Under the pieces are notes generated by a model. It was not told where the DNA came from and searched no databases. It saw only the letters and a list, made by a program, of their open reading frames with translations. The translations under genes and the position numbers were made by a program. Source: a virus (lineage: Duplodnaviria > Caudoviricetes). Taken from it: a stretch of DNA of 60,365 bases. Position 1 is the first letter of the stretch; each line of letters starts with the position of its first letter. Where the stretch lies: IMG/VR virus record IMGVR_UViG_3300032319_000867, positions 1 through 60,365 of that record; one strand, written 5' to 3'. Shown here one piece after another: positions 1-60,365 of the stretch.

Positions 1-251
1 CTTACTTGCATAAGCGGTACAGAAGTGTTGCTAAACCATTCTCTTGCAGAAAGATAGCCAAGAGGAGTTCTTGTACTAACCCCACCAAACACTGACACAT
101 ATTGTGTTAATGTTGTTGCCATTGTAGGAACAAATGCTGGCCCTTGAACCGTTGGTGAAATTACACAAGCTGGTACGCCAGTTGGCGTTCTCACTGTTGG
201 TTGGCTGATATTAAATTCTCTTGCTTCTACTCCGGGGCTTAATAGTGCCAT
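1..251 (-). CDS. Tail sheath protein, second paralogue (N-terminal part; runs off window)
   Basis: ATG at 251 with GGAG RBS; translates MALLSPGVEAREFNISQPTVRTPTGVPACVISPTVQGPAFVPT..., the typical sheath N-terminus (SPGV..RE, GPAF.P) also seen in 1347..4463. Confidence 0.85.
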   Translation of the reverse strand, partial: MALLSPGVEAREFNISQPTVRTPTGVPACVISPTVQGPAFVPTMATTLTQYVSVFGGVSTRTPLGYLSAREWFSNTSVPLMQV

Positions 252-301
252 GTTTTATTCTCCATAAATTTATATGTTACCGATAAATAGAAGGTTTAAA
301 G

Positions 302-329
302 AAAACTGCCGCTGTTAGTCGGCAGTTTT
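302..329 (-). terminator. Intrinsic terminator hairpin
   Basis: aaaactgccg-N8-cggcagtttt inverted repeat downstream of the GIY-YIG gene. Confidence 0.7.
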
Positions 330-362
330 ATTTCAGTTGATTAACTGTAGAGAGGGGGCATT

Positions 363-1295
363 TTATAAACTGTTATCTGGCAAATGCCAGCCTTTATGAC
401 TCTTGCGTTTACCTAATAAAACCTTGTTTAAGTTGCCCTGTTGCAGATCATGAACTCGACAAAACTCCCAAACATTACGACTACGATATACTGTTCCATC
501 CGGTGAAACTATCTCAAACTCTTTGCCTTTTTGATGCTCAACCGCCGAATAAGGAACACCAACAAGTGTCTCGTCATACAATCTCCAACCATGAGCTTGA
601 TACACTTCACCGCTGAATACTGGCATCATTGATTGTTTTACCAAGCCATGCTCCACGCAAAAACGATTGAGATTGGTAATGTCATATACCTCACCTGTAG
701 GTGATATAATCTTACCCCAGTATTTTGCTAACTGCTCTCCAACCTTACGTTTAGATTCCTTTGTATGACAAGTTCGATGAAATTTATCTAGCATTTCTGG
801 AGAAGAAGCTATAGCCTTCATCTTCTCTATATGCTCTGGACGTTGCCAAATAGCTTTAGAGATATCAGACTGTTTTTGCCTTGTCTCAGGGTTTTCGTAT
901 CTTTTTCTCTGTGCTTCCGATTGTTTTCGTCTTGTTTTCTCTGGATCTTTGCTTGGATAACCTTCCCGTGAGATAGCTTTGCTGCAAAGGTTATAACACA
1001 TATCACCAGAGTCATAATATTGTTTGATATATTCCTCTTCAACCAGCAAACGCTCTTCTTTGGTTTTTCCTTCGGTAACTTCGATTACCTCAAACACGAA
1101 AGCTTCTTCACCAGATTTATTATAATCTGCTTGTAAAAACTTATTACTATGTTTTTGGTTGCGTAACGAAGAAGTATGTTGGCTCCAACGAACTTTGAAA
1201 AGTTTCGCAGAACCAACATATATCCTACCATTTACCTTGTTTGTGATTTTATAGATTCCAGATTTGAGTGAATGACCTTCGTACTTATATTCCAT
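363..1295 (-). CDS. Free-standing GIY-YIG homing endonuclease
   Basis: SGIYKITN..GRIYVGSA..R..H motif; basic helical repeats; two C-terminal SP.G.VY...NL..FC..H.L......GW DNA-binding repeats. Confidence 0.9.
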   Translation of the reverse strand: MEYKYEGHSLKSGIYKITNKVNGRIYVGSAKLFKVRWSQHTSSLRNQKHSNKFLQADYNKSGEEAFVFEVIEVTEGKTKEERLLVEEEYIKQYYDSGDMCYNLCSKAISREGYPSKDPEKTRRKQSEAQRKRYENPETRQKQSDISKAIWQRPEHIEKMKAIASSPEMLDKFHRTCHTKESKRKVGEQLAKYWGKIISPTGEVYDITNLNRFCVEHGLVKQSMMPVFSGEVYQAHGWRLYDETLVGVPYSAVEHQKGKEFEIVSPDGTVYRSRNVWEFCRVHDLQQGNLNKVLLGKRKSHKGWHLPDNSL

Positions 1296-1343
1296 AAAAC
1301 GTTACCTCTACTATTAGTATATAGCAAAGAGGTAACGTTTTAT
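1294..1343 (-). promoter_or_regulatory. RBS/start-sequestering hairpin upstream of GIY-YIG gene
   Basis: Perfect 16-bp inverted repeat ataaaacgttacctct (1294-1309) / agaggtaacgttttat (1328-1343) covering the GAGGT RBS and part of the ATG. Confidence 0.75.
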
Positions 1344-1346
1344 AAA

Positions 1347-4300
1347 CTAGATACTAACCCCGGACGGTAAAACAACGAAATCCATAACAATGTATTCAAC
1401 TGCTCTTGTTGGAAGCACTCGAATTTGTGCATTCATACGGTTGCTGTTCACATCTTCAGTTGTATTGTTGCGTTCATCGCAGATAATTGCAAACTGTTCA
1501 ATACCTTGTTGTGATTGAACGGTTGCAAGCACCAAACTTGCTTCATTGATGAAACGTGTACGAAGAGCTGGTGTGTTTTGTTCAAACAACAAACGGTTAC
1601 CAATTGCAACAATTTGACGTTTGATTTCAAGTACCATGCGTTTGACGTTAATGCTTTCCAAAGCATCTGATGCAAGTTGCAATGTGTTTTGTGAGAAAAA
1701 CACATAGTTTGCACCGGGGAATTTGACAATTGGGTTGATGTTTGCATCATACATTGTGTTACGATCTGTTTGATTAAGTCTGATTGCAGTGTTAATAACA
1801 AAGTTCAAACTTCCACGATCAAATCCTGCTGGTGCAAACCAAGGGAACTTAACACGGTCGTTGTAAGACAATGCAGATACCGCAGCAACTGATGCAGGAA
1901 CAGTTACTCTACGTCCATTAATTGTATCATCTATAACAATGCTTGGGAAATAAGCAGCACCAGCATTGTTATCTAATGCACGGTTAATAAATGCATTTGC
2001 TGTTTTGTTGATGGAAATAAATCTATTTGATTCACCATCAAAAATTCGCACATCATCTTTGTCATATGGTTGAATGTCAAGAAGATAAAAACTCAAACCA
2101 TATGCTACGTTTTTTTCTAGTGCGTAATTTGTAACTAATGGATCACGTTGACCGGGAACCGCCAAAATGTTGTTGTTCGCAATACTTGTGTTTGTTGCAA
2201 TATCAAGTGCTGTGCGATAAGCAATAACGTTTTGGTTTGACGAACCAACGCCAGTATAGTTGGTTGCTGTTGGAGCACCGGGAGATACATAGCTTGCGTT
2301 AGCAAGACCATAAACTCCACCTGCACCAACTTCGGTTGAAGTTGATTGATCTGTAAAACGAGATGCTTGTTTGTCAAAAATATTCACACCATCCCAACCA
2401 CCTTGCATAAATGTTGTAAATTTAGCGTAATTTGAGAAGTTGTTAAATGTTGTTGCTGAACTGCTGTTTAACAAACTTGCAAGTGTAATACGGTTGCTGA
2501 AGTTTGAAGCAACATAAGTTGCTGGATCAACTGTTGCGTTGCGGAGATATGCAGCATCACGCATAAGTGCTGCTGGTGTGCTGGAATTAACTGCTGAAAT
2601 TGTTGTTACATTCAAAGCAACTTTAGCAAGAGAAAATTTATTGTTGTTTAACAAATCATTTGCAGATCCTGTTGTAAGCACTTCCATTTTTTGAATGCCA
2701 GAAAACTTAGCAACGTTTTCAACAATTTGGTTTATTTCAGTGTTTACGTTAACGTTCAACACGTTGTTATTGTTACGTTCAAATTTAACACCCCAATAAA
2801 GTCTTCCATCAAGCACTGTTTGTGAACTTGGAGCACCAAACACTGTACCAGATGCAGTCAATGGGTTACGGGTTATTGTAAAACGATATGGAACAGGTGG
2901 AACAATTGAACCAGAAAGAGTTGAGCCAAAAGAACCTGTATTAGCCCCTGTAATCCTTGTTTGGTTTAAGGCTACTGAACCAGTTTGGTCAGTTAAAGCT
3001 ACGTTTGTTAACAGTATTTGGTGACCACGGAAACCGAATGGAAGAGCTTGGGAGGGTACTTCTCCAGCATCTAGTTGAGTGCTTGGAATAACACGAATAA
3101 ACTTGCTTTTGTTCCCATATTTTCCTTGAATTACAAGGTTGCGGTCATCAGCTTCAATAGCGTCAAAATTAAAGCTTGTACGCTTGTCACCAATGGCTTT
3201 TATAATGTAATTGTCACTATTTGGATCAAATGATAGATTATTGAATGATTCAAGAATTTGTGGTTCAGCATCACTGTCATTAAATACTCTTACTTGAAGA
3301 GTAAATGATCCATAGCTGTTGTTTGGATTTGTTGATGCTTGCAAGTTTGCAATACTAACTTTATATTTGTTATTTGCGAATGCACCATCATCACGGCTTT
3401 CTACTTGGAACAAGTCATATTCAATACCACCAAAAGGCTGTGAAATAAAGAATGGTGTTTTTGGTGTTGTGTAACGTGTATCAAATCTACCAAATGCTCT
3501 ACCAAAATCAATACCTACTGAGTTGGTATTCGCTGCACCAGAAAGAACAGCAACAGTATTAACCCCAAAACTTGCAGAAAGAGTTGCAACTTCTGCATCT
3601 ACAGGATAATGGATATAAAGAAGATGTTTTGTTGATTCAAAGCTTTCTGGATTTGTGTTCAACATTTTTCCAACATACTTGTCGGATGTTGGATCAAGAG
3701 AAGCAGAATAAATTTTTAATCCAGCAAACCCATCATCTGAAGCAAAAGAACTACCAGCAGATGAAGAAACCACAAGTTTAAACAACCCTTGCATATTTCC
3801 TGCTTGTGAAGTTCCAACTGCTGCGGCTTCATAAGTACCATTACCAGCAGCAACGGCTGTAGGATCATACACCCCACCAGAATCAACGGCTCCGCTCAAC
3901 ACAAGAATTCTAGTGTCTGGTGTTGTAAACAACACAGCACGAACAAGATTTACCGAATCATTATCTGCTGTGAAACCATTTACAGTATAGCTATCATTAT
4001 TTGTAAACATTGGATAGCCAAACACTTCATTGTTCTGAACAAAGTGTTTTGCAACAAGAAATTGTACACGACCTTGTAATGCACCAGAAGCAAACACTGT
4101 ACCATTACCAACAACTTGCATACCAGCATTAACAACTGTACCGTTGGTTTCAGTTTGTGAAATATCAACAGAGCTACTATTAGCTCCTGCTCCAAGAACA
4201 CGAATAAAGTTACAAGAAGCTACTTCACTACCTTTGGCTTCAAAAAATTTTTGTACAGCGTATGTTCCTACATACTTTGAATTAACATCACCAAATTTAT

Positions 4301-4463
4301 CACTAAAATCAGTGTAACTGCCAATAGTAATTGGTGTAAAGGCTGGGCCTCTTTCAGAAGGACCAATAACTGTTGCTGGTGTTCCACCAACAGGAATTGT
4401 ACGTTGAGTTAAATCGAACTCTCTATCAAAATAGTTCGGCGCTTTTAAAACGGTTTCTGGCAT
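1347..4463 (-). CDS. Contractile tail sheath protein
   Basis: N-terminal P..F.REFD/GPAFTP; C-terminal PWFAPAGFDRG, INPIVKFPG, INVKRM, FEQN, CDERNNT, PTRAVEYI sheath motifs. Confidence 0.95.
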   Translation of the reverse strand: MPETVLKAPNYFDREFDLTQRTIPVGGTPATVIGPSERGPAFTPITIGSYTDFSDKFGDVNSKYVGTYAVQKFFEAKGSEVASCNFIRVLGAGANSSSVDISQTETNGTVVNAGMQVVGNGTVFASGALQGRVQFLVAKHFVQNNEVFGYPMFTNNDSYTVNGFTADNDSVNLVRAVLFTTPDTRILVLSGAVDSGGVYDPTAVAAGNGTYEAAAVGTSQAGNMQGLFKLVVSSSAGSSFASDDGFAGLKIYSASLDPTSDKYVGKMLNTNPESFESTKHLLYIHYPVDAEVATLSASFGVNTVAVLSGAANTNSVGIDFGRAFGRFDTRYTTPKTPFFISQPFGGIEYDLFQVESRDDGAFANNKYKVSIANLQASTNPNNSYGSFTLQVRVFNDSDAEPQILESFNNLSFDPNSDNYIIKAIGDKRTSFNFDAIEADDRNLVIQGKYGNKSKFIRVIPSTQLDAGEVPSQALPFGFRGHQILLTNVALTDQTGSVALNQTRITGANTGSFGSTLSGSIVPPVPYRFTITRNPLTASGTVFGAPSSQTVLDGRLYWGVKFERNNNNVLNVNVNTEINQIVENVAKFSGIQKMEVLTTGSANDLLNNNKFSLAKVALNVTTISAVNSSTPAALMRDAAYLRNATVDPATYVASNFSNRITLASLLNSSSATTFNNFSNYAKFTTFMQGGWDGVNIFDKQASRFTDQSTSTEVGAGGVYGLANASYVSPGAPTATNYTGVGSSNQNVIAYRTALDIATNTSIANNNILAVPGQRDPLVTNYALEKNVAYGLSFYLLDIQPYDKDDVRIFDGESNRFISINKTANAFINRALDNNAGAAYFPSIVIDDTINGRRVTVPASVAAVSALSYNDRVKFPWFAPAGFDRGSLNFVINTAIRLNQTDRNTMYDANINPIVKFPGANYVFFSQNTLQLASDALESINVKRMVLEIKRQIVAIGNRLLFEQNTPALRTRFINEASLVLATVQSQQGIEQFAIICDERNNTTEDVNSNRMNAQIRVLPTRAVEYIVMDFVVLPSGVSI

Positions 4464-4531
4464 GATTTTTCCTCACTTTTATTTTTTTAATCGTTTGGTT
4501 AATAAATAGCGATAGAAAACCGTATTACCTT

Positions 4532-5743
4532 TTAACCCTTGTTATCAATGAAAAAATCGTATAAAGCTTGTTGATCTGAAGCTGTGTATACTGTTTCTCC
4601 TTGTTTTTGATTGTATGCCATTTGCTTGACATACTTTGTTTGTGTTGTTTGTGTTGTTGGATCTTTATATGTTTTTTCAAACAGTATTTTTTCTTGTTCG
4701 GTTGGTTTTTGTGCTGTTAAAGGATTTTCTTCAATATCTGTTAACACAAAAGGATTGGTAAGAGTTGGATCAATTTTTGTACCTTCATATTGTTTGATGT
4801 CATTTTCATTATAAACGTTACCTTGAGCAACATATGTTTCAAATGAAATGTTAATATTCGACAAATAACGTTTGAATGGAACTCTTTGACCGGGACCAGA
4901 AGGAGCCAAAATATAACCTCTTACAGTCATGTTAAAACTATATTTGGTTAATCTTTCGGCGTCAGTAATATCATCATAATTGTCTTGAGCATTTAATCCA
5001 GAATCAACAGTTGCTGCAAACCAATAACCTTTTTCTGTTTTTAAATAAAAACCTTTGCCGGGAGCAATTTGATTTGCTAGAATTGTTTCTAACATGTAGT
5101 TCATATGTTGTGTATAATTTGACCACAACGAAATTTCATATGTTGCTGTATAAAATTGTGGAAAAGGAATTGCTATGATTTCATAAATGTGATCTGCACG
5201 CAATTCTTTTGCTTTGTTATCCAATAACATTCCTTCTTTTATTGAAGGTAAGTTTTGATCTTCGCCTTTACTTTCACGTAAAGTATCTGGTGGCACAGGA
5301 ACATTTGGTAAAAGTAAACGATTCAACAAAGATTGATAATCTTTATCTGATTCATCAAGTCTACGTTTAACTGTTAGCTCACCGGGGAATACATCGCCAT
5401 TTTGCTGCTCGATACCAGTTCTACGAATAGAAATTGCTGGAAGCAATAATGCGCCTGTTCTAACGTCTCTAAAAGGTTTTAAACGCTTTGCAAGAGCAAA
5501 CCTTTCTCCAGTTGCTAAAATAACAAATGGTTTTTTAATGTTTACTTCTTTTTCGTAGTTGGAAACACCTTGATATGTTCTGAATGATATATCTTTATCA
5601 AACAAAGCATGTACAGCACCATCTACGTCTTCAATTCCACAAGGAGGAATGTAAAACTTAGAAGGATCATTGTTCGCAAGATCATACCCTGTAGGTATTT
5701 GTTCTTTACCTTCAATAACAGGAACGTTTAATCGTGTTGTCAT
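4532..5743 (-). CDS. Putative tail completion/terminator protein (T4 gp15-like)
   Basis: IEDVD.AV, GERF, LPAISIRRTG motifs; position between neck and sheath genes. Confidence 0.55.
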   Translation of the reverse strand: MTTRLNVPVIEGKEQIPTGYDLANNDPSKFYIPPCGIEDVDGAVHALFDKDISFRTYQGVSNYEKEVNIKKPFVILATGERFALAKRLKPFRDVRTGALLLPAISIRRTGIEQQNGDVFPGELTVKRRLDESDKDYQSLLNRLLLPNVPVPPDTLRESKGEDQNLPSIKEGMLLDNKAKELRADHIYEIIAIPFPQFYTATYEISLWSNYTQHMNYMLETILANQIAPGKGFYLKTEKGYWFAATVDSGLNAQDNYDDITDAERLTKYSFNMTVRGYILAPSGPGQRVPFKRYLSNINISFETYVAQGNVYNENDIKQYEGTKIDPTLTNPFVLTDIEENPLTAQKPTEQEKILFEKTYKDPTTQTTQTKYVKQMAYNQKQGETVYTASDQQALYDFFIDNKG

Positions 5744-5762
5744 ACTTTATAAGTATCCAACA

Positions 5763-6485
5763 CTATTCATCATATATTCCTTTTTTCGGAGGCAAAGGAT
5801 CATTGTTAAACGAACTTGCTTTATCTCCTTCGATAAAGTCTCCGTTTTCATCAACATTTGGTTCAACACGTTTAGCTCCTGTACCCAAAGCAATTGGAGC
5901 CATATATTCATTCAAACGTTCACGCATCTCACGAACATCACCTGTAGCTTCTCCTTCATTTGTTATTGGCAAGCCACGTTGTTGTTCAAATACTTTTTCA
6001 ACATCTTCCGGTGCAAGACGAGGAATTGGTAGATTTGGTACGGTCAATTGACCAATTCTTGCATTTCTGGCTGTTAACTTCCAAGCTGTGTTATATTCAG
6101 CAAGACCAAAGATATTTTTTCCTGCATTTACCACAGTTAAAATTTCATACAAGGTATCATCATAAGAAAAGAAATCACCTTCAGATGGAACAATCTTTTT
6201 ATCTTGCATATCTTTGTATTGAATAAACAATTCTATTTTAGCTTCGATATCTGAACCAAATCCTGTTGTTTTGCTTGAATACTCTGGCATACCAACAAGT
6301 GCTGGAATATTTATTGGGTTTTCAAAAATCTTTTCAATTGATTCGTTATATAACGTGTTCAACTTACTTTTGATTGGAGACACAGGGAAATATTGAATTG
6401 CTTGGCCTACAACATCTTTTACAAATTCTTTCGTCAAGTCATTGATAAATTGAATTTCTCTTTGACCTATGAATAATCTTGCCAT
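5763..6485 (-). CDS. Putative neck/head-closure protein (T4 gp14-like)
   Basis: MARLF..., LYNE, P.EGDFF.Y....YEI motifs; synteny. Start placed at ATG 6485 because the N-terminus matches the stub at 7505-7555. Confidence 0.65.
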   Translation of the reverse strand: MARLFIGQREIQFINDLTKEFVKDVVGQAIQYFPVSPIKSKLNTLYNESIEKIFENPINIPALVGMPEYSSKTTGFGSDIEAKIELFIQYKDMQDKKIVPSEGDFFSYDDTLYEILTVVNAGKNIFGLAEYNTAWKLTARNARIGQLTVPNLPIPRLAPEDVEKVFEQQRGLPITNEGEATGDVREMRERLNEYMAPIALGTGAKRVEPNVDENGDFIEGDKASSFNNDPLPPKKGIYDE

Positions 6486-6615
6486 GAAGATAAATATGTA
6501 GTTCAACTAGTTTTGCAAATCTCTTTATTTTAAGCCAGTTTTAATATCCGATCATGAGCGAATTAAAAACCGTAAGGGTCAGCATATTTAAAAATGAAAG
6601 GCTAGGGGTCAGCAA

Positions 6616-7515
6616 ATGGAGCACGGAAAACTGAATTGGTATTTTGATTATACGTTTAATGGCAAACAACATTCTAGAACACGGAACGTTATATACAAAA
6701 TTGAAAACACATTATCAGGCAAATTATATATTGGACAAACAAAACGTATGCTTTTCGAACGATGGAGGGATTATAAGTACGGTCTTCTTAGACCTATACA
6801 GGTAAAGAAAAGATCGGGAGCAAATATTAAACTCAAACGCTCTGTACAATATTATTTTAAACAAATCGGCAACGTTGAATTTTTACGTTTTTCAATCGTG
6901 GAAATAGTGGATTGTAGCAATGTTGATCCAAGATCGTTAGAAGATTTTTTAGGGGAAAAAGAACGATATCATATTAAAGAACTTCGAAAAAAACATGGGA
7001 ATATGGTTTGTAACGTACTCGACGGTGGAACAGTACGAGTGTTTAATGATAATGGGAAACAAAACATAAGCGAAGCCAAAAAGCGTTTCTACCAAACCGA
7101 AAAAGGAGAAGCACTTAAAGAAAAACTTCGCAATATCCAAACCGGACATACTATTTCGGAAGAAACTAGAAAAAAACTCTCTGAGTCTCATAAAGGATTG
7201 TTAGCAGGAGATAAACATCCTTTGTTTGGTAAGACAGGAGAACTTAGCTCAACTTATGGAATGAAACACAAACAAGAATCAATAAGAAAAATGAAACAAA
7301 ACAGAAAAGGTAAGTGCAGCGGAATGGATAATCACAATGCCAAAATTTACGACTTATCTGATAGACCTCTCGTTTCTAATACTGGCGAGTTATATAGGCA
7401 AATTGTATGTCTCAGTGCCTTTTGCAAATTACATGCCCTACATCCCACTCATCTCAGAAATGTAATCAGTGGCAAAAACAAATCGCACAAAGGTTGGAAG
7501 CTGGAAGATCATTGA
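6616..7515 (+). CDS. Free-standing GIY-YIG homing endonuclease, antisense to the structural operon
   Basis: VIYKIEN..SGKLYIGQT..R motif; NUMOD3-like ISEETRKKLSESHKG..HPLFGK repeats; C-terminal HKGW repeat. Confidence 0.9.
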   Translation: MEHGKLNWYFDYTFNGKQHSRTRNVIYKIENTLSGKLYIGQTKRMLFERWRDYKYGLLRPIQVKKRSGANIKLKRSVQYYFKQIGNVEFLRFSIVEIVDCSNVDPRSLEDFLGEKERYHIKELRKKHGNMVCNVLDGGTVRVFNDNGKQNISEAKKRFYQTEKGEALKEKLRNIQTGHTISEETRKKLSESHKGLLAGDKHPLFGKTGELSSTYGMKHKQESIRKMKQNRKGKCSGMDNHNAKIYDLSDRPLVSNTGELYRQIVCLSAFCKLHALHPTHLRNVISGKNKSHKGWKLEDH

Positions 7516-7555
7516 TGAACTGTACTTCCCTTAAACCTATGAATAATCTTGCCAT
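7505..7555 (-). pseudogene. Orphaned 5' stub of the neck gene
   Basis: Encodes MARLFIGLREVQFINDL versus MARLFIGQREIQFINDL at 6485; first 21 nt identical; preceded by AGGATA RBS-like sequence. Confidence 0.85.
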
Positions 7556-7594
7556 TGTTTATCCTATTAATGTAAAGAGGGCAGGTTTTAAAAA

Positions 7595-8854
7595 CTAGAA
7601 TATACCAATTGCATATTTTGGAGGCATCGGTATAAATGCAAGTTGTTTAACCATGTTTTCTGCTTTGGAAGCTTCACGTTCAGCAATTTTGTCATAAGTT
7701 AGATTGTCTAAAGTTTCTTTTAAGCCTGTCATAAGCTTTTCTTTATCTTCTTTACCTTGGCTGATTAAATCATCACCATTCAATTGAAGATCAGCACCGG
7801 GAATAGGAAAGCTTTTAAACTTACCACGAATTCTACCAAGCTGGATACAAGACAAGGCCAATGTCATTTGTGCTATCCAGTTTCTACACCACATGTTTAA
7901 TGAGTTGTAATCTAATGGGCCAAAGGGGGCTGTAAAAGGTCCATTAACGCCATAAATTTTATCTTGTTGATATGAGCCAGAAACACCTGATCCTGATGGA
8001 AAATATGCTGAACCGCTATTAATAAGTGTATTTGCAAGCGTTGGAAAAGGTTGTTTTGTAAATCTCACACGCATCCAAATTCGATTATTATAACCGGGAA
8101 CAAGACTATTCGGAGTTGGGTAAATTCTAATGGTACGTCCAACAATCTTATAACTGTAATGTGATCTACGAACACGTTGAGCAGCTTCTAACATACCTGC
8201 TCTTAATACGTCTTCAAACAATGGAAGAACATAAAAGCGGGTATCTGGAATATAACTTTCAACAGGTAATCCTGTTGCTACGAAGTTTGATGCAAGATTT
8301 GAGTTGAACACATATTGAACAGGAGCATTATGAAAAACTTCTACAACTTGCATTGAGCCTACAGATCCAGAAGGTTGTAAATTCCAAACTGGCTGACCTG
8401 TTTCTTTATCAATAGCATCCACAAACAAGTCATAAACTTGTTTGCCAGATTTCATCTCAATATAACAGTTATATGTTTCTTCATCTTGAGAATAACCAAC
8501 AACACCTGCGTATGGGGTTGCTAGGTCCAACAAAAATTCAAGATTTTGTTGAACATACATATTTGTTATGTTAATATTGTTGTTGCCGTTAGCGTCAATA
8601 CTACCAGTTGGTGATCCCATTAAAGAAGCAAGGTTAGAAACATTTTGATATTCAATCATTTTACCGTTAAATTCACGGGTTGCTTCCTCAAAGTTTCCCC
8701 AAATCATTTGTTTGGTTAACTCAACACCAAGTACATCTTCTCCAAGTGCTCGCAACACAAATGTAACCATGTTGTCAGCATCTTGTTGAAATAACTGATA
8801 TTTGTCGTAGAAACCAAATGGTGTAGGATGTAGTGTGGTATTAAATGTACTCAT
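7595..8854 (-). CDS. Putative neck/adaptor protein (T4 gp13-like)
   Basis: LRALG...VELT, LGRIRGKF..IPG...LNGDDL motifs; synteny. Confidence 0.7.
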   Translation of the reverse strand: MSTFNTTLHPTPFGFYDKYQLFQQDADNMVTFVLRALGEDVLGVELTKQMIWGNFEEATREFNGKMIEYQNVSNLASLMGSPTGSIDANGNNNINITNMYVQQNLEFLLDLATPYAGVVGYSQDEETYNCYIEMKSGKQVYDLFVDAIDKETGQPVWNLQPSGSVGSMQVVEVFHNAPVQYVFNSNLASNFVATGLPVESYIPDTRFYVLPLFEDVLRAGMLEAAQRVRRSHYSYKIVGRTIRIYPTPNSLVPGYNNRIWMRVRFTKQPFPTLANTLINSGSAYFPSGSGVSGSYQQDKIYGVNGPFTAPFGPLDYNSLNMWCRNWIAQMTLALSCIQLGRIRGKFKSFPIPGADLQLNGDDLISQGKEDKEKLMTGLKETLDNLTYDKIAEREASKAENMVKQLAFIPMPPKYAIGIF

Positions 8855-8906
8855 CAAATATAATTACAGTTAAACAAACCACTTGTTATTAAAAAGGATT
8901 ATTATT

Positions 8907-9578
8907 GTGAGTAGTTCTCAACTAAAAACAATTATCAAATCCGCTATCTTAGAAATTAAAGATTCAGAAATGAAAAGGTTGGGAAAAATTTCTTCTCATA
9001 CTGGAATTCGTACTTTGCGTGTTTTTGACTTCGATGACACCATCGCAAAAACAAATTCAAAGGTTGGTGTCACTGAATTTAACAAAACCACTAATGAACA
9101 AGTCAAAGACAAGTATCAAATAACTCCAGCAGAATATGCTAAGTTTAAAACTGACATAATACCATTTAATCCAAATGTTCGATATGAATTTGATTATAGC
9201 GAATTTGCAGAAGTGCTTGATCCGCAAATCATTGATTGGACTTTTAATATCTTAAAAAAAGTTGTTGCCAAGCTTCATGAAAGCGATAACTTTCCAGCAG
9301 TTATCTTAACTGCAAGAGGACATAAGGCTAATAAAAACATTCGTAAGTTCTTGGCAAAATATGATATTCATATTCCAGTTGTTACCTTGGACAATTCTGC
9401 TCCAGAATTAAAAAGTAACTGGGTCAAGCACGTTATGCTTGATCGGGATATTCCTCATATTGAGTTTTTTGATGATAGCGTTTTAAATGTTGACGCTGTT
9501 AATAGCTTACAATCTGATTCTGAATTGATTGATAAGTTTGGCGATACTTTACGTATTCGTTCTAGATTAATCAAATAA
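8907..9578 (+). CDS. HAD-superfamily phosphatase (RNA-repair-type HAD domain)
   Basis: FDFDDT (motif I), LTAR (II), K (III), FFDDS (IV); GTG start after AAGGA; N-terminal QLKTIIKSAILE segment. Confidence 0.75.
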   Translation: MSSSQLKTIIKSAILEIKDSEMKRLGKISSHTGIRTLRVFDFDDTIAKTNSKVGVTEFNKTTNEQVKDKYQITPAEYAKFKTDIIPFNPNVRYEFDYSEFAEVLDPQIIDWTFNILKKVVAKLHESDNFPAVILTARGHKANKNIRKFLAKYDIHIPVVTLDNSAPELKSNWVKHVMLDRDIPHIEFFDDSVLNVDAVNSLQSDSELIDKFGDTLRIRSRLIK

Positions 9579-9580
9579 AA

Positions 9581-9609
9581 AAACCGGTTGATGATTCATC
9601 AACCGGTTT
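9581..9609. terminator. Bidirectional terminator between convergent genes
   Basis: aaaccggttgatg-att-catcaaccggttt. Confidence 0.75.
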
Positions 9610-9641
9610 AAAGTTAACCAATAAGTTATGTTAGGTTTATA

Positions 9642-9839
9642 TCAGCGACGGGCTGCAAGACCTTTGCGGTAACCAGCACGGAATGCTTTTGCTACAGCTT
9701 CTTGAAGAGCTGTTTCTTCTACTTCTTCATCTTTTTCTTCATGCATTCCTTCGCCTTCACCATGCATTTTCATTTCTTCCATAGCTTCTTCTGTAGCTTC
9801 ACGAATAAGTGACTTGAGTTGACGGACTGTGATTTTCAT
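9642..9839 (-). CDS. Small acidic protein, putative internal head protein
   Basis: GGAG RBS; MKITVRQLKSLIREA N-terminus shared with 35529..35729 and 58620..59342. Confidence 0.6.
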   Translation of the reverse strand: MKITVRQLKSLIREATEEAMEEMKMHGEGEGMHEEKDEEVEETALQEAVAKAFRAGYRKGLAARR

Positions 9840-9884
9840 TTAAATTCTCCTATGTGTGGCAAACTATAGCCATACTTTAATTAT

Positions 9885-12626
9885 TCAATCTTTTGATATT
9901 TTCTCTAAGCCCATTTGTTTCATTATTTTTGTTGCTACAGCATAAATTGCTTTTTCATTACCCTTATACTGCTTTTTAAGCTTGGTACGAATAATCTTTT
10001 CAACTTCTGGTGGAAAGTGAACTCTTCCTTTTTTCTTTTTTTCCAACAATACTTCTTTCACAAACAAAGAAATCATTTCCGCAAAAACTTCTTTTGTTGT
10101 TTTCGGTTTGTTTGGTTTCTTGGATTCTTTTTCTGCTTTTTTATCTGCTTCAATTTTTTCACCGGCAGTTTTAAAAAGTTCCAAGATTTCGGCTGCATCC
10201 CTCTGAACAGCTTTTATTGGTGGGAGTATTTCTTTAAAAGCTTTTAAATCATTGTTTTTAATTATTTCTCTAGCGGCTGTTCCAGAAAAACGTTGAGTGT
10301 CCCCAACTATTGTTTTTGTTTCTACTGCATGAATTCTATCATCAGCTACAAGATTTGGAAAGTTACGTAATAAAGCTTGTTGATTGAAACGATCCATGTC
10401 TTCTTGACCAGCAAACAAATAAACTTCTATATCTTTACTGCCATCTAATTCAACTACAGAATCAAAAGTGTATTTCACTGGAGATGTACTTGTAACAACT
10501 ACATTTATGCCTCTTTCTTCAAGTGCAGGTTTGATATATTTTTCAATATATTGAACTGAAGCTTGTCCACTCAAGGGAAATTCTCTTGGACGAATTCTAT
10601 CTGCGGTGGAAACAATCACCATTAATTTGTCAACATGTTTTTTAGCATCCAAAATACTTTCATAATGACCACGATGAAATGGTTTAAATGAACCGGGATA
10701 AAATCCTATCGATGTTAGTTTACTTGCTTGTTCACGAATAATTGCACGGTTTGCTGCGGTAAACCCACCACGATTAACAAGCTTAATAGGACCAGAAGAG
10801 CTTTTAACTACATAACCTTCACCACCAGCCACATCGCCAATATATGCTTTTACTGTTGTACTTTGCTTGTCAAATTGTGACACAAGCTTGTTTTTTAATG
10901 CTTCTATGTTTTTCACAACTTGAAAAATAACTTGAAAACCTTTTTCATTTTCTGCAATGTAATTTAAAAGATTGCCAATTTTTTGTTTTGAAAGTTTTTG
11001 ATTGCTTTCTACCCAAGTTTTAAAATCATCTAAAGATACAGAAGCAAAGTTGTCGGCTTTAGAGTTTGTGTAAGAATACAAAACATCTGGCAAATCTTTA
11101 ATTTTCTTTGCTGTTAGTTTTGATTCATCTAAAACAGAATCAATTAAGCCAGAAGCTCTTTCAACTTTTGCTTGAAGTGCTTCAGCAGCTTCAACCATTT
11201 CCATTTCAAACTTTGGAGTTTCATTTACAAACACTGGAGAGAAAATCAATACAGATCCTGCTAATAATCCTCCAGAAGCTAAATCCCCATTAAAATAATT
11301 TGTTATATCTTCTATGGGTTCTTCAATTGTGTTACCTTGTTCATCTTCTTTTATGATTCCATGCAACACAACCCCAACTGTGCTTGCTGCAATCTTTTTA
11401 CCAAGGTCAGACTTTGCAGGAACTTTATAAGTTACAACATTTGGTTTAAATTCAAATTCTCCATTAGCCAACATTGGTTTCTTCATATAAAGAAGATCAC
11501 CTTTGAAAAACACACCTTCTCCAGATTGCTTGTCCAATCTTTTTAAAGCATTCTTAAAAGGTTCAAATATACCAGAAAAACTTGAAGCAAACTCAGAATA
11601 ATCTTTTCCTGATTTTTCTCCTCTTGCTTGTATCATACTAGAAAGTTCTTCTGGAGACTCTGCTCTTCCTTTATAGCTTTTTACTACAAACCCACCTTTG
11701 TCGGTAAGAATAAATTTATCGTTTTTATCAACACCAAAGACTATTGCAGGAGATCCATCCCATTTAACAGTAGTTGTTGAAGTTGCATTTTCTGCAAGCT
11801 CTAATAAAGCATTTACAGCCTTTTGAGCACCTAAAGAACCATCCCAGTAAATCATGTCTTCTGGATGTTGAATACGAGCTTCTAATGCTTCTTTCAAGAA
11901 TCCAACAGATCGTGTCACAGGTGGAACTGGACTTGTTTTATCTTTTGAAAATGTTTCATTTGCTTCTGCAACAAGTTCATCAAAATTTGGCTTGTCTTTT
12001 ATTGCATTAACAATTGTTTCTACGTTTGATAAATCTGATCCTGTATAACCTTTTCCAAAAAGCACTTCTGCAATTTCATCTGGGTTTTTTGAAATGGTTT
12101 CATTTGTAGCTCTATCAATAAGTCCATTAAGATATGACCATTTCATTCCTTCTGGGAATTGTTCTGTTTTTGTTGCTTTTGCTATACTCCCCAAAAGAAA
12201 ATGTTTGTGTGAACCACGATAAGGAGAGTTAATTCCTCCACCTTGCATTGAAAACTTTAACCATTCTGGATCTCCGAACATAAAGTCTGTTTGAACAAAT
12301 CCTTTGCTTGGATCGCCAGTTATAGGTGTTTTTAAATGAACATTAATTCCACCTTTTTTAACATCATCTTTTAAAACACCTTTTATTGTTAATAACTTTG
12401 CAACAAGTTCATCTTTAGAAATTTTGGTTTCATCAACACCAAGATCCAAATCACCACTTGTAGCTTTTTTGCCAGTTGTTCCAAGCATGTTACTTAAAAG
12501 ATCTAAACCAGTTTGTTGTTCCAACCATTTAACTGTAGGAATAACATCTTCTTGATTTATTGCTTGTGTTAAATGTTCGCCTGTTTTTTTATCTTTAAAG
12601 ATATTGCCGCCTTCTTTTAAGATCAT
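9885..12626 (-). CDS. Multidomain protein: Pol-beta-type nucleotidyltransferase + KxDG ligase-like domain + HxGH nucleotidyltransferase
   Basis: LGTTGKK..SGDLDL...QTDF; TVKWDGSPA...GEGYVV...IKLV; FYPGSFKPFHRGH...SGTAAR. Confidence 0.7.
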   Translation of the reverse strand: MILKEGGNIFKDKKTGEHLTQAINQEDVIPTVKWLEQQTGLDLLSNMLGTTGKKATSGDLDLGVDETKISKDELVAKLLTIKGVLKDDVKKGGINVHLKTPITGDPSKGFVQTDFMFGDPEWLKFSMQGGGINSPYRGSHKHFLLGSIAKATKTEQFPEGMKWSYLNGLIDRATNETISKNPDEIAEVLFGKGYTGSDLSNVETIVNAIKDKPNFDELVAEANETFSKDKTSPVPPVTRSVGFLKEALEARIQHPEDMIYWDGSLGAQKAVNALLELAENATSTTTVKWDGSPAIVFGVDKNDKFILTDKGGFVVKSYKGRAESPEELSSMIQARGEKSGKDYSEFASSFSGIFEPFKNALKRLDKQSGEGVFFKGDLLYMKKPMLANGEFEFKPNVVTYKVPAKSDLGKKIAASTVGVVLHGIIKEDEQGNTIEEPIEDITNYFNGDLASGGLLAGSVLIFSPVFVNETPKFEMEMVEAAEALQAKVERASGLIDSVLDESKLTAKKIKDLPDVLYSYTNSKADNFASVSLDDFKTWVESNQKLSKQKIGNLLNYIAENEKGFQVIFQVVKNIEALKNKLVSQFDKQSTTVKAYIGDVAGGEGYVVKSSSGPIKLVNRGGFTAANRAIIREQASKLTSIGFYPGSFKPFHRGHYESILDAKKHVDKLMVIVSTADRIRPREFPLSGQASVQYIEKYIKPALEERGINVVVTSTSPVKYTFDSVVELDGSKDIEVYLFAGQEDMDRFNQQALLRNFPNLVADDRIHAVETKTIVGDTQRFSGTAAREIIKNNDLKAFKEILPPIKAVQRDAAEILELFKTAGEKIEADKKAEKESKKPNKPKTTKEVFAEMISLFVKEVLLEKKKKGRVHFPPEVEKIIRTKLKKQYKGNEKAIYAVATKIMKQMGLEKISKD

Positions 12627-12725
12627 GCTTTGTTCCTTTAGCTAATAACAATATATATGGGTTTAACACACTAAACAAGATGATTCAATATATATAAACT
12701 ACTCACAAAGATAAGGAGATACTTT

Positions 12726-13067
12726 ATGAAAGCAACATTAACTGGACAATATAATGGTGGTGGGGGAAAACAAGATATTTGTATTAAAGGTGATTTGACT
12801 GTTGAAGGTTTAAGTTCAAACGCAGATTTACTTTCAAGAATTGAGCAACTTGAAGCACATTTAGTCAAACTTGAAAACGTTGTTTCAAGACTTCAAGAAC
12901 AAAATATGCATTCAACTGTTGGGCAACTTGCAAAAGCTTTGGAAGAAGTTAAGCCCGAGTCTGTTGTTGAAACTGTTGAAACTTCAGAACCTTCTGTTGT
13001 CCAAGAATCTGTTCAAGAAGAACCTGTTGTTAAATCAAGCAGCAAAAAGAAAACTTCTTCTACTTGA
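12726..13067 (+). CDS. Hypothetical coiled-coil protein
   Basis: AAGGAG RBS; ORF with phage-like codon usage. Confidence 0.6.
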   Translation: MKATLTGQYNGGGGKQDICIKGDLTVEGLSSNADLLSRIEQLEAHLVKLENVVSRLQEQNMHSTVGQLAKALEEVKPESVVETVETSEPSVVQESVQEEPVVKSSSKKKTSST

Positions 13068-13092
13068 TTGAAATTATTTAACTATTTATTTA

Positions 13093-13452
13093 TTAGGGTG
13101 CCTTGGGGATGTGCTCCAAGGCATCTTGCTTTTTAGTTAAAGCATTTAATGCATCTTGCACAACGTTTGGATTTTCTTTTTTCCAACTACCAAGATGACC
13201 AACGTTTAAATGACATTGATATCCTTTGTTTTCACAAAGAGTTATAAGATTTGAATTCTCTAATTCAAGTTCTGGATAAAGATGAAATGGTTTGATGTGA
13301 TGAACTTGAAGTTGTTGTTCACAACCACAAGCTGCACACGCTGGAAACGATTTTAAATGCCTTTTGCGGACAGTTTCCCAACGAGGTGATCGTAGCTTTA
13401 GTGGTTTACCTTTAACGGCTTCCTTAATGGCTTTATAAAGGCGTGTAAGCAT
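13093..13452 (-). CDS. Small HNH endonuclease
   Basis: CAAC..LQVHHIKP...NLITLC....CH. Confidence 0.85.
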   Translation of the reverse strand: MLTRLYKAIKEAVKGKPLKLRSPRWETVRKRHLKSFPACAACGCEQQLQVHHIKPFHLYPELELENSNLITLCENKGYQCHLNVGHLGSWKKENPNVVQDALNALTKKQDALEHIPKAP

Positions 13453-13489
13453 CTTGATATATCTCCAAGATGTAAATAGTACAAAAGCA

Positions 13490-13516
13490 GAAGGGCAGCC
13501 TTTTGAGCTGCCCTTC
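13490..13516 (-). terminator. Terminator downstream of major capsid gene
   Basis: gaagggcagc-N7-gctgcccttc. Confidence 0.7.
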
Positions 13517-13574
13517 CTTTTATTTAGTCACTTGTACAGGGTATTTACCCCATATCAAGAGAGGTCACTATTGC

Positions 13575-15530
13575 TCAAATGATTGACATGTCAAGGCATG
13601 TCACGGTGGCGTAGAAGTCTGCACGAACCATCTTCTTCCCGTAGCGGGTCATGATGCCCTTACGTGGGGTGAAGTCCTCTTGTCCGTAGATTACGGGGGT
13701 GAGGATAAGTGGAACATATGGTGCGTAGATATAGCCGCTTTCAAGGAAGGTTGAACCCTTAAGACCGATAAGGATCTTGTTTACTGGGAAGTATGGATCA
13801 ACAAACACTGAGTAGCGACCGTTTACTGTACCGACTGCTTCTGCACCAATGCTCATGTTGTCACGAACTTGGCCGTCTGAGTCGATTTTGTAGTTGGCAC
13901 GGTAAGCAACTGTTGCTTCAAGGATTGTGCCCACTTCTGGTGAGCAGACGATGAAGTTACCTGAGCCACGGAGGGTCTTCTTGTGAATGACGTTTGCTGC
14001 GTCTGTTACAGTTTCGATAAGTGTTTCGTACCATTCACGGACTGTTCCTGTGAATTGTGGACCGGGGTATACGGTGTTGGTACGAGCAACTTCGGTACCT
14101 GTGTACTTGTTGACGAAGCGACCGGGGGCACGGCTCCAGAAGTAGTTAGCTGCTTGAGCTTGTGTGAGGAGGTCGTTGAGAATTTCACGGTCGATATCCA
14201 ATGTGATCATTTCAGAAAGGATATTTGTGAGCTCTGCTTCTACGTCGATTGAGTAGAATGCGGTCAAATCTTGTGCCATTTCTGGTGACCAGCGAGCACG
14301 TAGCTTACGGGTTGTGGCTGTTACTGCAACGCTGTCAATCTTGATGTCAACGTCTGGGATACGTGGGCTTGAATCAACTGCGAAGTTTGATTCGAAGCTT
14401 GGAATGGTCAATGTTGATCCATCAGCGTTGACTGAGAGAGCGTCTGCAATTGGAGCAGAAGCTGTAACTCTTGTTGCAGCATTACCGAGAGATACGGCTG
14501 CAACGCTTTGTGCGTTTGCAAGGCCCATTGCAAAAAGAATGTGTGAACCGCCGAATGGATCTGGTGTGAATGTTGAGCTTGTGCCAGCTTCGGTCCAGTT
14601 ACCACGCTTGGTGAAGCGACGGAAGTTGAGAACGCCTTCACCTTGTTGATATGTTTGTGGAGGAGCTGTAAATGTTGATGTTGAACCACCAAGACCTGTT
14701 ACTGCGATTTGTTCAATTGAGGTTAGATCTGCACCGTTGATTGCAGTTGTAACTTGAGAAGCTGATACAACTAAGAAGGTGAAGTCTAGCACGTTGCTTT
14801 CAACGTCTGTTGAAAGAAGTGGATCATAATCTACGAAACGTGCGTTGTAACCAACAAAGCCTGCTGAAGCTGATACTGATGAACCTGTGAGCCATGTGGT
14901 ACCACCTGTCCATGTGCCGAGAGCAACTACGCCTGTTCCGAGTTGACCTTGAACTTGTACTTTTGAATAACCAGAACCGATAAGGTTATATTGACCACCG
15001 GCAGCGAGTGAACCGCTGGTACGGATCAATGAACCTGATGGGTTGGTGTAGATTGATTGACCACGGGCATATGTTGCTGAACCGGGGTCTGTGCTTGTTG
15101 CGTATTGGTTAGCGGCTGTACCAGCGTCACCACCGACGTATGAGCCGTAGGTGTAATCTAAGTAGAAGAGTAGACCTGATGGAAGGCTCATTGGTTGAAC
15201 GCTGACGATTTCGTTAGCAACGAGTCCAGCGAACACACGACGAACGATTGGGAATGCTACGTTTGTGAAACCTGCCACTTGACCAGAGGATGCGAGTGAT
15301 GCACCACCTGTTGAAAGTGAGAGGCTTTCATTGAGCATTGATGAACCGCCCTTAAGCACTTCTACTGCTTGGTTTTCAAGTAGGCGAGCCATTTTTTGCT
15401 TGCCAGCGGCTGAAAGACCTTCAAGAAGACCTGTGCGTGTCCACTTGCCTACGATGCGGTCATCACCAGCATTTGCTGCGGTACGTTGGATACCTTCAGC
15501 GAGTTGTGAAATTGTAAGTGTCTTTGACAT
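13575..15530 (-). CDS. Major capsid protein (T4 gp23-like)
   Basis: LLENQ, FPIVRRV, VSVQPM..PSGL.F, TRKLRARWS.E.AQDL, EAEL.NILS.I..DIDREI, YAPYVPL, F.P.KG.MTRY. Confidence 0.97.
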   Translation of the reverse strand: MSKTLTISQLAEGIQRTAANAGDDRIVGKWTRTGLLEGLSAAGKQKMARLLENQAVEVLKGGSSMLNESLSLSTGGASLASSGQVAGFTNVAFPIVRRVFAGLVANEIVSVQPMSLPSGLLFYLDYTYGSYVGGDAGTAANQYATSTDPGSATYARGQSIYTNPSGSLIRTSGSLAAGGQYNLIGSGYSKVQVQGQLGTGVVALGTWTGGTTWLTGSSVSASAGFVGYNARFVDYDPLLSTDVESNVLDFTFLVVSASQVTTAINGADLTSIEQIAVTGLGGSTSTFTAPPQTYQQGEGVLNFRRFTKRGNWTEAGTSSTFTPDPFGGSHILFAMGLANAQSVAAVSLGNAATRVTASAPIADALSVNADGSTLTIPSFESNFAVDSSPRIPDVDIKIDSVAVTATTRKLRARWSPEMAQDLTAFYSIDVEAELTNILSEMITLDIDREILNDLLTQAQAANYFWSRAPGRFVNKYTGTEVARTNTVYPGPQFTGTVREWYETLIETVTDAANVIHKKTLRGSGNFIVCSPEVGTILEATVAYRANYKIDSDGQVRDNMSIGAEAVGTVNGRYSVFVDPYFPVNKILIGLKGSTFLESGYIYAPYVPLILTPVIYGQEDFTPRKGIMTRYGKKMVRADFYATVTCLDMSII

Positions 15531-15588
15531 TTTGATTTATCTCCTATTAATTGTTATTTACCGTTTTTGGTATATCTCTAAATATGCA

Positions 15589-17859
15589 TCACTTTGCAGT
15601 TCTCTTCACACCAGCCAAAACTTGCCAGCGTGTAGTGTCGAAGCTTGGTTCTACGTATCCTGCTGATTCGCTAAGAACTTTACGGTCAGATGTAACAGAT
15701 TCGTTCATCATTCCGTTTTTCTTGGCTGTGTTTAGTACACGAACAACACGATTGTAGATTTCTTTTGCTTCTGCTAGCGTTCTTGCACTATCGAGATACT
15801 CAACGATTTTGCGTTTTTGTGCCCCAGATAAATCGTCACGAACGAAAAGCTTGTTTACATAAAGTGAACGAGCTGTCAAAAGTTGTGTTTCTGACAATTG
15901 TTCACGCAAAACTTTATTTTCATTTACGCTATTTTTAGCCTTGCGAACAAGTTTACGAGCTTCTTGAAGGCTTTCTTCTTCTTCGCCTTCTTCTTCTGGC
16001 ATTTCCATGTCTTCGTCAGAGGACATTTCCATGTCTTCTTCGCCCATATCTTCTTCGCCGCCCATGTCTTCTTCGCTACCCATATCAACATCAAGTTCTT
16101 CGCCATCGAGAGAAACATTAACGTTGTCTACGTCAGAAGAGCTAACACCACCAAGATCAATTGTTAGTGAGAGATTGTCTTCTGCTTGTTCACGAAGAGC
16201 TTTTAGACGAGCTTTAGCTTTGCGAGCTTCCATAACAATTTCGTCGTTATCAAGCTCAAGCATGGTTTCGTCAGCGACTTCTTCATCCATGTTTTCTTGA
16301 TATCCTTCGTCGCCGTCGTCGCCCATGTCTCCCATCATTTCAGCAATTTCTTCTTCAAGTTGTTCAAGAAGAGACTCTGGTGATGGTTTTCCGGGCCATT
16401 CTTCTTTTTCTTTGGTTGGGAATGGTGCATCTTCAGCTTCTGCTTTAACGCCTTTGGGGTTACCAGAAACTTTATGTGCGTGTTTGGAATCACCACCTTC
16501 TGATTGTGCTGGTAGTGAAACTTTACCTGCTGGATCTTCAAATCCTTCTGCACCTTCAAAAAGTGTGCGAACTAATTCTTTCAATGAGCTATTTTTCATG
16601 TTTTTACCCTTTTCTAATGGATTTCGTTTATAACTAGTAATTACATTGAGATTTTCATAAAGCAATCCCAATCTGTCTTCATTGAAAGAAAAAAGTCTTG
16701 AAGAGATTGCATTCTTATTTTTAAGATTAATCAATGATTGATATAATCCAAACAATTGTTTTTCATGAGCTTCTTTAAGAAAACTATTCACATTGCCTTT
16801 TCTCAATGTCTGAACATTGCTTTCTACAAGCTCAAGTTGATCTTTAAATGCCTTATATTCCATTTGAACTGGTGCTGCTGGAGCCGCAGGTTGAGCAGCA
16901 GCAACAGGAGCAGCAGCAACAGGTGCTGGCTCAACTGGTGGTGCAGCCATTGGATCTGCTTGTGGAGCGGGAGCAGCAGGAGGAACTGCTGGTGCTGCAC
17001 CGGGAACAGCAGGAGGTGCTGCTGGTGGAGCACCAGCAATAGCATTTAAGGTATTTGGATCAGCAGGAGGTGCAGCAGGAGGTACTGCTCCAGCGGCTGC
17101 TGCTGCATTTGGGTCAGCAGGAGGAGCAGCAGGAGGAACTGCTGGTGCTGCGGGAGGTACTGCTCCAGCGGCTGCTGCGTTTGGATCTACTGGTGGAGCA
17201 GCAGGAGCTGCTGCTGGTGGGGTTGCTTGTTCACGCAAAAGTTTTTGAACTGCACGATAAATTTCTGCAAGTTGTGGGGATGCAGTTTCTGGTGCAGGAG
17301 GTGTTTCTAATTCTGCTGGTGAAGCAGGAGGAGCACCACCGGCTGTTTCTGGACCAGCAGGAGGAGTAACTTCTGGTGCTGGAGTTGATGGTAGTTCAGT
17401 TGGAACTGCTGTTGCACCAGTTTCTGCTGGTGATGTTTCTTTTTGAAAAAGACTATCAACAGAAATTACAATTTGTTGTTCACCAGTTGGAGAGATATCA
17501 ATTTTTCCAGTTACAGGAGTACCGGGAGAAACAATTGGTGGTGCAGCAGCAGCAACGGCTGGTTTCATTGTAGGCATTGTTGAAGTTGCTGCCATATCTG
17601 TTCCACCGCCTGCCGCTGCATCAATTGGACCAGTTGAACCAGCATCGGGAGATGGAGTTGGTGGAGCGGGAGGTGGAGCAGCCGCTGCTGGTGGAGTCAT
17701 TTCGTCTTGTTCCACGATGATTCCAGAAATTTCTTGATCAATCATTTGTTTAATAAGTGGGGATACTGCTTCAAGAACAGCGTTTTTTGCTTCTATTGCT
17801 GCAACATCACGTAGTTTTTTTGCTTCAATTAATGCTTCTTGGAACATCGGTGTTGACAT
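15589..17859 (-). CDS. Prohead core/scaffold protein
   Basis: Immediately upstream of the capsid gene; EAL.EAK.L...A..NAK-like N-terminus, acidic centre, L.E..LL.AR.LY.NKL, RWQ.LAG C-terminus; many L/I-x-E sites. Confidence 0.75.
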   Translation of the reverse strand: MSTPMFQEALIEAKKLRDVAAIEAKNAVLEAVSPLIKQMIDQEISGIIVEQDEMTPPAAAAPPPAPPTPSPDAGSTGPIDAAAGGGTDMAATSTMPTMKPAVAAAAPPIVSPGTPVTGKIDISPTGEQQIVISVDSLFQKETSPAETGATAVPTELPSTPAPEVTPPAGPETAGGAPPASPAELETPPAPETASPQLAEIYRAVQKLLREQATPPAAAPAAPPVDPNAAAAGAVPPAAPAVPPAAPPADPNAAAAAGAVPPAAPPADPNTLNAIAGAPPAAPPAVPGAAPAVPPAAPAPQADPMAAPPVEPAPVAAAPVAAAQPAAPAAPVQMEYKAFKDQLELVESNVQTLRKGNVNSFLKEAHEKQLFGLYQSLINLKNKNAISSRLFSFNEDRLGLLYENLNVITSYKRNPLEKGKNMKNSSLKELVRTLFEGAEGFEDPAGKVSLPAQSEGGDSKHAHKVSGNPKGVKAEAEDAPFPTKEKEEWPGKPSPESLLEQLEEEIAEMMGDMGDDGDEGYQENMDEEVADETMLELDNDEIVMEARKAKARLKALREQAEDNLSLTIDLGGVSSSDVDNVNVSLDGEELDVDMGSEEDMGGEEDMGEEDMEMSSDEDMEMPEEEGEEEESLQEARKLVRKAKNSVNENKVLREQLSETQLLTARSLYVNKLFVRDDLSGAQKRKIVEYLDSARTLAEAKEIYNRVVRVLNTAKKNGMMNESVTSDRKVLSESAGYVEPSFDTTRWQVLAGVKRTAK
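16870..17420 (-). repeat. Coding low-complexity Pro/Ala repeats (PPAAPPADPNAAAAGAV-type)
   Basis: Imperfect tandem GCA/GGA-rich repeats inside the scaffold ORF. Confidence 0.85.
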
Positions 17860-17934
17860 ATTTTGTTACTCCTGATATAACTTTTAGTTTTTAAGTATGG
17901 TGGTTAATTAACTTATCCCTTTTGCCTATTATTA

Positions 17935-18573
17935 TTAGGTTCTTGAGGTTGTTGGTTGACCGGGGAATTGACTTAATGGTTCTGCTCCTGCGCCAGAGCC
18001 TATACCTAATTTAAATTTACGAACGGTGCCCACATTATCAACAGTCCCTCTTTCAGAGGTGTTACTGTGAACTGGTGCTGCGGGGTTATATTCTTTAACT
18101 GTTACCACACCATCATTGTCTACTTCATTAGCCAATATGTTTGTAGCTGTTGATCTTACAGATCGCAAACCGTTTGGATCAACGCCATTTTCTACACCGG
18201 GAGAAGCAATTGTTGGAGTATAAGCTGTTCCAAGTTTCAAAGTTTTAATTTCTTCAGCACTCAAATCTTTATTTCTTGGATTTTGATATTCAGCAGTTAA
18301 AGTGCCACCAGCAGGAACAAAGTTCCTACGATATTGTGGGAACATTGGGTTTTCACCATTATAATCTGCCAAAGCAGCAACAGCACTTGCCTCAACAGCA
18401 ATTCTTTTTCCTTCTGTGGTAAGGGCTCCACTGTTAGGATCAGTAGATTGACCATATGCTGCATCTAATGTAGCATCTGGAGAACGAACACCTAAAGTTC
18501 CAGCTTTTGCCCCTGTACCGTATCCGGTGCGGGCGGTGGGTGCTTCAGTTGATTCATATTTGATTGTTGGCAT
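17935..18573 (-). CDS. Hypothetical protein in head module
   Basis: AAGGAG RBS; located between protease and scaffold genes. Confidence 0.65.
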   Translation of the reverse strand: MPTIKYESTEAPTARTGYGTGAKAGTLGVRSPDATLDAAYGQSTDPNSGALTTEGKRIAVEASAVAALADYNGENPMFPQYRRNFVPAGGTLTAEYQNPRNKDLSAEEIKTLKLGTAYTPTIASPGVENGVDPNGLRSVRSTATNILANEVDNDGVVTVKEYNPAAPVHSNTSERGTVDNVGTVRKFKLGIGSGAGAEPLSQFPGQPTTSRT

Positions 18574-18639
18574 GGCCTATAGCTCCTTATTGTATTATTA
18601 TACAATAACTATAGACCTTGATTAATTTTGGTGCTTTGT

Positions 18640-19173
18640 TTATTCGAAACTGCCTTTTTTTGCACCGGGAAGATGCCCACCACCACCAAATCCACCACCA
18701 GATTGTGCTGGTCGATTTGAAATAGGTTTATTAAAAGCTAGGCGTGCCCAATTACTCATTGGTTGTTGTTGTTGAACATGAGTTGTTACGGCAGCTTGTA
18801 ATGCTGCAACAGCTTGTGGATCTCTTGGAGGAAGTGGATTACGTCCTTGTGGAACCATCATTTGTTGTTGTTGAGGTTGCATCATCATTGGATTAAAAGA
18901 TTGACCAACCATATCTGGATTTAAACCATAAGGCATGGAGGGTTGTTGAGGTTGCATTGAGTTCAATGCAGTATCAGCAAACACTTGTTCCATGATTGGG
19001 TTACCGCCAGCAGCCATTTTTATTCTTGGATCTTGAAGTAAGTTTTGTTGTTGAATAGCTTGTGAGCGTTCTGTTACAACTCCTGAGATCATATGATCCA
19101 AGGCTCCTTCAGAAACAAGTTCTTTAAGACATTCTTTTATGATAGCTTTGAATTCTGCTTTTTGAACTTTCAT
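18640..19173 (-). CDS. Hypothetical head-module protein (Gln/Met-rich)
   Basis: EFKAIIKECLKE N-terminus; synteny. Confidence 0.65.
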   Translation of the reverse strand: MKVQKAEFKAIIKECLKELVSEGALDHMISGVVTERSQAIQQQNLLQDPRIKMAAGGNPIMEQVFADTALNSMQPQQPSMPYGLNPDMVGQSFNPMMMQPQQQQMMVPQGRNPLPPRDPQAVAALQAAVTTHVQQQQPMSNWARLAFNKPISNRPAQSGGGFGGGGHLPGAKKGSFE

Positions 19174-19212
19174 GTTATCTCTCTTATGGTTTAAACCAAG
19201 TGTGTTAAATTA

Positions 19213-19824
19213 TTATTTTTTTGTTTTGAGAGCAAGAATTTCATTTGCAGCACGATCAACAAGATCACTCTTGGTGAAGATGTTTTTTGTTACGCTTGCA
19301 TCATATTGTTTTGCTTCGGCCATCATAAACGCACCGGGAGTGCTTGGTTCGCTAACAAAGTCCCAACAAATAATTTGTAAGTCATCTTGAACAACGTTTA
19401 CATTGTTTTCTCTTTGAAGAGAACCTAATGCTCTGCTGGAAATACCGGGTTTGCATTTTGCTTTAATAATGCTTTCGATGATTTTACCGCAAGGTGTATC
19501 TAGGATTTCTACCTTGCCGTATACTACGTCACCTTCCATCCAAATCTCACGAATAACGTGTGAGATGTTTTTCATGTTGACAATTGGTTCATTGGCATGA
19601 TCTAATTCACCAAAGGCACGATTTTCACGAATAAGTTTTTCGTAGTTACGAATTTCACGTTCAAGAATATTACGAGGATACACACGACCGTTTTGGTTTA
19701 ATGTGTTAGCTTTTTGTAGAATCCCAGAAAGAACTAAAGGCTTTCCGTCTTCACGTTTATCTAAGTCTGAATCATTATATTCAAAGGCTGTAAACTCTTT
19801 GAGTAAGAATTTTTTATCGCTCAT
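19213..19824 (-). CDS. Prohead protease (T4 gp21-like)
   Basis: NQNGRVYP, GELDH, SHVI, GISSRALGS, WDFVSEPSTPGA. Confidence 0.95.
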   Translation of the reverse strand: MSDKKFLLKEFTAFEYNDSDLDKREDGKPLVLSGILQKANTLNQNGRVYPRNILEREIRNYEKLIRENRAFGELDHANEPIVNMKNISHVIREIWMEGDVVYGKVEILDTPCGKIIESIIKAKCKPGISSRALGSLQRENNVNVVQDDLQIICWDFVSEPSTPGAFMMAEAKQYDASVTKNIFTKSDLVDRAANEILALKTKK

Positions 19825-20693
19825 TTTGCTTTTACCTCACCCTCTAGTTTTGATAGACCTAAATAAAAGCTAACAAGGTCTTCACTAATAATTTTTGGAT
19901 CGTTATATTCTTTTTGCAAAGTGATTTTTATTTCTTGCAATTTTTGGGAAAGTACCTTGTCAGTTTCAAACTCATGTTGATGAACAGAAAGAGTTGAGAT
20001 AAATCTGCCTTTGATTTTTTCTAACTTTTCTACAAGCTTGCTTTCCATTTGTAGATTTTCTTTACTGAAAACATAAAGTTGAATTATTTCTTTTTGTTCT
20101 GGTTCAAGATTACTATATTTTTTGTTAACCTTTTCAGTCATGATATTAACAACCAAACGATCAACGTCTTCGGTTGTCATACTTGCTGTTTCTTTAGTTT
20201 TGTCGAGAGCAACTTTACTTTCCATCATAAACTCTATAAGACGTTCTTCTAGTTGAACAGTTTCAGTTATAGCTTCTTTTAATGTTTCATCTCGCCATGT
20301 GTTAAGAAGAACTTGAACAGTTGCAAGTTGTTTGTAAGCTGGAATAACTTCTTCGAAAAAGAATTCAGAATTCAAATTGCTATTGATTTCATGAATGAGT
20401 GAGGTTTTCTCTAAATCAAGACGAGCTTGACTTTGATATTTTACTGCTTCACGCACACGGTTGATAATATGAATAGCTTGTTCACGACTTGAAACGTTAG
20501 ACTCTGTTAAAGCTTTTACAAGCTTGAGTTCTTTATAAATATCAGTAGATTTGTTGAAATGTTTTTTCAACAAAGTTTTAGATTTTAGAATATCAGAATC
20601 ACGATTTTCTAAAATTGCTTTGCCGATATATCGAGTAAAGAATTCGTATAAAAGTCCTGTGTTTCGTTTCTTGTTGTGTTTTAGCTTTTGCAT
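19821..20693 (-). CDS. Hypothetical head-module protein
   Basis: KHNKKRNTGLLYE N-terminus; lies between portal and protease, 4-nt overlap with protease. Confidence 0.7.
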   Translation of the reverse strand: MQKLKHNKKRNTGLLYEFFTRYIGKAILENRDSDILKSKTLLKKHFNKSTDIYKELKLVKALTESNVSSREQAIHIINRVREAVKYQSQARLDLEKTSLIHEINSNLNSEFFFEEVIPAYKQLATVQVLLNTWRDETLKEAITETVQLEERLIEFMMESKVALDKTKETASMTTEDVDRLVVNIMTEKVNKKYSNLEPEQKEIIQLYVFSKENLQMESKLVEKLEKIKGRFISTLSVHQHEFETDKVLSQKLQEIKITLQKEYNDPKIISEDLVSFYLGLSKLEGEVKAK

Positions 20694-20756
20694 TGTTTTA
20701 CCTTGCTTACAGATATATTAGATAGCTGCGTGCAGCGAGCTTGTTATTAAATAGAA

Positions 20757-22796
20757 TCACTCTTCTGATTTCAATTCTTTTTCTAGCAACATTAATGCAT
20801 CTTCTTCATCTTGTGTTGGATTATTTGTGTCTTCTTCCAAAACTTCAATTTCAGTTGTTGGTTTAACATTTCTGCTTGGAAACAAACTTTCATTCATTTT
20901 ACGTAAACTTGTTTGCATTTCTTTTGAAATGCCAAAAGGAATAGCTCCTGTTCCAAACAACTCTTGCATCATGTTGTTTTCTAACATGAATTTTTTAGTT
21001 GAACTTAAGTCAAATGGATCTTTGCTATATCTGTTGTTTGTAATATCCAACATCTTTTTAAAGTCTGGCATTACAAGTGCTCTATCACCTGTAAAAGCCT
21101 TGCTTCTTCTGGAGCGTCTAAAACTCTTGTCCAAGTTTGGTGTTGGATTAAATCTTATTGGAGAGCCGCTATTGTTAGATCCTTGATCTTCTTGACGTTT
21201 CTTTTCTCTTGTAGCCATAAGCTCACGCTCTTGCTCATGATTTTGTTGTTCAATTTTACGAACTTCTTTTTTATCTGGTGCGAATGGAGAAGTAGGAACT
21301 TTATAGTTGGCTGGATCAAAGATATCAATATTACTGTCAATGCTTTTATCGAAGGGAGGATTCTCTGCAATCTTTTTAAGTTCAGCCATCGCAACTTGAT
21401 CTTGTTTAGCTTCTTGTCTAATGATGTTAATTTGTTCTGGTCTAAGACCAAGGATTTCACTTTGAATATAGTTGAAGCTTAACAAACCAGTTTCTTTTGA
21501 TAGTTCCAAAGCTTTACCTGCAATTTCAAGCTTACTAGAAATCAAAGCTAGTTTTTGTTGAACAGCAACAGTTGATGGGTTACTGAACTTCAAATCAAAA
21601 TTCAAAAGATCTTCTCCAGAAAAACCTAATGCATACAAATGAATCATTGCAAGCTTGTTAAGCTCTGCAACAAGAATCTTTTGAAGTTGACTAACTGTTC
21701 TTGAAAATCTAATATCTTCTTGTGCTAGTGTTGCTTTAGAGCTTACAGCTTCATCATATGTCAAGTAAGCTTTTGGAACCATTAAGGCAGCAACAAGTTT
21801 TTTGTGAATATACTCTACGTCTTCTATAGCTGTTGCGTTTTGTCCTCCAGCTAATGATTCAATCTTGGTTTGATTGTTTGGTCTAGTTGGCAAGAAATAA
21901 TCTTCATCGATAGCAAGAGGGTTATAACGAAAATCTTGACGGCCATTTTGTTGATCAATAACAGAAGCTCCACGCATGGATTCTTTAACAGCTTCCATAT
22001 AACTTGGAATATCATTTGGATGAACAGCAGAAACGTCTACATAAAAGACTCTGCGTTCTGGAGATCTTACAAGACGATAAACTAACATGCTGTCTTCCAT
22101 CATTGTTAGTTGTCTCCAAGGTCTTCTTGCAGACTCTAATATGCTTGTACCATATGGAAGAAACAAGTCGTTACCAAGAATACGGAAATGAAGCATTTGC
22201 CAGTTTTCTAGATACTTGCCACCTCTTGTGATAAGTCTAAATCTAACAGCATAAGGATCGTGTTTATCAAATCCTTCTTCACGTTCTACTTCGTTAACTG
22301 GTAAAGGTTCTACATTGATAACACCGTAGTCTGGTACAACTTCAACATACATGAAGTAATCACCATTTTTAACAAGGTTACGAACCATTCTTCTGGCATT
22401 GAATTCAATGTTTAAAACATCATAAAATAATTCTTCAAGAGCTTTTTGTACTTGAGCATTGTCGCTATAAATGTGAAAGTTCCTACCATTTTCATCTGAA
22501 GCACAAGATTCATCTGCATATACGTTCAATGCTGAAGCAACGTCGGCAGAGTTTTCCATTTCTGCAAATTCGGCATAACGAGACATACGATCTAAGATGC
22601 CATAAGCACCCATGACAGAGAAAGGAGAAGCTTCACGTTTAAATCCAGCAGCACCATAGTAGCCAAGATTGTTTTGAACAACTTGGTTATCGTAGAAGTT
22701 TTTATAGTCTTGACCACGAACTTTACGACGAATGGCTGGCCCGCTGCGGAACAAACGAGTTAGCCTTTGATAAAACGATTTTTCTTTCTTTGCCAT
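20757..22796 (-). CDS. Portal protein (T4 gp20-like)
   Basis: MEDSMLVYRLVRSPERRVFYVDV, EDYFLP, IESLAGG, IEDVEY..KKL..AL.VP, EDIRF. Confidence 0.95.
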   Translation of the reverse strand: MAKKEKSFYQRLTRLFRSGPAIRRKVRGQDYKNFYDNQVVQNNLGYYGAAGFKREASPFSVMGAYGILDRMSRYAEFAEMENSADVASALNVYADESCASDENGRNFHIYSDNAQVQKALEELFYDVLNIEFNARRMVRNLVKNGDYFMYVEVVPDYGVINVEPLPVNEVEREEGFDKHDPYAVRFRLITRGGKYLENWQMLHFRILGNDLFLPYGTSILESARRPWRQLTMMEDSMLVYRLVRSPERRVFYVDVSAVHPNDIPSYMEAVKESMRGASVIDQQNGRQDFRYNPLAIDEDYFLPTRPNNQTKIESLAGGQNATAIEDVEYIHKKLVAALMVPKAYLTYDEAVSSKATLAQEDIRFSRTVSQLQKILVAELNKLAMIHLYALGFSGEDLLNFDLKFSNPSTVAVQQKLALISSKLEIAGKALELSKETGLLSFNYIQSEILGLRPEQINIIRQEAKQDQVAMAELKKIAENPPFDKSIDSNIDIFDPANYKVPTSPFAPDKKEVRKIEQQNHEQERELMATREKKRQEDQGSNNSGSPIRFNPTPNLDKSFRRSRRSKAFTGDRALVMPDFKKMLDITNNRYSKDPFDLSSTKKFMLENNMMQELFGTGAIPFGISKEMQTSLRKMNESLFPSRNVKPTTEIEVLEEDTNNPTQDEEDALMLLEKELKSEE

Positions 22797-22878
22797 TAAA
22801 GTTCTCTTCTTTCAGAAATTATAAAAGTTTGTTGATAGAATGAATGTATACCTATATTTAGAGCCTTAAACCTAAAAC

Positions 22879-23247
22879 ATGACATTACCTGATAATGTAA
22901 AAGAAAGAATTGATTATGTTGCTTCTTATGTGCAAGGATCGCTAACAGATTGGTTTTTACTCAAACAAGAAATTCTAAGATCTATGCCAGCCAAAATGCG
23001 TAAGATTGTTGGATTATCAAAGCGTCATCGAAACACAAAGAAAATGCTTATCAACGATGTAGATCGTGAAGTCATAGCATATTGGGAACTAATTACAGGT
23101 ATTAAACTATGGATTGATCCCAAAAGATTACACGATCCAAGCTGGGTTTATCGTAAAAGAGGATGGGCTTTAAATGGCAACAAAGAAAGAATTCTTGAAG
23201 AAGAAGCTAGAAGAAAAGAAACTAGAAATTCTTCTTCAAATTATTGA
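22879..23247 (+). CDS. Hypothetical protein
   Basis: ORF after a TATTTA motif; overlaps the next ORF by 74 nt. Confidence 0.5.
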   Translation: MTLPDNVKERIDYVASYVQGSLTDWFLLKQEILRSMPAKMRKIVGLSKRHRNTKKMLINDVDREVIAYWELITGIKLWIDPKRLHDPSWVYRKRGWALNGNKERILEEEARRKETRNSSSNY

Positions 23248-24709
23248 AGAAGAAATCGATATTGCTAGCGAACATCTTTTGCTTGAATACGATGATTATA
23301 ATTCGGACTATTATGGTCCCGGTGTAGATACTAGCGATACAGGCAAAGGTGGACTCAGACGCTTTTGGAGAGATCGTGGACAATTACCGGGTTTGTTATT
23401 ATCTCCTGTATCTGATGTGGCGTCTGCATTTAAAAAGTTTGGCGCAAAAATGGGAGTAGCAATTGGTAGTTTTATTGGAACCACAATTGCAGGAGCTATA
23501 GTAGCCATTTTACCATTTAATGATCCGAGAGCTGTAAAATACGTTGGTGAAAAATTTCGTTTTTGGGAAGATAAAAGCATGAGGTGGATTGACAAACAAT
23601 TTAAAACTGAAACAGACCAAATGCGAGCAGGTTGGGAAACTTTTAAAAATGATTTTTGGGGAATTGGTTTTATTGCTTCCCCTCTTAATGCAATAGCAGC
23701 AGCAACAGCAGCAGCAAAAGGAATTGATGTAGCAATTTCTGCTGGAAACGTTATTACTGGTGGCAAACTTGGGGGATTAATTGATAAGATCACAGCAGAT
23801 GTGGAAGATCCCGGCAAATTAGAATCTTATCTGGAAAAAGGAAAACAAGAAAAAGAGGAAGAAACTCGCAAAACTCGTGAAAAAAGAATTGAACAAAGTT
23901 TGGATTACGAACGCTGTGTAAAACAACTTGATGATCCAAATTGGATAGATCCAGAATGTTTGGGTTTTGCTGAACGTAACAGATTCCCTGCTGGTCCAGA
24001 AGGACAACAACAATTTATTGATTTTGTTGCTGGTAGGGCATCAAAAATAAACACGCTCAGAAACAACAGATATAGAATTGAATTCGGTAAAAAACCAAGT
24101 AACGATTTTTATAAAAATCTTGATGATCAACAAATCATTAATTTACTTAAGCGTAATGGCCTGATTTCCGAAAGTTACATTCACGAAGCAAACAAAAAAG
24201 AATCAAACAATGGTATAAAAGAATTATTATCAAAGGCAATGAATCAAGGTGAATCAAGTAATGCCGCAGTTGCGATAAATAAAATGAAAGAAAAATTTGG
24301 CGAAGAAGCAACAAATGAATTTTTGAAAAAACTAGCTAAAGCATTGGTAGAAGATCCAACTGCCATAGCTGTTGCACAAGCTTGGACAAATGCTAATTTG
24401 CCTAAAGTAGCTGCTGAAACTTTTGGAAGTTTAAATAAAGAACTTATATTGGGTAAAGTTCCAAACGTAACATCCAACCAAATCAGAGATTATCAATCTA
24501 AGGCTGGTGATCTTGCTGTTAAAGCTGTCAAAGATACAGCTTCTTCAAAAGGTATTATTATACCAAATGAATCATTAAAAATGATAAAAGATGTTGTACA
24601 AGCAGATACAAACAAGAGTTTTGCTTCAGTTCAAAAAACTTCAGCACAACCTACCGAAGTTCCAGCGGCTCTTGTTTCCAAAGCTCCAGCAGCACCAAAA
24701 AAAGGATAA
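23174..24709 (+). CDS. Hypothetical protein with hydrophobic segments, possible virion protein
   Basis: 511-aa ORF; LLLE and LISE motifs; Gly/Ala-rich hydrophobic helices. Confidence 0.6.
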   Translation: MATKKEFLKKKLEEKKLEILLQIIEEEIDIASEHLLLEYDDYNSDYYGPGVDTSDTGKGGLRRFWRDRGQLPGLLLSPVSDVASAFKKFGAKMGVAIGSFIGTTIAGAIVAILPFNDPRAVKYVGEKFRFWEDKSMRWIDKQFKTETDQMRAGWETFKNDFWGIGFIASPLNAIAAATAAAKGIDVAISAGNVITGGKLGGLIDKITADVEDPGKLESYLEKGKQEKEEETRKTREKRIEQSLDYERCVKQLDDPNWIDPECLGFAERNRFPAGPEGQQQFIDFVAGRASKINTLRNNRYRIEFGKKPSNDFYKNLDDQQIINLLKRNGLISESYIHEANKKESNNGIKELLSKAMNQGESSNAAVAINKMKEKFGEEATNEFLKKLAKALVEDPTAIAVAQAWTNANLPKVAAETFGSLNKELILGKVPNVTSNQIRDYQSKAGDLAVKAVKDTASSKGIIIPNESLKMIKDVVQADTNKSFASVQKTSAQPTEVPAALVSKAPAAPKKG

Positions 24710-24721
24710 AATGGAGAAAAC

Positions 24722-25003
24722 ATGAGAAAGAAAAACACTGAAGTTGAACCAGACGAAATGCCAGAAAATCTAAATGAACTAGCTCCTATTGTTACCGAGT
24801 TCGTTAATAGAATGAGAACATTAGAAAATGAGGAAGTAACTTTGCGTGAAGCTAAAAAAGAACTTGTTGATGAATATGCAACAAAGCTTGACACAAAAAC
24901 TTTAAAACTTGCTCTTCGTTTGGTTGATATTAAAAAGAAAGTTCAACACAAACATTATTTTGATTTGTTTTTGGAAATTCTTTCCAAAGATGAACCAACT
25001 TGA
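24722..25003 (+). CDS. Small DNA-binding protein (GapR/DsbA-like)
   Basis: FVNRMRTLENE...LREAKKEL..EY...LDTKTLKLALRL pattern; GGAG RBS. Confidence 0.55.
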   Translation: MRKKNTEVEPDEMPENLNELAPIVTEFVNRMRTLENEEVTLREAKKELVDEYATKLDTKTLKLALRLVDIKKKVQHKHYFDLFLEILSKDEPT

Positions 25004-25093
25004 TAATCAACAAAATATTATACAATACTGCCTATAAAAATCACAAGCTTTTATCTGAGTGGTTGTTGCTTACAACACAGAAGAGAAAAGCTA

Positions 25094-25582
25094 ATGAGTG
25101 CAGTAAAACAAAATCGTAAACTAGATTTTATTCCAGAGATTCTTTATGAATCTCCAAACTATCCCGGTGAAAAAGTTTCTCCAATTCCTTATATGGTTAT
25201 TCCGAGAGACAAAGATATGCCTGTTGGTTTGTTCCTTATGCGTTATACGCAAACTGGGGAATATGAAGTAGGAGATTCTGGGAAGCCAGAAGAAATCATG
25301 GATGGACCACATCCACATATGTTTGTTGATTTCAAACATCTTGAAGAAGTTTTGAAAGATACATTTCCCAACCTTCACATGGGAGATGCTATTGATAAAA
25401 TCCGTATTGGTTTAGGTCTTAAGCCTCTTGCCAAAGCTCGTAAAGATGGCAATGATCTTATTGACCGTGTTGTTGCCAAAGCAAACGACATTGCTAGTGT
25501 TGCTTTTGAAAAACAACAAGAACGCAAGTCACAATATGAAGGTCAACTACAAAAGGATATTGCGGAGGATCAAAAACAATGA
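25094..25582 (+). CDS. Hypothetical protein
   Basis: First ORF of an ATGA-coupled run. Confidence 0.6.
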   Translation: MSAVKQNRKLDFIPEILYESPNYPGEKVSPIPYMVIPRDKDMPVGLFLMRYTQTGEYEVGDSGKPEEIMDGPHPHMFVDFKHLEEVLKDTFPNLHMGDAIDKIRIGLGLKPLAKARKDGNDLIDRVVAKANDIASVAFEKQQERKSQYEGQLQKDIAEDQKQ

Positions 25583-25989
25583 AATTACATGCCAGTGTTA
25601 TTGAAGACATTATTTTGAATTGTAGAAACTTTGGTGGTCACGCCAGCGAACGTAAACTTCGAGAAGTTCTTGGAGCTAAACGTTATGCAATTTACGTTGG
25701 TGATAGACGAGACATGGTTTTGGTTGATGCTGAACGTTATATGAAAGAAGCATTTCAACGTGGGCAATCAACAAATCAAATCGTGCCTATGTCACTTCAT
25801 CCAAAGGCATTTGAAAAGATCATGTACTTTTTTGATTTGTATTCTGGATATGATACTGAAGCTAAACTAAGACACTCTTTGGTTAATATGGATTTTACTC
25901 CATATGAACGTAAATCTGGATTTGGTGCTGGTGAATCCATTTTGGTACTTACCGAAGATTATACTAAAGCTTTACAAGGTAACCCATGA
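25579..25989 (+). CDS. Hypothetical protein
   Basis: ATGA overlap; GGAGG RBS. Confidence 0.6.
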   Translation: MKLHASVIEDIILNCRNFGGHASERKLREVLGAKRYAIYVGDRRDMVLVDAERYMKEAFQRGQSTNQIVPMSLHPKAFEKIMYFFDLYSGYDTEAKLRHSLVNMDFTPYERKSGFGAGESILVLTEDYTKALQGNP

Positions 25990-26486
25990 GCTTTTCTATT
26001 GGACAAGTAATATACGTTTTGAGCGACAAATCACAAACAGTTTTACCCGGAATTGTTCGTGAAGAAATTCATCATCGTTCAATTGATGGTGAAAAAGTAT
26101 CTTATCGTGTTGTTATTGGACCACAAGGCAAACAAAGAGTTATTGATTTAGCAACTGTAGACGGTGAAGTTTATGGTGACTTGTCAGAAATAAGAGAAGT
26201 TCTTGTTTCAAGATTAACTGCTTTTGTTGATGATTTGTGCAGCACGACAAATGAACGTGTAGGTCAATGGTATGGAGGAATGGGTAAACCTGCTTCTCCA
26301 ACATCAAATGGTGAAAAACTTGATCCAAGCGTTTTAATGAATGAAATAAGTTCAAATCAATTTGTTCAACAATCTCAACAAAAACCAACAGGTATTAATG
26401 GTTTAAGATCTGCCTTGGCTGATCCAGAACTAACTGCCCGTGAATATGTTGACGCTGATGGTACCATTCGTAAGCTTAACCAATAA
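25986..26486 (+). CDS. Hypothetical protein, N-terminal SH3/KOW-like segment
   Basis: FSIGQVIYV...G.V; ATGA overlap. Confidence 0.55.
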   Translation: MSFSIGQVIYVLSDKSQTVLPGIVREEIHHRSIDGEKVSYRVVIGPQGKQRVIDLATVDGEVYGDLSEIREVLVSRLTAFVDDLCSTTNERVGQWYGGMGKPASPTSNGEKLDPSVLMNEISSNQFVQQSQQKPTGINGLRSALADPELTAREYVDADGTIRKLNQ

Positions 26487-26495
26487 GAAAATAAA

Positions 26496-29249
26496 ATGAA
26501 TAAAACAGTACAAGCAAACACAGAATCTCAACCTATTGAAGTTACATTTGGTCAAGATGCACATGAACAGCTTTTAGCTGGTGCAGAAATACTTTATAAA
26601 GCCGTTAAAAGTACGATGGGGCCAAGTGGTCATAACGTTATTATTGATAACGGACAAACAGCACCATTGATTACCAAAGACGGTGTAACTGTTGCAAAGA
26701 GCATTAATCTCAAAGCAAAACTTCCTAGTATTGGCGCAGAGCTTATAAAAGAAGTAGCTAGCAAAACAAATGAGCTTGCTGGGGATGGTCCGCAGCCACT
26801 ATATGCGAAAGTATTAACTCCGACAGGTTGGACAACAATGGGACAACTTAGAATAGGAGATTCTATTTGTGGCACGGATGGTACCATTCAAAAAGTCTTA
26901 GGAACATATCCCAAAGGAACAAAAGACATATATCAAGTTATTTTATCTGACGGTAATAAAAATACACATTCTAGAGTTGTGGAATGTTGCGAAGATCATT
27001 TGTGGAGCGTAACAACGTACTACGGAAATGAACGCACATTAACCACAAAACAAATGCTTGAAACCGGTCTTGATGTAGGACCATACGAACGAGGAAGGTA
27101 TTTCGTAAAACAAACTCAAGCTGAGTTTTATGATGATAACATTACTTTAGACCCATATCTGCTTGGTGTGTTGCTAGGAGATGGAAGTCTTTCGGAAGAA
27201 CATGAAATTGATATATCAGTTGGTTTAAAGGAAGAATATATTCTCGACAAACTAGTTCTACCGCAAGGTTGTAAAATGCATAAAAAGCATTATACGTCCA
27301 CAAAGCATTATATTAAAGGAACGATTACCGGCAGTCAAAGAGTTGACCAACAACTCTCTGGTCAAAAATCGATCATCAAAAAAGCTTTAAAAGAACTTAA
27401 CTTGTTAGGAACAACAAGTGAAACTAAATTTATTCCAAAGCAGTATTTGTTTTCTTCTATATTCACAAGAAAAAAGCTGTTAGAGGGTCTTGTTGATACT
27501 GATGGAAGTATCAACAAACGAGGATTGCTTGAATACAGTACAGTAAGCAAACAACTATGTTCTGATGTTGTCGATCTATGTAGAAGTCTAGGCAAAAGTG
27601 TTAATGTTACTACATACGTAAGGAAACCCAAAGATGGATCATATGGCAAGAAAACGATCTATAGAGTTAGTGAGTTAAAAGGTAACAAACACGGATTACG
27701 GATTGTTGATATTGTCAAAACCAATAAAAAAACCGAAATGATGTGTATTAAGGTCAGTAACCATGATTCTTTGTATATTACCGACAATTATGTTATAACA
27801 CACAACACAACAACAGCTACTGTACTTGGTTATGCTATGCTTAAACAAGGTATTAAAATGACTGCAACAGGACGTTCTGCGATTGAAATCAAACGTGGAA
27901 TGGAATGGGCAACAGCAAAAGTTATTGATTGGCTAAAAGAACATGCAATTCCAGTTCGAAACAATGAAGATATTGTTAACATTGGAACCATTTCTGCAAA
28001 CGGTGATAGATCAATTGGAGACTTGCTTGCACAAGCTATTTCAAAAGTTGGTCAAGATGGAATCATCACTGTTGAACCAGCAAAAAGTATTAAAACAACT
28101 TTGGATGTTGTTGAAGGAATGCAATTTGAAAGTGGATTTGTTGCTCCTTACTTTGTAACAAATCAAGAAAAACTTTCATGTGAGTTAAACGAACCATATA
28201 TCTTAATCACAAACAAAAAGATATCTTCAATTCAAGAAATTCTTCCAGTTCTAGAACTTGCAACAAACTCTAATCGTCCATTGCTTATTATTGGAGATGA
28301 AATCGAAGGTGAAGCATTACATACTTTGATTGTTAACAAGATGAAAGGTGTTCTTTATTCTTGTGCTGTTAAAGCTCCAAGCTACGGTGAAAATCGTACA
28401 GATGTTCTTTCTGATATTGCTTTGGTAACAGGTGGCACAGTTTTTGATGCTTCATCGGAAAAGCAAATCAAGAAAGCAACTGTAGCAGATTTTGGTCAAT
28501 GCAAACGTGTAATTGTTACCAAAAACTCAACAACAATTATTGGACATGATCAAACTCGTAAAGAATTAATTTCTGAACGTGTATCTCAACTAAGAACAGT
28601 ATTGAATTCAAACCTTGGTATCGACGATCTTAAACGTGAAAACACCAAGAAACGTTTGGCTAAATTGGCTGGTGGTATTGCTGTTGTTAAAGTAGGAGGG
28701 TCAACTGAAGTTGAAATCTTTGAAAAGAAAGATCGTGTTGACGATGCATTAAATGCAACAGTAGCTGCTGTACAAGAAGGTATTCTTCCCGGTGGTGGCA
28801 CTTCATTGTTTTACGCATCTGAATGGCTACAAACTTTAATAAATGATGGAAGAACAACAAAAGACTTAACAGAAGATGAAGTAGCTGGTGCAAGAGTTAT
28901 TGTTGAAGCTTGTCGTCAACCATTGAAAGTTATTGTTGAAAACTCAGGCAAGAGTTCTGATGTTGTAATGAACGAACTTCGTGCCTATGAAAAAAAGAAA
29001 GCTGTAGAAGTTCTTCATGATATTGCTGGAGATACTCATCGATCTCCAGAGTTCGTTGAGAAAAAAGTCGAAACATTACTTTCAAGACGTATTCGACAAG
29101 GATATGATGCTTCAAAACATCGTTACTGTGATTTGATTGATTCCGGTATTGTTGATCCGCTTAAAGTTGAAAGATATTCGCTTGAACATGCTTGTTCAGT
29201 TGTTGGATTGTTACTTACCACAAATTGTGTTGTTGTTGTAGAAAGTTGA
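26496..29249 (+). CDS. groEL: Chaperonin GroEL-like, intein-containing
   Basis: TMGP.G.NV, ITKDGVTVAK, AGDG|TTTATVL, TISANGD, EGMQF, KLAGG.AV.KVG, GILPGGG, GIVDP; 578 aa after intein removal. Confidence 0.95.
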   Translation: MNKTVQANTESQPIEVTFGQDAHEQLLAGAEILYKAVKSTMGPSGHNVIIDNGQTAPLITKDGVTVAKSINLKAKLPSIGAELIKEVASKTNELAGDGPQPLYAKVLTPTGWTTMGQLRIGDSICGTDGTIQKVLGTYPKGTKDIYQVILSDGNKNTHSRVVECCEDHLWSVTTYYGNERTLTTKQMLETGLDVGPYERGRYFVKQTQAEFYDDNITLDPYLLGVLLGDGSLSEEHEIDISVGLKEEYILDKLVLPQGCKMHKKHYTSTKHYIKGTITGSQRVDQQLSGQKSIIKKALKELNLLGTTSETKFIPKQYLFSSIFTRKKLLEGLVDTDGSINKRGLLEYSTVSKQLCSDVVDLCRSLGKSVNVTTYVRKPKDGSYGKKTIYRVSELKGNKHGLRIVDIVKTNKKTEMMCIKVSNHDSLYITDNYVITHNTTTATVLGYAMLKQGIKMTATGRSAIEIKRGMEWATAKVIDWLKEHAIPVRNNEDIVNIGTISANGDRSIGDLLAQAISKVGQDGIITVEPAKSIKTTLDVVEGMQFESGFVAPYFVTNQEKLSCELNEPYILITNKKISSIQEILPVLELATNSNRPLLIIGDEIEGEALHTLIVNKMKGVLYSCAVKAPSYGENRTDVLSDIALVTGGTVFDASSEKQIKKATVADFGQCKRVIVTKNSTTIIGHDQTRKELISERVSQLRTVLNSNLGIDDLKRENTKKRLAKLAGGIAVVKVGGSTEVEIFEKKDRVDDALNATVAAVQEGILPGGGTSLFYASEWLQTLINDGRTTKDLTEDEVAGARVIVEACRQPLKVIVENSGKSSDVVMNELRAYEKKKAVEVLHDIAGDTHRSPEFVEKKVETLLSRRIRQGYDASKHRYCDLIDSGIVDPLKVERYSLEHACSVVGLLLTTNCVVVVES
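26790..27806 (+). mobile_element. Class-3-type intein (339 aa) with LAGLIDADG endonuclease in GroEL
   Basis: Starts PQPLYAKVLTP, ends ITHN before Thr; Trp in block B (DHLW), Cys in block F (MMCI), Thr in block G; LLGVLLGDG and LLEGLVDTDG. Confidence 0.9.
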
Positions 29250-29262
29250 AAGGAATATAATC

Positions 29263-29616
29263 ATGGCTAAAGGAGATCATGTTAGAGTAGGTCACGGCAG
29301 TACAGTACATGGAATCGCACCAGATAACGTACCTGTTTATGAACTTGAAAAAGATGAATGGGGTAATGTTCGCTGCGATATCAATGGCTGTGCATTTCCA
29401 AGACCTGTAGGTGGAGTAAAAGGAGGTTCAACAGCTACAATTGCTGGTGACCCTATTAAGGTTCAACGTGGATATGTTGAACGTATGAGCGAAAGCACTA
29501 AATCATTTGGTGGTGCTGATTTCGTAATGCTGTTTCCTGTTTACTTCCCTCATTATCAAAAAACAGCTTATATTCAAGCCAATCATATGCATTTAACTCA
29601 TGGACAACTTACCTAA
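29263..29616 (+). CDS. Hypothetical protein
   Basis: AAGGA RBS; follows groEL; no GroES motifs recognised. Confidence 0.6.
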   Translation: MAKGDHVRVGHGSTVHGIAPDNVPVYELEKDEWGNVRCDINGCAFPRPVGGVKGGSTATIAGDPIKVQRGYVERMSESTKSFGGADFVMLFPVYFPHYQKTAYIQANHMHLTHGQLT

Positions 29617-29977
29617 ATACAACCCTATGGAAATAGACGACGATGTTTATCCTATAAGGGGAATAGACATGATCGAAGAACAAAAAAAAGGTTGTAAACT
29701 TTGTCAATATGCTCCAGTGATATCTTTGATTGCTTTAGATTTTGTTGGAGGTTTAAATGGTTTATCAAGAAACGTGTATTGGTACATGTTTGAAATTACA
29801 TTTGCTCTTCTTTACTTAAGAAACATTCAATCAATGGATGAACTATATGTAAAAAAAGCAAATGCATCAATCGAATTTAAACCATACGGAATATTGCTTG
29901 CTATTATGTTTGGAATAACAGTAAGAACATTGTTTATGTTATTCTCTTCTTCTATTGGTTGTGTTCCACAAAGTTAA
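29600..29977 (+). CDS. Hypothetical membrane protein
   Basis: Two to three hydrophobic segments; start uncertain. Confidence 0.45.
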   Translation: MDNLPKYNPMEIDDDVYPIRGIDMIEEQKKGCKLCQYAPVISLIALDFVGGLNGLSRNVYWYMFEITFALLYLRNIQSMDELYVKKANASIEFKPYGILLAIMFGITVRTLFMLFSSSIGCVPQS

Positions 29978-30252
29978 TAATACCCATGTTACCTCCAATT
30001 ACTGAACAAGAAAAAGCAATGTACACAATAAAACTTCAGTTAGAAAAAGCTACTGAAGATTTATTGGCTGAAGCTTATGAATCTGGATATACAGGTTATT
30101 TAGATATATGGCCTTTGATTAAGTCCAACAAAAAACAACTTATATTAGAAGTTGAAAGTAAAAAGGTATTAACTTCTTCATCTGCTTTAAGCCATAAAGA
30201 AGCTATGAGATATCATGTACAACAAGGCAAAGGTTGTAAACGTATTAAATAA
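29959..30252 (+). CDS. Hypothetical protein
   Basis: ORF only; start uncertain (probably ATG 29986). Confidence 0.4.
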   Translation: MCSTKLIIPMLPPITEQEKAMYTIKLQLEKATEDLLAEAYESGYTGYLDIWPLIKSNKKQLILEVESKKVLTSSSALSHKEAMRYHVQQGKGCKRIK

Positions 30253-30305
30253 TTTTGACTTTTGAATATATTGCTTTACCATATGTGTATATGCATACAC
30301 AAGGG

Positions 30306-31253
30306 ATGGCCATAGATTTTATTGAACGTTGCTTTGGTTCAGCAAAACTTACTAATGCTGGACTTAATGCCAACGTTTGTTGCCCTGTTTGTAACGAAAC
30401 AGATAAAAAGAAACTTGCTATTCGTACAGACAACTGGTTAACAAAATGTTGGGTGTGTGGATATAAAGCAAAAACCATTTATGGTTTATTAAAGCGTTAT
30501 AAACCTTTATACGCCGAAGAATTTATTTCTCAGTTCAATGCTGCATCTCTTGTCTCTGACGCCGAAGAAAATGCCATTAAAAAGGAACTAGAGCTACTTC
30601 AACTACCCACAGGATTTCAATTGCTAGCTGAATGGTGGCATGACTTAGATGATGCTCCTACCCATGTGCGTCAAGCAACAAAATACCTTAAAGATCGTGG
30701 ATTAACAGAACGTGATTTTTGGTATTTCAAATTTGGTGTTACTGAACTTGATAAAAGTTATATTAACAGAATTATTGTTCCTTCACATGACTTAGAAGGT
30801 AATTTAAACTTTTTTACTGCAAGAACTTTTAAGTCTTATGTTAAGCCAAAATATTTTAATCCAAGGTTTCGTAGAGAAACTGTTGTGTTTAATGAAATCA
30901 ATATTGATTGGGATGAAGAACTAACAATTGTTGAAGGCCCATTTGATATGTTTAAAGTAAATGATAATGCAACTTGCTTGCTGGGTAAAGAACTGACCAA
31001 GCACTGTGCTTTGTTTCAAGCTATTGTAACACACAATACTCCTGTGTTGTTGTGTTTAGACAATGACGCAAAACGAGCCACATTAGAAATAGCTAAATTG
31101 CTTTATGATTATGGAACATCAGTTAAAATCTTAGAGCTACCAGAAGAAATAAAAGATCCCGGTGAAATATCTCGCAATAAATTTATGGAATTAAAACAAG
31201 TTAATACTATTGAATTTGATGATGTGTATTACTTGAGAAATATTATCAAGTAA
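30306..31253 (+). CDS. DNA primase (Zn-finger + TOPRIM)
   Basis: CPVC...CWVC; YLKDRG; RIIVP; KYFNP; IVEGPFD; CLDND; KDPG. Confidence 0.85.
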   Translation: MAIDFIERCFGSAKLTNAGLNANVCCPVCNETDKKKLAIRTDNWLTKCWVCGYKAKTIYGLLKRYKPLYAEEFISQFNAASLVSDAEENAIKKELELLQLPTGFQLLAEWWHDLDDAPTHVRQATKYLKDRGLTERDFWYFKFGVTELDKSYINRIIVPSHDLEGNLNFFTARTFKSYVKPKYFNPRFRRETVVFNEINIDWDEELTIVEGPFDMFKVNDNATCLLGKELTKHCALFQAIVTHNTPVLLCLDNDAKRATLEIAKLLYDYGTSVKILELPEEIKDPGEISRNKFMELKQVNTIEFDDVYYLRNIIK

Positions 31254-31268
31254 AGTAGGATTTAATAC

Positions 31269-34200
31269 ATGACAAGAATAGCATTTATTTCTGATTTGCA
31301 TTGGCGAGGTATTACTCGCCACGAAGAATATACAAAAGTTTTTAATACTTTGTTTGTTCAACTAAAAGAACAAATTAAACCAGATTTTATTCTTTGTGGA
31401 GGAGATATTTTCCATACAAAAACTCAAAATATCACACCCGAAGTTATTGACAAAATAACTTGGATGTTTAAAGAACTATCATATATTGCTCCAGTATATT
31501 CTATTCTTGGTAACCATGACGGTAATCTAACCAATGATAATCGTCAAGATACAATCTCTCCGATTATATCAGCCATGAATGATCCAAGAATTGTTTTGTT
31601 TAAAAAAAGTGGCAACTACATTCTTCCAAAAACAAACATCAACCTATGTGTTCTATCATGTTTTGATGAAGCTGGTTGGAACAGTGTTCAAACAGATCAA
31701 GACTTAATCAATATTGCTATGTTTCATGGCTCTGTAAGAGGTTGTGCAACAGACAGTGATTGGGTTATGACACATGGAGAAGCTGAAATCTCTATGTTTG
31801 AACGTTTTGATTTTGCTTTGCTGGGAGATATTCACAAGCAACAGTTTCTTAACCAGCGATGTGACCATGAAGGAACACGCAAGCCTTGGATTGGATATCC
31901 CGGCTCCCTCATCCAGCAAAACTATGGTGAAGATGTTGTTAAAGGTTACCATGTTTGGGATATTCGTTCTGCTGATGATTGGGATGTAACCTTTCATCAA
32001 GTACAAAACGATTATCAATTTGTAACAATTGATTGGAAGGGTGATGTAGCTTCAACAGTCAAAGAAGCCTTACAAGTATCAGAAAAAAACTTGCAACATA
32101 AACGTGTTCGTATTGTTTCAGATCAAACAGTGTTTCATCTTCAAATGAAGGAACTGTATGATGAACTTAAAAACAAGCACAAAGCTAGCGAAGTTGTCTT
32201 TAAGGCTGATAAAGATAGTGTTTCTGAATCTGGATCAGATGAAATTACACATGCAAAAACCTCAAGCCTTAGAAACTCACCAGAAGTGCTTTGTGAGCTT
32301 TATGAATCCTTTGTTGAAAAGGATTATAAAATCGAACTAACTGGTTTACAAAAAGATCAAGCAAAAATTTATGTACAAAAGGCATTGCAAACTATTCGTC
32401 AATCTGAAGACGATGTTGCAAGAGATATTGTGTGGTCTATTAAAGATATGGAGTTTTCTAATCTTTACCGCTATGGGGAAACTAATCGTATTGGTTTTTC
32501 AAATCTAAACGGTATCACAGGTATTTTTGGACCAAATAAAATTGGTAAAAGCTCTATTGTTGGATCATTAATGTTTGGACTTTTTAACACTACAGATCGT
32601 GGACCAGTTAAAAGCTCTTACATCATTAACAAGAATAAAAAAACTGGGCATTCACGAATTACTTTAAATGTTTCTGGTGTTGATTATGTTGTTGAACGTA
32701 GCGTTGCTAAAGCTTTAAAACGTGGTAAAGTAGATGAAGAAAAGGCTGCAACAAAACTACATCTTGCTCGGATTGAAAGTGATGGAACAGAAGTGGAACT
32801 TGTGTCTGAAAACAGCGAATCCAGAACAGATACCGATAAGGTTGTTCGTAAGCTTATTGGTACATCACAAGATTTCTTGCTTACTGCTTTCTCTAATCAA
32901 GGTGGCATGAATCGTTTTATTGACGAAGGTGCAACTCAACGTAAAGCTATTCTTAATAGATTTCTTGATCTTGATATTTTTGAGAAACTTCACAAGATGG
33001 GAAATGAAGAATTTCAAAAGTTTAATGCTATAAGCAGCAAGTTTCGTAACATTAATTGGAACGAAGTAAAAACAACTTGTGAAGCAGCTATTGTTGAATG
33101 TAATCAAAATATCTGTTCTACTAAAGAAGAACTTGAGCTTAAGAAAGCTAGCCGTGAAAAGCTTCGTGGTTGGCTGCAACAACATGGTGCAGACAAGCAA
33201 GCAGATCTACGTCGAAAAGTTGCCGATGCTTTTGACAAAACAGAAAGAATCCAAGGCAAGATTGTATTGCGTCAATCAGAAGCCGATAGCCATAAACAAA
33301 CTTGTAGCCAACTTGGAGAAAGCATTCAAACTCTAAATAATCAAATGGCTAATGTGCAGTTTGCTGATCTTGAATCAAAAGCAGTAAAACTAAAAAGCCT
33401 TAGTCAACAATATAACGATCTTAAGGTTGAAGTTTCTCAAGAACAACAAAAGCTTGCTGCTCAAGTTAAAAGCATTAAGAAGCTTGATCTTGTTCCTTGT
33501 GGTGATTCATTTCCAACTTGTCATTATATCAAAGACAGTCATGCCGACAAAACTTCACATGAAACTCAAAATAAAATTGTTGAAGATATTCTTGCAACAT
33601 ATGAAGCAATGAAATCTGATTTTGAAACTCTTCAACAAGAAAAGATTGAAGAACAAATAAAATCATATCATCGCTGGGAAAAAGAACTTGAAAGCAAGCA
33701 ACAACAATTACAATTTACACAAACCTTGTTGAAAGGTAGCCAAGATGCAATTACCAATCTTCAACAAGAACTTGTTGTTATTAGAGCAGAACACAATTCT
33801 CTGTTAGAGGAGTTAAACAAGCAAGAAGATCTCGGAACAACTATTGAAGAAGAAAAAGTTCTAGCTTCTACAATAAGTGATATGGAGTCAAATCTTCAAC
33901 AGCTTTATGTTAAGCTTGGAGGTTATACTAACAAGCTTGAGCAACTAAACAAAGAAGCAGAAGAAGCCGCAAAGATTATCGAAGAACAAAAAGTTTATGA
34001 TTCTGTTGTTCAAGCTTTTTCCAAGAACGGTATCCCAGCTTATGTGTTGAAGAACAAGCTTCCAGAAATCAATGCAGAGCTTAACAATATCCTTGCTGGT
34101 ATTGTTTCTTTTAGAATCTTTCTTGAAACAGAAGTAGGAAGCAACACCCTTGATGTATTCATTGAAGACAAAGACTCTAGAAGGGTTATAGAGCTTGCTA

Positions 34201-34469
34201 GCGGCATGGAAAAGATGATTGCATCACTTGCTATTAGAGTGGCTCTAATAAGCCTCTCAAGCCTTCCTAAACCTGATATCTTTATCATTGATGAAAGCTT
34301 TGGAGCTTTGGACAGTTCCAACTGTACAAAAGTTATTGAGTTGCTTCAAACAGTTAAAAATCGTTTTAAGAGCATCTTGATAATTTCTCACGTTGAAGAA
34401 ATTAAAGAAGCTGCAAATAATATCATAACGATTTATGATAATGGAACGGAAAGCAACGTTAACTGCTGA
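31269..34469 (+). CDS. Fused SbcD/Mre11 nuclease - SbcC/Rad50 ATPase
   Basis: SDLH, GGDIFH, GNHD, LGDIH, YPGS phosphoesterase motifs, then GPNKIGKSS, coiled coil, ASGMEK, IIDESFGALD, IISH. Confidence 0.92.
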   Translation: MTRIAFISDLHWRGITRHEEYTKVFNTLFVQLKEQIKPDFILCGGDIFHTKTQNITPEVIDKITWMFKELSYIAPVYSILGNHDGNLTNDNRQDTISPIISAMNDPRIVLFKKSGNYILPKTNINLCVLSCFDEAGWNSVQTDQDLINIAMFHGSVRGCATDSDWVMTHGEAEISMFERFDFALLGDIHKQQFLNQRCDHEGTRKPWIGYPGSLIQQNYGEDVVKGYHVWDIRSADDWDVTFHQVQNDYQFVTIDWKGDVASTVKEALQVSEKNLQHKRVRIVSDQTVFHLQMKELYDELKNKHKASEVVFKADKDSVSESGSDEITHAKTSSLRNSPEVLCELYESFVEKDYKIELTGLQKDQAKIYVQKALQTIRQSEDDVARDIVWSIKDMEFSNLYRYGETNRIGFSNLNGITGIFGPNKIGKSSIVGSLMFGLFNTTDRGPVKSSYIINKNKKTGHSRITLNVSGVDYVVERSVAKALKRGKVDEEKAATKLHLARIESDGTEVELVSENSESRTDTDKVVRKLIGTSQDFLLTAFSNQGGMNRFIDEGATQRKAILNRFLDLDIFEKLHKMGNEEFQKFNAISSKFRNINWNEVKTTCEAAIVECNQNICSTKEELELKKASREKLRGWLQQHGADKQADLRRKVADAFDKTERIQGKIVLRQSEADSHKQTCSQLGESIQTLNNQMANVQFADLESKAVKLKSLSQQYNDLKVEVSQEQQKLAAQVKSIKKLDLVPCGDSFPTCHYIKDSHADKTSHETQNKIVEDILATYEAMKSDFETLQQEKIEEQIKSYHRWEKELESKQQQLQFTQTLLKGSQDAITNLQQELVVIRAEHNSLLEELNKQEDLGTTIEEEKVLASTISDMESNLQQLYVKLGGYTNKLEQLNKEAEEAAKIIEEQKVYDSVVQAFSKNGIPAYVLKNKLPEINAELNNILAGIVSFRIFLETEVGSNTLDVFIEDKDSRRVIELASGMEKMIASLAIRVALISLSSLPKPDIFIIDESFGALDSSNCTKVIELLQTVKNRFKSILIISHVEEIKEAANNIITIYDNGTESNVNC

Positions 34470-35520
34470 ACAATCCCTTAACCATTTCAAGTCCAGAACG
34501 AACTTTTTCCTTATCACTCTCTGCTCTAGCAATAGCTTCTGGGGTTTCAGCTTTATCTCTTTTTGCTGAGTTTATATCTTTGTTAGCTTTGTCTTCATAT
34601 ACTCTCAAAAACTCAGATATAAACTCTTCGGCTGAAGAATATTTGGAAAGAGATTTTTTACCGTACATATTGTTTAGTTCAAAACTTGCGGCCAAACCTT
34701 TTACAGCTTTTACCAAAGTTTCAATTTTAATGTTGTTAACATTTACACCGGGATTATCAACAAGAGCTTTATCAACTTTAGCTGTTGACGGATTTCTTCC
34801 AGTAATAAGATTGTATTCATGATCAAATACATCTTTAACAAAAGTATCTGGATTGGTTGTAACTGTTACTAATTCAAAATCTTTACGGGTTGTTGCGTAG
34901 GGTTTTCTTTCTTTATCTTTTGTGCTTTTTTTATATTGAGCACCAGCATGTTGAATGCTTAGATCAAGCAAACTTCCAAGTGTTGAAAACATATTTCCCA
35001 TTAAAAGACCTTTAACGCCTCTTTCTGGTGTTGTTCTATACTTGCCCCAACGTTCCAAAGATTCTGGATGAATAATCATATCAACTTGAACATATTGGTC
35101 TTCTTCAATTTTTAAAATTGGATGCCCTGATTCAGAATCAGGATGAATATAATCCAAATTAGATTCTTTTATATAATCACTTAATAGTTTCCACCAATAA
35201 GATTGAACTTGGCTTGGTGTAAACAATTTATGTTCTGGTAATTCTGGAACAACAAGTTGTAGATCAATATCTCCATAGATTTTATCTTCTGGATCTACTT
35301 CATGATATGAAGAACTACCTAAAGGACTTCCAATTTTTACTTTTGGAATATCTTTTAGTTTAAGAAAAACATTAAACCCATCAATCAATTGATTAGCAAC
35401 CACCAACGCTTTTTTAACTGTTGATGGTCTGATAACTGTTGATTGAGTTGCAATCGTGTCCCAACCACCTTCTAAAAGACTTTCCCAAAGGTGTTGTAGG
35501 GTTTTAAATGTTGTTTTCAT
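34459..35520 (-). CDS. Pol-beta-type nucleotidyltransferase-like protein
   Basis: LGSSS...GDIDL...VQVDM, resembling domain 1 of 9885..12626; N-terminal SLLE|GG. Confidence 0.6.
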   Translation of the reverse strand: MKTTFKTLQHLWESLLEGGWDTIATQSTVIRPSTVKKALVVANQLIDGFNVFLKLKDIPKVKIGSPLGSSSYHEVDPEDKIYGDIDLQLVVPELPEHKLFTPSQVQSYWWKLLSDYIKESNLDYIHPDSESGHPILKIEEDQYVQVDMIIHPESLERWGKYRTTPERGVKGLLMGNMFSTLGSLLDLSIQHAGAQYKKSTKDKERKPYATTRKDFELVTVTTNPDTFVKDVFDHEYNLITGRNPSTAKVDKALVDNPGVNVNNIKIETLVKAVKGLAASFELNNMYGKKSLSKYSSAEEFISEFLRVYEDKANKDINSAKRDKAETPEAIARAESDKEKVRSGLEMVKGLFSS

Positions 35521-35528
35521 TAGATGAA

Positions 35529-35729
35529 CTATTTTTTATCTTTTTGTTCTTCTTTAGAAGGTTTGGTTTTCTTCATGCTACGAAGTTTTTTAAAATCATT
35601 TTTATCAATTTTGCCAAAAGGAGGTGCAACGTCAATTTTATGTTGTTTTCCTTTTAGTTCTTTTTCTTCCATTACTTCTTCAACTGCTTCACGAATAAGT
35701 TCTTTAAGTTGTTCTACGGAAATACGCAT
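35529..35729 (-). CDS. Small putative internal head protein
   Basis: AGGAGT RBS before ATG 35729; MRISVEQLKELIREA; QHKIDVA..GKIDKNDFKKLR. Confidence 0.6.
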   Translation of the reverse strand: MRISVEQLKELIREAVEEVMEEKELKGKQHKIDVAPPFGKIDKNDFKKLRSMKKTKPSKEEQKDKK

Positions 35730-35856
35730 GGGTTTACTCCTAAACAATATATAGTTTTGAATTACCTTTACTTTGGAATAATGGTTTGGCATTATGTAAA
35801 TGTAGCCGATGGGTGCTACAAATAATCAATCGTTCGTATAAAAGAGATATATCAAT

Positions 35857-36141
35857 ATGGTAAAGTCAGTTCGTCTATCAGAATCAGATCGTTTTCTTCT
35901 TGAAACCCTTGGTAAGTTTTGTGTTCGTGCCCGTCATTCAAACTGGGAAAACGTAACGCATAATAACGATACAGAAGCAATGTCGTTTATGCGAGAAATG
36001 TCTAACATGCTCACCTTTAACGAATATCGTGGCCTTATGCAAGGTTGGGGAGATATTCGTCTTCATGGAAATGATGGTCAACTTAACAAAGCGGTAGAAG
36101 ATATTACACAAAGGCTTCAACAACGAGTAGAATCATACTGA
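35857..36141 (+). CDS. Hypothetical protein
   Basis: ORF with highly-expressed-type codons. Confidence 0.55.
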   Translation: MVKSVRLSESDRFLLETLGKFCVRARHSNWENVTHNNDTEAMSFMREMSNMLTFNEYRGLMQGWGDIRLHGNDGQLNKAVEDITQRLQQRVESY

Positions 36142-36194
36142 TCATAATAGTTAAGTAACACATACGCAAGGGAATGTAAAAGTTTCCTTGTTTC

Positions 36195-36265
36195 GGGCCT
36201 GTAGTTAAATGGTATAACTCCTGATTTGCATTCAGAAATTTGCAGTTCGATTCTGCATAGGTCCA
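36195..36265 (+). tRNA. tRNA-Ala(UGC), CCA not encoded
   Basis: Acceptor gggcctg/taggtcc with G3:U70 Ala determinant; loop tttgcat; T-arm tgcag-ttcgatt-ctgca. Confidence 0.85.
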
Positions 36266-36301
36266 CTCAAATTTTCCACTTACCAGTTTTATTCTTTATA
36301 T

Positions 36302-36376
36302 GCCCACTTAGCTCAGTGGTAGAGCTCCTCATTTGTAATGAGGGGGTCATCCGTTCAAATCGGATAGTGGGCTCCA
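36302..36376 (+). tRNA. tRNA-Thr(UGU)
   Basis: gcccact/agtgggc acceptor; cctca-tttgtaa-tgagg; encoded CCA. Confidence 0.92.
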
Positions 36377-36384
36377 TTTCTATT

Positions 36385-36409
36385 GTGGGTTCGAATCCCA
36401 CACTCGGCT
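36385..36409 (+). pseudogene. Orphan tRNA 3' fragment (T-arm + acceptor 3' strand)
   Basis: gtggg-ttcgaat-cccac-actcggc-t with no matching 5' half. Confidence 0.7.
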
Positions 36410-36527
36410 CAGGAATGCTTGAAAGAATTTTCAAGTTTTGAACCATATATATAAGGGTTCAATATCATTTTAATTTCAAAAAAGCGTTTAAAACGCTTGA
36501 AATTAAATTAACCAAAAGGAAAGAGTA

Positions 36528-37013
36528 ATGATTACAGCAGCAGAAGTTATAACTGCAATCCTCGTTTTGTACCCACACATGTCAGGAAACAACCGACAAT
36601 GTATTATTGAACGACGTTCACAAATCGAACAAGTGCTTGTGGAAGCTCAACGTCAATATCCGGCAATGCCAACAGAAATTTTTGCCACCATTGGCTTTAT
36701 GGAAACACATCTTGGATGTGATCATGGAGAAGGTGGTAATTGGGGAGCACCATTATCTCCGCAACAAAGACATATAGCTGGAGCCCCTATCCAAGCCGCT
36801 ACAGCATTATGGCGTTCATATCAAGTATGCGGAACTTGGGATGGTGCAGCACGTAGATTTAGAACAGGTCTTTGCCGTCCTACAGTTATAGGCACAAGAT
36901 ATTCCACAATCGCAGAAAATATTACTAGCAGAATTCGTTTGCGGGTTGATGCTTCAACACATCATGCACAAAGAATTTGCTTAAATACCGCAACAATCTG
37001 CCGTAGCCTATAA
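36528..37013 (+). CDS. Hypothetical protein, possible lysozyme/transglycosylase-like fold
   Basis: A..Y..P.EIFATIGFMET helix ending in a candidate catalytic Glu; CG.W..A..RF..G.C. Confidence 0.4.
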   Translation: MITAAEVITAILVLYPHMSGNNRQCIIERRSQIEQVLVEAQRQYPAMPTEIFATIGFMETHLGCDHGEGGNWGAPLSPQQRHIAGAPIQAATALWRSYQVCGTWDGAARRFRTGLCRPTVIGTRYSTIAENITSRIRLRVDASTHHAQRICLNTATICRSL

Positions 37014-37061
37014 ATTAAAAATTAATTTTATATTCAACAAGTAAATTGTTATTATAAGATT

Positions 37062-37994
37062 ATGAGTCTAGGTGTTTGTTGTCAATGGTTGGAACCATAT
37101 ACCAAGCGTGATGGTTCCGTTGTTTACGAAAATGCTATCAATGAACGTTCACTCCAACTTGGACGTTTTCAACAAGGTGCATATAGCAAATCTTATATTC
37201 GTGAATGTTACATCAACAACATTAACGAGATTATTAATCTTGTGCCAAAGCTTGTAACGAACAATATTAAGTTGTTTCGTTTGTCAAGCAATTTGTTTTC
37301 ATTGTCTGAGTACAACAAAGATGTACTTAACAATGACGAACAGATTAATCTATTGCTTACCAAAGCTGGTAAGGCTTTTATGGATGCGGGAGTTAGAGTA
37401 ACTACCCATCCTGATCAGTTTGTTGTTCTTAGTTCAGATAATCCTGTTACGGTTGAGAATGCTATTAAGGAACTATCTCATCATGCGTGGGTGTTTGATC
37501 GTATGGGTTTCCCAATGTCTCCCCATGCTGCCATCAATATTCATGGTGGCAAGTCGGATCGGTTGGATCAACTTATTCAAGTTGTTTGTAATCTACCAAA
37601 CAATGTGCGTTCTCGTCTTACGTTTGAGAATGATGAAAGCGCATATAGTTTGGTAGATTTGCTAAACGTTAATACAAAAACAAATATCCCTCTTGTTTGG
37701 GATTCGCATCATCATACGTTTAATGACGGTGGTTTGTCACTTGAAGATGCCTTTAGTTTGTCTGTGTATACGTGGAAGGCTAGCGGCTGCAAGCCATTGC
37801 AGCATTTGTCTAACACCACACCGGGACTAGAGAATGGAAACTTCACGGATAGAAGAAAGCATAGTGATTACATTCACTATATTCCAGATTGTCAACGTGA
37901 AGGTTTGTTGATTGATGCAATTGATGTTGATGTTGAGGCTAAGATGAAGAACTTGGCTGTTGATGGAATTAAAACAAATATTTTGAAAGCTTAA
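37062..37994 (+). CDS. uvsE: UV-damage endonuclease
   Basis: LFRLSS, HPDQFVVLSS, INIHGG, LTFENDE, WDSHHH, HLS, HSDYI, VEAKMK. Confidence 0.93.
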   Translation: MSLGVCCQWLEPYTKRDGSVVYENAINERSLQLGRFQQGAYSKSYIRECYINNINEIINLVPKLVTNNIKLFRLSSNLFSLSEYNKDVLNNDEQINLLLTKAGKAFMDAGVRVTTHPDQFVVLSSDNPVTVENAIKELSHHAWVFDRMGFPMSPHAAINIHGGKSDRLDQLIQVVCNLPNNVRSRLTFENDESAYSLVDLLNVNTKTNIPLVWDSHHHTFNDGGLSLEDAFSLSVYTWKASGCKPLQHLSNTTPGLENGNFTDRRKHSDYIHYIPDCQREGLLIDAIDVDVEAKMKNLAVDGIKTNILKA

Positions 37995-39402
37995 TTGATT
38001 CAGTTTTCAAATCCATATTAACTTCAAGTGAAGTATCACTATAATCTCTCAAAGAAAAATTTTCTTTACAATGAAAGTCTTTCTTAGCTGATAGAATTTT
38101 AGATACTAGCACTTTACATTCTAATGAATTAAGAAAATCATAAGCAGTATCTCTGCCTTTACTGCTTCTTATTTCTATTTTATATTCTGTTGTTGATGTT
38201 TGCACTACAATTGTGCATTGTTTTGATTTATTATTTTTATCAATAAAATAAGGATATTTAATATAACCACTGATAAAGTTACCAACTATATCTCTAGCTG
38301 CATTTTCTGTATCAATATTAAAAATTCTAAATGCACCAGATGATGTTTTTCTAAAATAGATGTATCCATATCCAAGTTGAGCAGCTAAATAATCCATTGC
38401 TGCACTTCCGAAAGAAGAATCTATTTCTTTTTTTTCTTCCGAAAGTGGATATTGTTTGTTGTTATCTAACAATCCATTGCCATAAGCTTCAAAACCCATT
38501 CTGATTTTTTCTAAATCAACACCTAACGTTTTGATAAAGATAAAAAATGGAGTATTTTTTTCTGTTACTGTAACTTTTATTGCGTCTTCAGCTTTTTCAA
38601 TAGCAAAGCTACCAGCACAACCTAAATTCGCAAATGTAGCTCCTCTTTCACCTTTCAAACTAACATAAATTGGGACTCCATCCCAACGAAACAAAGTTAA
38701 GTCCCTAACTAAAGAACCAATATTTGAAATATTGCTAGTGAATGGCCTCCTAACTTTGGTGCTTTTTGTTACGAATTCATAACCTACAATGTCTTTAATT
38801 GAGGTTATTAAACCTTCTTGAAGTAAGAAGCACACTAAAGCTTCCCAATTTTCACCTTTAGCAGTTTTAATCTCATTCTCAAACTGAGCTTCAAAATCAT
38901 GACCTTCATTGCTGCCAGCAGCAATAACAATACTAATTGATAAGTTATAAAACTTTGAATCCAGATTTGTATCTTTTACCACATAAGTGGTAAAAGTACC
39001 ACTACCACTACCTGCTGAACCTTTCGGTATTTCTACAACAGATAATCCATCGAACAAAGCTTTTTTTGCGTTATCTAATAATGCTACAAACTCTTCTTTG
39101 GAAAGATTACCTTCAATTAATTCTTTCTTGATTTCATCTTTTGGTTTAATTCTAAAGAAACCTTTTTCGAACTTTTGAAGTTCATAAACATTTGTTTTTG
39201 TTAAAAGGTTTTCGAAAAACAATTTTTTTAAAGGTTTTTTTCCTTCTAATAAATCACTAATATCAACTTCTAGGTTTTTTAAGTCGTTTTTTTGAATTTC
39301 AAGTTTAGAATCTTCTGGGTCTGTAGAAATTGCTTTGCCAAGCAAAACATTTGCTATGATTTCTTCATTACTTTCTTCGAATAAAAAACTTGAAAGTTTC
39401 AT
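37969..39402 (-). CDS. Hypothetical protein, possible PD-(D/E)xK nuclease fold
   Basis: NEGHDFE...RDLTL......IYVSLK; N-terminal MKLSSFLFE|E. Confidence 0.45.
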   Translation of the reverse strand: MKLSSFLFEESNEEIIANVLLGKAISTDPEDSKLEIQKNDLKNLEVDISDLLEGKKPLKKLFFENLLTKTNVYELQKFEKGFFRIKPKDEIKKELIEGNLSKEEFVALLDNAKKALFDGLSVVEIPKGSAGSGSGTFTTYVVKDTNLDSKFYNLSISIVIAAGSNEGHDFEAQFENEIKTAKGENWEALVCFLLQEGLITSIKDIVGYEFVTKSTKVRRPFTSNISNIGSLVRDLTLFRWDGVPIYVSLKGERGATFANLGCAGSFAIEKAEDAIKVTVTEKNTPFFIFIKTLGVDLEKIRMGFEAYGNGLLDNNKQYPLSEEKKEIDSSFGSAAMDYLAAQLGYGYIYFRKTSSGAFRIFNIDTENAARDIVGNFISGYIKYPYFIDKNNKSKQCTIVVQTSTTEYKIEIRSSKGRDTAYDFLNSLECKVLVSKILSAKKDFHCKENFSLRDYSDTSLEVNMDLKTESIKLSKYLF

Positions 39403-39435
39403 TACATACCTCGTAACTTACACATAATATATAGC

Positions 39436-39729
39436 ATGAAAGCATTGATCCACAACGGTAAGCAAGTAAATATTTTACACGATGGGAAACTAGTTGTTAT
39501 GTTTCCTGTAGACAACAATAAAATCATTGTGCCTTTTCATTGTCCTATGTGCGAATATCCAATGAAAACAGCAGAAGACGCTCAAAGTTATAGAGAAGTA
39601 GAATGTTGCAGTATGTGTCAGTTATACTGGGCTAGCAGCAAAACAATTCCCGACAAAACAAGTGAGCGTTGGAAAACATATATGGAACGCAGACATTTAG
39701 CGTTCTTACCACAAATACAGTTGAAGTAA
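39436..39729 (+). CDS. Small Zn-finger protein
   Basis: CPMC...CSMC. Confidence 0.55.
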   Translation: MKALIHNGKQVNILHDGKLVVMFPVDNNKIIVPFHCPMCEYPMKTAEDAQSYREVECCSMCQLYWASSKTIPDKTSERWKTYMERRHLAFLPQIQLK

Positions 39730-39753
39730 ATACTTATTTCAAAAGGATAAGTT

Positions 39754-40212
39754 ATGCCTATTCAACAAAAAGCACGTTATAGACTATTAACCAACTTATT
39801 GGATACTTCGTTTGGTAAATCTTCTGAACGTCAATATCCAAATCATTTTATCAAAATGACAATGCCACTAGAAAACACCATTTTGGTTAAAAGCCAGATT
39901 CTTGTTAATTTAGGCGGCACACAAAATGCTTATATAACAATGCGTCCAAAGTTTCGTGAAGAACTTTTGGAAATGATTCAAAAGCGTTTAGAACGTATTT
40001 CAGACGAATATAAACGTGCAGCAGAAGCAGCAACAGATGAATCAATGCTTTCATATCGTAAACAACCTTACGAAGAAGCTCCAGTTAAAACTGTTAAACT
40101 ATCTGTTGACAATCACACAATTCAAGAATGGCTTGAACACGTTTCAATGAGTGCATACCGTACAAATAAAACATGCATCTACCATCTACATTGTTTGGTT
40201 ACCGTGGCATAA
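39754..40212 (+). CDS. Hypothetical protein upstream of terminase
   Basis: TACTTA motif and AAGGA RBS upstream. Confidence 0.6.
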   Translation: MPIQQKARYRLLTNLLDTSFGKSSERQYPNHFIKMTMPLENTILVKSQILVNLGGTQNAYITMRPKFREELLEMIQKRLERISDEYKRAAEAATDESMLSYRKQPYEEAPVKTVKLSVDNHTIQEWLEHVSMSAYRTNKTCIYHLHCLVTVA

Positions 40213-40222
40213 TACTGTTGTT

Positions 40223-43114
40223 ATGGCTTTAACCAAAAAAGAACAAGTTGATGAAATCATGAAGTGTGGGGAAGATCCCATCTACTTCATCAAAAAATAC
40301 TTGTACATTCAACATCCAACAAAAGGACGTTTACCTTTTGAACTTTATCCGTTTCAAGAAGAATGTATTAGTTCATTCTTGGATTATAAGTTTAATATTG
40401 TTTTGAAATCTCGTCAGTTAGGTTTGTCTACAACTACGTCTGCTTATTGTCTTTGGATGGCAATGTTTAGACAAGACGCTAACATTCTGGTTATGGCAAC
40501 CAAATTAGAAGTTGGAAAGTTCATGATTGATAAAATCAGAACAGCATTTAAAATGCTTCCAGCTTGGATGCTTAATATCTTAGACTTAAAAGAACCAGAA
40601 GCAGAATCAGTAAAATATATTAGATTTAACAATGGCTCAAAGATTACAGCTATTCCAACATCAAAAGATGCAGCCCGTGGTGAAGCTGTAACTTTACTTA
40701 TTGTTGATGAAGCTGCACACATTGATAACTTAGAAGAACTATGGTTGGGTCTTTATCCAACATTATCAACTGGTGGTAGAGCTATTGTGTTTTCTACTCC
40801 AAGAGGTAAAAACTTTTTCTATCAATTATGGACAAGTGCAGAAACTGGGGAATGGGAAGAAAACAAAGTTGGACAACATTGTAAAGGTGTTGGGAAAAAC
40901 GGTTTCCACGGGATTAAACTTCCTTGGTTTGTTCATCCAGAAAGAGATGAAAAATGGTTTGAAGATCAATCAAAACCAATGGATGCCCGTGGGATCGCTC
41001 AGGAGCTTTTGTGTGTTGGCCCGCACTCTAGAATAGAAACAAACGATGGTTACAAATATGCTTGCGATATTAGTGTCGGAGATTTAGTTCTAACACATAA
41101 AGGCAGATTTAGACCAGTCAAAAATGTAGGTTGTAGAGCAGTCAATCATGATGAAAATATATATCAAGTTTCTGTACCCGGAAACCGAGATGAAAAGCTT
41201 TGGATAACCGGCAACCACCCGTTATATGGTAAAAAATTTACTTGCGGATCTAGTCAATCTCCATACAATAAAATCATAAAAGAACAAATTCCTTCAAAGT
41301 TTTATCCTTTAGATGAAATTGCAGAGTTTCAAACGATTTATGCCAACAGATTTATATCTGTCCTTCATCCAGCAAACTACCTCGAAAACATTATCACAGA
41401 AAGAAATATCAAACTTGATTTGTGGCAATTGCCTGTTGCAAAAAAGAAACTTGTTAAAGAAACCAACAAACTAACTTATTGGAGGCAAAGAACAAAACCA
41501 ATAAGCCGAGAAATCGATATTGATTTTGATTTGGGTAGATTCATTGGGTTGGCTGTTGCTGAAGGGTGTATACACAAACATTATTCAAAGAAAAATGTAC
41601 TTACCGAACAGTTGCAACTAGCTTTCCACATAAATGAACGACAAACGCTTGGTAAGTTTGTCACAGACTTTTATGACAAAATTGGTGTAGCTTATGACTT
41701 GGACATACGATCTTATAGCAAATGTTTTACTATCGAAACATCCAATAAATACGTGATATCACTATATCGTCATTTTGTAGTTGCGCTAGATGCAACACAA
41801 AAATATCTAAACCCAGAAACATGTTTTAGGACCAATACCGAGTTTTTAAAAGGTTTCCTTGTTGGCCATTTTGATGGTGATGGGGATCATATCACAGCAG
41901 CAATAAAAAACAATAATGGCAGAAAGCTCAAAGTAGTTAGTAAATCAAGTCGGCTGCTATATCAAGTAAAAATGTTACTTGCTGCCATTGGACACTATGG
42001 AAGAATAGATCACAAAACAGGCTACTATGAAATCGATGGTCTTGACCAACTTGCTGCTCCAACAATGTTGGAAATGCTACAAACAAACAAGTGTGCTTTG
42101 GAGAAATCGGGAAGCAGAACACGTTTAATCAATCATGAGTTTTTAGGTAATATTCAATATGAACACAAACTTAAAGATGAATGTCCCTTAGTATATAACA
42201 TCGAAATTGAAGAAGATAACTCGTATATTGTTGGTGGTGTTGTTGTTCATAACTGTGGCTTTGAAGGTTCTACATTAACCTTTTTCTCACAAGCAGATAT
42301 TGATTACGTTAGAAACCTTTCTATGGCTCCTATTGGCTATACTGGACCTAATGGTAAAGGTCAAGATTTACACATTTGGAAAACAAGCATCCCAGATCAC
42401 AAATATATTATCGCTGCTGACGTTGCAAGAGGTGATGCAGAAGACTATTCAGCTTTTCATGTGTTTGATGTAAATCAAAGTGAAGTTGTTGCTGAATACA
42501 TGGGTAAAATTCCTCCAGATAGATTTGGAGAATGGCTTATTGATATTGGTAAAAGATATAATGATGCTCTTATCGTAAATGAAAAAAATACAGTAGGTAT
42601 TGCTACAGCTATTAAATTAAGAGATGCTGAATATCCAAACTTGTATTATGAGCCTGATTTACAAGAAAAAATGATTGGGATGTTGCCAGATGAAAAAAAA
42701 GATATTCTTCCCGGCTTTACAATCACTCCCAAAAACCGTGAAAAGATTCTTGAAAACTTAGAACAAGTTATCAGAAACCATCATCTTAAAATATATTCAT
42801 TACGCTTTGTTGCTGAAATGGAAACGTTTATATGGAACGGTAAACGTGGCCAAGCATTAAAAAAACGTCACGATGACCTTATTATGGCAATGGCTATTGG
42901 TTTGCAAACCTTTACGCCAATGGCACACCAAGAAGGTTATCTTGGTTCTTTAGAATCAAACAAAAGCATGGCAATGGCATTGTTATCTGGAATGACAAGA
43001 GGCTATCGTGATGTTAGACAAAAAGTTGATGGCAAAAAAGTTCCTACTGGTGTAAGTCCAGAAAAAATAAAATCAGAAATAGAGTTCAGAAAAGAATTTT
43101 GGTGGCTTTATTAA
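40223..43114 (+). CDS. terL: Terminase large subunit (T4 gp17-like), intein-containing
   Basis: KC..DP.YF..KY, LYPFQ, LKSRQLGLST, LIVDEAAH, STP.G, AQE..C.F, ADVARG...DYS, HDDL.MA. Confidence 0.95.
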   Translation: MALTKKEQVDEIMKCGEDPIYFIKKYLYIQHPTKGRLPFELYPFQEECISSFLDYKFNIVLKSRQLGLSTTTSAYCLWMAMFRQDANILVMATKLEVGKFMIDKIRTAFKMLPAWMLNILDLKEPEAESVKYIRFNNGSKITAIPTSKDAARGEAVTLLIVDEAAHIDNLEELWLGLYPTLSTGGRAIVFSTPRGKNFFYQLWTSAETGEWEENKVGQHCKGVGKNGFHGIKLPWFVHPERDEKWFEDQSKPMDARGIAQELLCVGPHSRIETNDGYKYACDISVGDLVLTHKGRFRPVKNVGCRAVNHDENIYQVSVPGNRDEKLWITGNHPLYGKKFTCGSSQSPYNKIIKEQIPSKFYPLDEIAEFQTIYANRFISVLHPANYLENIITERNIKLDLWQLPVAKKKLVKETNKLTYWRQRTKPISREIDIDFDLGRFIGLAVAEGCIHKHYSKKNVLTEQLQLAFHINERQTLGKFVTDFYDKIGVAYDLDIRSYSKCFTIETSNKYVISLYRHFVVALDATQKYLNPETCFRTNTEFLKGFLVGHFDGDGDHITAAIKNNNGRKLKVVSKSSRLLYQVKMLLAAIGHYGRIDHKTGYYEIDGLDQLAAPTMLEMLQTNKCALEKSGSRTRLINHEFLGNIQYEHKLKDECPLVYNIEIEEDNSYIVGGVVVHNCGFEGSTLTFFSQADIDYVRNLSMAPIGYTGPNGKGQDLHIWKTSIPDHKYIIAADVARGDAEDYSAFHVFDVNQSEVVAEYMGKIPPDRFGEWLIDIGKRYNDALIVNEKNTVGIATAIKLRDAEYPNLYYEPDLQEKMIGMLPDEKKDILPGFTITPKNREKILENLEQVIRNHHLKIYSLRFVAEMETFIWNGKRGQALKKRHDDLIMAMAIGLQTFTPMAHQEGYLGSLESNKSMAMALLSGMTRGYRDVRQKVDGKKVPTGVSPEKIKSEIEFRKEFWWLY
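41012..42253 (+). mobile_element. Intein (414 aa) with LAGLIDADG endonuclease in terminase
   Basis: AQELL|CVGPHSRI...ITGNHP...FIGLAVAEG...FLVGHFDGDG...VYNIEIE...VVHN|CGF. Confidence 0.92.
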
Positions 43115-43177
43115 TCTAACTGTTTTAGATCCTTTTTACGCCACATTAAAATAAAAACAATAGGAGAACTATTAATC

Positions 43178-43933
43178 ATGGCTAATAAAATCAATGTAGG
43201 TAACCCAGAAGTTACAACCAAAACAAATATTTTAGATATTGATTTACCAACAGAATTAGAAAATGCAATTTCAACTGGTTGGGATCATTTTGATGCTCTT
43301 TGCGCTGGAGATGGTATGATCCCTTCTACCGTCGCTATTCTTACAGGTCTTCCCGGTAGCGGTAAAACAACCTTTGCATTACAACTAGCTGATTCAATCA
43401 CAAGAACTGGTAATCTTGCTCTTTACAACACTTGTGAAGAAAGCATTTATCAAGTAAGAAGAACTGCTAAAAGAATGCAACTACAACATGGTTTTATTCC
43501 ATCATATTACAATGATGTAAATGACATTCTTAAACATGCTGATGAAATTCGTGCAGAAAATCCCGGCAAGCAATTGTTTTTGTTTGTTGATTCACTTCAA
43601 ACTATTGAATGTAATGAAATTGATCCAAAAACAAACAAGGTATATTCTCAACAAGCTCAAACTATTCAATCAGCTTGGAGACTTGCTGAATGGTCCAAGA
43701 AAAATTATACCAACGCTATTATCATTGGACAAGTAACCAAAGATGGTACATTTGCTGGCAAGCAAGAAGTTAAACATGCTGTTGATATGCATATTTCTCT
43801 TCATCTAGATACAGATCGTAGATCTGAAACCTATGGTGATAGAGTTGCAATGGTTGAGAAAAATCGCTTTGGCACAGGTGGTCTTTACTTCCCTTACGAA
43901 GTTAGTAGCAGGGGAATTCAATTCAAAGATTGA
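43178..43933 (+). CDS. RadA/Sms-like RecA-family ATPase (core domain only)
   Basis: GLPGSGKTT, EES..Q, VDSLQ, GQVTKDG.FAG, KNRFG. Confidence 0.85.
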   Translation: MANKINVGNPEVTTKTNILDIDLPTELENAISTGWDHFDALCAGDGMIPSTVAILTGLPGSGKTTFALQLADSITRTGNLALYNTCEESIYQVRRTAKRMQLQHGFIPSYYNDVNDILKHADEIRAENPGKQLFLFVDSLQTIECNEIDPKTNKVYSQQAQTIQSAWRLAEWSKKNYTNAIIIGQVTKDGTFAGKQEVKHAVDMHISLHLDTDRRSETYGDRVAMVEKNRFGTGGLYFPYEVSSRGIQFKD

Positions 43934-43935
43934 TG

Positions 43936-45297
43936 TTAAGCTTTAACGTAAGCCTCTAATTGAGGAATTACTGTTTTTCCTTTTTCAATGGTTTTAGGAA
44001 TAGCGTTTAATGCATTTTGAATAGCTGTTTGATTTGTTGCATCATATTTGCAAGCAGGTAATTTAGCAGCTAAATCAGCTAAATTTTGAGTGTGCAAAGT
44101 TGCAATTGAATTTATTGCACTTATATAAGTTTGCAAAGCTTTTTTTGTTTCTTCAGAGTCAATAGTTTTCCCTTGTTGGTCAACAACCTTTCCTGTTAGT
44201 GGATCAGTATATTCATCTTGCATCATCCCAGTGAAGTCTTCATTATCTGTGTCATTGCCCGTCGCAAGATAGTTGCTAGAAGGTTTATATTGAACTGCTG
44301 GTCCAGTTGTGAAATATTGGCTGAATTTTTTTCCTATCCAAGCTCCCAAAGCAACAAGTGCAGCACCCAACAATAAACCTAATATTTCATTAAGATATTC
44401 TTTTTTATTTTCTTTTGTTGCTGCTTCAGAAAGAATTTTTTTCTTAATTAAATTCTTTATAAGTCGTTTTTTAAATTCATTTATTTGTTGCTGGCTTGCT
44501 TTTGTAGCAAAATCTTGCAATTTGGTCAAATCACCCATATATCTTTTGAATTTAGTATCAGCATTTGGTGATGCAAAATTTGCAATTGTTGTACCAAATT
44601 CTGCTCTTGCTTTTGCTACGTCGCCACCAGCAGGAGCAGCAGCAGGAGCAGCGGGTGTTGCAGGAGCAGCAGGAGCAGCAGCAGGAGCTGCTGCCTCTTT
44701 AAGCAAATTTTTTGTTTTCACAATTGAAGCAAGATATTCAGAACGTTCAATGAATCCAGCTTCATATAATGTTTTATCTAACTTTAGACGATTAATTATC
44801 GATTCTGTTACTGGTACTGGTGCTGGTACTGGTGTTGGTGCTGGTGTTGCTTTATTTGCTGTATCTACAGCAGTATTTAATGCAGCATAAGCTTTCAAAA
44901 TCGAATCACCTTCGTCTAAAGCTGCTTTTGCAGCAACTGCTAAATTTGCTGCAAGTCTTTTTTTACCTTGCAATTCAGTTTCAGATTTATCGGATAAATC
45001 TTTTATTTCTTTATCTTTGATGAAGTCATATAGTTTTTGGCTACTATCTTTGTCTTTAAAAGACTTATTCCAACCAAAATGAAAAAGCACTGGAGGATTA
45101 TCATCATTTAATTTTGATGTATTATCATTTAAGTCTTTGAGAGAATCAACAACACCTTGAATTTTTGCATCCTCGATTTTAACTTCGTCTTTTAACTTTT
45201 GATTTGTATAAGTTTTTACCAATTCAGCTACAAAAGGCTTATAAAGTTTTATTGGTATTGGCAAAGTGTCTTGTTTTGGATCAATTGCTATTGGCAT
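43936..45297 (-). CDS. Hypothetical protein with a transmembrane helix, putative virion protein
   Basis: TLYE, LLKE, ILSE, YLNE motifs; Ala/Pro linkers; ILGLLLGAALVALGAWIG; TACTTA upstream. Confidence 0.55.
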   Translation of the reverse strand: MPIAIDPKQDTLPIPIKLYKPFVAELVKTYTNQKLKDEVKIEDAKIQGVVDSLKDLNDNTSKLNDDNPPVLFHFGWNKSFKDKDSSQKLYDFIKDKEIKDLSDKSETELQGKKRLAANLAVAAKAALDEGDSILKAYAALNTAVDTANKATPAPTPVPAPVPVTESIINRLKLDKTLYEAGFIERSEYLASIVKTKNLLKEAAAPAAAPAAPATPAAPAAAPAGGDVAKARAEFGTTIANFASPNADTKFKRYMGDLTKLQDFATKASQQQINEFKKRLIKNLIKKKILSEAATKENKKEYLNEILGLLLGAALVALGAWIGKKFSQYFTTGPAVQYKPSSNYLATGNDTDNEDFTGMMQDEYTDPLTGKVVDQQGKTIDSEETKKALQTYISAINSIATLHTQNLADLAAKLPACKYDATNQTAIQNALNAIPKTIEKGKTVIPQLEAYVKA

Positions 45298-45406
45298 TGT
45301 TTATTCTCACAATTGTAGGATTACTGTTTAAGTATTAAGTTAGCAACACAAACGTTGTATATTTAAATACTTGCTTTTTTAATTGTGTAGTGTTAGTATA
45401 GTTGTT

Positions 45407-45820
45407 ATGGACGATAACAACTGGAATTCATTAATTTCTCAGCTTGTTAACTATTGCAGTTTAATAAATGTGCAAGTGGTTTTCAACCGTGGTTGTACTG
45501 ACGAGTATGAACCTGATGATAAAATCATTTTCATCAATACTCAACGTACAAAAGAAAATCAACTATACATTTTGTTGCATGAAATTGGTCATCACATGAT
45601 TTTTGAAAAACCAGAACTTGCTGAAAAGTTTGCTATTCTGAACGAAAAGAAAGTGAAAAACAATTTGTCCAATCAAATTTTGGAACTTGAGGAAGAAGTT
45701 AATGCTTGGCACAACGGAGAAGAAGTTGCAAGAGCATTGGGAATAAAATTAAATTCAAGATTTCAACTTTTGAAAGCTAAGTGCTTGAAATCTTATATTA
45801 GAAGTCTTACAAAGGTATAG
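45407..45820 (+). CDS. ImmA/IrrE-like zinc metallopeptidase
   Basis: LLHEIGH..; E.EV.AW. Confidence 0.7.
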   Translation: MDDNNWNSLISQLVNYCSLINVQVVFNRGCTDEYEPDDKIIFINTQRTKENQLYILLHEIGHHMIFEKPELAEKFAILNEKKVKNNLSNQILELEEEVNAWHNGEEVARALGIKLNSRFQLLKAKCLKSYIRSLTKV

Positions 45821-45832
45821 AAAGGATTTAAC

Positions 45833-46567
45833 ATGGCTGTTACAAAACAACAAACCGATGAAGATATTGAATTGTTCAAAAAATATCAAACAACAAAAAA
45901 AATTGATGAAAGCGGCAAAATGGTAGCTTCAGACATTAAGCTCCGCAACGAATTAGCACAAAGGAATGCAAAACTGGTTACATTTGTAATCAACAAATTT
46001 TATTCTAAAAAGCAAAAGCATAAAGAACTAAGAAGTGATTTACTTCAAGAAGGTCATTTAGGTTTGTTTGATGCTATTGATGGTTTTAAGCCAGAACTAG
46101 GTTTTAAATTCAGCACATATGCTACTTGGTGGATTCGTCAAAGTGTACATTCATATTTGCTGGATAGAGAGCCTATGCTTCATGTTCCTAGCCATGTAAG
46201 AACAGCAAGAAACAAGCTTTACAATGCAGCAAAAGAAAGATCAATTTCAATTAAAAATATTGACAAATCATTGCTTACAGAAATTGGAATGACAGAAAAA
46301 ATGTTTGCGTCTGTGAATGCAACATTGAAAACTAAAGATTGGAATTTTCAATCATTAGAAGAACCTTTGTCAGCTAGCATGGATAAATCTTTAAAAGATA
46401 TTATTCCAAGTAATGATACAGAGCTTAACATTGTTATGGACAACAAAAAAATTGTTGAAGCTGCCAGAAGAGCTTTTAAGAAGCTTTCTCTCAGAGAAAA
46501 ATGTGTGTTACTAGAAAGATATGGAATTGATTGTAGAGTGATTTTAACAAAGGAGAACAGCAAATGA
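45833..46567 (+). CDS. RNA polymerase sigma-70 family factor (regions 2-3, ends at start of region 4)
   Basis: N.KLV, DLLQEG.LGL..AI..F.PE.GFKFSTYATWWIRQ, HVP.H, SLEEP, LS.REK.VL..RYG. Confidence 0.9.
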   Translation: MAVTKQQTDEDIELFKKYQTTKKIDESGKMVASDIKLRNELAQRNAKLVTFVINKFYSKKQKHKELRSDLLQEGHLGLFDAIDGFKPELGFKFSTYATWWIRQSVHSYLLDREPMLHVPSHVRTARNKLYNAAKERSISIKNIDKSLLTEIGMTEKMFASVNATLKTKDWNFQSLEEPLSASMDKSLKDIIPSNDTELNIVMDNKKIVEAARRAFKKLSLREKCVLLERYGIDCRVILTKENSK

Positions 46568-46851
46568 GTCAGAAGTATATAACTATTGAAGAAGGTGAAG
46601 ACTATCGTACCATCGCATCTAAGATGACATCTTTAGGCTATAAAATGAATCATGCAACAGCAAGAAACATTCTTTTGTCTGGAATGAGGAATTTTATGCA
46701 AAACATGTCAGAAGAAGTTGATAACTTCTTAACCGAAGATCAAGTTGAAGAATTAGTTATGCGACAAGACATACATGAAATACTGGGCGATATTCTTCCT
46801 CTTTGTGTTAATGAGGAAAAACAATTATGCCCGGTGGAAACCCAACAATAA
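46564..46851 (+). CDS. Putative HTH protein resembling sigma region 4.2
   Basis: DYRTIA..M.....MNHATARNILLSGMRNF; ATGA-coupled to the sigma gene; AAGGAG RBS. Confidence 0.55.
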   Translation: MSQKYITIEEGEDYRTIASKMTSLGYKMNHATARNILLSGMRNFMQNMSEEVDNFLTEDQVEELVMRQDIHEILGDILPLCVNEEKQLCPVETQQ

Positions 46852-47270
46852 ACAATCCTGCTCCAGATTTAGGTAGCTTTTTAGCTCGTAAGCGTATTGC
46901 CATTGAATTATGGCTTCTTCAAAAGAACATTATTTCAATTGAAGCTTTTCAAAGCTTTATGGAGCAAGACAAAGGCTGGAATTATTCCACAGAATTCATT
47001 GCGGAAGTATCCGCAATTTTAAAATCTGTTGAAGAAGAAATTGATAAAACTAAACGTGTTGAACCAGTTGTTGCTGTAGTTGAAAAACCGTTAGTTGTTG
47101 AGCCAGTTCAACCAGTTGTTGAAGAACCAGTAGCTTCTGAACATCCAGTAGCTGTTGAAGAAGCTGCTTCAACAATTGAAGATAAACCATTTTCAGAAGA
47201 AGGTTCAGAAGTAGTTTCTGAGCCTTCTTTTGTTATTTCTGCACCCAAAGAAAGGAAAAAAACTAAGTAG
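46827..47270 (+). CDS. Hypothetical acidic protein
   Basis: GAGGA RBS; Glu/Pro/Val-rich C-terminus. Confidence 0.6.
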   Translation: MPGGNPTINNPAPDLGSFLARKRIAIELWLLQKNIISIEAFQSFMEQDKGWNYSTEFIAEVSAILKSVEEEIDKTKRVEPVVAVVEKPLVVEPVQPVVEEPVASEHPVAVEEAASTIEDKPFSEEGSEVVSEPSFVISAPKERKKTK

Positions 47271-47272
47271 TC

Positions 47273-47452
47273 ATGAGTTCTCGTCATCAAAAGGAAAAGC
47301 GTTTACGTCCTCGTCACGATCCATATAAAAGAGATCATTTCAATCAATCTGAATATTTGAGAGTTAACCCAAAGAAAACAGATAACAATGAATTGATACA
47401 AGAGCAAGAAAACGAAGATTTAGAAGAATTTTACGATGAAGAAGATTTTTGA
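47273..47452 (+). CDS. Small hypothetical protein (59 aa; not in ORF track)
   Basis: MSSRHQKEKRLRPRHDPYKR...EEFYDEEDF; basic N-terminus, acidic C-terminus. Confidence 0.5.
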   Translation: MSSRHQKEKRLRPRHDPYKRDHFNQSEYLRVNPKKTDNNELIQEQENEDLEEFYDEEDF

Positions 47453-47546
47453 GAAATACCTTTAAACGTTGATTATGAAATGGCATTCTATACTCACGAA
47501 AGACGGTGACACAACAAACACCGTAAAAAAGAAAAGGAAAAATAAA

Positions 47547-47831
47547 ATGTCAATTCGTACAACAAACACATCATACTCAACTCTCGCTGGTATCGGAACA
47601 GGTTCAAACCCACGTAACACTCTAGTTTTTGATGACACTCCAATGGATCGTATTGGAGTAAATCTAGAACAAGAAGGCTCTAAGCGTCCAGTAACAATGG
47701 AACTAGTTGTTCCGATTCGTCGCAGTCGCAAGGGTTCTCGACGTACTGCCAAGTTCGTTCTCTCAGGTCGTCAAGCTCGTGAGATTTACGAAACTCTTGA
47801 TCGGTTCTACTCTACTCGGGATGAACGCTGA
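47547..47831 (+). CDS. Hypothetical basic protein, monocistronic
   Basis: AAGGA RBS; followed by a strong terminator. Confidence 0.6.
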   Translation: MSIRTTNTSYSTLAGIGTGSNPRNTLVFDDTPMDRIGVNLEQEGSKRPVTMELVVPIRRSRKGSRRTAKFVLSGRQAREIYETLDRFYSTRDER

Positions 47832-47862
47832 TTAACACAACTAGCTCATAACACATCCTAAC

Positions 47863-47897
47863 AAGGAAGGAGTAGCAATGCTCCTTCCTTTTTTTTT
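47863..47897 (+). terminator. Intrinsic terminator
   Basis: aaggaaggag-N8-ctccttcctt followed by a T run. Confidence 0.85.
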
Positions 47898-47922
47898 ACT
47901 TAATAATCAAATACTTATCAGT

Positions 47923-48600
47923 ATGGTTCGCAAGATAACGCTCAATGACTTTGGTAGATTAATAAAACCTAAAATCTTAACAGAAGCGTTTATTCTTTGC
48001 AATCAAGACAAAGTTGATCCATATAATTGGTGGTATCATTCTCTTCATTTCAATCAATTATATCCATCTTACAAACGAGATATGATTGTTGGAATTTATG
48101 GAGAAAGACTTGATAAGTTGTTTGCAAACTTATCAGTAAATTCATACGTGGCAGAAATAACGTCGTTCCTTATATTTTACCAACGCAAATATCACTTCAT
48201 ATCAAGTCCAGCACAAGCTCAACAAATTATGCATAGTGGGAAAAAATGGAGTGTAAGAGCTGTTGGTGTTAAACTGTATAAGGATTACGATATTTCAACA
48301 AAAAAAGTTAAAGACGTTTGGGATTATGATAGTTCAACAATTTCTTGGTTTTTTAGATTAAAACACGTTTTACCAATTGAAGAAGTTGAGTTATATAATT
48401 CAATTGAAGTTGGCGATATGGTGTTCTTCAAAAAAACACAAGCATTTGTAACCAGTGTTAAAAAAATCAATCGCCGCAAATGGTGGAATAAATGTAGTTG
48501 GACAGATAAACAAATTACAGTGTTGAGCGGAAGTTTAGGATATCAATTTAACCTAAACGCAAATCGCTCATATCAAATTGTTAAAACTAAAAAACCTTAG
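47923..48600 (+). CDS. Hypothetical protein
   Basis: TACTTA five nt upstream of ATG 47923; KILTE motif. Confidence 0.5.
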   Translation: MVRKITLNDFGRLIKPKILTEAFILCNQDKVDPYNWWYHSLHFNQLYPSYKRDMIVGIYGERLDKLFANLSVNSYVAEITSFLIFYQRKYHFISSPAQAQQIMHSGKKWSVRAVGVKLYKDYDISTKKVKDVWDYDSSTISWFFRLKHVLPIEEVELYNSIEVGDMVFFKKTQAFVTSVKKINRRKWWNKCSWTDKQITVLSGSLGYQFNLNANRSYQIVKTKKP

Positions 48601-48776
48601 TCATTGTCTTCGTCAGATATTTCTGATTCTTCTTCTAATTCAGTTTTAACACGATCAATGACACTTATAGCGTCATCTAGTGTTACAGCTTCATCTACTT
48701 CTAGCATGAGTTTGTATTCATCTACAAACTCTTCTAGTCTTTCAATTAATCGATTCAATACTCTTGTATTTGACAT
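48597..48776 (-). CDS. Small acidic hypothetical protein (59 aa; not in ORF track)
   Basis: AAGGA RBS; MSNTRVLNRLIERLEEFVDEY... Confidence 0.55.
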   Translation of the reverse strand: MSNTRVLNRLIERLEEFVDEYKLMLEVDEAVTLDDAISVIDRVKTELEEESEISDEDND

Positions 48777-49093
48777 TTTTTTCCTTTGTTTTCAATAATA
48801 TCAAAATGTTTCTTACTACCAATTATCCATCCGTAAGTATCTGGATATAAACATTTGTAATAAAATCCACCGTTTTCATCTTTAATTTCGTTTATTAACA
48901 CGAAAGGTTCATTGGTAGATTTCATACTTGCATTTAATGCTGGCTTACTTAAATCACTTGTGAGGATAGAAGGAAGCCAATTGTTATGCTCAATTCTTTC
49001 TTTTAACACTGCTTCAATATCTGGATACAAAACAACAAACGATTGCAAGGCATTCTTTTTGCTTTTAATAAAACACATCGTACCAAGCTTCAT
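48755..49093 (-). CDS. Hypothetical protein
   Basis: GGAG upstream; ORF. Confidence 0.5.
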   Translation of the reverse strand: MKLGTMCFIKSKKNALQSFVVLYPDIEAVLKERIEHNNWLPSILTSDLSKPALNASMKSTNEPFVLINEIKDENGGFYYKCLYPDTYGWIIGSKKHFDIIENKGKKCQIQEY

Positions 49094-49137
49094 TACTTAT
49101 ACAACTCCACTTATTTGTTACCTAACTAGATAATAGT

Positions 49138-49392
49138 ATGGAAACAAATAATACAAAATCATTTATTGGAGAAGACAGATATTCACTTCACACTTTTATG
49201 TCAAGTTCTAACTTAGCATTTTGTAAGTACGATAATATTTCTTCTCTTCTATTGGTTATGTTCCACAACGGTAGTTGCTATGAATATTATGGTGTAGATT
49301 CAAACACTTATAATGAATTAATTACTTCTCCTTCTGCTGGCAGCTATTTTAACAAGGTAATAAAATCCTTCAAATGTGAACGAGTAAAGTAA
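49138..49392 (+). CDS. KTSC domain protein
   Basis: SSN....YD....L.V.F.NG..YEY.GV...Y..L..S.SAGSYFN..IK. Confidence 0.85.
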   Translation: METNNTKSFIGEDRYSLHTFMSSSNLAFCKYDNISSLLLVMFHNGSCYEYYGVDSNTYNELITSPSAGSYFNKVIKSFKCERVK

Positions 49393-49405
49393 CATACTTA
49401 TTCAC

Positions 49406-50620
49406 ATGCGTAAACTTTTAGATATTCTTTACACCAATGAAAATACTGGAGACTTTTCTGGTGCTGGTACTTTTCAAGGTGGACCTTATGGATTTGGTAA
49501 CCGTTATCAGTTAGCTAATTCACAAGTATGGCCGGGACTAGCAGATCAAGAAGATAAAGACAATCCAGATAATCCTTCATTATGGCCTGCAATTGATGCT
49601 CAACGTGATCCAAAAGACACCGAATATCAATCCCTAGAAAGCTCTGAAATATATGATAGTCGTCCACATCTTCTTCCCGGTGAAGACGTTGTAAGAGATA
49701 AAATTCTTGACAAAGAAGAAGATATAGAACCTTCTTACTTTTATGAAAAAGATTCAGACATGATTAATGAACGAGGTGCAAGCGACGTTCTTTATCGAGA
49801 CATGTATGGCTGGCCTCCAATGAATACGATAGCAGATCCAGTGGATCATGTTCCAGAAGATGAAGATCAAGACAGAGAAGTGCCAGAAGAAGAACGTTAC
49901 AATATCCCAAAACTTCTTCCTTCACCAAGAGAAGGAGAACGTGGTATTCCATTTGGTAAAGGACCAGTTAATACTCCCGGCGAAGGTTTATTGGCTTTAG
50001 AACCGGGAGATATGATTACTCAAGGTAGTATGTACAATCCAATGGAACCTGACGATGGGTTAAAGTTAACAAAAAAACGTAATAAAACCCTTAATCGCTG
50101 GAAAGAAACAGAAGAAGTAGACAAAGGTCATACCAACCGTGATGAAGTATTCAATCACCTTGTAAAGCCAGTTAACTATATTAAAAAAGAATTTGGACAA
50201 AACGATTACGTAAAAGATTTAGATAATCCTGATGATGTACCACTTCATGCAGGTGGACAAGGAGTAATCGCACATCCTGTCAAGCATGTTCCCGGCAACA
50301 TCAATATCTATAAGAAAGGTAATCCCGGTTATTCTCTGGGCGAAGCTAAGGAAACTAAAATGGCAAAGAAAGAAACAAAACGTGAACTTGAAGACTATCT
50401 TCCAAAAGACCTTGATAAAAAGGAAACAAAGGAAACATATGGAAATGGTATGGGACAAATCATGAAAGCTTATCAGTTTCCCCGTGAAGATAGAAAAATA
50501 AAAAAACACGAACCTCTTAAACCAGAACAAACTTATATTCCATATCAATATGATCGGAACAACATTGACGTTATTATTCTCGATAAACTTTTCGAGAAGC
50601 TTATCAAGCTAACAAAATAA
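49406..50620 (+). CDS. Hypothetical acidic/Pro-rich protein, possible virion protein
   Basis: TACTTA five nt upstream of ATG; MRKLLDIL N-terminus; MINE motif. Confidence 0.55.
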   Translation: MRKLLDILYTNENTGDFSGAGTFQGGPYGFGNRYQLANSQVWPGLADQEDKDNPDNPSLWPAIDAQRDPKDTEYQSLESSEIYDSRPHLLPGEDVVRDKILDKEEDIEPSYFYEKDSDMINERGASDVLYRDMYGWPPMNTIADPVDHVPEDEDQDREVPEEERYNIPKLLPSPREGERGIPFGKGPVNTPGEGLLALEPGDMITQGSMYNPMEPDDGLKLTKKRNKTLNRWKETEEVDKGHTNRDEVFNHLVKPVNYIKKEFGQNDYVKDLDNPDDVPLHAGGQGVIAHPVKHVPGNINIYKKGNPGYSLGEAKETKMAKKETKRELEDYLPKDLDKKETKETYGNGMGQIMKAYQFPREDRKIKKHEPLKPEQTYIPYQYDRNNIDVIILDKLFEKLIKLTK

Positions 50621-50719
50621 GCCATGAATATTGTAGAAATTATTTTGCTTGTTTCTACTGTAGCGGTTTCTTTATATTTTTCTTCTTGTTATAAAGAACA
50701 AACAAAGTCATCAGAAGAT

Positions 50720-51388
50720 TCAAAGTAAAGCATCAAGAAAACGTTTAAGTTGCATTTCACCTTGTTCTGTGTCCATGTAATCTTTTACAAATTTATTGTT
50801 TGAACTGTTTCCTTGTTCTTTGTTTAAATCTAATGTTTTTTGCCACACAAACATTGCATCTGGTGGTGCATCAAAACCCATGAACCTCATTACTTCCATA
50901 ATGTGTTCAGCAACTTGTTGGGCTTTATAATGTTGCCCAACAGTTACAACTCCACATTTCTTTCCTGCTAACGGACTTTTTTCACCATAAACTGTTACTC
51001 TGTTTTCAAGAGTATTCATACGTTCAATGATAGTTTGCATTATGGCTGAATGGCTCATCCATCGAACAGATGTGCAGAAGATAACAATATCAGATTCTTC
51101 AAATGCATCATAAAGAAATGACATCTGATCTTTACCACCATATTCTTCTGGGCTTTCGTGTGAAAGTTTATGAGCCCAACAACGATATTCTCCAGAGTCT
51201 TTTGAAGCGCAATTCTTTGCCCCTCCAGCATAACAAGACAAGTTTTTAACAATATGTAACTTGTCAGCGTTTATTATTTTTACTTGATGACCTTTACGTT
51301 TACATTCTTTTAAAATTGCTCGTAAAGCAACTGCTGAAGCAGATTCATCAAACTTGTGTGTGGTTGTGCTGATTGCTGTAATAATCAT
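50720..51388 (-). CDS. Flavodoxin-like / NADPH-dependent FMN reductase family protein
   Basis: Cys cluster, DQM..LY..F.ESDIVIF.T.V.W..S..MQ..IER, L.GKK.GVV.VG. Confidence 0.75.
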   Translation of the reverse strand: MIITAISTTTHKFDESASAVALRAILKECKRKGHQVKIINADKLHIVKNLSCYAGGAKNCASKDSGEYRCWAHKLSHESPEEYGGKDQMSFLYDAFEESDIVIFCTSVRWMSHSAIMQTIIERMNTLENRVTVYGEKSPLAGKKCGVVTVGQHYKAQQVAEHIMEVMRFMGFDAPPDAMFVWQKTLDLNKEQGNSSNNKFVKDYMDTEQGEMQLKRFLDALL

Positions 51389-51409
51389 GTATATATTTAT
51401 CTGTGTATT

Positions 51410-52009
51410 ATGATCCTACATTCAAAACTTGTTCCACAACCAAAAATGTTTATGTATCGTTGGTTTAAACCAAAAGAACATAATGATTGGTTTTACTATA
51501 CGCCATTACGCAAACCTTTAATTTCAACAAAGCAAGATCATGAAATCATAAAAACACTAGACCAACCTTTGATTGATGTGTTTATGTTAACATCGTTAAA
51601 TGGTTATAAAACTCTTCCAAGTTGTTCTGGACATTTCTTAAACAACAATGAAATTAAAGAAAAATATAATTGCGTGCTAAAAGATTTAAAGAAAATCAAA
51701 AACCAAGGCTTAGTAATAAAAGATACCGAAAACGATAAAACTTATCGATATAACCATAAGAATTATCCAAATGTTTGGGATTCATACTCAACGTTCAAAG
51801 ATGACATAGAAAACCATATGAGAGTTGGTTATATTGGCATTATTAAGCCATTGAAACCGTTTGAACTATCAGATGGACAAATTGACATTCACACCGATAC
51901 AAATTACTTTAATATTCCTGTTTTGCATATAAAGGTAAATAACAATAAAGAAAGCGATATAAATCCAAATTGGAGCAAGGTTTTAGAGATTTTAAAAAAT
52001 AATCTTTAG
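51410..52009 (+). CDS. Hypothetical protein
   Basis: LD..L.......GYKT..SCSGH motif; TATTTA upstream. Confidence 0.5.
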   Translation: MILHSKLVPQPKMFMYRWFKPKEHNDWFYYTPLRKPLISTKQDHEIIKTLDQPLIDVFMLTSLNGYKTLPSCSGHFLNNNEIKEKYNCVLKDLKKIKNQGLVIKDTENDKTYRYNHKNYPNVWDSYSTFKDDIENHMRVGYIGIIKPLKPFELSDGQIDIHTDTNYFNIPVLHIKVNNNKESDINPNWSKVLEILKNNL

Positions 52010-52054
52010 AACAAAGATAATCTGAGGTATACTGATTTCAGATAAGATAACAAT

Positions 52055-52081
52055 GCGCTCTTAGTCTAGTGGATTAGGCCA
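52055..52081 (+). pseudogene. Orphan tRNA 5' fragment (acceptor strand + D-arm)
   Basis: gcgctct-ta-gtct-agtggatt-aggc. Confidence 0.55.
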
Positions 52082-52244
52082 TTAAGATCTTTTTGGAATA
52101 TCTTCCAAAAGAAGTAATCCATGATCAAATTTTTGTAGTGTATACTGTTTTTGGCAGTGAAAACAAACAAGATCAACTAATCTAGACATACTAGACTCCA
52201 TCTGCCCTTATACCGGCTCTGTCTTCTAAAATAACGTAAAGTTT

Positions 52245-52318
52245 CTCTCAGTAGTCTAACTGGATCAGGCACCTGTCTTCTAAACAGGTTTATGGGAGTT
52301 CGAGTCTCCCCTGAGAGG
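52245..52318 (+). tRNA. tRNA-Arg(UCU), CCA not encoded (followed by CTA)
   Basis: ctctcag/ctgagag acceptor; cctgt-cttctaa-acagg; gggag-ttcgagt-ctccc. Confidence 0.9.
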
Positions 52319-52822
52319 CTATCTCGATGGAATATCGATTAAATTTAATATTCCATTATCAAATTCCCAATGATGATTTGGACATAATACTAAAATGTTT
52401 GATGGATCGTTGATAACAGATATCAACGAGTCGTCGGAAAAATCTCTAATCGATTTTATATGTGCCAATTCAATATGATTCGAATAACCGCACTTTTGAC
52501 AACCAAATTTCAATAACTCTTTATTCCATGATCGATTAAAAAGTCTGATGTGTGTTGTCGCCCATGATGGATGTTTATTTTTTACAGACAATTTTTGTTT
52601 ATACTCTCCTAGAGTTACATTTTTCAATTCTTTAGTTTTTGTTTGGCATTCTCGACAAAGATTTGATTCTTTCAATATTAAATTGTTGCATTGTTGGCAA
52701 CATTTCATAGTTTTTTTTCTCCATTCCGAAACAGAATGAGAATTTCTACACGAAACTGAACAATATTTCTGATTGATTCTACTAGAATTATATTGTGAAT
52801 GACAATGGTTACAGATATTCAT
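52319..52822 (-). CDS. HNH endonuclease with Zn-ribbon repeats
   Basis: CxxC repeats, KYCS..C, CQKCG...ELAHIK...NILVLCPNHHWEFD. Confidence 0.88.
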   Translation of the reverse strand: MNICNHCHSQYNSSRINQKYCSVSCRNSHSVSEWRKKTMKCCQQCNNLILKESNLCRECQTKTKELKNVTLGEYKQKLSVKNKHPSWATTHIRLFNRSWNKELLKFGCQKCGYSNHIELAHIKSIRDFSDDSLISVINDPSNILVLCPNHHWEFDNGILNLIDIPSR

Positions 52823-52828
52823 TTATTC

Positions 52829-52872
52829 TCCAATTACAGGTTGTATATAATATAAGTAGTACCGTAATTGGA
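52829..52872 (-). promoter_or_regulatory. RBS-sequestering hairpin with TACTTA motif in loop
   Basis: tccaattac (52829-52837) / gtaattgga (52864-52872), extendable by ggt/acc; covers the GGAG RBS. Confidence 0.6.
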
Positions 52873-52902
52873 TTTATGCAGGTTCGAATCCTGCTGGGGG
52901 TG
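52873..52902 (+). pseudogene. Orphan tRNA 3' half (Arg-like)
   Basis: tttat-gcagg-ttcgaat-cctgc-tgggggt-g followed by cta; same variable loop and G73-CTA end as tRNA-Arg 52245. Confidence 0.7.
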
Positions 52903-52922
52903 CTAATTATTGGAATTCAACA

Positions 52923-53297
52923 ATCAAACTAAAAACTTTAATTCTTTGTTGTTTTCTTTTTGGGTGTGAAGCAACACAACCAAGATTTGTGGATTCTTAT
53001 CCAATGCAAGCGTCTCTAGAAGAAACGCATCGAGAAATTGAAAACAAGCTTCATGATTTAGGCTGGAGAGTTCTTCCAAGAATAGGACCAATTGGTTATA
53101 TTACTGCTGTTAATAATCAAACAGCGACAATGAGAGATCATCTTTCAATTGATCTATCGATTAGTGGTCATATATCTTTGTGGATTCGTACAGAAATTAA
53201 AATTGATCATCATTGGATTGCACCTGATCATGTATGTGATGGATATACTTGGGCAAGAGAACAACAGCTTCTTTCTCGAATTTTAAGCAGCAGGTAA
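52923..53297 (+). CDS. Putative lipoprotein (start codon uncertain)
   Basis: In-frame extension upstream of GTG 52989 reads IKLKTLILCCFLFGC (lipobox-like). Confidence 0.4.
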   Translation: MKLKTLILCCFLFGCEATQPRFVDSYPMQASLEETHREIENKLHDLGWRVLPRIGPIGYITAVNNQTATMRDHLSIDLSISGHISLWIRTEIKIDHHWIAPDHVCDGYTWAREQQLLSRILSSR

Positions 53298-53314
53298 GAA
53301 AAAAATAAAATAAC

Positions 53315-53343
53315 TTTACAAACGAGCAATCGAATGTTAAAGT
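53315..53343 (+). promoter_or_regulatory. Sigma-70-type promoter for tRNA-Leu
   Basis: TTTACA-17-TAAAGT with TG extension and A-tract UP element. Confidence 0.6.
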
Positions 53344-53353
53344 AAGAACATAA

Positions 53354-53437
53354 GCCAAGGTGGTGAAATCGGCAGCCACAGAAGACTTAAAATCTTCCGA
53401 CTGAAAGGTCTTACGGGTTCAAGTCCCGTCCTTGGCA
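53354..53437 (+). tRNA. tRNA-Leu(UAA), CCA not encoded (followed by CTA)
   Basis: gccaagg/ccttggc; gaaga-cttaaaa-tcttc; long variable arm; A73. Confidence 0.92.
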
Positions 53438-53441
53438 CTAA

Positions 53442-53603
53442 ATGGATCAAAATCAAATTGATGAATGTATAAAAGCTATAAGAATGCGTATGCGATATGG
53501 TCATAACAAATATCAAATCGCTGAACAACTTGGAAAATTCTTCTCTCAAGATTTATTATTTCTTGCTTATCATGCAGCAATAATTCTAGAAAAACGACAA
53601 TAA
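53442..53603 (+). CDS. Small hypothetical protein (53 aa; not in ORF track)
   Basis: ORF fills the gap between two tRNA genes almost exactly. Confidence 0.35.
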   Translation: MDQNQIDECIKAIRMRMRYGHNKYQIAEQLGKFFSQDLLFLAYHAAIILEKRQ

Positions 53604-53607
53604 CAAA

Positions 53608-53690
53608 GCCCTCGTGGTGGAATGGCAGACACGGCAGACTCTGAGTCTGCCGCTCGTATGAGCGTACCAGTTCAAGTCTGGTCAAGGGCA
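53608..53690 (+). tRNA. Leu-type tRNA body with CUG (Gln) anticodon; possible pseudo-tRNA
   Basis: gccctcg..GGAATGGCAGACAC D-arm, long variable arm, A73; anticodon arm gcaga-ctCTGag-tctgc; C6-A67 mismatch. Confidence 0.75.
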
Positions 53691-53712
53691 CTATCACATT
53701 TGAAAAAATAAA

Positions 53713-54228
53713 ATGAAGTTAGTTATTGAACATACCATACCATACGAATTATCTCTTGTTGAGGAAATCATTCTAGATGCCTATACATGGCATAACGTAC
53801 AAAAGTATATTCCATCCATTAAGGATGTTAAGGTAATTTATAGAGAAGAAGTACAAGATAAGATTTGTATTCGTAAATGGTATACACCCAACGTTACAGT
53901 TCCTTGGTTTGCAAAAGATAAAATCAAAGAAGATATGTTACAATGGGGAGAAATGCTTACGTGGTGTCCCCAAACTCATTCTGGAGAATTCTTTATTGAA
54001 CCAAATATTCCAAATGAGTGGCAAACCTATTTTAGTTGCAAAGGTCAATATAAGTTGGAGCGTATTTCGAATCAATTTTCGAATGAAACAACCAAAAGAA
54101 TTATCGCTATTGATTTAGATGTAAAAATTCCTTTGGTTAGAGGAATAGCTGAAGAATATATTGCTGATAAAGTAAAAGTTTGGTATCAACAAGAAGCTAA
54201 TGCTTTAAAAGTTTTAGCGGCAAAATAA
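53713..54228 (+). CDS. START/SRPBCC-like (DUF2505-like) protein
   Basis: P.VP.FAK..I...L.W.E...W, C.G.Y.LE, LDVKIPLV.G.AE.YI pattern. Confidence 0.55.
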   Translation: MKLVIEHTIPYELSLVEEIILDAYTWHNVQKYIPSIKDVKVIYREEVQDKICIRKWYTPNVTVPWFAKDKIKEDMLQWGEMLTWCPQTHSGEFFIEPNIPNEWQTYFSCKGQYKLERISNQFSNETTKRIIAIDLDVKIPLVRGIAEEYIADKVKVWYQQEANALKVLAAK

Positions 54229-54229
54229 T

Positions 54230-54436
54230 ATGAACAAAGAACAAAAGAAACAACTTATTCTTGAGTTTGTAAACGGACCATTACAAAGGTATCTAACTGG
54301 AGATATCTCGTTTGGTAAGTTCAAAGAAGTAATCAACGAAACGTTTGACGTAGATTTCTGCTATTCCGATCTTTATCCCAGCTATTTGTTTAATGCGGGA
54401 TTAAAGTATCCAGAAGATTTTATCAATCAAGGGTAG
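54230..54436 (+). CDS. Hypothetical protein
   Basis: Directly follows the previous ORF. Confidence 0.5.
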   Translation: MNKEQKKQLILEFVNGPLQRYLTGDISFGKFKEVINETFDVDFCYSDLYPSYLFNAGLKYPEDFINQG

Positions 54437-54476
54437 TTACTCAAACAGTCAACGAGGGCGGTCTGTAAAATTTCGC
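54431..54476 (+). pseudogene. Decayed tRNA-Tyr(GUA) 5' half
   Basis: gggtagt-ta-ctc...gag-g-gcggt-ctGTAaa; no T-arm; D-loop GG lost. Confidence 0.65.
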
Positions 54477-54503
54477 ATAGAAAAATCAACATAGGAAATT
54501 AAA

Positions 54504-54848
54504 ATGAGTGATCGAGAAACAAGACCTTGGGGATGGTTTGAAACAATTCAAACTGGTTCAAACTATAAAGTTAAAAAGTTGTTTGTAAAACATGGTTGTA
54601 GAATATCTTTACAATCACACGAACATAGAGATGAACACTGGGTTGTTGTAACAGGAAGCGGTGTTATCGAATTAAATGAAATTGATTATCCAATTAAAAC
54701 TGGAGAATACATTTTTATTCCAAAAGGTAGTAAACATAGAATTTGTGCTTATGAAACCCAAGATGTTGAATTGATTGAAGTTCAAATGGGCATATGTGAA
54801 GAAAGTGATATAACCCGATATCAAGATGATTATGGAAGAGCAGTTTAA
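54504..54848 (+). CDS. Cupin, mannose-6-phosphate isomerase type II C-terminal-like
   Basis: RPWG, ISLQSH.HR.EHWVVV.G, HRI, IEVQ.G...E.DI.R.QDDYGR. Confidence 0.9.
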   Translation: MSDRETRPWGWFETIQTGSNYKVKKLFVKHGCRISLQSHEHRDEHWVVVTGSGVIELNEIDYPIKTGEYIFIPKGSKHRICAYETQDVELIEVQMGICEESDITRYQDDYGRAV

Positions 54849-54886
54849 GCTTTAAAAACCCCAAGAAAGAAAAAATAAAAATTAGA

Positions 54887-54915
54887 TTGACAATCAAAAC
54901 AAAAACTGTTAATCT
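54887..54915 (+). promoter_or_regulatory. Sigma-70-type promoter for tRNA-Ile/Lys/Asn cluster
   Basis: TTGACA-17-TAATCT with TG extension and A-tract. Confidence 0.75.
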
Positions 54916-54936
54916 AAGAACATAAGAGAGAAACAC

Positions 54937-55014
54937 AGGCGCATAGCTCAACTGGTTTAGAGCACCTGCCTTATAAGCGGGAGGTTTCGAGTTCAAGCCT
55001 CGATGCGCCTACCA
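54937..55014 (+). tRNA. tRNA-Ile(UAU)
   Basis: aggcgca/tgcgcct; cctgc-ctTATaa-gcggg; A73-CCA. Confidence 0.9.
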
Positions 55015-55015
55015 A

Positions 55016-55050
55016 GGGTTGTTAACTCAGTCGGAAGAGTAGTTGGCTTT
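55016..55050 (+). pseudogene. tRNA-Lys-like 5' half ending in the anticodon
   Basis: gggttgt-ta-actc-agtcggaa-gagt-a-gttgg-cttt, then breaks off. Confidence 0.7.
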
Positions 55051-55053
55051 ATT

Positions 55054-55129
55054 GGGTCCATAATATAATGGTTATTATTCCAGACTTTTAATCTGTGGTA
55101 TCTGAGTTCGAATCTCAGTGGACCCACCA
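55054..55129 (+). tRNA. tRNA-Lys(UUU), atypical AU-rich D-arm
   Basis: gggtcca/tggaccc; caga-ctTTTaa-tctg; ctgag-ttcgaat-ctcag; A73-CCA. Confidence 0.85.
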
Positions 55130-55130
55130 T

Positions 55131-55204
55131 TCACCCATAGCTCAGTTGGTTAGAGCGTCTGCCTGTTAAGTAGAATGTCCCTAGTTCAAGTCTAGGTGGG
55201 TGAG
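55131..55204 (+). tRNA. tRNA-Asn(GUU), CCA not encoded (followed by CAA)
   Basis: tcaccca/tgggtga; tctgc-ctGTTaa-gtaga; G73. Confidence 0.92.
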
Positions 55205-55207
55205 CAA

Positions 55208-55411
55208 ATGATTAGATTAAGAATTACAACTTATAAAAATCAAAAAGAAAAAGCTGTTCAAGCAATTACAAACAATTGCAATTTTTCTTCTACTATAGCA
55301 GAAATGATTGTTGACAATGGTTGGATTTTTTCAGTTACAGAAAAAAATTTTGAACTGTTTAAGCAAGCAGTTGCAAATAGCAATATTGAATGGATGGTAA
55401 TGCAAACATGA
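55208..55411 (+). CDS. Hypothetical protein
   Basis: ATG 55208 right after tRNA-Asn; coupled to next ORF. Confidence 0.45.
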   Translation: MIRLRITTYKNQKEKAVQAITNNCNFSSTIAEMIVDNGWIFSVTEKNFELFKQAVANSNIEWMVMQT

Positions 55412-55605
55412 GTTTTATTCCAAACCCAAAATATCAAATTAAAACTCGTTGGTTTACGCTTTTTCAAGAAGCACCGGGAGTTATTTCACCAAGATCTTGT
55501 TGGGTTTTATTTTATAGCTCTCATGGACATTTTAATGAATCGCTTTTAAAGCTTTTATGGGAAGCATTTACAGAATTCAAAAACGATAAACATCTTGTTA
55601 TGTAA
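55408..55605 (+). CDS. Hypothetical protein
   Basis: ATGA overlap. Confidence 0.45.
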   Translation: MSFIPNPKYQIKTRWFTLFQEAPGVISPRSCWVLFYSSHGHFNESLLKLLWEAFTEFKNDKHLVM

Positions 55606-55608
55606 CAC

Positions 55609-55941
55609 ATGAAAACACAATCTAATACACCAGAAGGGTTTGAGGCATTTCCAGCTAAAATCAAACTAGCAATTTTTGCTTTTATTATAGCAAAGCTTTC
55701 TGGCATCGCATCTATGATGTCTTTGTTTGCAGGATTGCGGTTTATCTCAAAAGTTTTTTTGATTACAGCTTTTGTTAGCTTGGCTTTGTCTATTTTGATT
55801 TCTTTACTTAAATCAAATGATGATATAGAATATGATAAACAGCAAAAAGAAATTGATGCTGTAAGAAGTCTTATCAAAAGTGGTAAGTTAGATTCCTTGA
55901 TTAAGGAAATTCAAAATGATAAAGCAATACGCAATCTTTAA
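55609..55941 (+). CDS. Two-TM membrane protein
   Basis: Two hydrophobic helices and a charged tail. Confidence 0.55.
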   Translation: MKTQSNTPEGFEAFPAKIKLAIFAFIIAKLSGIASMMSLFAGLRFISKVFLITAFVSLALSILISLLKSNDDIEYDKQQKEIDAVRSLIKSGKLDSLIKEIQNDKAIRNL

Positions 55942-56173
55942 TCCCACAACAAATCTTTATTCTATGGGCTATATCCATTCTATCCAACAATGGAATGATA
56001 TGGATCATGCTCGTTTGTGGGATGAGATTGGACCTGTTAAGGCTCATATCAGACACACAAACAAACTTGCAAAGCATCACAATCGTACTCTACCATATGA
56101 TAGCACGATGTTAATTGTTGAAGTAATGGTAACACGAAATCATAGTAATAATACAATGAAGGTAAGCGTATGA
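55916..56173 (+). CDS. Hypothetical protein
   Basis: AAGGA RBS; coupled to next ORF. Confidence 0.55.
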   Translation: MIKQYAIFNPTTNLYSMGYIHSIQQWNDMDHARLWDEIGPVKAHIRHTNKLAKHHNRTLPYDSTMLIVEVMVTRNHSNNTMKVSV

Positions 56174-56361
56174 GCACTCATGAAGTGAAAATTGTTAGGA
56201 TTGAATCAATCAATCCGCATCCAAATGCTGATTCCCTTGAACTAACAAACATTTGGGGTTACCAATGTGTTATCCGCAAAGGAGCACATAAAGTTGGTGA
56301 TCTAATGGCTTATATTGAGCCAGATTACATGACAAAAATGAATACACGTACTATTTATTAG
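56170..56361 (+). pseudogene. N-terminal stub of RNA ligase
   Basis: First 53 aa match 57051..58121 at 30/53 positions (manual count), then 10 unrelated codons and a stop. Confidence 0.85.
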
Positions 56362-56362
56362 T

Positions 56363-57058
56363 ATGAAAACATGTAGTCGTTGTAAGATAGAAAAACCAAA
56401 AACAGAATATTATAAATCCAAGAAGTCTTCTGACGGGCTGCATACATGGTGCAAAGAATGTATGCGTAAAAGAAACGCAGAGCGTCGTGCAAATGATCCC
56501 GAATATAAAAAAAGGCTAAAAGAAGCTTATGAAAGATATGCAGGGTCAGAAAAAGCAATAGAAAAAAGCCGTCGAAATCATCAGAATAATGCTGATAAAG
56601 AACGTCAATACGGCAAAGATTACTATCACGCAAACAAAGAAAAACGGTTAGATAACCACTCTAAATGGGTAAATAAAAATAGAGAGTACGTAAGAGATTA
56701 TAACAACAGTTATATGAAAAACCGAATGGCGACAGACATATTATTTGCTTTAGCCACAAGAATCCGCATAGCTGTCAGAAATGCCTTATGTAAAACTGGA
56801 TTACCAAAAAAATCAAGAACATTTGAAATGTTAGGCTATTCAAGAGTTGAACTCAATGAGTATCTATCTCGCTGGATTGATAAACCATGTGAAATTTGTG
56901 GTTTGGTCGAAGTAAGTTTGCAAACATCACATATTGACCATATTATTCCTATTAGTATGGCAACTACAGAAGAAGAAATCATATTCCTAAATCAACTAAA
57001 AAACTTGAGACTTATTTGTGCAAAGTGTAATATGAAAAAAGGTAATAAACATGAGTAA
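56363..57058 (+). CDS. HNH homing endonuclease
   Basis: KTCSRC..EKP..EY.....DGL..WCKEC; basic helix; CEIC...HIDHIIP...NLRLICAKCN..K. Confidence 0.9.
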   Translation: MKTCSRCKIEKPKTEYYKSKKSSDGLHTWCKECMRKRNAERRANDPEYKKRLKEAYERYAGSEKAIEKSRRNHQNNADKERQYGKDYYHANKEKRLDNHSKWVNKNREYVRDYNNSYMKNRMATDILFALATRIRIAVRNALCKTGLPKKSRTFEMLGYSRVELNEYLSRWIDKPCEICGLVEVSLQTSHIDHIIPISMATTEEEIIFLNQLKNLRLICAKCNMKKGNKHE

Positions 57059-58121
57059 GCATGAAGTTAAAGTTGTAAAGATTGAAACTGTTTTACCTCA
57101 CAAAAATAGCGACAATCTAGAACTTGTACAAATCTGGGGTTATCAAGTCGTAGTAAAACGCAATCAGTTTGCGCTTGGCTCCTTAGCCGCATATATTGAA
57201 AGCGACTACAAGGTAAACGTTACTCGAAATGAGTTTCGTTTTCTTGATGATGGGAAGGGTAAGGAATGGCAACGTATTACTATGAGAAGGTTCCGTGGTG
57301 AACCTTCTTATGGATTGCTTATCCCGGCTCCAGAAGGCTCTGTAGAGGGCGATAATGTCATGGAGCTACTTGGAGTCGAACGATATGAACCACCGGCTCC
57401 AAAGGGCTCTGGAATGCCTTCCGGTATCCAAGTTTCTGGGCCTGATATTCCTGTTCCTCATTACGATCTTGAAAACTTTAAGAAGTATCATACCCTTTTT
57501 AATGAAGGAGAGAATGTGATTCTTACCGAAAAAGTTCATGGCACAAATGCTCGTTATGTGTTTCATAACGGTGAAATGTACTGTGGATCAAGAACCACAT
57601 GGAAGATGAAGCCGGGAACTCATGTAAAAGACGTTACATGGACTGATGAAAATGGCATTGAAGTAATCAAAATTATCACAGCTCCAGAATGTGTATGGTG
57701 GAATGTAATAAGCCAAAATCCTTGGATTGAGGAATGGTGCAAGAATCATCCAGATGTAGTTCTATATGGAGAGGTATATGGACCAAATGTTCAAGGTGGT
57801 AATTTCCATTATGGAAAAAATCAAGGCAAGTATGGATTCGCAGTCTTTGATGTACTGGATCATGGTCGTTGGATTGACAATGCTGAGTTATTTGACAATC
57901 CTGTTTATGCTAGTGGTTTACATGAAACTGTAAAAGTTCTTTATCGTGGCCCGCTGGATAGTAAGCTTCTAGAAAAGCTTGCAGAAGAAGATAGTGCTTA
58001 TCCTAATCAGAAAATTAGAGAAGGCATTGTGGTTAAGCTTGATCGTGGAGAACGATACGATTTTCGTCATGGTCGAGTTGCACTAAAATATGTCTCTGAC
58101 AGATATTTGATGAAGAGTTAA
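57051..58121 (+). CDS. ATP-dependent RNA ligase (DRB0094/Rnl2-like) with N-terminal OB-like domain
   Basis: TEKVHGTN (I), YGEVYG (III), FAVFDV (IIIa), REGIVVK (IV), LKYVS (V). Confidence 0.9.
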   Translation: MSKHEVKVVKIETVLPHKNSDNLELVQIWGYQVVVKRNQFALGSLAAYIESDYKVNVTRNEFRFLDDGKGKEWQRITMRRFRGEPSYGLLIPAPEGSVEGDNVMELLGVERYEPPAPKGSGMPSGIQVSGPDIPVPHYDLENFKKYHTLFNEGENVILTEKVHGTNARYVFHNGEMYCGSRTTWKMKPGTHVKDVTWTDENGIEVIKIITAPECVWWNVISQNPWIEEWCKNHPDVVLYGEVYGPNVQGGNFHYGKNQGKYGFAVFDVLDHGRWIDNAELFDNPVYASGLHETVKVLYRGPLDSKLLEKLAEEDSAYPNQKIREGIVVKLDRGERYDFRHGRVALKYVSDRYLMKS

Positions 58122-58124
58122 ATA

Positions 58125-58343
58125 ATGAAAAATCCAAAACCGGGAGATCTAGTAAAAATTGTAGATATGCCAGATCAAAGCCATTTTGAAAAATCTTTGC
58201 GTGGAAAACTGGGAATTGTGATTGAAAACATTACAGCACACAGTTCTCCAAACGTATGGAAAATTTTAATTGGTGACAAATGTTGTAATCTTCACTTGTT
58301 TGATTTTATAATTGTGCAAGAAGCAAAAAAAGGAATAGTTTAA
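58125..58343 (+). CDS. Small hypothetical protein (KOW/SH3-like)
   Basis: KPGDLVKI......GKLGIVI. Confidence 0.5.
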   Translation: MKNPKPGDLVKIVDMPDQSHFEKSLRGKLGIVIENITAHSSPNVWKILIGDKCCNLHLFDFIIVQEAKKGIV

Positions 58344-58564
58344 TGGAAGAACAAAAAGAAGAAAAAGTTTGGGTTGCGTGGAACGAAACAAACGTTGGCC
58401 CTTGGTTTGCTGTACAGTTTCGTGAATTTAATCTAACAGAATTAGAAAACACATTGATCACAGATCAAATGTCTTTGGAAGAACAAGCAGATCAACACAC
58501 AGATGATTGTTCATGGTGGGAAGATTGGCATAATTGTTCATGCGGTGCGTTTGATAATGAATGA
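58343..58564 (+). CDS. Small hypothetical protein
   Basis: AAGGA RBS; H..DC......CSCG. Confidence 0.5.
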   Translation: MEEQKEEKVWVAWNETNVGPWFAVQFREFNLTELENTLITDQMSLEEQADQHTDDCSWWEDWHNCSCGAFDNE

Positions 58565-58568
58565 AAAA

Positions 58569-58597
58569 GAAAAGGGGAGCTTTTAACTCCCCTTTTC
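58569..58597. terminator. Bidirectional terminator
   Basis: gaaaaggggag-N7-ctccccttttc between convergent genes. Confidence 0.85.
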
Positions 58598-58619
58598 AAG
58601 TTTTTCTATTTGATAATTT

Positions 58620-59342
58620 TCATTCTTTACTTGCACGCTTTTTGCCAGCTTTGGCCCAATGAGCCATTTTGGCTTTTCCATATTTCTTGCGACCTATTGA
58701 TGCAGCAATAGCTTTTGCTGATTCTTCGCTTTTGCCTTGATCTTTAAGCTTATCAACAAGTTTTTTGAATCTACCACCTTGACCAAGACGCATTGATTTC
58801 TTTTCTGAAAGATATTCTTCAAGAGATTCATCTTCAGATTCGTCTAGATCTTCTTCATAACCACATTCCATACAAGCAGCTTCGTAAGCTTCACGAACAA
58901 TTGTTTTAAGGCTTTCATCAAGTCTACGTCCCATACCACTACGCTTTGGAAGATTTTCTAAATCTTCATAACCTAAGTCTTTTAAATCTTCTTTAGCTTC
59001 TTTTTCTCGCTTATCTTCATCTTCGAATTTTTTTGATAGTTTTTCAAAATATCTTTCTTCTTCTTCGGCTTCACGTTTACGTTGTTCCATTTCTCTTGGA
59101 TATATTTCTTCAAGGTGAGCAATCATCTCACGAAGTTGATCTTCTGATACATCCTCTGAGGATAGCCAGCGTGGACGAATGTTGTAAAGCTCTTTGTACA
59201 TATCGCTGTATAAACCTATTAGGTCATCTTTCTTGCTAACTTTTTCTACACCTTTAGCTTTCTTATCAAGATCCATAGGGTCAAGATCGTCCATTGCTTC
59301 AGATATATAAGCTTTAAGTTGTTTAACAGTTAGTTTTGCCAT
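58620..59342 (-). CDS. Putative internal head protein
   Basis: MAKLTVKQLKAYISEA; internal LKTIVREA, YLSE; basic C-terminus AIAASIGRKKYG. Confidence 0.6.
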   Translation of the reverse strand: MAKLTVKQLKAYISEAMDDLDPMDLDKKAKGVEKVSKKDDLIGLYSDMYKELYNIRPRWLSSEDVSEDQLREMIAHLEEIYPREMEQRKREAEEEERYFEKLSKKFEDEDKREKEAKEDLKDLGYEDLENLPKRSGMGRRLDESLKTIVREAYEAACMECGYEEDLDESEDESLEEYLSEKKSMRLGQGGRFKKLVDKLKDQGKSEESAKAIAASIGRKKYGKAKMAHWAKAGKKRASKE

Positions 59343-59423
59343 TATAATGATTCCTGATCAAACACTGATAAATACATTTATTTTTTAAATTCTTTCTGAT
59401 AAACTAAAAAAGAAAGGTAAAAG

Positions 59424-59666
59424 ATGTACACACTGATAAAATTCTTAAGCGTTAATCAGGCTGTATTAGAAAAGAATGGAAAAACTTATGTTGCATCATT
59501 TGCAGATGTACAATATTCGGGACCAGAAGTGCTTGTGTTCAAAAGCAACCCAGATGGAGAAATTCTAGATTGGTCAGAAGTTGACGGAGGAAGAGGCTAC
59601 ACAAGCTTGCAACAATTTCTATCAACAGTTCTTCATAACTCAAACTATCCTAGCTATACATCATGA
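59424..59666 (+). CDS. Hypothetical protein
   Basis: AAGGT RBS. Confidence 0.55.
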   Translation: MYTLIKFLSVNQAVLEKNGKTYVASFADVQYSGPEVLVFKSNPDGEILDWSEVDGGRGYTSLQQFLSTVLHNSNYPSYTS

Positions 59667-60211
59667 TGAAAAAGTATAATTCAATCTTTGCGGCAAAAGA
59701 AAAACCTGTTAAAGAGCCAAAGCTAAAAGCAGATAAAAAGCCAAAAAAGAAAATTAAAAAACAAGAAGAGCCAACAAAAAAGCGTGGTCGTCCATCTAAT
59801 GCTGAACTTGCTGCAAAGGCAAAAGAAAAGCAAGATGCTGAAATCGCTTTGCGTAAAGAATTGATTGAAAGACAAAAAGCAGCAAGAACTTCAGTTGCTC
59901 CAACAGTTGAAATGTTTGGATACACAACTCAAGAATATAAATCAGAACTTCCAGAAAAAGTAAAAGATCCAAATTGGATTCCTCCTTGGCCTGTGTTCCT
60001 ACCGGGACAACGTGTTGAATATATTGTTAAACGAAAAGATGGTAAATCTTACAAGGGAACAATTGTTGGTATTGACGACATTCATTCAGCCTTTATTCGT
60101 GTTGCATGGGATGATGGAAGCAGCCAGTTTCATGCCAAGCTAGCTCTTAAACTTATTGAACAAAAAACTTATAAAAGCTTGCTCAAGAAAGGAAAGAAAA
60201 CAATTAAATGA
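59663..60211 (+). CDS. Hypothetical basic protein (AT-hook-like KRGRP + SH3-like C-terminus)
   Basis: KKRGRPS; PGQRV......GTIV.......V.WDDG. Confidence 0.55.
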   Translation: MMKKYNSIFAAKEKPVKEPKLKADKKPKKKIKKQEEPTKKRGRPSNAELAAKAKEKQDAEIALRKELIERQKAARTSVAPTVEMFGYTTQEYKSELPEKVKDPNWIPPWPVFLPGQRVEYIVKRKDGKSYKGTIVGIDDIHSAFIRVAWDDGSSQFHAKLALKLIEQKTYKSLLKKGKKTIK

Positions 60212-60354
60212 GTTTAACACGAAACGATAAACAACAAAATGATTATCTTGCAGCAATCTTAAATGAAGTTAGAGCTTTGAAAGATCAAGTTAAAAATCTT
60301 GAAAAAGAAATCAAAGATCTTAAAAAAGCTATTTCTAATCACACACATCAATAA
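60208..60354 (+). CDS. Small coiled-coil protein (48 aa; not in ORF track)
   Basis: ATGA overlap; heptad pattern. Confidence 0.45.
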   Translation: MSLTRNDKQQNDYLAAILNEVRALKDQVKNLEKEIKDLKKAISNHTHQ

Positions 60355-60365
60355 GTTCAAAAAAA

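Follow-up and report, generated by a model that had tools for sequence, protein, structure and literature searches.

A free-standing homing endonuclease cassette with a relic of the neighbouring gene start in the neck-gene region of a freshwater jumbo phage

The window, i.e. the whole stretch of DNA analysed here, comprises positions 1 to 60,365 of the record IMGVR_UViG_3300032319_000867 and belongs to an uncultured freshwater jumbo phage (myovirus). The features discussed below are collected in Table 1. The central gene, g240, matched no Pfam or PHROG family. Its AlphaFold model has a mean pLDDT of 57 with a core of about 80, and the best PDB matches of this low-confidence model are phage neck chains (E 1e-4 to 3e-3, TM 0.3-0.6), including those of the T4 portal-neck-tail complex and of gp13/gp14 complexes. 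The order of the adaptor-like gene, g240, the 403-aa gene and the sheath gene fits that of neck-protein genes, and in 32 of 40 loci g240 is preceded by a homologue of the adaptor-like gene, which in the window ends with a TAG at 7597-7595 (minus-strand reading). The g240 protein shares 94% amino acid identity with the relatives L001-L003. The listing of open reading frames prolongs g240 to a TTG at 6506, but relatives show that the gene starts at the ATG at 6485.

Table 1. Position of the genes and sequence features at the g240 locus.
Feature	Position	Strand	Remarks
Tail sheath gene	1347-4463		after the 403-aa gene
Downstream 403-aa gene	4532-5743	-	right flank of the slot
g240, intact gene of a putative gp14-like neck (stopper) protein, 240 aa	5763-6485	-	apparently native to the lineage
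21-nt direct repeat, copy 2	6465-6485	-	real g240 start
Cassette-borne spacer	6486-6615	.	two divergent CATATTTA boxes
CATATTTA box	6491-6498	-	5 nt before the g240 ATG
CATATTTA box	6583-6590	+	26 nt before the endonuclease ATG
Free-standing homing endonuclease gene (GIY-YIG and NUMOD3), 299 aa	6616-7515	+	antisense to the late genes
Stub ORF, 29 codons and stop	7466-7555	-	codons 1-17 (7555-7505) copy the g240 start
21-nt direct repeat, copy 1	7535-7555	-	perfect repeat; g240 codons 1-7
Native spacer, 39 nt	7556-7594	-	motif TAAAAC..CCTCT (7576-7590), AGGA as SD; now serving the stub
Upstream gene, 420 aa, adaptor/gp13-like neck protein	7595-8857	-	ORF; weak PHROG 211 'head-tail adaptor Ad2', E 1.5e-6

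A preliminary description of this DNA had reported a 17-codon stub of g240 with a ribosome-binding site directly downstream of the adaptor-like gene. The stub is real, and an AGGA stands 8 nt ahead of its ATG (7555) within the spacer; its reading frame, however, extends over 29 codons, of which only the first 17 resemble the start of g240, codons 18-29 being the antisense of the endonuclease C-terminus. Stub and g240 start are identical at 41 of 51 bases, compared to 31 for the next-best 51-mer on either strand of the whole window (mean 14.2, sd 3.2). Direct comparison also bears out the earlier claim of 21 identical nucleotides followed by a mostly synonymously altered stretch: bases 1-21 agree, and seven of the next ten codons differ, five of them synonymously and two by replacements (L8Q, V11I). 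The spacer motif ahead of the stub occurs four times in the window (0.02 expected), and a spacer of the same type was also found in the empty alleles L013 and X5.

The antisense GIY-YIG gene that had been proposed to lie between the stub and the full gene is present and encodes a predicted homing endonuclease. Its product matches PHROG 314 'homing endonuclease' (E 1.2e-20) and contains a separate C-terminal DNA-binding module, NUMOD3, scoring 24.8 bits in Pfam (cut-off 20.4); the Pfam GIY-YIG score of 18.8 bits is under the cut-off of 22.6. Aligned to the catalytic domain of I-TevI (1ln0/1mk0, E 0.03), the protein keeps VIY..LYIG together with the Arg in ERW and the Glu in KERY, and thereby the conserved Tyr, Tyr, Arg and Glu of a GIY-YIG catalytic domain. 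The last 11 nt of the gene, including its TGA, overlap stub codons 14-17 on the opposite strand, and the stop codon of the endonuclease falls within stub sequence in all three carriers. Related endonucleases continue for several more residues past the shared KGWKL motif.

As noted before, TATTTA precedes the g240 ATG by 5 nt, and there is no purine-rich Shine-Dalgarno (SD) sequence at this position. TATTTA turned out to be part of a CATAYWTA box that occurs eight times in the window, seven times between genes and aimed at the next gene. With the box defined after looking at the data, 6 of 61 crude gene starts have TA[TC][AT]TAT no more than 25 nt ahead of them (0.4 expected). Since the box standing 5 bases before the g240 ATG recurs before other genes, a role as a promoter is plausible. 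In all three cassettes the 20 nt preceding the g240 ATG are conserved; the remaining spacer is 26-56% identical. A scan for sigma-70-type promoters gave fewer promoter-like sites than in shuffled sequences, and a terminator scan found none inside the cassette.

The architecture of stub, antisense endonuclease gene and full gene was found in three lineages, represented by the window, by L005 together with the cut record L004, and by L064, where the stub has 10 codons and the endonuclease gene is frameshifted. The endonuclease orthologues share 76% (L005) and 62% (L064) amino acid identity with that of the window. Searches of IMG/VR with the endonuclease protein matched only the contig of L005 and L064, the stub motif matched only the contig of L005, the window's own g240 start gave no exact match, and a donor carrying the N-terminal half of the window's endonuclease was not found. 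In the phage GenBank collection, a DNA search with 5700-8900 gave no match and a protein search one distant match only. A metagenome scan with g240 returned 19 loci from 344 stretches, none near-identical to the window and most of them apparently contigs already found in IMG/VR.

Comparison of the window with L005 indicates where the stub came from. The two are 88-96% identical from the stub ATG to about 7090, compared to 44-66% in the remainder of the endonuclease gene, 32-72% in the cassette spacer and about 60-85% in the flanking genes. The stubs themselves agree at 46 of 51 bases (90%) and have in common an AGG codon that is present in no full gene. Moreover, the stub residues L8 and V11 are those of the clade L004-L012 (L013 has P8), and Q8 and I11 of the live start are those of the nearest relatives L001-L003. 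Because the stub carries the clade residues and lies in one high-identity tract with the 3' half of the L005 endonuclease gene, we regard it as an import. For the window lineage, these alignments suggest a foreign origin of the dead stub and a native one of the live start. The first 75 nt of the live g240 are ~80% identical to L001 and about equally to the L005/L010 clade, and some co-conversion may have occurred there. The C-terminal half of the endonuclease has been swapped as a unit between cassettes; the endonuclease genes at this site are domain mosaics.

Allele states were taken from 4 of 20 listed sequencing runs, the uncovered parts in X5 and X6 being uninformative. In X5, a run from a different study, a 330-nt contig matches 6250-6485 with 3 mismatches in 236 nt and continues into the spacer, exactly over 7556-7574 (19 nt) and with small indels beyond. 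This empty allele joins the upstream spacer directly to a full-gene-type start; with a start of the stub type, about 10 mismatches would be expected over 30 nt. The preliminary description had predicted an empty allele reading stub plus downstream gene, which is not what X5 contains. The X5 junction is represented by one short contig at a depth of 3.8, with 30 of its 94 loose letters shown. In principle, X5 might descend from a filled ancestor that lost its insert secondarily by deletion between the two 21-nt repeats, but its spacer differs from that of the window by three small indels, which speaks mildly against a recent deletion. In X4, a 27.6-kb contig with flanks >99% identical to the window (5 and 4 mismatches over 786 and 1329 nt) joins 6485 to 7572 across 1030 other letters, so that the same g240 start stands behind a different filler, probably a second endonuclease family. 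The junctions of X4 and X5 both fall exactly at 6485.

The X2 allele is filled and L001-L003 are empty, hence the cassette is polymorphic for presence and absence at a single site among close relatives, in agreement with the mobile block postulated earlier. The 32 related loci with both flanks comprise 10 with spacers of 18-145 nt and 22 with inserts of 976-2681 nt. The spacer is thus a hot spot for cassettes, occupied in 22 of the 32, and the window's cassette sits in an intergenic slot used by many others, leaving the g240 coding sequence uninterrupted. As the empty allele X5 and the differently filled allele X4 carry the same start, the full-length start of g240 appears to be native to the window lineage. 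The spacer before the stub had at first been read as imported, since L001-L003 differ there; this was ruled out by X5, which shows that this type is native to the sublineage. The 290-aa and 369-aa genes of the slot gave no PHROG or Pfam match.

Overall, we interpret the locus, with a probability of about 0.65, as a free-standing homing cassette that bears the scar of an illegitimate break repair and spreads by homologous exchange via the 21-base gene start. The founding event would have taken place in an L005-like phage, where sloppy repair of a double-strand break close to the beginning of the gp14-like gene joined the antisense endonuclease gene, a few codons before it ended, to the neck gene at codon 17. 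The last residues and the stop codon of the endonuclease are now drawn from the joined piece, and on the other side of the endonuclease gene stands another, complete start of the neck gene with a putative promoter box close to it. Illegitimate break repair at microhomologies is documented for intron homing in T4 in the part of PMC2988022 available to us. The comparisons show that a travelling block of ~1070 bp, consisting of stub bases 22-51, the endonuclease gene and the CATATTTA spacer and delimited by the conserved 21 bases at the g240 start, moves between lineages; in the window lineage the stub arrived together with the endonuclease, and the working start of g240 appears to be that of the resident. 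The block may have entered through homing or through homologous exchange, the crossovers lying within the 21-base repeat or to its left. After entry, g240 would be expressed from the CATATTTA box of the cassette as a nearly leaderless message without an SD, and the old SD would drive the 29-codon stub only. The putative target of the enzyme would consist of the native spacer/ATG junction and codons 8-17, two halves that stand together only in the empty allele.

A bolder proposal, which we put forward tentatively, is that the stub works as an active component of a homing cassette of a new kind. The duplicated first 21-51 bases of an essential gene would then serve as the element's own left homology arm, the two-part target (spacer side and codon 8-17 side) would be split into half-sites so that carrier copies are uncuttable, and the leaderless-type promoter of the cassette would re-promote the gene. 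If true, this would be a general third way for endonuclease genes to reside at the starts of essential phage genes, besides introns or inteins and plain intergenic siting, with the repeat-flanked sense-strand endonuclease family of the same slot counted along.

The preliminary description had instead proposed that an endonuclease gene, a promoter and a recoded, cleavage-resistant start enter together after codon 17, leaving the old start as the stub and making the live start the foreign one. The structure alone is compatible with this, and fungal mitochondrial hybrids of the mORF type work in this way at 3' ends, according to the portion of PMC3630166 available to us. Moreover, the first 50 nt of the full gene of L005 are 72% identical to L009, the nearest endonuclease-free relative, compared to about 90% further on, which for the L005 lineage fits a donated start as well as it fits our reading; such a donation may have happened in the founding event in the L005-like ancestor. 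For the window, however, we consider it unlikely. Its supposedly recoded start is present in X5 and X4 without this cassette, and it is the stub, not the live start, that lies within the tract shared with L005 and carries the clade residues, the live start having Q8/I11 as in L001-L003. In addition, the 10 differences in 51 bases between stub and start do not exceed the ordinary divergence between clades at the same codons, so no special recoding is needed.

Slightly less probable still is that the duplication is a recombination scar of the hot spot that arose independently of the endonuclease, which would be a lodger without causal link. L031 and L033 carry a 24-nt gene-start stub between two paralogous non-endonuclease genes, with 4 bases (AAGT) of microhomology at the junction, and the inserts in the 22 occupied loci are of many kinds. 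Nevertheless, the endonuclease frame ends inside the stub in 3 of 3 carriers, the stub moves with the 3' half of the endonuclease gene, and a second, sense-strand endonuclease family in the slot is also flanked by direct repeats of its own insertion site. The frame ending in the stub and the repeat-flanked second family tie such repeats to endonuclease cassettes.

That the 1.07 kb between stub and g240 form a self-splicing intron joined out at the RNA level is highly improbable: nothing favours it beyond the position of the endonuclease between two pieces resembling one gene, and, in line with the earlier view of siting without an intron, no Rfam family appeared at E <= 1 in 5500-9000 of the window or at gathering score in the 16 of 40 related loci searched, neither a ribozyme core nor exons in one frame as in group I introns were found, the endonuclease gene lies antisense, and the copy downstream, which has an ATG of its own and is identical in the empty allele, is a complete gene. 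For codon 17 of the stub to be spliced to codon 18, a 3' splice site would have to lie within this intact gene.

For the free-standing Seg endonucleases of T4-type phages, 'intronless homing' was reportedly described by Belle et al. in 2002. As far as PMC2988022 was accessible, the window's cassette resembles Seg genes in combining an I-TevI-like domain with a NUMOD3/C-terminal DNA-binding module, in its site between genes, in its presence or absence among close relatives, in the co-movement of flanking DNA and in having its own putative late-type promoter box. It differs from them by the 51-nt relic of the neighbouring gene start, which supplies the endonuclease stop codon. Also unlike Seg genes, the endonuclease runs antisense to the late operon and parts g240 from its SD, and cleavage is predicted here from the sequence. 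Parker et al. 1999 observed illegitimate repair in T4 intron homing where exon homology was limited (as reported in PMC2988022). There, too, one-sided homology and microhomology junctions seat endonuclease elements ectopically, a process that would create a stub. Those were laboratory observations on introns, whereas here a natural element is inherited and passed between lineages.

The mORFs of fungal mitochondria form gene hybrids with duplicated gene ends, as in Allomyces atp6 and Glomus atp6, atp9, cox2 and nad3 (PMC3630166, in part) and likewise in Endoconidiophora atp6 and cob (PMC6279837, in part). As described in these excerpts, and as in the window (41/51, 5' end), an endonuclease ORF has a copy of a gene terminus on either side; the two copies have diverged, mostly by synonymous changes, and one of them comes from another lineage. 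In contrast to these mORFs, the window duplicates the 5' end instead of the 3' end, and its endonuclease gene is antisense and not in phase. The foreign copy is contiguous with the gene body and the native one displaced in the mitochondrial cases; in the window lineage we found the reverse, with the foreign copy dead and the native copy presumably expressed. The 'HEG islands' at recombination boundaries of ICP1 and other phages (PMC10448857) share with our slot a hot spot of endonuclease and unknown cargo genes, piecemeal exchange and domain mosaics, but duplicated gene starts beside nuclease genes are not described in the sections of that paper available to us. The open literature searched yielded no description of gene-start relics beside phage endonuclease genes, the known parallels being the 3'-end duplications in fungal mitochondria.

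At this locus one can follow, in nature and at the level of populations, how endonuclease genes of the free-standing type establish themselves at the beginning of an essential late gene with neither intron nor intein. One slot with flanks >99% identical is seen in three states, namely empty, with the antisense cassette and its stub, and with a different filler of 1030 bases. The stub provides a datable marker of endonuclease traffic between lineages. In annotation, stubs of such kind are easily called small genes or cause wrong start calls. The 'RLFIG' stubs of L016-L018, which we had also considered, were dropped, as they are the C-terminus of a decayed sense-strand endonuclease gene.

The late-gene run on the minus strand of the window comprises the adaptor-like, neck, 403-aa and tail sheath genes. 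"Neck gene" is a fair label for the 240-aa gene, judging from a structure model of low overall quality (pLDDT 57, about 80 in the core) whose top PDB matches are phage neck chains, including the T4 portal-neck-tail complex and gp13/gp14 assemblies. Pfam and PHROG searches matched no sequence family for this protein. The record, a fragment of 60 kb, is put at 24% completeness, and relatives reach 245-260 kb.

Downstream of the adaptor-like gene, a 39-nt spacer with AGGA leads to the ATG of a short ORF, the stub, whose first 17 codons copy the neck gene start (41/51 bases identical, against 31 for the runner-up among all 51-mers of the window). As the preliminary description had reported, the 21 opening bases are identical in both copies, 7 of the 10 codons that follow differ, and an antisense GIY-YIG gene lies between stub and full gene. 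Five of the codon differences are silent; the other two are the replacements L8Q and V11I. The final 11 bases of the antisense gene, stop codon included, coincide with stub codons 14-17 on the opposite strand.

Coordinates of features in the window and in related IMG/VR loci
Feature	Position	Strand	Remark
Adaptor-like gene, 420 aa	8857-7595	minus	weak PHROG 211 match
Stub ORF, 29 codons	7555-7466	minus	
Antisense endonuclease gene, 299 aa	6616-7515	plus	I-TevI-like, NUMOD3 module
Neck gene, 240 aa	6485-5763	minus	
403-aa gene	5743-4532	minus	
Tail sheath gene, 1038 aa	4463-1347	minus	
Second GIY-YIG gene, 310 aa	363-1295	minus	MEYKYEG.. family; directly after sheath gene
Intergenic CATAYWTA boxes	6491-6498, 6583-6590, 12652-12659, 15579-15586, 17892-17899, 36444-36451, 49393-49400		
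TAAAAY..CCTCT motif	351-365, 1295-1309, 1328-1342, 7576-7590		
MEYKYEG-family genes	L009 1765-2830; L008 2948-4000; L025 1835-2880	sense	in neck slot
290-320-aa gene family	L005 2033-2905; L009 3074-3973; L016 3042-3998		in neck slot
Decayed endonuclease gene	L017 1350-1590	sense	about 22 N-terminal and 50 C-terminal codons left
Decaying endonuclease gene	L064 2986-3909	antisense	frameshifted
Neck-gene-start stub, 24 nt	L031 and L033, 2832-2855		between 470-aa and 369-aa genes

It had been proposed that the endonuclease brought a promoter and a recoded, cleavage-resistant gene start with it, the stub being the old start of the resident. For the window lineage, several observations argue against a donated live start. 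We compared the contigs of four public sequencing runs with window 5700-8900. Run X2 carries the window form, with the cassette present. In a 27.6-kb contig of run X4, with 5 and 4 mismatches in the flanks, 6485 is joined to 7572 via 1030 other letters, and the gene start of the window stands there behind another filler. A contig of run X5, which belongs to a different study, aligns to 6250-6485 with 3 mismatches and continues past 6485 with an exact match to the 19 spacer bases adjoining the stub ATG of the window, with small indels farther out. This is an empty allele bearing the "recoded" full-type start; a stub-type start would be expected to show about ten mismatches in 30 bases. Moreover, the live start shares Q8 and I11 with the related loci L001-L003, and the stub shares L8 and V11 with the clade L004-L012. 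The stubs of the window and of L005 are identical at 46/51 positions and share an AGG codon absent from every full-length gene. The stub also forms the edge of a tract of high identity with L005, to which the neighbouring native genes are much less similar. Taken together, these sequence comparisons indicate that the stub arrived with the endonuclease gene and that the working start belongs to the resident phage. The imported block, about 1070 bp long, has the 21-base repeat as its boundary. In run X2 the contigs end at the cassette edges (6576-6580 and 7548-7579), and several alleles may lie side by side in that sample.

The X5 junction is represented by a single low-depth contig, and this allele might in principle derive from a filled ancestor that lost the DNA between its two 21-base repeats. 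A recent deletion is less likely, since the X5 spacer shows three small indels. In view of these limits and of the identities that follow, the donated-start model may be right for the founding event. In its first 50 bases the L005 full gene is 72% identical to its closest endonuclease-free relative, L009, itself with an unusual ATT start, against about 90% for the rest, and in the window the opening 75 bases of the live gene are about 80% identical to L001 and equally to the L005/L010 clade.

The same arrangement was found in other lineages. L005 combines a stub of 29 codons with an antisense endonuclease gene (76% aa identity to that of the window) and the full gene, and the cut record L004 agrees with it over its extent. 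In L064, found by an endonuclease protein search, the stub has 10 codons and the endonuclease gene (62% aa) is frameshifted; the full gene is present as well. Each of the three carriers has an endonuclease frame that terminates within stub sequence and a Shine-Dalgarno sequence (SD) that precedes the stub, not the real gene. The cassette endonuclease genes are domain mosaics. Window and L005 share 88-96% identity over the stretch that begins at the stub ATG and takes in the C-terminal half of the endonuclease, and just 44-66% in its N-terminal half, where L005 and L064 are 70-90% identical.

The stub/endonuclease junction lies directly after a KGWKL motif, which related endonucleases have a few residues before their own ends, and the stop codon is borrowed from the neck gene sequence. 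Both features would fit a founding event by one-sided illegitimate repair of a break close to the neck gene start. Illegitimate break repair is documented for T4 intron homing (PMC2988022). If X5-type alleles are cut, the predicted target would span the spacer/ATG junction plus codons 8-17: it should not lie wholly in coding sequence, where the live copy of the carrier is identical, nor wholly in the spacer and first 21 bases, since the stub copy retains both. Such a split target would agree with the two-part recognition of I-TevI-type enzymes.

An IMG/VR scan for the neck protein yielded 40 loci, of which 32 show both flanking genes; several of these 32 are near-duplicates of each other, so that they do not represent 32 independent genomes. 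The spacer between adaptor-like and neck genes, the slot, is only 18-145 nt long in 10 of these (L001-3, L010, L012, L013, L021, L024, L030 and L036) and holds 976-2681 nt of inserted DNA in 22. The inserts include sense-strand GIY-YIG genes, a family of 290-320-aa genes, paralogous 369/470-aa genes and decayed endonuclease genes. With so many kinds of insert and 22/32 loci filled, the slot is a cassette hot spot; in L001-L003, the closest relatives of the window (flanking genes 92-95% aa), it is empty. The stub in L031 and L033 lies between the paralogous genes, for which no Pfam match was found; it is of the L024 type, not that of its own locus, has no endonuclease and shows 4 bases of microhomology at its junction. 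Start-stub scars arise in the hot spot without endonucleases too. The 290-320-aa family recurs by itself or beside endonuclease genes; its L005 member, the one searched, had no Pfam match.

The eight bases CATATTTA stand 5 nt upstream of the neck gene ATG and again, on the opposite strand, 26 nt upstream of the endonuclease ATG. Of the 8 CATAYWTA sites in the window, a number not above chance, 7 are intergenic and directed at the next gene. For a related 7-mer, 6/61 crude gene starts have a copy in the 25 nt upstream (0.4 expected), an enrichment that is suggestive only, because the motif was chosen after inspecting the data. Two genes, with ATGs at 6485 and 49406, lack an SD and have the end of the box 5 nt upstream of the ATG. 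All three cassettes have kept the 20 bases upstream of the neck gene ATG, not the remainder of the spacer there. CATAYWTA may be a late promoter element of this phage group, and a promoter carried by the cassette would be predicted to give a nearly leaderless neck-gene message. The neck gene may tolerate a weak start, since ATT or ATA replaces ATG in 11 of 39 relatives (L006, L009, L011, L014, L015, L019, L020, L032, L034, L039 and L040). These have SD-like purines upstream and no nearby in-frame ATG, GTG or TTG; in L019 and L009 just a stop separates the gene from an upstream ORF in its frame.

In every testable feature the element corresponds to the free-standing GIY-YIG homing endonuclease genes typified by Seg of T4. 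Like the fungal mitochondrial mORF hybrids (PMC3630166, PMC6279837), the cassette has a duplicated gene end; unlike in those hybrids, it is the 5' end, the endonuclease is antisense and the foreign copy is dead. We found no description of gene-start relics next to phage endonuclease genes in the mostly open-access full-text literature covered. The main value lies in a natural system with three allelic states (empty, window cassette, other filler) among phages with >99% identical flanks.

The second GIY-YIG gene of the window is flanked by direct copies of a ~23-nt motif (TAAAAY..CCTCT). In front of the gene is a 16-bp hairpin; its right arm spans the SD and stops at the ATG. Four copies of the motif are present in the window (0.02 expected), including one in the spacer before the stub. 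Genes of the same family in the neck slot of L009, L008 and L025 have direct repeats of the spacer motif on both sides, a perfect 21-mer in L009. Measured from the corresponding spacer position, the L008 filler comes to 1030 nt, equal in size to the X4 filler.
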